Assembly (NCBI RefSeq): GCF_000010065.1
Contig: NC_006576.1
Coordinates: 1,920,001-1,952,000, forward strand
Reading direction: 5' to 3'
Origin: Synechococcus elongatus PCC 6301
GTDB taxonomy: Bacteria > Cyanobacteriota > Cyanobacteriia > Synechococcales > Synechococcaceae
DNA: 32,000 nt
How positions within the stretch are numbered: the first letter of the stretch is position 1; every line of letters starts with the position of its first letter. The notes below the pieces were generated by a model. That model was given only the letters and a program-made list of their open reading frames with translations. It did no database searches and was not told the DNA's origin. The translations under genes were made by a program, and so were the position numbers. Of this stretch, positions 1 to 32,000 are shown one piece after another.

Positions 1-2
1 AA

Positions 3-1103
3 GCCTCTCGCTTCACCCATTCCCTCGGGGTGATGCAGGTTGCTCGCCGTGCCTTTGCCCCGATCGCAGCTGATTGGCCCGAATTGGCAGTGCATCGACC
101 GGCGTTGCTCTGTGCGGCACTGCTACATGACTTAGGCCATACGGCCTTTAGCCACACCGGCGAGGAGATTTTCCACTGCCAACATGAGCAGTGGACAGCC
201 CGGCTAATCACTGAGGACTCTCCGATTCGGCGGGTGCTAGCCGATTACGATCCGGCGCTGCCGGAGCAAGTTCTTGCGGTCTATCGCAAGCAATATCAGC
301 CCTTGCTGATCAGCCGCCTGATCACCAGCCAGCTCGATTGCGATCGCTTGGACTATCTGCTGCGCGATAGCTATTTCACGGGGGCAAGTTACGGGCGTCT
401 GGATCTCGATCGCATTTTGTCAGCACTGCGCTTCGACTCTGAGAGCGGCGAGTTAGCTGTGGCGGAGAAGGGATTGGCGGCGATCGAGCACTACTTGGTG
501 GTGCGATCGTTCATGTATAGCCAGGTCTACAACCATCCCAAAAACATTGTGGCTGGCTGGATGTTAGTGCGAATTTTTGAGCGGGCCCGTCAGCTCTGGC
601 AGGAACAACCGCGATCGCTGTTTGTGGATCCGCTGCTCCAGCCTTGGTTTGAGCAACCCGTCACGGATCTGAGCTTGGAGGAATACCTAGCGGTCGACGA
701 CATTGTCTGCCTCTACCATCTGCAGCGTTGGCAGGACAGTGCTGATCCCCTCTTGGCCGATCTCTGCCGCCGCTACCGCGATCGCGATCTGCTTAAAGCC
801 CTCAATCTCCGTAACCTCCCTGCTGAGCAGCAGCAGACCTTACTAGAGCACAGTCAACAATTGATTCGTAACCAAGGACAGGATCCGACTGGCTATACCG
901 GCCTTTGCCAGACCCAAAGTCGTGGCTACACCCTCTACCAAAGTGGGATTCGCCTCGCCACCGATCAAGGATTATTGGAAATTAGTCAGCGATCGCCCCT
1001 GATTCGTGCCCTGTTGGAGCCACCTAGCCAAGCTTGGTTGATCTATCCGCGAGTGATCGAACAGCCCCTCAAGCAGCAATGGCAGCTCGTCCGAGGCAGC
1101 TAA
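3..1103 (+). CDS. HD-domain metal-dependent phosphohydrolase (dGTPase-like); 5' end lies outside the window
   Basis: ORF 30..1103 stays open in the same frame back to base 3 (ASRFTHSLGV...), so the N-terminus is cut by the window edge. It has the HD signature LHDLGHTAFSH and a downstream DCDRLDYLLRDSYFTG block typical of HD-superfamily hydrolases. Confidence 0.85.
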   Translation, partial: ASRFTHSLGVMQVARRAFAPIAADWPELAVHRPALLCAALLHDLGHTAFSHTGEEIFHCQHEQWTARLITEDSPIRRVLADYDPALPEQVLAVYRKQYQPLLISRLITSQLDCDRLDYLLRDSYFTGASYGRLDLDRILSALRFDSESGELAVAEKGLAAIEHYLVVRSFMYSQVYNHPKNIVAGWMLVRIFERARQLWQEQPRSLFVDPLLQPWFEQPVTDLSLEEYLAVDDIVCLYHLQRWQDSADPLLADLCRRYRDRDLLKALNLRNLPAEQQQTLLEHSQQLIRNQGQDPTGYTGLCQTQSRGYTLYQSGIRLATDQGLLEISQRSPLIRALLEPPSQAWLIYPRVIEQPLKQQWQLVRGS

Positions 1104-2191
1104 GCCCTTTGGAGTTGGATCCAGTCAGGATGTGCGTGAAGCGTTTGATAATCCGGATCCTCAGCAGCTAGAGAACGATAGGTGTCTGGATCTAGCGCGA
1201 TCGCCTGTTGGAGATCCGCGATCGCTGCGACCGGTTGATCGAGTCGGGCGTGGAGGGCGGCGCGATTGTACCAAGCCTCGGCCAAGTCTGGATTGCCTGC
1301 GATCGCCTGATCAAAAGCAGCCAATGCTGCGGTCCAGTCCTGGAGGTAAGCCCAAACGAGTCCTTGGTAGTAGGCCACCTCTGCGGCAGCTTCGCCTGTT
1401 AATTGCGGCAGAATTGCGGCGTAGCTGGCCAGCGCCTCTTCGTAGCGTTCGAGCTGCGCCAGCGTATGACCCCGTTGGATTGACAGCAGGAGGGGGCGAT
1501 CGCCCAGAAGTTCTGCGTTTTCGTAGGAGGTCAGTGCAGCTGCATACTGCCCGAGGTTGTAGAGGGCATGACCGCGCCAAGTCCAAGCCGTCGCCTGCTG
1601 CGGTTGGAGGGCGATCGCTTGATCCAAACAGCGCAAGGCCTGATCGGGTTGATCGACACTCAGGTAAATCTGCCCTAGCTGCCGCCAAGCACTGCTCTGA
1701 TCAGGGTCGATCGCCACAGACTGTTCGTAGTGACGTACTGCCTCCCGGTAGCGCCCCTGTTGCCACAGAGCAAAGCCACAGTTGGCCCACGCTTGGGCAT
1801 AGTGGGCGGCAAGGGCGATCGCTTGCTGATAACTGGCGATCGCATCCTCTAGTCGGCCCAGCTTACGCAGGACAATGCCACGGTTGTTCCAGACTTCGGG
1901 TTGCTGGCGATCGATGGCGAGGGCTTGTTCGTAGGACTCGACTGCTTCCGGTAGCCGCCCCAAATGCTCTAGGACGATCGCCCGATTATTGAGGGCTTCC
2001 TGACGCTGAGGTGTAATTTCTAACGCACAGTTGTAGCTAGCCAGTGCTTCTGTCCAGCGGTTGAGGCGCTCCAAGAGAATGCCGCGATTATTCCAGAGAG
2101 TGCAATTGCGCGGTTCATGACGCAGACGGAAATCGTAGGCCGCGAGTAGAGCCTCTAGTGATTGATGGGAGCCACCGTTCGGTATAGACAT
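1100..2191 (-). CDS. TPR-repeat protein
   Basis: The 363-aa ORF is built of many 34-residue repeats with the W-x2-G/A-x3-Y-x8-A-x3-Y/F-x2-A-L/I-x2-P pattern (e.g. AWNNRGIVL...AIASYQQAIAL). The opposite-strand 286-aa ORF is Arg/Pro-rich junk. Confidence 0.85.
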   Translation of the reverse strand: MSIPNGGSHQSLEALLAAYDFRLRHEPRNCTLWNNRGILLERLNRWTEALASYNCALEITPQRQEALNNRAIVLEHLGRLPEAVESYEQALAIDRQQPEVWNNRGIVLRKLGRLEDAIASYQQAIALAAHYAQAWANCGFALWQQGRYREAVRHYEQSVAIDPDQSSAWRQLGQIYLSVDQPDQALRCLDQAIALQPQQATAWTWRGHALYNLGQYAAALTSYENAELLGDRPLLLSIQRGHTLAQLERYEEALASYAAILPQLTGEAAAEVAYYQGLVWAYLQDWTAALAAFDQAIAGNPDLAEAWYNRAALHARLDQPVAAIADLQQAIALDPDTYRSLAAEDPDYQTLHAHPDWIQLQRA

Positions 2192-2258
2192 ATACGAATA
2201 GAGCGCAGACAGCGTTGCAGCTTATTATGGGCAGCAATGTTACTCCTGCAAGCGATTT

Positions 2259-2732
2259 ATGGCGCCCCGATATCGTCGCCTTGCGAGACTCGGACAACTC
2301 TGGAGTGACTCAGACAGTTTTCTGACGCTCGTTAGTAGTCTCGAAAAGTTCATTGCCAAGGTATTGTCGCTGGCAATGATTGTTGTGATCATTGTCTCGA
2401 CGATTGACCTCGGTATCTTCTTGGTCAAAAATTTATTTGTCTTTGATCCTTTCTTCCTCAAGTCCGCTCTATTCGAAGTTTTTGGGATGTTTTTGAGTGT
2501 CTTAATTGCCCTCGAAATCCTCGAGAATATCACCGCTTATCTCCGGCGCAATGTCATCCAAGTTGAACTAGTTGTTGCGACCTCTTTGATTGCGATCGCT
2601 CGTAAATTAATCATTCTCGACGTCAACAAAATTTCTACGGGCGAACTTTTTGGACTCGGCTTTGCAGTGCTTGCTCTAGCCATTAGCTACTGGATTGTGC
2701 GATCGGCACCCGCTCGCAATTCTCATCACTAG
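2259..2732 (+). CDS. Small integral membrane protein, PsiE-like (phosphate-starvation-inducible E family)
   Basis: The 157-aa ORF has about 4 hydrophobic helices. The block FEVFGMFLSVLIALEILENI...VELVVATSLIAIARKLIILD resembles the PsiE family from memory. The start codon is uncertain. Confidence 0.6.
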   Translation: MAPRYRRLARLGQLWSDSDSFLTLVSSLEKFIAKVLSLAMIVVIIVSTIDLGIFLVKNLFVFDPFFLKSALFEVFGMFLSVLIALEILENITAYLRRNVIQVELVVATSLIAIARKLIILDVNKISTGELFGLGFAVLALAISYWIVRSAPARNSHH

Positions 2733-2765
2733 TTGAAAAAGATTGATCAGGCAGTCTTTAAAGCT

Positions 2766-3518
2766 TTAATTCAAGCGGAAGCTAACTGAAATTACTGCAG
2801 TCATGTCTTTTTCAATCGTGCTGGTGTCGTAGCTGCCGCCATCCCCTACATCGGTGGAATTTGGGGCCGTAATTTGAAAGACCCCCGTTTCGGCACTGGC
2901 GATCGCAGCAAGCTGGCTCCCCCCTTGTTGAGCGATCGCTGCTGCCCGCTTTCGGGCATCTTCCGTTGCCTGCGCAAGTAGTTCAACCCGGTACTCTGGC
3001 AGCTTGCTGAAGGTGTAGGCCGGTGGGGCAATTTCGAGATTGACACCCTCGGTTAAGAGTTGCCCAATTTCCTGTGACAAGCCTTGAATACGGACTACTT
3101 CCTTGCTCTCAATGGTCAGCACTTGGCTGGCCCGATAGGCTGCCACTTCGTTGGTGTTGGTGCCGTTGGGCAGGGTTTGGTAAATCGGGAAGGAGTTGAT
3201 CACACCGCGCTGAATTTCTGTGGCTTGAACGCCATTGGCTTCCAAAAAGCGAACTGTGCGATCGAGATCGGGCTGGAGGGCTTCGTAGGCTGCGGCCAAG
3301 GTCGCCGCTTGTCGGTTGACGGTAATTCGCCAAGTCACGCGATCAGACGTGACGCGCTGCGTACTCGCGCCAGTCACCGTGAGGCGATCGCTACCGCGGC
3401 GCAGGTTGCTGACAACCGTGTTGCCCGTCCAAGCGAGGCCCAGCGTTAAAATCGTCAGCCCAACAACAAAATGATGCGGATGCAGTAATCTCTCGGCCCA
3501 GTGGCGAGTTTCGGTCAT
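2766..3518 (-). CDS. SIMPL/DUF541-family periplasmic protein
   Basis: The 250-aa ORF has an N-terminal membrane anchor/signal (FVVGLTILTLGLAWTG) and a two-lobed alpha/beta pattern. The C-terminal SAETGVFQITAPNS...ISVSFRL resembles the SIMPL (26-kDa periplasmic immunogenic protein) family. Family assignment is from memory. Confidence 0.7.
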   Translation of the reverse strand: MTETRHWAERLLHPHHFVVGLTILTLGLAWTGNTVVSNLRRGSDRLTVTGASTQRVTSDRVTWRITVNRQAATLAAAYEALQPDLDRTVRFLEANGVQATEIQRGVINSFPIYQTLPNGTNTNEVAAYRASQVLTIESKEVVRIQGLSQEIGQLLTEGVNLEIAPPAYTFSKLPEYRVELLAQATEDARKRAAAIAQQGGSQLAAIASAETGVFQITAPNSTDVGDGGSYDTSTIEKDMTAVISVSFRLN

Positions 3519-3720
3519 CGCTCACACCCCATACTGTCTCCATTCTTCAAAGCTGGACTGGGATTGGGGCGAACCACTGCATTCCCTTAAGACTTGTGGA
3601 GGGTATTGCCAAGCCAGGGCAGCGTGATCGCCGGAAGGGCGGCGGTGTGGCTGGCTTCAAGACGGTAAATCCCTGCTGCGGCTTGTAACAGCCTACGGGT
3701 CAGTTAGGACGATTCAGTCA

Positions 3721-3876
3721 TAGATTAGTTGAGCGTCAACCACCGCTGTCCGTGGGGGTGATCGCACACAGCTGCACTGGGAGATTGGTGTCCCTCAGTC
3801 CCTCTGCAAGAAGACTTTGGGTGAGACTGATCGGCTGAATTGCGATCGCTACGGGTAAAACGAGTCAGTGTTGACC
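3721..3876 (-). repeat. Copy A of a diverged ~150-200 nt intergenic element (inverted relative to copy B at 10867..11031)
   Basis: The reverse complement of 3721..3876 aligns by eye with 10867..11031. Identical blocks are GGTCAACAC, TTTTACCCG, GCGATCGC, CCCAGTGC and ATCACCCCCACGGACAG. Intervening segments show partial identity and a few indels. Confidence 0.6.
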
Positions 3877-4023
3877 ATGGCTTTGATGCTAATCAGCTCA
3901 AGTAAAACGTCCTAATTTGCCTGCTACATCTCATGGCATCTGCGATCGCTAAGTTGTCTGCCGCACCAGCAAGTGTCACCCCCTGCGGTAGCGTAAAGGA
4001 CGAAAGGCTTAGCTGCGCCCAGC

Positions 4024-4701
4024 ATGGACTTAGGACAAATCGAAGCAAAGCTGCGGAGCAGTGACGTCCAAGAGCGGATTCGGGCGATGACAGCGCTGCG
4101 AGCGTACGCACCGGCTGTGGCGGTGCCGCTGTTGCGAGGCTGCAGCCAAGACCCTGAATTTGTGGTGCGATCGCTGGCGGCTATGACCTTGGGCCACAAG
4201 CGCACGCCTGAGAGTTTTGCCCTTTTGCAAGGACTGCTGCACGATGACGCCGACGCCAATGTGCGGGCTGAGTCGGCTAATGCGATCGCGGCGTTTGGCG
4301 AGACTGCGCTACCAGACCTGATGCGATCGTTTCGGGAGGATCAGCATTGGCTGGTGCGCTTGAGTATTTTGGCGGCGTTGCAGGCGCTCAATCAGCCGCA
4401 GATCCTGTTTGATAGCGCGGTTTTGGCGATCGCGGATACTGACCTCAGCGTCCGGGAAGCGGCGATCGATCTACTGGCAACCTTTGCAGGCAGCCCGATG
4501 CAGACCTTTGCCCTCGACAAACTGCTGCCGTTGGCGCGATCGGAACATTGGCAGCTACGGGCTCATCTGGCGCGAGCGCTGCACTGTTTCGACCAGCACC
4601 AAGCCCGTGAAACGCTGCAAGTCCTGCGGCAGGACGACAACCATCACGTGGTAGCTGCCGTCCTTGAGGGTTCAGTGCGGCCTAGCCCTAGCCTTGGTTA
4701 A
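4024..4701 (+). CDS. HEAT-repeat protein (PBS-lyase/CpcE/NblB-like HEAT repeats)
   Basis: The 225-aa ORF has repeated ~30-aa units (D/E-x-VR-x-A/S-A-x-AL) typical of PBS-lyase HEAT-like repeats. Its 3' end overlaps the convergent gshB by 14 nt. Confidence 0.8.
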   Translation: MDLGQIEAKLRSSDVQERIRAMTALRAYAPAVAVPLLRGCSQDPEFVVRSLAAMTLGHKRTPESFALLQGLLHDDADANVRAESANAIAAFGETALPDLMRSFREDQHWLVRLSILAALQALNQPQILFDSAVLAIADTDLSVREAAIDLLATFAGSPMQTFALDKLLPLARSEHWQLRAHLARALHCFDQHQARETLQVLRQDDNHHVVAAVLEGSVRPSPSLG

Positions 4702-5659
4702 CCAGGGCTTCGAGCGCCGCGATCGTCTGGTCACCAATCGAGACGCCGTTGAGGCGATCGATTTCGCGAATCCCGGTCGGGCTAGTGACATTGACCTCGG
4801 TTAGATAGCCGCCGATCACGTCAATGCCGACGAAAAACAGGCCATCTTGGCGCAGACGCGGAGCTACCGCCGCACAGATCTCGCGATCGCGATCGGTGAT
4901 GGGCACGGCTTCGACCCGTCCGCCCACGGCCATGTTGCCGCGAAACTCCCGTCCGGTCGGCACCCGGTTGACGGCTCCCAACGGTTCGCCGTTGACCAGA
5001 ATGATCCGCTTGTCGCCGTCCTTCGCTTCTGGCAGGTACTGCTGCACCATCACCGGCAGTTGCCCTTGCTGAGTGCTGATTTCCACGAGGGAATTGAAGT
5101 TGCGATCGCCCGGATCGAGGAAGAGAATCCCCTCGCCTGCTTTACCGCCGAGTGGCTTGAGTACGGCTGCCCGCAGCTCATCCAAGAAAGCACGAATCTC
5201 GGCTTTGTTGCTACTGACCAAGGTGCGCGGTACCACCGATTGGAACTGCAGCGCGTACATCTTCTCGTTGGCGTGGCGCAGTCCTTCCGGCGAATTGACC
5301 ACACGGGTCTTTTTCGGGTCGACCAAATCCAGCAGATAGGTGGCGTAGAGATAGGCTGTGGTGACTGGCGGATCCTTGCGCATGAACACGGCAGCAAAAT
5401 CATGCAGTGATCGCCGTTTCGCTTCCCCCGCCGTGAACCAAGGGTTGGCTACCTGCCAGCGATCGCCCAGCCACTGCACCGGCTCAATTTTGAGCGGCCG
5501 CAGCAATCCCAGCGGTTCGCCCACATGCACCGACAGATCGGAGATTTCACCGATCCAGATCTCGTGGCCGCGCAGTTGAGCGGCTTCCATCAACGCAACC
5601 GTACTATCGTGGGTTGGATCGAGTGCCGCGATCGGGTCGATTAAAAATGCGAGTTTCAC
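4688..5659 (-). CDS. gshB: Glutathione synthetase
   Basis: 323 aa. The N-terminus MKLAFLIDPIAALDPTHDSTVALMEAAQ and the ATP-grasp region (VLKPLGGKAGEGI, DGDKRIILVNGEP, NVTSPTG) are typical of prokaryotic GshB. Confidence 0.95.
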   Translation of the reverse strand: MKLAFLIDPIAALDPTHDSTVALMEAAQLRGHEIWIGEISDLSVHVGEPLGLLRPLKIEPVQWLGDRWQVANPWFTAGEAKRRSLHDFAAVFMRKDPPVTTAYLYATYLLDLVDPKKTRVVNSPEGLRHANEKMYALQFQSVVPRTLVSSNKAEIRAFLDELRAAVLKPLGGKAGEGILFLDPGDRNFNSLVEISTQQGQLPVMVQQYLPEAKDGDKRIILVNGEPLGAVNRVPTGREFRGNMAVGGRVEAVPITDRDREICAAVAPRLRQDGLFFVGIDVIGGYLTEVNVTSPTGIREIDRLNGVSIGDQTIAALEALVNQG

Positions 5660-5919
5660 GCGCTAAGACCCAATAGCGGATCAAGACCACCTTGGCGATC
5701 GAGGGCATGCAGGTCGTCGCAACCACCGATGTGCTGGTCATCAATGAAAATTTGCGGCACACTCCGGCGACCGTTCGCACGCTGAGCCATGACTGCTCGT
5801 GCTGCTTCGTCTCCGTCAATCACGTATTCCTGAAACGCCACACCCTTGCGAGTGAGCAGCGCTTTCGCCCGAACACAGAAGGGGCAAGCGCTCCAAGTGT
5901 AAATTTCGACGTTGGCCAC
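5656..5919 (-). CDS. grxC: Glutaredoxin 3
   Basis: 87 aa with the CPFC active site, RRSVPQIFI and GGCDDL motifs. Its stop overlaps the gshB start by 4 nt. Confidence 0.92.
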   Translation of the reverse strand: MANVEIYTWSACPFCVRAKALLTRKGVAFQEYVIDGDEAARAVMAQRANGRRSVPQIFIDDQHIGGCDDLHALDRQGGLDPLLGLSA

Positions 5920-6014
5920 AGATGCAGATCCTTTACTACAGCGATCCTAAGCACTTCGGCCTGCTATTCTGCCACTCCGGATTGCGCTCTAGCTTTGCGA
6001 TCGCCGGTCGATGC

Positions 6015-6050
6015 AAAACAAAACCCCTGCGATCGCGCGATTAACAGGGG
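6015..6050 (-). terminator. Rho-independent terminator downstream of gatC
   Basis: The minus strand reads CCCCTG-(15 nt loop)-CAGGGG followed by TTTTGTTTT, about 33 nt after the gatC stop. Confidence 0.6.
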
Positions 6051-6083
6051 CTGTTTGGGGGTGAAAGTGCCGCGATCGATCGA

Positions 6084-6374
6084 CTATTCCTGCAAAATCT
6101 GCGGTACGCGGAAGAAGTCGCCTTCTTGATCCGGCGCAATGCTCAGCAATTCTTCGCGGTTCTCAGCCGGTTTCACGTCATCAGGCCGCGTGACGTTGAC
6201 CACCTCGATCGCACGAGTGGTGGGTTGCACATCTTCGGTGGGGAGTTCACTCAGTTGCTCAACATATTCCAAGATGCTATTGAGCTGCGTCGTGAACGGT
6301 TGTTCTTCTTCTGGCGTCAATGCCAAGCGTGCCAAGTGAGCAACTTTGTGAACCTGTTCGAGCGTAATCGACAT
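6084..6374 (-). CDS. gatC: Asp/Glu-tRNA amidotransferase subunit C
   Basis: 96 aa. The sequence [23 protein letters not shown]...FFRVPQI is the canonical GatC pattern. Confidence 0.95.
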
Positions 6375-6385
6375 GGGGCAGACAG

Positions 6386-6907
6386 CTAGAAGTAAACGTC
6401 AACTTTAGAACGGCCAGTTGTTTTCAGCCAGTTCTGAGCCTCGATGTAGTTGTTGGGCGCGAGGCGAATCGCTTGGGTCCAATATTCTGCCGCTTGATCG
6501 TAGTGGCGTTCGGCTTCATCATCGTTGCCTGCTTCCTCCGATCGCTGACCGAGGAAGTGGTGAATCACCGCAATATTGTTGAGTGCCTGCGGCATTTTCG
6601 GATTCAGATCCAAGGCCTGCAGGTAATGATCCAGCGCCGTTTGGTGATCACCGTTGCTGGTGTGTACCAGTGCAATGTTGTAGAGGATGAAGCTGCGATC
6701 GATCGGATCTTCTTCCAGCGTCAGCGCCTCTTGATAGTTCTCCAGCGCTTCGGCGTATTCGCCATCGGCCTGCGCCGACATACCATCGCGATAGTAGGCA
6801 AACGCTTCCTTAGACTTCTTGTTGGTCGGCAACACCTTGAGAATCAGGTCTGCCATCACCGTAAAAGACTTGTCGATGAAGTTGTCGTTGCGCTGTGTTC
6901 TCGGCAT
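6386..6907 (-). CDS. ycf3: Photosystem I assembly protein Ycf3 (TPR)
   Basis: 173 aa. [27 protein letters not shown]... is followed by three TPR units, matching the highly conserved Ycf3 sequence. Confidence 0.95.
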
Positions 6908-6944
6908 GGTGCCTGGGTCATCGAAGACTTACTCAGTGTAGTCT

Positions 6945-7232
6945 TCAACTCCAATCATCCTGATCCTTGTTACGGCCTTGATATATGCCGCCACGTTGAT
7001 GGATTTCTCGGGTGCGTTCAAACAGGCTAGCTTCATCCAACTGCCAGCGCTGCAGGGCCTTCTCCAAATCTCGCTGGATATCCCGCGCACCGGGAAAGCC
7101 TTGATAGCGAATTTTGAGGCGAGCCAGCTCGCAAAGGTTGAAGTCCGTCGCTTCACCCACCAGCAGGCTATCGACCGTGGTGCGATCCGATCGCCAGAGG
7201 GGATGTTCTTGATCTTTGGCCGTGTCGCTCAT
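6945..7232 (-). CDS. Conserved cyanobacterial hypothetical protein (resembles DUF3288 family, from memory)
   Basis: The 95-aa ORF has host-like codon usage and contains HIP1-type CGATCG cores. No catalytic motif was recognised. Confidence 0.65.
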   Translation of the reverse strand: MSDTAKDQEHPLWRSDRTTVDSLLVGEATDFNLCELARLKIRYQGFPGARDIQRDLEKALQRWQLDEASLFERTREIHQRGGIYQGRNKDQDDWS

Positions 7233-7320
7233 GGTGGGGAATCAGGACAAGGGCATCAGTCTGCATTGTCGAACAGCTCGTGCGATCGCCCTAAAAGAAC
7301 CCGCGATCAGATAGTGGTAC

Positions 7321-7619
7321 TTAAGCTTCGACCAGCTTTTTCACTTGCAACTCGTCTCTGCGTTGCTCTGCCTGCCCAAGCTCATACTGAGATTGCTGAT
7401 TCATCCAGCTCTCTGCCGAGGTGTCAAAGGTAATGGAGAGTCGAGTCGAATTGCCATTTCAGGGCTAATTCCTGCATGACCATTCAAAATGGCACTCAGC
7501 GTTTTCCGACTGACACCGAGCGCTGCAGCTGCTTCAGTGATCGAGATGCCCAACGGTTCAAGACATAGCTCTTTGATAATCTCTCCAGGATGCGGAGGAT
7601 TGTGCATCAGCATAGTCAT
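7321..7619 (-). pseudogene. higA: HigA-family (XRE HTH) antitoxin gene, frameshifted by a 5-bp tandem duplication; no cognate toxin gene adjacent
   Basis: ORF 7401..7619 encodes [59 protein letters not shown] and then runs into nonsense. The plus strand carries AGTCG|AGTCG at 7439..7448. Removing one unit restores ...[42 protein letters not shown] (stop at 7321..7323), a full 97-aa HigA-like protein. Confidence 0.7.
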
Positions 7620-7652
7620 TCCTCAGTGATAGTCTGGATGGCCCCGATTGCC

Positions 7653-8279
7653 TTAAAAGAACCAGCGCTGAAAAAGATGTGCCAACAGCAGCAGGATGCT
7701 AACGATCGCAGCCCCACCCAAGACTGAGAAGCGGCGATCGCTGTCGGCGGATAACCAGGGTTTGAGGAGTCGTGTCAGCCGCGGCATAATCCCCCACTGC
7801 ATGAGTGCGACGCCAATCGCATTACCGACCAAAACTGCCCCAGCTCTGCCGAGCCCTTGCAGATGCGGTGTGATCAGCAAGTTGAGCAGCAGCACGGTGG
7901 GATAGAGCGCTAGCAACACGGTCAGTGCCATCTTCCAGCTCGGGGGCTTATGGAGAAGCTGGCTAAACCAGGGAGCAAAGCCTTGAGGCAAGACGGTCTT
8001 GGAATAGCCAGCCAGTTCTGGTGGGAGCTGGGCTAAGATTTCGGCCCGCTGCGGTGAATCGAGCCAGCCTTGGAGATCTGCCGGAGTCTGGAAGTGAAGA
8101 ACAGCAATCCAGTTGGGGTCGCGATCGTTCTCGGGCGGATAGATGTCCGTGCCTTGGTAGCCATCAAATTGGGCGGCAGCAGTAGTGATTGACTGTTGCC
8201 ACACCAGATAGCAATCGGCATAGGCAGGCGGCACAGGATGGACGATCACAGCGGAGGTTCTGGCGGTATTCACATTCAT
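7653..8279 (-). CDS. ABM (antibiotic-biosynthesis-monooxygenase-like) domain fused to a C-terminal multi-pass membrane region
   Basis: 208 aa. The N-terminal ~95 aa have a ferredoxin-like ABM pattern (AVIVHPV...WIAVLHFQTPADLQGWLDSPQR). The C-terminal half has about 3 hydrophobic helices. Confidence 0.65.
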   Translation of the reverse strand: MNVNTARTSAVIVHPVPPAYADCYLVWQQSITTAAAQFDGYQGTDIYPPENDRDPNWIAVLHFQTPADLQGWLDSPQRAEILAQLPPELAGYSKTVLPQGFAPWFSQLLHKPPSWKMALTVLLALYPTVLLLNLLITPHLQGLGRAGAVLVGNAIGVALMQWGIMPRLTRLLKPWLSADSDRRFSVLGGAAIVSILLLLAHLFQRWFF

Positions 8280-8451
8280 CCGACTGCCCTACTGGGTACC
8301 ACCTTCAGCATCTTCGCAGGGGGAAGTAACTGCGCGATCGCTTAACGCTTGCGGGGAGATCTGGACTCAGGCGGGATGCTGCTGAGCGATCGTAGATAGA
8401 CGCCTCTCCGCTGGCTCCCTAGGATAGGGGAAAGATTCCAGTACCCTGTGC

Positions 8452-10824
8452 ATGCCTGCTGCGATCGTCCATTCCGCTGATCCTTCATCCACATCAATTC
8501 TGGTGGAAGTGGAAGGGATGAAATGTGCAGGCTGTGTCGCAGCAGTGGAACGCCGCTTGCAACAGACCGCAGGTGTGGAAGCGGTCAGCGTCAATTTAAT
8601 TACGCGCCTTGCCAAAGTTGATTACGATGCGGCACTGATTGAGGACCCAACTGTCCTAACAACGGAAATCACCGGCTTGGGCTTTCGGGCGCAGTTGCGG
8701 CAGGACGACAATCCGCTGACGCTGCCGATCGCTGAGATCCCACCCCTGCAACAGCAGCGCTTACAACTGGCGATCGCGGCTTTTCTCCTGATTGTTTCCA
8801 GTTGGGGGCACCTGGGGCACTGGCTCGACCATCCCTTGCCGGGCACCGATCAGCTGTGGTTTCACGCGTTGCTGGCGATTTGGGCCTTGCTAGGGCCGGG
8901 ACGCAGCATTTTGCAAGCGGGCTGGCAGGGCTTGCGCTGTGGCGCACCGAATATGAATAGCTTGGTGCTGCTGGGCACCGGTAGTGCTTATCTGGCAAGT
9001 TTGGTGGCGTTGCTCTGGCCGCAGCTAGGCTGGGTCTGTTTTCTTGATGAGCCCGTGATGTTGCTGGGCTTCATTTTGCTGGGGCGAACCTTGGAGGAGC
9101 AGGCACGTTTCCGCAGTCAGGCTGCTTTGCAAAACCTTTTGGCTTTGCAACCAGAAACGACGCAGTTGCTGACAGCACCCAGCTCGATCGCTCCCCAAGA
9201 TCTCCTCGAAGCACCGGCTCAGATTTGGCCGGTCGCCCAATTGCGGGCGGGTGACTACGTCCAGGTGCTGCCCGGCGTTCGCATTCCGGTGGATGGTTGC
9301 ATCGTTGCAGGCCAGAGCACTTTGGATACAGCGATGCTGACGGGAGAACCACTACCGCAACCTTGTCAGGTGGGCGATCGCGTCTGCGCAGGGACGCTGA
9401 ACCTCAGCCACCGCTTGGTGATTCGGGCCGAACAAACTGGTAGTCAAACTCGACTGGCGGCAATCGTGCGGTGTGTGGCGGAGGCACAGCAACGGAAAGC
9501 CCCAGTCCAGCGGTTTGCGGATGCGATCGCGGGTCGCTTCGTCTACGGCGTTTGTGCGATCGCGGCGCTGACCTTTGGCTTTTGGGCAACGCTGGGCAGC
9601 CGCTGGTGGCCGCAGGTTCTGCAGCAGCCTTTACCGGGTCTGCTAATCCACGCGCCCCATCACGGCATGGAAATGGCGCACCCCCACAGTCATTCACCGC
9701 TGCTGCTGGCGCTGACCTTGGCGATTAGTGTGTTGGTCGTAGCTTGTCCTTGTGCCCTAGGTTTAGCCACGCCGACGGCCATCCTCGTCGCAACAGGACT
9801 TGCCGCTGAACAGGGCATCTTGGTGCGCGGTGGTGATGTGCTAGAACAGTTGGCGCGAATTAAGCACTTTGTCTTCGATAAAACTGGAACCCTGACCCAA
9901 GGTCAATTTGAGCTGATCGAGATTCAACCCCTAGCGGATGTGGATCCCGATCGCCTCCTGCAATGGGCCGCTGCCTTAGAAGCTGATAGTCGACATCCTC
10001 TGGCGACCGCCCTACAAACAGCAGCTCAGGCAGCGAATCTGGCACCGATCGCAGCCAGCGATCGCCAGCAAGTGCCGGGTTTGGGCGTCAGCGGGACTTG
10101 TGACGGGCGATCACTGCGTCTGGGCAATCCCACTTGGGTACAAGTCGCTACAGCCAAGTTACCGACTGGTTCTGCTGCTGCAACATCAATCTGGCTGGCT
10201 GATGATCAGCAACTCCTGGCCTGCTTCTGGCTGCAAGATCAACCGCGCCCCGAAGCGGCAGAAGTTGTCCAAGCCCTGCGATCGCGGGGGGCAACCGTGC
10301 AAATCCTTAGTGGCGATCGCCAAACAACAGCCGTGGCCCTCGCTCAGCAGCTTGGACTTGAATCGGAGACTGTAGTTGCAGAAGTGCTGCCCGAAGATAA
10401 AGCGGCGGCGATTGCTGCTCTCCAATCACAAGGCGATGCTGTGGCCATGATCGGTGATGGCATTAATGACGCACCCGCCCTTGCGACTGCCGCAGTCGGG
10501 ATCAGTCTGGCCGCCGGCAGCGACATTGCCCAAGACAGTGCGGGCTTACTGCTCAGCCGCGATCGCCTTGATAGCGTTCTGGTGGCTTGGAATTTGAGCC
10601 AAATGGGACTGCGGACGATTCGCCAAAACCTAACTTGGGCGCTGGGCTACAACGTGGTGATGTTGCCTTTGGCAGCGGGTGCCTTCTTGCCGGCCTACGG
10701 TCTAGCACTGACCCCCGCGATCGCCGGGGCTTGTATGGCTGTCAGTTCCCTCGCCGTTGTTAGTAATTCGCTATTGCTGCGCTACTGGTTCCGGCGATCG
10801 CTCAACCATTCAGTTTCTGTCTGA
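8452..10824 (+). CDS. ctaA: Copper-translocating P1B-type ATPase
   Basis: 790 aa. It has an N-terminal metal-binding GMKCAGC, the transmembrane CPC motif (VACPCALGLATP), the phosphorylation site FDKTGTLT and the hinge GDGINDAP. The symbol ctaA (versus pacS) is assigned from memory of S. elongatus and is tentative. Confidence 0.9.
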   Translation: MPAAIVHSADPSSTSILVEVEGMKCAGCVAAVERRLQQTAGVEAVSVNLITRLAKVDYDAALIEDPTVLTTEITGLGFRAQLRQDDNPLTLPIAEIPPLQQQRLQLAIAAFLLIVSSWGHLGHWLDHPLPGTDQLWFHALLAIWALLGPGRSILQAGWQGLRCGAPNMNSLVLLGTGSAYLASLVALLWPQLGWVCFLDEPVMLLGFILLGRTLEEQARFRSQAALQNLLALQPETTQLLTAPSSIAPQDLLEAPAQIWPVAQLRAGDYVQVLPGVRIPVDGCIVAGQSTLDTAMLTGEPLPQPCQVGDRVCAGTLNLSHRLVIRAEQTGSQTRLAAIVRCVAEAQQRKAPVQRFADAIAGRFVYGVCAIAALTFGFWATLGSRWWPQVLQQPLPGLLIHAPHHGMEMAHPHSHSPLLLALTLAISVLVVACPCALGLATPTAILVATGLAAEQGILVRGGDVLEQLARIKHFVFDKTGTLTQGQFELIEIQPLADVDPDRLLQWAAALEADSRHPLATALQTAAQAANLAPIAASDRQQVPGLGVSGTCDGRSLRLGNPTWVQVATAKLPTGSAAATSIWLADDQQLLACFWLQDQPRPEAAEVVQALRSRGATVQILSGDRQTTAVALAQQLGLESETVVAEVLPEDKAAAIAALQSQGDAVAMIGDGINDAPALATAAVGISLAAGSDIAQDSAGLLLSRDRLDSVLVAWNLSQMGLRTIRQNLTWALGYNVVMLPLAAGAFLPAYGLALTPAIAGACMAVSSLAVVSNSLLLRYWFRRSLNHSVSV

Positions 10825-10866
10825 ATCCTCCAGAACGTTTCCGGCCCTGACTTCCCCCTCACCAGA

Positions 10867-11031
10867 GGTCAACACCAGCTAGTTTTACCCGCTGCGATCG
10901 CTTCTCCACCGATGAGTCCTACCCGAAATCTTGTTGCGGGGGGCTGGGGGAGTCGAGTCCCCCAGTGCGTGGGTGTGGGGGTGCGCAATCACCCCCACGG
11001 ACAGAGGCTTTTGACCCCAAACCAATCCATA
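10867..11031 (+). repeat. Copy B of the diverged intergenic element; contains two strong hairpins
   Basis: It aligns with the reverse complement of 3721..3876. Hairpins are CTGGGGGA-GTCGAG-TCCCCCAG (10944..10965) and GTGGGGGTG-CGCAAT-CACCCCCAC (10975..10998). The ends GGTCAACA (10867..) and TTTTGACC (..11016) are inverted-repeat-like. Confidence 0.6.
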
Positions 11032-11105
11032 CCAAGCCGAATCTTCCCAACTGGCTTGCTGATTGCTAAATGACTGTTGTTCCAGACTGCGATCGCTCCA
11101 TAAGG

Positions 11106-11138
11106 AAAACCGCTAGCTCTCTGGGAACCAGCGGTTTT
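11106..11138. terminator. Bidirectional rho-independent terminator between convergent ctaA-side transcript and atpC
   Basis: The sequence is AAAACCGCT-(15 nt)-AGCGGTTTT: an 8-bp stem flanked by an A-run on one side and a T-run on the other. It lies about 80 nt downstream of the atpC stop. Confidence 0.6.
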
Positions 11139-11219
11139 AGACGCAGTAAGGAGGTATTGCTCGCCTAGCTTAGGAGCCCAGCGATCGCAGCCTCTGCAAA
11201 CTTAAGAAGGCATTCAGGA

Positions 11220-11633
11220 TCAAACGCTGACTAGACCACCCGCAGCCTGCAAGCGTGCCCGTGCCCGACGGTAGGCTTGCGTTGCTTGGAACTTGCCTTG
11301 GCGATCGTCTTCTTTGACGCCTTTCAAGCGTTCATCAGCCTGACTAAAGGCGGCACGGGCTTCTTCGAGGTCGATCTTGTCGCCCCGTTCAGCAGCGTTG
11401 ACCAACACCGTAACTTCGTTGTTTTCAACTTCAGCGAAGCCGCCTAAAACAGCGATCGCCAGCCACTCTTTGTCAGCTCGCACCCGCAACACACCGGTGT
11501 CCAAGGCAGAGAGCAAAGGGGCGTGACCCGGCAAGATACCGAGTTGACCGGTGGTGCTAGGCAGAATGACTTCTTGGGCAGGCGCGTCCCAAACCGTTCG
11601 GTCGGGAGCAATGACGCGGACAGTCAGGCTCAT
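11220..11633 (-). CDS. atpC: F1 ATP synthase epsilon subunit
   Basis: 137 aa. [41 protein letters not shown] is the canonical epsilon N-terminus. It lies immediately downstream of atpD. Confidence 0.95.
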
Positions 11634-11703
11634 GGTCGCGGAGATTTAGGGACAAAAACAGGAGGCGGGGCTGCGATCGCAACCCCACCAAAGTCAGCCA
11701 AAC

Positions 11704-13233
<1,530 letters not shown>

Positions 13234-13286
13234 TCACCGAAGGCTGCACCTTCCCGCAGCAAGATTCCCATTCCTGCGATCGCCGA

Positions 13287-13302
13287 GTTCGGGAACCCGT
13301 AC
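13287..13302 (+). promoter_or_regulatory. K-box-like element upstream of groESL
   Basis: GTTCGG-GAAC-CCGTAC fits the cyanobacterial groE K-box consensus GTTCGG-NNAN-CCNNAC. The consensus is quoted from memory. The site is about 40 nt upstream of CIRCE. Confidence 0.4.
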
Positions 13303-13339
13303 TGAGGTCGCGTTGCCCTCCGAGAAGGCGGCCCGTACA

Positions 13340-13366
13340 TTAGCACTCAGGTACTGGGAGTGCTAA
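13340..13366 (+). promoter_or_regulatory. CIRCE operator (HrcA binding site) of groESL
   Basis: Perfect TTAGCACTC-N9-GAGTGCTAA inverted repeat, 55 nt upstream of the groES ATG. Confidence 0.92.
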
Positions 13367-13420
13367 TCCATGCGGATCATCCCGGTTGCCCTCTCCCCGT
13401 GACGACGTTTACTCAAAACT

Positions 13421-13732
13421 ATGGCAGCTGTATCTCTGAGTGTTTCGACCGTGACGCCCCTGGGCGATCGCGTTTTTGTGAAAGTCGCTGAAGCCGAAGA
13501 AAAAACTGCTGGCGGCATCATCCTGCCCGATAACGCTAAAGAGAAGCCCCAAGTCGGCGAAATCGTGGCAGTTGGCCCTGGCAAACGCAACGACGACGGC
13601 AGCCGCCAAGCGCCTGAAGTCAAAATCGGCGACAAAGTTCTCTACTCCAAGTACGCCGGTACTGACATCAAACTCGGCAACGACGACTACGTGTTGCTGT
13701 CCGAGAAAGACATCTTGGCCGTTGTTGCCTAG
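13421..13732 (+). CDS. groES: Co-chaperonin GroES
   Basis: 103 aa. It carries LGDRVFVKV...[11 protein letters not shown] and the mobile loop, and lies upstream of groEL. Confidence 0.97.
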
Positions 13733-13770
13733 GCTTTCTTCCTTTCACTGCCCTTCAGGACATTCCTTAA

Positions 13771-15414
<1,644 letters not shown>

Positions 15415-15463
15415 GTTCCCCAGTTTTAAGACGGGCGGAGGTTTTCCTCCGCTCGCGATCGCT

Positions 15464-15491
15464 CCTCAGAGTTCGCTCTGGGGAGTTTTTT
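15464..15491 (+). terminator. Rho-independent terminator of groESL
   Basis: CCTCAGAG-TTCG-CTCTGGGG is followed by AGTTTTTTG. It is preceded by a second hairpin GCGGAGG-TTTT-CCTCCGC (15435..15452). Confidence 0.7.
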
Positions 15492-15497
15492 GTGGTT

Positions 15498-16571
15498 TTA
15501 CAGAAGCGATCGCAGCAGATTGGCAACCTGTTCAGCGCTGTCAGCGACGTGGAGTTTGCCTGCGGCAGCCGCCATCTTCGGCAAGGGATTGGCGATCGCA
15601 GCGCCCAGTCGCGCCCGTAACAAATCCAAGATCTGCTGCTGAAGCTGCTCTACCGTCAGTTCTGATTGCGGGGCTAGGATCGCGGCCCCAGCCTTGGCAA
15701 AAATGCGGGCGTTAAAGGTCTGGTGATCTTCTGCGGCAAAGGGATAGGGAATCAGCAAGCTAGGCAATCCGGCCGCTGCCAATTCCGCCAAACTGCCAGC
15801 ACCGGCGCGACTGATCGAAAAGTCGGCTCGATTCAAAAGCGGCGCAACGTTGTCGACAAACGACAGCTCGATGTACTGCGGATGTTGGAGCTGGCCGCGA
15901 TCGGGATCTTGCTGGCCGGTCAGATGCACGATCCACAGGCCTGCTGCCAACCAAGCAGGAGCAGCAGCTCGCACTAACCGATTGATGGCGACTGCGCCTT
16001 GGCTGCCACCCATCACTAGCAAGACTGGCACATTCTCAGGAATTGGCAGACCATGCTGGCTGGGCTGATAAAACTGCGATCGCAACGGGGTGCCGACTAC
16101 TTGCAGCGGCCGACCCGGTAGATACTCGCCAGCCTCGGCAAAGCCAAGGGCAACACGTCGACAAAACCGGCTAAGTAAGCGTGTTGTTTTGCCCGGCAGT
16201 GCGTTTGATTCATGCAGAACGACGGGAATTCCCAGACTCCAAGCGGCCGCGATCGCAGGACCCGCAATATAGCCGCCCGTCGTGAAGACTGCTTCGATTT
16301 GCTGTCGCTTCAACAGGCGTCGCACCTTAAAAATTGCGCCAATCAAGCGCAGCGCTGTCAACGGTCGCAGAAGCCAAGATCCCTGAAAGCCGCCGACGCG
16401 GATTGTATGGAGTGGATAGCGATCGCCCACCAATTGCGTCTCGAGGCGATCGGGCACGCCCAGCCAATCGATCTTCGCTTCAGGCAGTGCTTCAGCAACC
16501 GCTAGAGCCGGAAAGACATGGCCACCGGTGCCGCTAGCAGCAAAGAGGAGGCGCGGTTGAGCAACAGACAC
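15498..16571 (-). CDS. murG: UDP-GlcNAc:lipid I N-acetylglucosaminyltransferase MurG
   Basis: The motif is LLFAASGTGGHVFPALAVAEAL. The ORF is open to 16916, but homology-like sequence begins at VSVAQPRLLF. GTG codons at 16571 (chosen, giving 357 aa) or 16589 are the plausible starts. Confidence 0.85.
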   Translation of the reverse strand: MSVAQPRLLFAASGTGGHVFPALAVAEALPEAKIDWLGVPDRLETQLVGDRYPLHTIRVGGFQGSWLLRPLTALRLIGAIFKVRRLLKRQQIEAVFTTGGYIAGPAIAAAWSLGIPVVLHESNALPGKTTRLLSRFCRRVALGFAEAGEYLPGRPLQVVGTPLRSQFYQPSQHGLPIPENVPVLLVMGGSQGAVAINRLVRAAAPAWLAAGLWIVHLTGQQDPDRGQLQHPQYIELSFVDNVAPLLNRADFSISRAGAGSLAELAAAGLPSLLIPYPFAAEDHQTFNARIFAKAGAAILAPQSELTVEQLQQQILDLLRARLGAAIANPLPKMAAAAGKLHVADSAEQVANLLRSLL

Positions 16572-16613
16572 ACGGGGACCTGACGACACAGAATCAGCGA
16601 CTAGAATACCGTC

Positions 16614-17426
16614 ATGCCTACTGCCCTTCTTATGACTGGGGTTTCCATGCTGCGCTCCTTTCGTCCGTTTTCCTTGGCGCTCTTCGCAACCCTTCTGATT
16701 GGGGCAACTCCGACGCTGGGGCGGGCTCAAACTCCAGCCGCTGCAACAGCAGTTTTCCAAAGCTTGGCGGATGCGGCGACTCGTCAAGATCCCAAAGCGA
16801 TCGCCAATCTCTACTCTCCCAGCTTCCAGCCACCGGATGGTCTCGATCGCATGGGTTATGACTCTGCGATGCAGCGCTTTTGGAAGCAGTTTCCGGGGGC
16901 TCGCTACACGGTTCAAGTCCTGAATAGTCAGCCCAGCAGCAACGGTCTCCAGGTGGAAACCCTGACCAAGATTGAAGGCCAGCGGAAACAGGGCGATCGC
17001 ACCTTCAAGTTAGCCTCAGAAATTAAGAGTCGCTGGCTGCTGCAAAATGGACGCCTCCAGCGCGAAGAAATTTTGAGTGAACGCAGCCGTCTGACCAGTG
17101 GCAGTAAACCACCGGAACTGACGGTCAATGCTCCAGCCACCGTGCTGACGGGCGAAAACTTCTCGTTTGATGCCTACGTTGATGGGGCGCTCAACGATGA
17201 TCTGTTGGTCGGCGGTGTGACCGATGACCCAGTGGATCTGCAGCGCTTACTCAAACCCACAGCTTTCCGGCTGCAAGCGTTGACGGCTGGCGGCGTCTAC
17301 AAACAAGCACGGGCTCCGCAGCGTCCTGGCAACTTTTGGATTTCAGCTTTGGTCGTCCGTCGGGATGGCCTGACGGTTGTCAGTGAGCGCCTGCGCGTCG
17401 TCGATCGTACCCGCCCTAACCGCTAG
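16614..17426 (+). CDS. Secreted hypothetical protein with NTF2/SnoaL-like N-terminal domain
   Basis: The 270-aa ORF has a signal peptide (LALFATLLIGATPTLGRAQ). Host-like codon usage and HIP1 sites are present. The function is not recognised. ATGs at 16632 or 16647 are alternative starts. Confidence 0.65.
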   Translation: MPTALLMTGVSMLRSFRPFSLALFATLLIGATPTLGRAQTPAAATAVFQSLADAATRQDPKAIANLYSPSFQPPDGLDRMGYDSAMQRFWKQFPGARYTVQVLNSQPSSNGLQVETLTKIEGQRKQGDRTFKLASEIKSRWLLQNGRLQREEILSERSRLTSGSKPPELTVNAPATVLTGENFSFDAYVDGALNDDLLVGGVTDDPVDLQRLLKPTAFRLQALTAGGVYKQARAPQRPGNFWISALVVRRDGLTVVSERLRVVDRTRPNR

Positions 17427-17494
17427 CGATCGCAGCAAATTTGTCGAGGCATTTGACAAAAGCCGTAACTCCTACTAGATTAGTAAATCGACGC

Positions 17495-17568
17495 GGGTTT
17501 GTAGCTCAGTGGATTAGAGCATTTGACTACGGATCAAAGGGTCGGGGGTTCGAATCCCTCCAAACCCG
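17495..17568 (+). tRNA. tRNA-Arg (anticodon ACG)
   Basis: A manual cloverleaf gives acceptor GGGTTTG/CAAACCC, D arm GCTC-AGTGGATTA-GAGC, anticodon arm TTTGA-CTACGGA-TCAAA, 5-nt variable loop and T arm GGGGG-TTCGAAT-CCCTC, with discriminator G. CCA is not encoded. Confidence 0.9.
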
Positions 17569-17577
17569 TCGCACAAA

Positions 17578-17611
17578 AGCCTGTCTAAGCATTGTCTTGG
17601 ACAGGCTTTTT
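17578..17611 (+). terminator. Rho-independent terminator after tRNA-Arg
   Basis: AGCCTGTC-(14 nt)-GACAGGCT followed by TTTTTG. Confidence 0.75.
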
Positions 17612-17780
17612 GCTTGAGCAGACTGACTGATTGCTGGCTGTCACTCCCACTCGGGCTAGGCCGAATGTGAGATCATGAAGCTGTCTTTGCAGCGGTGGCC
17701 GATCTGATTCTCTGCCGACGCTTCTTTTTTGGCAGCTTGCCCAACGCCTGCGAAGTTTTCCGCGACTTGAGAGCCGACGC

Positions 17781-19250
17781 TTGAATTCTTCTGCGCCTTT
17801 GCCGGAAACGGCTTTTTTGCGCCCGGATGGGAGTAACCGCGAGGCGATCGCGGCTGTAGCTCAGTTGGCGCTTGAGCAGTTACTCAATCTCGGTAGCCAG
17901 GCGGATCAGCGATCGCCCGTCCCCACTTGGCAAGGAAGCGAGCGACACGTCGGAATTCCGGCGCAGTCTGTGCCCTTGCCGGACCTACTGCAGCAACTGG
18001 AGCCGCTGCTGGCGCAAGCGATGAATCCAGCCAATCCGGGCTATCTCGGCCACATGGATCCGGTGGCGAGCACTGCGTCAGTCATTGGTGATGCGATCGC
18101 AGCACTTCTCAACAACAATTTGCTCAGCGTCGAGATGTCGCCCAGCTTCTCGCGCTTGGAAACGGCTGTCCTGCGAGAGTTAGCGCAACGGTTTGGGCTG
18201 GGGGACGAGGCTGGAGGATTGCTGCTGAGCGGCGGCAGTCTCGCCAATCTTCAAGCGATCGCCCTGGCACGCAATTGGGCCTTGCAGGTACAGGAAACTG
18301 GCCTGGCCGGACTAACTCAGAGACCAATTCTGTTTGCCTCTGAAGCTGCCCATACTTCGATTCAGAAAGCGGCGATGCTGCTGGGGCTAGGGAGCCAAGC
18401 CGTGATTCCAATCGCAACCGATCGCCGAGGTCGGATGCAAGTTGCCGCCCTCACAGAAGCGATCGCCTCGGCCCGCCGCCAAGGTCAGCGTCCATTTTGT
18501 TTGGTCGCAACTGCAGGCACCACCGTCACTGGCAGCATTGATCCACTCCCAGAACTGAGCGCGATCGCCCGTACTGAAGGGCTGTGGTTCCACGTTGATG
18601 CCTCCTATGGCGGAGCTGTGATCTTTTCGCCGCGCTATGCCCATAAGCTCCAGGGCATTGAGCAGGCTAATTCCGTTACCTTCAATCCGCAGAAGTGGCT
18701 CTGTGTTGCTAAAACGAGCGCTTCGTTACTGCTGCGCGACTGGTCGTTACTGACCGAGCACTTCCGCATTGCTGCGCCCTATATGGGTGAAGCTGACGAC
18801 CTGATCAACCTTGGTGAAGTCTCTGTCCAAGGCACTCGACCGGCAGACATTCTCAAGCTCTGGTTGACGCTCCAACACTTCGGCGATCGCGGTTGTGCTG
18901 CGCTGGTGGAACATGGCCTACGACTGTGCCGCTGCTTTGTTGCAGAATTGCGCCAACGCCCCCAGATTCAAGTGGCGACCCCGCCCGATTTGAATATCCT
19001 CTGTTTCCGTTTGGCGAGCGATCGCCTGACTGCGGAGCTGCAGCAATTTCTCCTCGATCGGTACTTCTTCTTGTCACTGCCAAGATTCCGCGATCGCCTC
19101 TGGCTGAAGGCGGTGCTGGTCAACCCGTTTACGACGCCCGAACACATCCGCCAACTCTTTGGAGCGATCGATGCTTTTTGTCGCGATCGCCAGATCCAGC
19201 CGGATCCCCAAAGTCAAGACAACGAGATCACTTACTCACAGTCGTTATGA
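17781..19250 (+). CDS. PLP-dependent group II decarboxylase (aromatic-amino-acid / diaminobutyrate decarboxylase-like)
   Basis: 489 aa with a fold-type I pattern: SGGSLANLQA, HVDASYGGA, and the Lys-containing motif SVTFNPQKW. The track start is a TTG, so the true start is uncertain. Confidence 0.85.
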   Translation: MNSSAPLPETAFLRPDGSNREAIAAVAQLALEQLLNLGSQADQRSPVPTWQGSERHVGIPAQSVPLPDLLQQLEPLLAQAMNPANPGYLGHMDPVASTASVIGDAIAALLNNNLLSVEMSPSFSRLETAVLRELAQRFGLGDEAGGLLLSGGSLANLQAIALARNWALQVQETGLAGLTQRPILFASEAAHTSIQKAAMLLGLGSQAVIPIATDRRGRMQVAALTEAIASARRQGQRPFCLVATAGTTVTGSIDPLPELSAIARTEGLWFHVDASYGGAVIFSPRYAHKLQGIEQANSVTFNPQKWLCVAKTSASLLLRDWSLLTEHFRIAAPYMGEADDLINLGEVSVQGTRPADILKLWLTLQHFGDRGCAALVEHGLRLCRCFVAELRQRPQIQVATPPDLNILCFRLASDRLTAELQQFLLDRYFFLSLPRFRDRLWLKAVLVNPFTTPEHIRQLFGAIDAFCRDRQIQPDPQSQDNEITYSQSL

Positions 19251-19324
19251 GTATGATATAAATGTTTACAGAGGTACTCAGCGATGCGAGTGCCCGTTGA
19301 TATTTACCCGGAGCCGTGAGACTC

Positions 19325-19921
19325 ATGACCGAAGGAGCCCTGCGCGTCGGCCAATTGGCCCCCGATTTTGAAGCGACTGCAGTCGTTGATCAGGAATTCC
19401 AGACGATCAAGCTATCCAATTACCGGGGCAAATACGTCGTTCTGTTCTTCTATCCCCTCGACTTCACCTTTGTTTGCCCGACCGAAATTACTGCTTTTAG
19501 CGATCGCTATGCAGACTTTTCAGCCCTGAACACCGAAATCTTGGGTGTCTCGGTCGATAGCCAATTCAGCCACTTGGCTTGGATTCAAACCAGCCGTAAA
19601 GAAGGTGGTTTGGGTGACTTGGCTTACCCGCTGGTTGCTGACCTCAAGAAAGAAATCAGCACTGCCTACAACGTGCTTGATCCGGCTGAAGGCATTGCCC
19701 TGCGCGGTCTGTTCATCATCGACAAAGAAGGTGTGATCCAGCACGCCACCATCAACAACCTGGCGTTTGGCCGCAGCGTTGATGAAACCCTGCGGGTGCT
19801 GCAAGCCATTCAGTACGTCCAAAGTCACCCCGATGAAGTTTGCCCCGCCAATTGGCAACCGGGTGCAGCGACGATGAACCCCGACCCTGTTAAGTCGAAA
19901 GAGTTCTTCGCTGCAGTCTAG
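19325..19921 (+). CDS. Typical 2-Cys peroxiredoxin
   Basis: It has the peroxidatic [13 protein letters not shown] and the resolving EVCPANW motifs. The ATG at 19325 ([10 protein letters not shown]) is preferred over the GTG at 19316. Confidence 0.93.
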
Positions 19922-19972
19922 GCGCTGTAATCGACGTTCTTTACTTCAATCTCTGAACTAAGGCAAGTGTAT

Positions 19973-19999
19973 GGAGCTCAAGTGACTTGGGCTCCTTTT
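19973..19999 (+). terminator. Rho-independent terminator after peroxiredoxin gene
   Basis: GGAGCTCAAG-TGA-CTTGGGCTCC (one G-U pair) followed by TTTTCTG. Confidence 0.6.
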
Positions 20000-20044
20000 C
20001 TGTTAGATGGAAAGACCGATACTGGCTGTGATCGCGGGCTGAGA

Positions 20045-21163
20045 TTAACGGAACTGGCTGCCACGGTAGAAGGGGCGCTTGACGACTGTGGCGGGCACCT
20101 GTTTGCCCCGAATTTCGACCCAGAGTTCCTGCCCAAGATTGGCCAAGGCGGGAGGGACGTAGGCAAGGGCGATCGCTTTGCTGAGGGTGGGCGACCAACT
20201 GCCACTGGTAACAATTCCGACCGTGGTATCAGCGATCGCAACAGGATAGCCATGTCGGGCAATATTCCGGCCAGGCAGCTCGAGGCCGACCAAGCGACGT
20301 TCGAGACCGTTGGTTTTCGCTTGCACAAGGCGATCGCGCCCGAGGAAGTCAGGATTCCGGTCGAGATGAACTACCCAGCCCAATCCAGCTTCGAGAGGAT
20401 TGGTGTCAGTGTCCAGCTCATGACCGTAGAGCGGCATAGCGGCTTCCAGCCGCAGCGTATCGCGAGCCCCCAGTCCACAGGGCACAACCCCAGCGGCGGT
20501 CAGCTGTTGCCAGAGAGTGATCGCGGCTGCGGGCGGCAGCATCACCTCGCAGCCATCTTCGCCCGTGTAGCCGGTGCGGGCAACAAAGGCCGGTTGACCA
20601 GCGATCGAAGTCACCGTGTGGCTAAAGCGCGGCAGTTCTGCCAGATCGCAACTGACAAGAGGCTGAAGGAAAGCGATCGCTTGGGGACCTTGAATCGCAA
20701 CTAACGCCAAGTCTTGACTGAGATCTAGGAGGGCGATTGCGGGCGGTAAATGCTCTGTCAGCCAGAGGCGATCGCTGTCAGTCGTCGCAGCGTTGACAAT
20801 CAAAAACGCCTGTTCGACACCATCGACAATTCCCTGCCAGTAGACAATCAGGTCATCAAGGCAGCCTCCTGCTTCATTCAAAAGCACTGAGTATTGAGCC
20901 TGCCCCGGCAACAGAGTCGTCAAATCACTGGGCAGCAGACGTTGCAAAGCCGCCCGAAGGCCGGAGCCGCGCAACTGAAACTTGCCCATGTGGGAAATAT
21001 CAAATAGCCCTGCTCGCTCACGAACAGCGAGATGCTCTTGCATGAGCCCTTGAAACTGCAGGGGTAACTCCCAGCCTGCAAACCCCGTGAACCGAGCTCC
21101 CGCTGAAGTGCACACTGAATGCAGAGGGGAAGACAAGAGAGAAACGGTCACAGTCAGAGTCAC
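20045..21163 (-). CDS. gcvT: Aminomethyltransferase, glycine cleavage system T protein
   Basis: 372 aa with FDISHMGKF, GYTGEDGCEV and the C-terminal KRPFY motif. The GTG start at 21163 is uncertain by a few codons. Confidence 0.92.
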   Translation of the reverse strand: MTLTVTVSLLSSPLHSVCTSAGARFTGFAGWELPLQFQGLMQEHLAVRERAGLFDISHMGKFQLRGSGLRAALQRLLPSDLTTLLPGQAQYSVLLNEAGGCLDDLIVYWQGIVDGVEQAFLIVNAATTDSDRLWLTEHLPPAIALLDLSQDLALVAIQGPQAIAFLQPLVSCDLAELPRFSHTVTSIAGQPAFVARTGYTGEDGCEVMLPPAAAITLWQQLTAAGVVPCGLGARDTLRLEAAMPLYGHELDTDTNPLEAGLGWVVHLDRNPDFLGRDRLVQAKTNGLERRLVGLELPGRNIARHGYPVAIADTTVGIVTSGSWSPTLSKAIALAYVPPALANLGQELWVEIRGKQVPATVVKRPFYRGSQFR

Positions 21164-21292
21164 AAACCAGAACTATCCCAATTGTGCGTCAAAACTTCGA
21201 TAAATTAGTGAATAAATTTGATGCTTAATTAATGGCTTTGAGAGAAAAACTACTTATTTTATCTTTGCAGGATGGATGTTCAGGTTACATTA

Positions 21293-22303
21293 CTAACCAC
21301 AATCTCTTTGAAGTTGTTCTAGTCGTTCAATTAAAGCCAGATATCGCTTTTGAGATTTAGGCTTATCGATCAAGTAAGAATGAACGTCTTGCAAATACTC
21401 AATAAAACTTTCAGGTGTACAAGGCTGACTCTGATATCGCAGCGTATGCCAGCGATGATAGCTATTATGAATTTCCTCTTTAACAACCAGAATATTGTCT
21501 ATTTTAGTAGCTAAGTCACTCCGGCTAGACTTGCAGAAAATATGATGGCCATGCAAATCAAATTGAGATCCCTCTCCGCATACCTCTCCAGTGACTTGAC
21601 AGCGATTACGAGCTAAACGCTTTGCATTTAAGATAGCCTGCGTAATTGCTTGTTCCTGTGACATCAATAGTTTGTACTGATAGTCAACACCATCAATAAT
21701 AGTGTCACCAACAGCCTCTAGCCAAGATTGTCTTGACTTGTTTTTATTTGATTTTTTCATGTCTTTAGATAGCTTTAGAATACCAGTATTACTAAAGTAT
21801 TCATCGGATTCAATATATGCTATATCTTTATTTGCTATTAAGATTTCAGCGCCTTCATAACCCCCTCCACCTTTTTTAATTCTGTCCATTGCACCATTAA
21901 TCCCTTTGCCATTGGTTCCAAGAATAGAAATAGCACTTCTACGATGAAAAAATAAGGTGTCTGACACTACTGCTGTTGACCCTGATCTTGTTTCTTGGGC
22001 AATTTTGCGCAGAACTAAAGCTCTTCGGATACGTTGCTGACGATGAGTAAAAAATTCAATTAGGCGGTTGAGGATGCCGTTGCCTTCTGTGACTTCTAGG
22101 TATTTGGCTATCGCAACAGCACCTTGCTCATAGAAATGTCGAATTTTTCCACGAGTAATCCATTCAAAATGCTCGCCTTCGTTAAGCTCCCATTCATCAT
22201 CTAGATTCGCATCAAACTTTTGACAAACCTTATAGAGTTTTGATTTGCTGATCTTTAGTGCAACTGCAGTCTCGTCATCTGTTAGCAAAGTGTATTGAGC
22301 CAT
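21293..22303 (-). CDS. Hypothetical protein with HTH-like N-terminus and C-terminal HNH (beta-beta-alpha-Me) nuclease motif
   Basis: The 336-aa ORF lies in an AT-rich segment. The C-terminal CQVTGEVCGEGSQFDLHGHHIFCKSSRSDLATKIDNILVVKEEIHNSYHRWH (aa 235-286, nt 21446..21601) fits the HNH pattern. The N-terminal LTDDETAVALKISKSKLYKVCQ looks like a small HTH. A GGGAGA Shine-Dalgarno lies 7 nt upstream of the ATG. Confidence 0.8.
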   Translation of the reverse strand: MAQYTLLTDDETAVALKISKSKLYKVCQKFDANLDDEWELNEGEHFEWITRGKIRHFYEQGAVAIAKYLEVTEGNGILNRLIEFFTHRQQRIRRALVLRKIAQETRSGSTAVVSDTLFFHRRSAISILGTNGKGINGAMDRIKKGGGGYEGAEILIANKDIAYIESDEYFSNTGILKLSKDMKKSNKNKSRQSWLEAVGDTIIDGVDYQYKLLMSQEQAITQAILNAKRLARNRCQVTGEVCGEGSQFDLHGHHIFCKSSRSDLATKIDNILVVKEEIHNSYHRWHTLRYQSQPCTPESFIEYLQDVHSYLIDKPKSQKRYLALIERLEQLQRDCG

Positions 22304-22306
22304 AAC

Positions 22307-22885
22307 TTATCTCCCAAACAACAAGGAATCGCGCATTTGCTGAAGTTTTGAAAAAACTTCTGGATTACCCCCAGCATCTGGGTGATGCTCTTTAGCTAGT
22401 TGTCGAAAAGCGCTTTTGATATCTTCCACAGTTGCTTTTTTAGGATCTAAGCCAAAGACAATCCAAGGTCGAAAGTTTTTGAGGACATCAATGCCATTGA
22501 TGCAGTTGGGTCCCACTTCATTTCGTTCATCAGGTGGTACTGCTACCCATGCGCGATAGAGTTCGAGCCAAGGCTGCTTGAGCCTTAAGTCGTAGTCTCG
22601 ACCTTCGATCGCAACTTGAAAGCCTTCTGATTTTTTGAGTTGGGTAACAGTTGAACAGTTAAATGCTTGGCAAACGCCTGCTTTCAACTGGGCTAGGCTC
22701 AAGGGTTTGACTTTAGTGACTGGTGGCTGTTTCCCAGTGCTACTCTTCCCGCGAGAAGAGACCTTTTGCGATCGCGAAAACTGGGCAAATTCTAGGAAAA
22801 CCTGTCGATCAATCCCGTAGCGATCGGCCAATTCTGTAGCGCGATCGATGACAGATTGTGGCAGCGCAGTCGATTTTGAAGCCAT
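22307..22885 (-). CDS. J-domain (DnaJ-like) protein with the J domain at the extreme C-terminus
   Basis: The C-terminal FGLDPKKATVEDIKSAFRQLAKEHHPDAGGNPEVFSKLQQMRDSLL (nt 22310..22456) has the HPD tripeptide. The N-terminal ~145 aa are unrecognised. The start is taken as ATG 22885 (MASKS...), but ATG 22894 or TTG 22912 are possible. The stop lies 3 nt before the downstream ATG. Confidence 0.75.
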   Translation of the reverse strand: MASKSTALPQSVIDRATELADRYGIDRQVFLEFAQFSRSQKVSSRGKSSTGKQPPVTKVKPLSLAQLKAGVCQAFNCSTVTQLKKSEGFQVAIEGRDYDLRLKQPWLELYRAWVAVPPDERNEVGPNCINGIDVLKNFRPWIVFGLDPKKATVEDIKSAFRQLAKEHHPDAGGNPEVFSKLQQMRDSLLFGR

Positions 22886-23026
22886 GCAGACCATGCCCAA
22901 AGAGAGCCGCAAGCTTCTACAGCTTATGGGGCTTTGCTCCTAGGTCAGCGACTTCTTAAATAGAAGTTCATGTTTTGCGTCACTGCGGAGTGCTATTCAG
23001 CCTAATGAGAGGTCGATCGCTAAAAC

Positions 23027-23713
23027 TTAGCTTTCGCGTAGGACATAACCGACGCCGCGCACCGTTTGCACAAGCCGTTTTTCGCCTTCGATCTCAATCT
23101 TGAGGCGCAAGTAGCGAATGTAGACCTCAATTACATTCGACTCGCCCATAAAGTCATAACCCCAGACATTCTCAAGAATTTGCTCTCGCGTCAGCACTTC
23201 GCGCGGATGCTCCATCAAAAAACGCAGAAGATCAAATTCCTTCATGGTTAGGTCGATTTGACGACCATTACGAGCAGCACGCCGCGTGGAAAGGTCGAGG
23301 GTTAAGTTGCTGAATTGCAGATGTTCTTGAGCAGCAGGTTCTCGTTGTAAATAGAGCTGGAGTCGCCGTAAAAACTCATCGCTGCGGTAAGGCTTTAGTA
23401 AATAATCATCAGCCCCTGCTTCGAGACAGGCAACGCGGTCTTCAACGGTATCACGACCCATCAATAACAGAATCGGAATGGTTAAGCCGCGATCGCGCAG
23501 CTGTCGGCAGAATTGCAGACCTGATTGGCCGCCCGCCATGCGATCGACGATGACTAAATCAGGCTTCTGAAGATCGATTTGTGCAAATAAATCCTGCTGA
23601 ACATTGGCGAGAGAGGTTCCATAACCGGCCTGGAGTAAGTCGCCTGCCATTTGTTGAGCCAAGCTGGAATCTGACTCGATCAATAAAATGTGTGGCGAGG
23701 CTGGCGCGATCAT
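23027..23713 (-). CDS. OmpR-family two-component response regulator (receiver + winged helix)
   Basis: 228 aa with a receiver domain (ILLIESD, DLVIVD, LLKP) and a C-terminal trans_reg_C pattern (LTxKEFDLLRFLMEHP...VQTVRGVGYVLR). Confidence 0.93.
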   Translation of the reverse strand: MIAPASPHILLIESDSSLAQQMAGDLLQAGYGTSLANVQQDLFAQIDLQKPDLVIVDRMAGGQSGLQFCRQLRDRGLTIPILLLMGRDTVEDRVACLEAGADDYLLKPYRSDEFLRRLQLYLQREPAAQEHLQFSNLTLDLSTRRAARNGRQIDLTMKEFDLLRFLMEHPREVLTREQILENVWGYDFMGESNVIEVYIRYLRLKIEIEGEKRLVQTVRGVGYVLRES

Positions 23714-23757
23714 AGTTCTTCCTCACTCAGTAGCAGTCTCAGTAAATGAGTGTGCCC

Positions 23758-24675
23758 CTAGCTTTGATCGGGTGCGCTAGGCTTGGCAACATGGGGAAGT
23801 CCCCAACCCAACTTTTCTCGCAAAACTCGAAAGAATTCATTTGGCTGCAAACGAATAAACTGCGCAGGGTAGCGCGATCGCTGGATTAACACCCGGTCTT
23901 CTGGCCAAACATAGCAACCGGCATTGCCATCGACCACCATCATCAAGCGTTCCGGTGTTGCTGGAAAAATGGTCATGGGTTCCCGATTCGCAAAAACCAA
24001 GGCGCGTGAGGCGAGGGAATGCGGACAAATCGGCACCAATTGAAAGACGGGAACATCCGGGGTCACAACAGGACCACCAGAGCTGAGAGAGTAAGCAGTT
24101 GAGCCCGTGGGCGTAGAAACAATTACCCCATCCGCCGCAATATCAACCGGAACATGTTTGCCGATCGCCACCTCAAAATGACACATACTTGTCAGTGGCT
24201 CACGGTGTAGTGCCATTTCATTCAATGACAGTGCTTCCCACCGAATCAACTCACGGCGCAACACTTTGACTTCCATCATCGTGCGCTCTTCGATGCTGTA
24301 TTCGCCTTTGCAAAGCTGCTCAATCGCAGCGGGTAAGCTGTCGAGATAAGCCTCAGCTAAAAATCCTAAATGTCCCGTATTGACAGTCAGCATGGGTACG
24401 CCAATCGGAGCTAGTTGCCGAGCTGCTGCGAGGACTGTTCCATCACCTCCCAAGACGATCGCCCAGCGGAGACTCGCATCAAAGCCGCGTGGCACTAAAC
24501 TCTCGACGGGGGTATGGCAGATGACGGTGTCGGGATTGGAATAGCCCAGCAAGCCGGACTGGCTTGTTGCTAAACGGACACCCCAGCCGCGATCTTGGAG
24601 TTGCTGCTGCAATTCTTCAGCGATCGTGCAGGCTCTCGGTTTGCTGTCGTTGTAGATAATGCCAACATCTGGCAC
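23758..24675 (-). CDS. nadK: NAD kinase
   Basis: 305 aa with [15 protein letters not shown] and [21 protein letters not shown]. Confidence 0.93.
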
Positions 24676-24774
24676 GCGAGTACTGCACGCTAAAGGCCAA
24701 TTGCAGTTCCGATTTTATCAGGGCTTGGGAGTCCCGCTGTGCTCGCGGGGATCAGGGTGGTTCCTGATCCAGAT

Positions 24775-25611
24775 TTAGGGCGATCGCCAGATGGCATCGG
24801 CCACTCGAGCCACATCGACCATCGCCGCCACATCGTGAACTCGTAAAATATCGGCTCCTTGGGCGATCGCTGCGCTACAAGCCGCTGCCGTCCCCCAGAC
24901 GCGTTGCTGGGGATCGGGCTGATTAAGGATTTTGCCAATAAAGCTCTTGCGGGAGACACCTACCAACAGCGGGCAGCCGAGCGTGGTCAATTCTCGCTGA
25001 CGTCGCAGGAGTTCCAAGTTTTGTTCAGCCGTTTTGGCAAAGCCGATCCCCGGATCGAGAATAATCCGCTCCGGTTGCACCCCCGCCGCGATCGCTGCCT
25101 CACGCCGTTCTACCAAGCTGGTTTGTACGGCTGTGACGACATCGTCGTAGTCGGTCAGTTGCTGCATGGTTTGTGGTGTGCCGCGCAGATGCATCAACAC
25201 GATCGGTGCCTGCCGTTCGGCTGCCAGTGAGAGAATTTCAGGCTCGAAAGTCCCCCCGGAAATGTCATTGATCCAGTCTGCACCTGCTGCGAGGGCTGCA
25301 GCCGCGACCTCTACCCGCGTTGTATCGACCGAGAGGATCGGCTTTGATCCCAGCTCTGCCCGCAGCGATCGCACAACAGGGATCACCCGCGCTAGCTCAA
25401 CCGCCAAGGGCACGGTTTCGGCTCCCGGGCGAGTTGACTGACCACCGATGTCGAGAATGTCCGCTCCGGCTTGCCAGAGCGCTTGACCTTGGGCAACGGC
25501 GATTGCGGGATCTAAGAACTGGCCACCATCGCTAAAGCTATCGGGCGTCACGTTGATCACCCCCATCAGGTAGGTCCGTTGGCCCCACTGCAGGGTTGAG
25601 CGATCGCTCAT
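24775..25611 (-). CDS. folP: Dihydropteroate synthase
   Basis: 278 aa with GVINVTPDSFSDGG, DIGGQSTRPG, DPGIGFAKT and GVSRKSFIG. Confidence 0.95.
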   Translation of the reverse strand: MSDRSTLQWGQRTYLMGVINVTPDSFSDGGQFLDPAIAVAQGQALWQAGADILDIGGQSTRPGAETVPLAVELARVIPVVRSLRAELGSKPILSVDTTRVEVAAAALAAGADWINDISGGTFEPEILSLAAERQAPIVLMHLRGTPQTMQQLTDYDDVVTAVQTSLVERREAAIAAGVQPERIILDPGIGFAKTAEQNLELLRRQRELTTLGCPLLVGVSRKSFIGKILNQPDPQQRVWGTAAACSAAIAQGADILRVHDVAAMVDVARVADAIWRSP

Positions 25612-25780
25612 CAGTTAATTCCTTGCCACAGCACTGCAGTGTAGGCTGAATCAGCACGGATTTTGCGACTGCTGCTTTCCCAGGGCGATCGCTTGCTACG
25701 GTCCGTAATCTTGCGAAGCCAAGCATGTGTCGGCACGGCCTGCCGTGATAGTCTGTCTCAAGTGAGACTGCTGCGAGATT

Positions 25781-26137
25781 GTGAATAGCTCCTTTGGCTC
25801 GACCCCGGATGGCCTCCTAGAAATTGAAGCAGTGCAAAAAGCGATCAATCGATCGCGTGCCTCGGTTTACCGCTACATCAACAGTGATCGCCAGCAGCTC
25901 AACCCACCCTACGACCCTCGCAAACTGAATCCAGAGTTGCGGACTGACCATCGCGATCCCCTGCTCTTTCACCCCAACGAAGTCGCGCGCTTTGCCCGCG
26001 ATGTCCTCAAAATTCGCCAAGTCACGGTCGAAGTCCTCAACGCACCCCAAACTCAAACCCAGGAATTGCTGACGGAGATTTTGGCAGAATTGCGGCTATT
26101 ACGGCAGCTCTACGAGGCGCAATTGCCGCAGAAATAG
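25781..26137 (+). CDS. Hypothetical small protein with putative HTH (excisionase/resolvase-like)
   Basis: The 118-aa ORF has a GTG start. The segment EAVQKAINRSRASVYRYIN resembles a helix-turn-helix. Composition is host-like. No further support. Confidence 0.5.
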   Translation: MNSSFGSTPDGLLEIEAVQKAINRSRASVYRYINSDRQQLNPPYDPRKLNPELRTDHRDPLLFHPNEVARFARDVLKIRQVTVEVLNAPQTQTQELLTEILAELRLLRQLYEAQLPQK

Positions 26138-26213
26138 CCTGCCCTAATCAAGACCCAGCGATCGCTCTCGCCTGAGCCTCGATACACATCACGGGTGCGA
26201 TCGGAATACCGAG

Positions 26214-26486
26214 TTAGAAGCGCCCGCCCCCGCCGCAATTCGCTTGCAGAACGGCCGGCACGGTTTGACCCAGATTGACGTAGGCCTGTTGAATTTCGGA
26301 GCGCTCAACGGTGTTGAGGGTGCAGAAGTTGTCATTACCTGTAACAAAGCGCCGGTTAGCATCTTCGACAATTTCCGCATCGCTGTTGGTCGCAGCATTG
26401 GGAGTGGTATTGGATGGCGGAGGATCTGCCGCGATCGCAGTAGAGACCAGACCGGTGAGGGCGATCGACAAAAGGAAAAACTTCAT
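26214..26486 (-). CDS. Small secreted hypothetical protein
   Basis: The 90-aa ORF has a clear signal peptide (MKFFLLSIALTGLVSTAIA|AD). The mature part has two Cys residues and ends CGGGGRF. Confidence 0.55.
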   Translation of the reverse strand: MKFFLLSIALTGLVSTAIAADPPPSNTTPNAATNSDAEIVEDANRRFVTGNDNFCTLNTVERSEIQQAYVNLGQTVPAVLQANCGGGGRF

Positions 26487-26526
26487 GGTTTTCTGTCAGC
26501 CACGATGGGGCTATTGTTCCCCAAGC

Positions 26527-26553
26527 AAAAAGCCAACCCGACTTGGATTGGCT
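26527..26553 (-). terminator. Rho-independent terminator after the PAM68-like gene
   Basis: The minus strand reads AGCCAA-(11 nt)-TTGGCT followed by TTTTTGC, about 70 nt after the stop at 26624. Confidence 0.6.
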
Positions 26554-26623
26554 TCAACGCAGATCTCAAATAATTCGCGTTCGTGGTCCTGTAGCCAAGC
26601 TAACGATTCGCTGTATCCCTGGG

Positions 26624-27118
26624 TCAGGAATCGGATTTGGCTTGCTGGCGAGCAGCTCTCGACTCACGCCAAGCGGTGATCATCCGACCACCATTCAAAC
26701 GAAACTCATCCCAGCCCAACAGGCTACCGTCTTGTTGCTCATCCCACGAGGCTGAGAGCAAACCGTAGGTCAAGCCCAGCACTCCTAGGCCGAAGCAGCC
26801 CATGGAAGCAAGGACCACCGCAGACGTTGGCAAGGGGATAATTTCGCGGCTAACGAGCCAGTAGCTCAGGAAGAACACGGCGACGCCCAAGCCCGTTGGC
26901 ACCCCGGAGAAGGCTAATATGCGGCGCAGCATTCGCTGGCTAACAGCGTCAGGAATGCGCGTTTCCTCTAGCTTGGGTTGCGATCGCGAAACCTTCGATG
27001 ACTGCTTAGGCTCTGACGCTTGAGTGGCGACAGGGGCTGGAGCCGCCGCCGCTTTGGCTGGCTTCGCTTTGCGCCGCTTGGGCTCAAACGGCAACCGGTC
27101 AGGCGTTGGTTTGCTCAT
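26624..27118 (-). CDS. PAM68-like photosystem II assembly factor (DUF3464 family)
   Basis: 164 aa with a basic Ala/Pro/Lys-rich N-terminus, then RIPDAVSQRMLRRILAFSGVPTGLGV, two transmembrane helices and a SASWDE tail. Family recognition is from memory (Sll0933/PAM68). Confidence 0.7.
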   Translation of the reverse strand: MSKPTPDRLPFEPKRRKAKPAKAAAAPAPVATQASEPKQSSKVSRSQPKLEETRIPDAVSQRMLRRILAFSGVPTGLGVAVFFLSYWLVSREIIPLPTSAVVLASMGCFGLGVLGLTYGLLSASWDEQQDGSLLGWDEFRLNGGRMITAWRESRAARQQAKSDS

Positions 27119-27123
27119 CGGCC

Positions 27124-27393
27124 TTAGCCGCGGATACCGAGGCGCTCGATCAGGGCTTTGTAGCGATCGCGGTCTTGCTTGAGGATGTAAGCCAGCAGGC
27201 GTTTCCGCTGACCGATCAACCGCAGCAGACCTGTGCGGGAGGCAAAGTCTTTTTTGTTTTGCTGCAGGTGTTGGCTCAGGCGGCTAATCCGCTCGCTCAA
27301 CACGGCCACTTGCACATCCGCCGAGCCAGTGTCGGTGGGGTGGATCTGGTAGGCCTCAAAAATTTCCTGCTTACGGGCTTGGGTCAGGGACAT
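27124..27393 (-). CDS. rpsO: 30S ribosomal protein S15
   Basis: MSLTQARKQEIFEAYQIHPTDTGSADVQVAVLSERISRLSQHL...RLGIRG gives 89 aa from the ATG at 27393. The track ORF start at 27432 is an upstream in-frame extension. Confidence 0.95.
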   Translation of the reverse strand: MSLTQARKQEIFEAYQIHPTDTGSADVQVAVLSERISRLSQHLQQNKKDFASRTGLLRLIGQRKRLLAYILKQDRDRYKALIERLGIRG

Positions 27394-27438
27394 GGAACTC
27401 AGTCGCGCTTCAGCAAACTCTGATAGTAGCATGGCCGA

Positions 27439-28062
27439 TCAACGGCTAAGCCATGCGATCGCTTCACGAATCCAATCTTCGGCGGGCTGCCCCGACTGGA
27501 CAAGATTTTCTTGGGCGATCGCGGTCAAGGCTTGCAGGATTTCGCGATTGTTGTATCCCAGCGCCAGCAGGGTCATTTCCACATCCTCCTGTACTGCTGC
27601 GATCGGGGCTGCCGTCGCACTGGGGAGCAGGCCCGCCTCTTCGCGCCACTCCGCTAATTTGCTACGCAACTCCAAGGCGAGTCGTTCTGCGGTCTTCGCA
27701 CCAACGCCGGGAGTCCGGCTCAGCAGACGCGTATTGCCCGCCACGATCGCCTGCACTAATTCCGCCAGACTTAAACTGTCGAGCAGCGCTAGCCCCAACT
27801 GGGGGCCAATCCCGCTGACGCTGATCAGCTGCCGAAACAGATCGCGCTCTGCCATTTGCAAGAAACCAAACAGCAGCCACTGATCTTCTCGGACCTGAAG
27901 ATGGGTGAACACTTGTAGGGATTGACCAGCGGCAGGCAGCTCTACCAGCGATCGCGCTGGTGTTTGCACTTCGTAGCCAACTCCCTGCACATCTAATAAG
28001 AGCAAGAGTCGGCCGCTCTGCTTGCGAACGCCAGCCAGAGAACCTTGGAGATAGCCAATCAT
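27439..28062 (-). CDS. ruvA: Holliday junction DNA helicase subunit RuvA
   Basis: MIGYLQGSL... begins at ATG 28062. It has HhH motifs (ISVSGIGPQLGLALL, LSRTPGVGAKTAERL). Confidence 0.92.
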   Translation of the reverse strand: MIGYLQGSLAGVRKQSGRLLLLLDVQGVGYEVQTPARSLVELPAAGQSLQVFTHLQVREDQWLLFGFLQMAERDLFRQLISVSGIGPQLGLALLDSLSLAELVQAIVAGNTRLLSRTPGVGAKTAERLALELRSKLAEWREEAGLLPSATAAPIAAVQEDVEMTLLALGYNNREILQALTAIAQENLVQSGQPAEDWIREAIAWLSR

Positions 28063-28306
28063 GACGGTCTGCGGAGTCAATGCCTGCGATCGCTAATCCT
28101 ACGGGGCGGCGATCGTGAAATGACCGGTTGCTCCCACCCTAGGATCCTGCCTAGAAATGTCCTGCAGCGACCGATCCCAGATGAGACGGTTGTAATTCTC
28201 TCTAAACATTCGAAAGGAAGTCTGAAGTTCTGAGGGGATCGCCCGACGAATCGAATTGGGCTGGTTAAGCTGAAAGGGCCGCAAATCAAGGCTTATTGAG
28301 GCAGTT

Positions 28307-29500
28307 ATGGCAGCGAATTTACTCGAACAACTCCGCGGAATGACGGTGGTTGTCGCAGACACCGGCGGCATTCAGTCGATCGCGACGTTCACCCCTCGCG
28401 ATGCCACCACCAACCCTTCTCTGATCACAGCCGCGGCGCAAATGCCGCAGTATCAAAGCATTATTGATGACACGCTCCGCCAAGTTCGGACTGAGCTAGG
28501 CGCAGAAGCCCCTGTAGAAGCGATCGTGGCTGAAGCCATCGATGAACTGTTTGTCGCTTTTGGCTTGCGCATTCTCGAAATTGTGCCAGGGCGCGTTTCC
28601 ACAGAAGTTGATGCTCGGCTCTCCTACGACACCGAAGCCACGATCGCTAAAGCCCGTAAGCTGATTGGGCTGTACGAGCGGGCAGGCATCCGCCGCGATC
28701 GCGTGCTGATTAAAATTGCCTCAACTTGGGAAGGCATCCGGGCTGCTGAAGTCCTGGAAAAAGAAGGCATTCATTGCAACCTGACCCTGCTGTTTGGCTT
28801 CCACCAAGCTGTGGCCTGCGCTGAGGCCGGCGTCACCCTCATCTCGCCTTTTGTTGGTCGCATCCTCGATTGGTACAAGAAGGAATCCGGACGCGACGCT
28901 TTCCCAGGGGCAGAAGATCCGGGCGTCCAGTCCGTCACCCAGATTTACAACTACTACAAAAAATTCGGCTATGCGACGGAAGTGATGGGCGCTAGCTTCC
29001 GTAACATCAGCGAGATCATTGAACTGGCGGGCTGCGACCTCCTGACGATCTCGCCGGGGCTACTGGAAGAGTTACGCCAGACCGAAGCGCTACTGGAGCG
29101 CAAGCTCGATCCCGCGATCGCTGAAAGCCTTGAGCTGGAGCAAATTCACCTCGATCGCGATCGCTTTGCTGAACTCCACCAAGCCGATCGCATGGCCAAT
29201 GAAAAGCTAGACGAAGGCATTCGTGGTTTTTGCAAGGCGATCGATACCCTCGAAGGCTTGCTTAAGCAACGACTAGCCGTGCTGGAAGGCAAAGCCGTTT
29301 TCCACCACGCTGCCCACGAAGTTTTCAGCGTCTGCGACCTTGATGGCGATGGCTTTATCACCCGTGAGGAATGGCTGGGCAGCGATGCTGTCTTTGATGC
29401 ACTCGACCTGAACAAGGACGGCAAGCTCAACGAAGAGGACTTGCTCGCCGGTCTCGGGGCTACCTTGCAAATGGCGGGGCGAGCGGTTGCGACCGTCTAA
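28307..29500 (+). CDS. tal: Transaldolase with C-terminal EF-hand pair
   Basis: The N-terminal ~320 aa are classical TalB-type (DATTNPSLI, active-site [25 protein letters not shown]). The C-terminal extension carries two canonical 12-residue EF loops: [12 protein letters not shown] and [12 protein letters not shown]. Confidence 0.95.
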
Positions 29501-29526
29501 AAAGCGCTGACGCTGTGTTGATCGAA

Positions 29527-29570
29527 GACCTCAACTTGCCGTGATCGCAGTGGGTTGAGGTCCATTTTTT
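29527..29570 (+). terminator. Rho-independent terminator after tal
   Basis: GACCTCAAC-(18 nt)-GTTGAGGTC followed by CATTTTTTG. Confidence 0.7.
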
Positions 29571-29651
29571 GTGGGATCTCGTCCGTCTCGAACAAAATCC
29601 TGAGTCTGGACTGCCTAGGATAGCCGGGACTTTGTGGGTGTGGAACGAGAC

Positions 29652-30956
29652 ATGGATTCTTTGGCAGCCTTGGCGCGCGATCGGGGCATTCGTTACTTTC
29701 TGATTGCCTTCACCGATCTATTTGGCGTACAGCGAGCCAAGCTGGTGCCAGCCAGCAGCATCGACCTCATGGCCACTAGTGGTGCGGGCTTTGCCGGTTT
29801 TGCAGCTTGGCTTGATCTCAGCCCAGCGGATGCGGACGTTTTAGCCATTCCCGATCGCGACAGTCTGTTCCAACTGCCTTGGCAACCGGAAGTCGCTTGG
29901 ATGCCAGCAGATCTCTACCTCAACGATCAACCGCTGGAGCAAGCGCCGCGCTGGGTACTAAAGCGGGTTCTCTCGGTGGCTGAGTCCCTCGGCTATCGCC
30001 CCAAAACAGGGGTGGAGTGTGAGTTCTTCCTTCTGGATGAAACCGGAGATGCGATCGCTGATCCGCGCGATCGCCAGGCGAAACCTTGCTACGACCAGCA
30101 GTCCCTGATGCGGCGCTACGACCTGATTACCCAGATCAGTGAAGCGATGGAGGAACTGGGCTGGGGGCCGTATCAAAGTGATCATGAAGATGCCGACGGT
30201 CAGTTTGAAATGAACTGGACCTATGCGGATGCGCTAGTCACTGCCGATCGCCAGGCTTTCTTCAAGTACATGGTCAAAACTCTCGCGGAACGGCAAGGAT
30301 TAAGGGCTACCTTTATGCCCAAGCCCTTCGCGGATTTGACCGGCAATGGTTGCCACATGCACCTTTCACTCTGGAATCGGGAGGGCACAACCAATACTTT
30401 TGTCGATCCGGTTGCGACTGCTCCCCTCTCGACCCTGGGCTATCAGTTTATTGGTGGATTGCTGCATTCGGCGGCATCCCTCTGCGCCCTCACCAACCCA
30501 ACCATCAACTCCTATAAGCGGATTAATGCACCGGCGACGACCTCGGGTGCGACTTGGTCTCCGAACGGTATTAGCTACAGTGGCAACAACCGCACCCACC
30601 TGATCCGTATTCCCGATGCCGGTCGCTTTGAGTTGCGACTCGCCGATGGGGCTGCTAACCCTTACCTGTTGCCTGCTGCCGCGATCGCTGCCGGCTTAGA
30701 TGGTATTCAGAACAAACGCGATCCAGGCCCCCGCTACGACAATGACAACTATGCTCAGCCCTTACCACCCGGCACAGTTCCGACCTTGCCCGAGCATTTG
30801 CTGGATGCCCTGCGATCGCTACAAGAAAGCACTGTTCTCACCGAAGGTTTGGGAGCTGCGTTCACAAGTGCATACCTCAAGCTTAAGCATCAGGAATGGC
30901 GCAGTTTTTGTGCTGAAATTACCCCTTGGGAGCGCGCTACAACCTTGGATTGCTAG
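29652..30956 (+). CDS. Glutamine-synthetase-family (type I-like) ligase paralog, substrate unknown
   Basis: It has a GS beta-grasp N-terminus (IRYFLIAFTDLFGVQRAKLVP), the ATP-site signature KPFADLTGNGCHMHLSLW, and NSYKRI...NRTHLIRIP. ATG 29652 (MDSLAAL) is preferred over GTG 29634. Confidence 0.85.
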   Translation: MDSLAALARDRGIRYFLIAFTDLFGVQRAKLVPASSIDLMATSGAGFAGFAAWLDLSPADADVLAIPDRDSLFQLPWQPEVAWMPADLYLNDQPLEQAPRWVLKRVLSVAESLGYRPKTGVECEFFLLDETGDAIADPRDRQAKPCYDQQSLMRRYDLITQISEAMEELGWGPYQSDHEDADGQFEMNWTYADALVTADRQAFFKYMVKTLAERQGLRATFMPKPFADLTGNGCHMHLSLWNREGTTNTFVDPVATAPLSTLGYQFIGGLLHSAASLCALTNPTINSYKRINAPATTSGATWSPNGISYSGNNRTHLIRIPDAGRFELRLADGAANPYLLPAAAIAAGLDGIQNKRDPGPRYDNDNYAQPLPPGTVPTLPEHLLDALRSLQESTVLTEGLGAAFTSAYLKLKHQEWRSFCAEITPWERATTLDC

Positions 30957-32000
30957 CCCCATTGCCCACCTGTAACCAGCGTTGTAACTGCTGTTCTTCG
31001 TGGCGGCGTAAGCGTTGCCCTTTGCGGGTAAATTGCCGCCGCACGATCGCCGCACCAAACCCCAGTTGTACGTCGGCCCCGAGGGCTTGAAGGGGTACTG
31101 CAGCAGAACTGACGGTAAAGACGGGCAGTCCTTGTAGATCGGGCAATAGGCTCAGCAGAATCACTTCGATTGGCCAAAAGGCGAGTTGCGAATCCTGAAG
31201 CACTAGGGGTTCAACCCCAAGGTCAGCGATCGCGGTTGTCAGCTGCTGGAGTTTGGTGGCACTGTCTCGGGGATGGGGTTTGAGTAGCAGGGCCGACGGG
31301 AGTGACTGGTCAGCCAAAAACTGGCGATAGGCTTCAATCTCAGCCGTAAGGCTGATGTAGGCGCCGTCAGCTTGCTCTGAGAGGTTGGCTGTCAGCAATA
31401 CGCCCCACTCTCGCTGAGCCGTCAGTTGTCTCAAACTGGCGATCGCTTGTGTGGGTAAGGCGTTGGCAAGGGTATGTAGGTAGTCCTCAAGGTCAGACAA
31501 AGGGACTGGCTGGCTGGGGAAGGGAGGTTGGCGATCCCCTGAAAAGATGAAATGACCACCATCGGCTGGAAGTGGTTTGGTAGCTGGTGACCACCAAGAT
31601 CGCAGCCGCGATCGCCAGCCCCGCCGCTGCTGCAGCACAGAGTCGGCAGCCACGTAGACCCCCAGCCCATCGCCGTAGCACAGGCAGCGTGCTGTTGGAT
31701 AAAGCTGTCGCAGAAGTTGTTCTTTCGGACGCCAGCCGGTGGCCAGCCACAGTTCATCGACGGTCTCGAGTCCAATCTCTTGTCGGAGTTGTTGTTGTTC
31801 TAGAGCTGATAGGGAGCGCCCCAGCCAACTGGTAAACCGCTCGGGAGCGATTGCTGATCCCGTCAAACCCGGCTGGAGCTGGGTTGCCATGCGGGCAACT
31901 TCGGCAGAGAAAGCCGCAAAACGATCGCGCGGTGCCCATCCCGAAAAGCAGTAGCGATCGGCTTGGAGTCCTTGACTGCGGAGCGCGGCGATCGCCGCAA
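30937..32000 (-). CDS. Hypothetical protein; 5' end outside the window
   Basis: The frame of ORF 30937..31890 stays open to the window edge (...AAIAALRSQGLQADRYCFSGWAPRDRFAAFSAEVARMATQ...). Composition is host-like with HIP1 sites. No motif was recognised. Confidence 0.6.
   Translation of the reverse strand, partial: AAIAALRSQGLQADRYCFSGWAPRDRFAAFSAEVARMATQLQPGLTGSAIAPERFTSWLGRSLSALEQQQLRQEIGLETVDELWLATGWRPKEQLLRQLYPTARCLCYGDGLGVYVAADSVLQQRRGWRSRLRSWWSPATKPLPADGGHFIFSGDRQPPFPSQPVPLSDLEDYLHTLANALPTQAIASLRQLTAQREWGVLLTANLSEQADGAYISLTAEIEAYRQFLADQSLPSALLLKPHPRDSATKLQQLTTAIADLGVEPLVLQDSQLAFWPIEVILLSLLPDLQGLPVFTVSSAAVPLQALGADVQLGFGAAIVRRQFTRKGQRLRRHEEQQLQRWLQVGNGASNPRL

Follow-up and report, generated by a model that had tools for sequence, protein, structure and literature searches.

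Between gcvT and the gene of a winged-helix response regulator, Synechococcus elongatus carries two adjoining genes, one for a J-domain protein and one for a protein with an HNH-type motif. What might such a pair be doing at this site? An earlier note on the 32-kb stretch of DNA analysed here (hereafter, the window) had correctly named both neighbours and had described the genes as an AT-rich, HIP1-free, translationally coupled cassette. It regarded the cassette as horizontally acquired, and suggested a remnant of a phage or mobile element or a chaperone-linked nuclease system of defence or addiction type.

Composition and layout of the two-gene island

The G+C content of positions 21164-22912 was 41.1% (0.411), versus 56.7 ± 1.7% (0.567 ± 0.017) elsewhere (z = -9.1; 1750-nt windows of the 32 kb), making this the sole low-G+C island of such kind within the window. 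Values for 300-nt windows were 0.34-0.43 at 21050-22400 and 0.50-0.63 in the flanks, and GC3 was lower in the nuclease gene (0.30) and the J gene (0.43) than in six adjacent genes (0.51-0.63). The AT-rich island was thus confirmed. The absence of HIP1 was only partly so. This element (GCGATCGC) occurs in 100 copies in the window, against 1.27 expected, and the gap at 20768-22768 (2000 bp) is the biggest of 99, the runner-up measuring 1300 bp; however, the copy at 22768 falls inside the J gene, in its 5' part, where the G+C content (0.52) is host-like, meaning that the cassette is HIP1-poor but not strictly HIP1-free. A search around the cassette for direct or inverted repeats at its flanks, for terminators and promoters and for Rfam RNAs gave none above chance.

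Both genes lie on the minus strand, co-oriented and 3 nt apart. The features discussed below are:

21164..21292, no strand: spacer from the nuclease gene to gcvT, AT-rich (31% G+C), within the swapped allelic island
21293..22303, (-): HTH-HNH nuclease gene, Synpcc7942_2307, ABB58337.1, 336 aa (ORF and exact match)
21296-21427, (-): C-terminal helices with C295, after the HNH core
21428..21607, (-): predicted HNH (beta-beta-alpha-metal) core, aa 233-292, with C235, H253, H254, N270, H279 and H283
21608-21739, (-): long helix, aa 189-232 (secondary structure of the model)
21740..21982, (-): middle region, aa 108-188, beta-hairpin/helix units; the most variable part (allele identity, pN, model)
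22079..22303, (-): N-terminal MerR/excisionase-like winged helix, aa 1-75 (Foldseek local matches, weak Pfam HTH_17)
22304..22315, (-): operon junction, GGGAGA TAA GTT ATG (direct read)
22307..22894, (-): J-domain protein gene, Synpcc7942_2306, ABB58336.1, 195 aa (ORF and exact database match)
22310..22465, (-): minimal C-terminal J domain, helices I-III (Pfam DnaJ and family profile)
22484..22708, (-): central domain of the J protein, ...WL.LYREWVGVP.NER..GP.CINGIDVLKNFRPW, common to phage head-module J proteins
22895..23026, no strand: upstream spacer from the response-regulator gene to the J gene, second boundary of the allelic island

The database match of Synpcc7942_2306 bears the name 'Heat shock protein DnaJ-like'. 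Its gene has three candidate starts, namely ATG 22894 (the deposited annotation), ATG 22885 and TTG 22912 (the longest ORF), and the orthologues suggest that the real one is the ATG at 22885 (MASKS...). At the junction, GGGAGA (22310-22315) is embedded in the final J codons and is followed by the TAA stop (22307-22309), a GTT spacer (22304-22306) and the nuclease ATG (22301-22303); the annotated spacing from J gene to partner is 2-27 nt at eight other loci. These observations support a translationally linked two-gene operon, as originally proposed. Its promoter presumably lies within the spacer 22895..23026; a promoter scan placed no promoter-like site there.

The J-domain protein and its predicted nuclease partner

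The J domain, which had been recognised from the HHPDAGG motif, was upheld by profile searches. The Pfam DnaJ model (PF00226) matched the J protein with 29.4 bits (cut-off 27.8, E = 8.6e-7), and the family profile retrieved solved J domains at E = 2e-8 to 1e-5, including DNAJC5 (E = 2.1e-8), E. coli DnaJ (E = 2.3e-6) and CbpA. The HPD triplet, encoded at 22376-22384, is kept in 35/35 locus-derived homologues, with H171, P172 and D173 invariant in the 35-sequence alignment. Since the Pfam alignment spans only positions 9-46 of the 63 in the model, and since about 22 residues past HPD the protein terminates, helix IV is apparently missing.

The N-terminus is the variable part of the J protein, for which we found 68 homologous clusters, whereas the central domain has many invariant columns (Y113, R114, P120, E123, N133, G134, D136 and N140-W144). 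The family profile found no solved-structure relatives outside the J domain. The central domain did match phrog_9210 (E = 6.5e-9), and viral relatives in IMG/VR were 45-50% identical over residues 46-191 (E = 1e-38 to 1e-40). These phage proteins, some with Cys-rich N-termini, are encoded in head-morphogenesis modules, between portal and giant minor-head/portal-like genes, and an HTH-HNH gene follows in 0/78 cases. INPHARED, IMG/VR and plasmid collections yielded neither the nuclease nor the pair, and no terminase or portal gene neighboured the nuclease gene at any cellular locus examined. A phage HNH packaging module could be excluded on these grounds; only the J relatives sit in phage head modules, and they do so without the nuclease.

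The nuclease family comprised 445 clusters when the threshold was E <= 1e-3, and 82 when it was tightened to E <= 1e-30. Searches of Pfam, NCBIfam, PHROGs and PADLOC gave no significant match to the nuclease (phrog_144, E = 0.13). The window protein is below every Pfam HNH threshold, and the best values among 13 family members were E = 0.19 for HNH_2 and E = 3 for HNH; against HNH_2 (cut-off 21), family member P0210 passes with 22.2 bits and P0106 reaches 20.0 bits, which ties the window protein to HNH models only indirectly. Full-length and C-terminal profiles run against PDB sequences yielded chance matches only.

Structure prediction was more informative. The AlphaFold2 model of the full-length nuclease had a pLDDT of 89, but its fold search against the PDB was swamped by long-helix artefacts, and consequently the C-terminal 115 residues were modelled separately (pLDDT 93). 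About 45 of the top 50 Foldseek matches of this second model in the PDB were HNH domains (best E = 0.038), and phage HNH proteins in BFVD matched with probability 1.0 and an rmsd of 2.2-2.6 Å over about 90 columns. The modelled core consists of a strand (250-254), a second strand (271-275) and a helix (276-289), and the sequence carries the HNH-type motif LHGHH...DN...H..YH. All seven of C235, H253, H254, N270, H279, H283 and C295 are unchanged in 35/35 homologues, which average 38% identity. The motif spotted by eye in the earlier note therefore corresponds to an HNH fold in the model, with the catalytic and metal-binding positions all retained.

At the other end of the protein, local Foldseek matches of the putative winged helix were to BldC, RacA, Tn916 Xis, SoxR and BmrR (probability 0.38-0.77, E about 1). 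HTH_17 scored 13.3 bits (cut-off 27), and 3/13 family members matched it weakly (E = 0.015-0.1). This domain holds an invariant DEWEL.EGEHF and, with 78% mean identity among six S. elongatus-type alleles, is the most conserved part of the nuclease. The middle region averages 60%, versus 72-78% at the protein ends, and pN in sliding windows peaks there at 0.33-0.38. Taking sequence and models together, we infer that Synpcc7942_2307 is a DNA-binding HNH nuclease. No J domain-HNH fusion was found among the longer members of its family.

Pairing, mobility and allelic variation

The two genes are strictly associated. An unbiased, J-first metagenome scan found the partner directly downstream of the J gene in 75/75 loci; reciprocally, wherever a partner-first locus extended far enough upstream, the J gene directly preceded the nuclease gene, over 37 genomes ranging from Prochlorococcus to Leptolyngbya. 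The neighbourhood comparison that had been recommended at the outset thus shows the pair co-occurring well beyond S. elongatus. The pairwise identities of the J and nuclease proteins are correlated (r = 0.95), and a third conserved gene is absent, each of 187 Pfam families among 147 neighbours occurring at most three times.

The pair was confined to Cyanobacteria, with a patchy distribution over 37 species-level genomes in a pattern-based scan. Two MAGs labelled Sphingobacterium and Chitinophaga were discounted as non-cyanobacterial hosts, because their G+C content of 0.61-0.67 does not fit these labels and because the neighbours at one locus (L042) are 90% identical to a Prochlorococcaceae MAG.

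We counted at least 31 genomic contexts among 39 loci, and the G+C content of the pair was under that of its host in 38/39. Together with alleles incongruent with the S. elongatus flanks (see below), this bears out horizontal acquisition. Some loci have mobile-element neighbours (integrase and VapE; DUF3854/Toprim and a helicase; Prim-Pol, AAA_25 and T5orf172; in Prochlorococcus, a D5-type primase with a weak integrase match and tRNA-Arg), others have neighbours of toxin or defence type (Tox-PL-2, patatin, HepT/MNT, PIN, a type IV restriction enzyme, IetS), and at many the neighbours are ordinary housekeeping genes. Adjacency to tRNA genes is missing at most loci; two Prochlorococcus loci (L038, L040) have tRNA genes close by. 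Small, tightly spaced (3 nt) and mobile, the pair resembles type II toxin-antitoxin modules in its layout and its many contexts. In every decayed copy seen, the nuclease gene was broken and the J gene still detectable; the lesions were an IS insertion (Altericista), an in-frame stop (Nodosilinea) and frameshifts (a Merismopediaceae MAG).

In S. elongatus itself, the gcvT/response-regulator junction is occupied in all three clade lineages examined (the window, L004 and L001), and neither an empty site nor a presence-absence polymorphism was seen among them. A recent wedging-in of the cassette is not supported: the lineages share the site, and it is the allele that moves. With respect to the close strain CP033061.1, dS is 0.007-0.056 in the flanks, 0.67 in the J gene and about 2.5 in the nuclease gene. 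The edges of the allelic island are sharp, at about 23020, where identity drops from 99% to 31%, and at about 21140; the spacer 21164..21292 is 34-46% identical, its flanks 97-100%. The more distant lineage L001 has the nearer nuclease allele (79% amino-acid identity, versus 63%).

Fast evolution in situ as the source of the 63% identity was rejected in view of saturated synonymous sites and a dN/dS of about 0.1. The values for the J and nuclease genes (0.07-0.11) point to purifying selection on both, and the overall pattern indicates that old alleles are swapped by recombination at a fixed S. elongatus site. Keeping old alleles at one site is typical of genes in frequency-dependent conflict. 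The unequal dS of the two genes (0.67 vs 2.5, in this one close-strain pair) implies different allele histories, which argues against tight allele-specific co-adaptation. The phylum-wide strict pairing, the ancient allelic polymorphism and the existence of J-protein relatives in phage head modules go beyond what the earlier note had described.

Possible roles of the pair

Small conflict operons with nucleases are common; we know of none described so far that includes a dedicated J-domain co-chaperone. A search of PADLOC-DB 2.0.0 returned a stray PglZ match to the nuclease (E = 0.0016), nothing for the J protein and no catalogued defence system, and we did not find the pairing of a J protein with an HNH nuclease described in the published literature, in keeping with the earlier note, which knew of no such system.

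Partial parallels exist. TAC modules, such as Mycobacterium HigBA with its SecB-like chaperone, have three genes, an RNase-type toxin and a labile antitoxin. The likeness is that a dedicated chaperone-system component would control a toxic effector from the same small mobile operon; here, however, there are two genes, with a J co-chaperone needing host DnaK and without a recognisable antitoxin. E. coli cbpA-cbpM is likewise a two-gene operon of a J protein and its specific partner with a link to DNA binding. CbpA has an N-terminal J domain and binds DNA, and CbpM is a small inhibitor; that pair is chromosomal and housekeeping, whereas the present one is mobile and its partner is a predicted nuclease. 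Phage head-module J proteins (phrog_9210, IMG/VR) are truly homologous in their central and J domains, but never have an HTH-HNH gene after them. The HNH enzymes that dominate the structural matches (McrA/TagI type IV restriction enzymes, CBASS Cap5, retron/Septu PtuB, the Cas9 HNH domain and free-standing phage enzymes) share the beta-beta-alpha-metal fold, with an equivalent of His-His...Asn...His-x3-His. All these matches have E > 0.001, though, and the N-terminal two-thirds of the nuclease has no counterpart there; none of these enzymes is paired with a J protein, and here there is no methyltransferase, cyclase or ATPase partner.

A guard-type link between Hsp70 and a nuclease has a precedent in bNACHT25, an anti-phage, NLR-related and nuclease-armed protein of E. 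coli that requires host DnaJ to sense a phage coat protein (PMC12169576). Both cases would involve a DNA-degrading effector and activation by phage through a J-domain co-chaperone, but bNACHT25 uses the housekeeping DnaJ, has a NACHT ATPase core and is unrelated in sequence to both of our proteins, whereas here the J protein is dedicated and operon-encoded. J domains also occur in predicted biological-conflict operons in the form of DnaJ-fused FNIII proteins of GAP1-N2 GTPase/HSP70 systems (Kaur et al. 2020, PMC7159879); these, however, are multi-gene, include their own HSP70, GrpE and GTPase, belong to actinobacteria and firmicutes and lack an HNH partner.

RB-TnSeq libraries of PCC 7942 contain viable insertions in both Synpcc7942_2306 and Synpcc7942_2307, and disrupting either gene did not significantly alter conjugal DNA transfer, the maintenance of RSF1010 or the tolerance of UV. 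Transposon-fitness data, which had been named as a source to inspect, thus revealed no phenotype for either gene among the data available. The null transfer results imply that the nuclease is no detectable barrier to plasmid DNA. The viable insertions in 2306 give no obvious sign that the J protein is an essential antitoxin, although they may be polar on 2307.

The reading that we favour, at somewhat less than even confidence and on sequence-based grounds, is that the pair may be an autonomous, horizontally mobile, cyanobacteria-specific conflict module, anti-phage or addictive, in which a nuclease is gated by DnaK. The first product would be a dedicated Hsp70 co-chaperone and the second a nuclease effector, which the J protein would tie to the host DnaK cycle. 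It might do so by passing the nuclease to DnaK, which would hold it or remodel it between an inactive and an active state; alternatively, its phage-related central domain might sense phage head-assembly proteins or a DnaK shortage. Upon phage infection or loss of the element, the DnaK cycle would be upset and the nuclease let loose on DNA. We infer here a contact between J protein and nuclease, a dependence on DnaK, a nuclease activity and its target, and a defence or toxicity phenotype.

A more specific proposal, to which we assign a low probability, is an immune sensor-effector whose sensor is a captured phage co-chaperone, the J domain and DnaK switching the HTH-HNH nuclease. The central domain would recognise phage head or portal assembly intermediates, or would compete for DnaK with the J protein of the phage; the J domain would make DnaK remodel a latent HTH-HNH protein into an active nuclease, or would free it upon DnaK diversion. 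The old alleles at one S. elongatus site would then reflect an arms race with cyanophages.

Could the pair instead be a selfish cassette, carried into intergenic sites by the HTH-HNH protein as a free-standing homing or nicking endonuclease with site specificity, the J protein aiding its folding, turnover or DNA release? An HNH domain with a sequence-reading winged helix resembles the free-standing phage HNH homing enzymes (BFVD probability 1.0), and two genes standing alone amid conserved genes, sharp-edged, without flanking repeats, low in G+C and in at least 31 contexts, would fit such an element, as would the occasional decay of the nuclease gene. We nevertheless consider this quite unlikely: no empty site was seen, the three S. 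elongatus-clade lineages all being occupied and varying by allele; the alleles are old, with dN/dS about 0.1, unlike homing genes, which decay once fixed; an obligate J partner (75/75) has no counterpart in known homing systems; and the pair is missing from phage and IMG/VR collections, where homing-type genes abound. The idea of a domesticated host function is, in our estimate, similarly improbable. The HTH-HNH protein would then be a DNA-binding regulator or a repair/processing nuclease whose oligomeric state is remodelled by its dedicated J protein and DnaK; the remodelling of P1 RepA by DnaJ/DnaK and the CbpA/CbpM pair are models for this. Patchy distribution over 37 species-level genomes scattered across the phylum, varying contexts (some on integrative elements), persistently low G+C, pseudogenised copies and alleles incongruent with the flanks speak against it, despite a chromosomal site that is fixed in the S. 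elongatus lineages, strong purifying selection, a DNA-binding N-terminal domain that is the most conserved part of the nuclease, a long helix in the model that suggests oligomerisation, and mutants that are viable and free of any stress phenotype, as a conditional accessory function would lead one to expect.

A prophage or mobile-element remnant, functionless today, was among the first suggestions for this locus. It could account for the AT-rich, HIP1-poor composition, for the close phage relatives of the J half and for the lack of a phenotype in three transposon screens. It is, however, very hard to reconcile with reading frames that are both intact, here and across the phylum, with dN/dS of 0.07-0.11, with catalytic residues and HPD invariant in 35/35 homologues, and with strict pairing throughout the phylum; moreover, no other phage genes adjoin the pair in S. 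elongatus. We therefore strongly disfavour it.

The pair bears on several questions. Host chaperones have only lately been implicated in phage sensing, through bNACHT25 and DnaJ. The pair reaches Prochlorococcus and other marine and freshwater picocyanobacteria, in which few defence systems have been characterised; phage defence in picocyanobacteria shapes global primary production. PCC 7942 is among the easiest cyanobacteria to engineer, which makes the hypothesis directly testable. Allele swapping at a fixed site is a clean natural case of balancing or frequency-dependent variation, and could tie to phage host range. Even if its role were housekeeping, the pair would offer a new J protein dedicated to a single client, a defined nuclease; and if the J protein were indeed a captured phage co-chaperone serving as an immune sensor, the pair would become the first example of a defence system that has a J-domain component of its own, and a direct, genetically tractable case of chaperone guarding.

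Layout and composition of the locus

The ORF list showed two minus-strand genes in the interval 21164–22912, bordered by gcvT and a winged-helix response-regulator gene:

20045–21163, gcvT (Synpcc7942_2308), one flank of the cassette
21293–22303, minus strand, nuclease gene (Synpcc7942_2307), downstream in the operon
22307–22894, minus strand, from the annotated ATG, J gene (Synpcc7942_2306), upstream in the operon
23027–23713, winged-helix response-regulator gene, the other flank

The J product matched ABB58336.1 ("Heat shock protein DnaJ-like") exactly and the nuclease product was identical to ABB58337.1 ("hypothetical protein"), while the locus tags were those of published fitness tables. 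The gene junction that the earlier note had spelled out, GGGAGA-TAA-GTT-ATG, was found in the sequence letter for letter.

The G+C content of 21164–22912 was 41.1%, compared to 56.7 ± 1.7% in the other 1750-nt windows of the 32 kb (z = –9.1), and this was the sole low-G+C island of such kind in the 32-kb window. The nuclease gene had a GC3 of 0.30 and the J gene one of 0.43, as against 0.51–0.63 for six neighbouring genes. The HIP1 octamer (GCGATCGC) occurred 100 times in the window, versus 1.3 expected; the largest of the 99 gaps between sites measured 2000 bp (20768–22768) and the second largest 1300 bp. One HIP1 site fell within the J gene, in its 5' part, which was host-like in composition.

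Just one other 500-nt stretch of the window (2251–2750, G+C 0.45) fell below 47%; it overlaps a 157-aa ORF at 2259–2732. Long ORFs that overlap gcvT and the decarboxylase gene or lie antisense to them, e.g., 19967–20704 (+) and 18893–19261 (+), are most likely high-G+C artefacts and not genes.

The two proteins and their pairing

The Pfam DnaJ match of the J protein scored 29.4 bits, just above the threshold of 27.8. A family profile (35 sequences) searched against solved structures found J domains (DNAJC5, E = 2e-8; E. coli DnaJ, 2e-6), and the HPD tripeptide was present in 35/35 homologues checked. The J domain is minimal: the match spans helices I–III and the protein terminates soon after helix III. 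It is preceded by a strongly conserved central domain (...LYREWVGVP.NER..GP.CINGIDVLKNFRPW), for which the family-profile search returned no relative among solved structures, and this in turn by a variable N-terminus. In two homologues, from Leptolyngbya sp. FACHB-16 and a relative (P0019, P0020), the first part of the central domain is duplicated internally, the unit ELE.AVAA.F.C...ELKK...F...I.GRDLN being present twice.

No sequence library searched gave an HNH call for the nuclease protein of the window; one member of its family scored above the Pfam HNH_2 threshold. A structure model was built from a 13-sequence alignment (pLDDT 89), and residues 222–336 were also modelled separately (pLDDT 93). 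The model places H253-H254 at the end of a strand (250–254), N270 just ahead of a second strand (271–275), and H279 and H283 on a helix (276–289); this strand–strand–helix arrangement is the beta-beta-alpha-metal layout. About 45 of the top 50 PDB matches in Foldseek were HNH domains (including Cas9 HNH, CBASS Cap5, McrA, TagI, PtuB, and T5 SciA), none of the Foldseek matches reaching E ≤ 0.001, and comparison with phage HNH models gave a probability of 1.0 with rmsd of 2.2–2.6 Å. Residues C235, H253, H254, N270, H279, H283, and C295 were invariant in 35/35 homologues, a set that includes a distant subfamily and whose mean identity is just 38%. The His-His...Asn...His-x3-His spacing (16, 9, 4) seems to resemble that in the DNase motif of colicins E7/E9. 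Structure model and conserved residues agree with the predicted HNH assignment. There is also a weak resemblance of the first 75 residues to MerR/excisionase winged helices; conservation is highest in the N-terminal domain and lowest in the middle of the protein, over residues 108–188.

A nuclease-first scan, with one genome per species, yielded 37 loci, from Prochlorococcus, marine and freshwater Synechococcus/Cyanobium, Leptolyngbya, Nodosilinea, Phormidium, Microcystaceae, and others, and the J gene lay directly upstream in each locus for which upstream sequence was available. Conversely, a J-first scan retrieved 80 metagenome loci, and the nuclease gene was directly downstream in all 75 with sufficient downstream sequence. 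Pairwise identities of the J protein correlated with those of the nuclease (r = 0.95). No conserved third gene emerged, the 147 nearest neighbours giving 187 Pfam families with at most three occurrences each. An exhaustive profile search returned 445 nuclease clusters at 50% identity, so that the family is of moderate size. Obligate pairing and restriction to Cyanobacteria are both well supported.

Some of these loci had peculiarities. In a Cyanobium/Vulcanococcus group, a gene for an HNH + HIT fusion (L026, 6523–7395; also L027 and L029) ends 15 nt short of the J gene; it could encode a third component special to this lineage or be an adjoining defence gene. On one 15-kb Cyanobium contig (CAZBMT010000018.1), two loci were matched about 9.7 kb apart (L034, L035), and their profile scores were the same for J and for nuclease; either the pair is duplicated there or the assembly is at fault. 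Two MAGs titled Sphingobacterium thalpophilum (L032) and Chitinophaga pinensis (L042) showed a G+C content of 61–67%, and the neighbours in L042 were 90% identical to those in a Prochlorococcaceae MAG (L049); these titles look wrong.

Alleles, mobility, and viral relatives

The pair occupies the same gcvT/response-regulator junction in CP033061.1 (locus L004), another S. elongatus chromosome, and in a more distant relative (L001).

Window compared with CP033061.1
Flanking genes: nt identity 97–100%, aa identity 98–100%, dS 0.007–0.056
J gene: nt identity 77–90%, aa identity 89%, dS 0.67
Nuclease gene: nt identity 58–80%, aa identity 63%, dS about 2.5 (saturated)

The divergent block spans ~23020 to ~21140, and dN/dS was 0.07–0.11 for both genes alike. 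In L001, the flanks were just 80–90% identical to the window, yet the nuclease allele was nearer (79% aa identity). Because of the dS contrast between block and flanks in CP033061.1, and of the nearer nuclease allele in L001 despite its farther flanks, the S. elongatus variants are old allelic lineages exchanged by recombination and did not arise by fast local evolution. One breakpoint falls on the J/nuclease junction or close to it. At least six allele types, with 63–79% identity, occur in the databases, and the three lineages whose site was examined all share the gcvT/response-regulator junction. At the 5' end of gcvT, positions 21043–21142 were 91% identical to CP033061.1, versus 97–100% deeper in the gene; the tract of the swapped allele extends into the first ~100 nt of gcvT.

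The contexts of 39 loci were of at least 31 different kinds, and the G+C content of the pair was below that of the host in 38 of them. Several loci belong to integrative or replicative elements; the element genes beside the pair were an integrase with VapE, DUF3854/Toprim with a helicase and, in Prochlorococcus, Prim-Pol with AAA_25 and T5orf172, or a D5-type primase with a weak integrase match and tRNA-Arg. Some neighbours were of toxin or defence type and many were housekeeping genes. In decayed copies, the nuclease gene was the damaged one each time, through IS insertion, an in-frame stop past the HNH core, or frameshifts.

In Altericista sp. CCNU0014 (CP137338.1; L013/L037), the nuclease gene is interrupted by a DDE_Tnp_1 insertion sequence, with residues 3–47 ahead of the insertion and 42–337 behind it, and the J gene is intact. 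Another locus, L011, contains a second J-gene fragment (9370–9522, profile positions 72–122) ~300 nt downstream of the pair and a 70-aa N6_N4 methyltransferase fragment (6764–6976) upstream; both appear to be left over from past rearrangements.

The nuclease was absent from the phage, IMG/VR, and plasmid collections. The central and J domains, instead, shared 45–50% identity with proteins from about 19 contigs of IMG/VR and from several metagenome contigs that are phage-like, encoded in head-morphogenesis modules with portal genes upstream and giant portal/minor-head-like or Mu-F-like proteins downstream. As the nuclease gene occurred in 0/78 viral loci with J relatives, the J half is common to phages and the nuclease half is cellular only. 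The role of the J protein at this head-module position is undescribed, phrog_9210 being annotated as "unknown function". Some of the phage relatives (L140–L158 from IMG/VR, L054–L059) have Cys-rich N-termini.

Possible function of the operon

Published RB-TnSeq tables report viable insertions in both 2306 and 2307 (PMC10653904, PMC9659335), and no value for either gene exceeds the authors' |T| > 4 threshold. The figures for 2306 and 2307, respectively, were –0.76 (T = –2.2) and +0.83 (T = 1.65) for conjugal transfer, and –0.51 (T = –1.56) and –0.61 (T = –1.0) for RSF1010 maintenance (PMC10653904); for UV tolerance, with three fitness values per gene, they were 0.24, 0.34, 0.07 and –0.21, 0.07, 0.07 (PMC9659335). 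Supplementary file 2 of the latter study has no rows between Synpcc7942_2301 and 2306, hence fitness values are missing for the nearest upstream genes, among them the response regulator beside the cassette; such genes may be essential or without insertions.

We found no description of the J + nuclease pair in the literature. The closest precedent found is bNACHT25, a nuclease-armed defence protein whose sensing of phage coat protein requires host DnaJ (PMC12169576). J domains are also present in multi-gene GTPase/HSP70 conflict systems (Kaur et al., PMC7159879).

The earlier note had proposed a horizontally acquired, AT-rich cassette and had listed what would speak against it. All these points were examined and none holds: the base composition is far from that of the flanks, the two genes always occur together, they are not parts of a characterised packaging module, and the HNH residues are present.

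It is well supported that the operon is an obligate, mobile, cyanobacteria-specific unit encoding a dedicated J-domain co-chaperone and an HTH-HNH nuclease. Equally well supported are purifying selection on the operon and the keeping of old alleles at one site; that it is an inert remnant seems very improbable. A selfish homing-type cassette is unlikely, and we also doubt a domesticated function in DNA transactions.

To our knowledge, the sole activity of J domains is client loading onto Hsp70. Given this activity, the effector-like nuclease, the pattern of mobility and alleles, the direction of gene decay, and the DnaJ/bNACHT25 precedent, we infer, as the best reading, that the operon may be a conflict module, for defence or addiction, in which the nuclease would be gated by DnaK.
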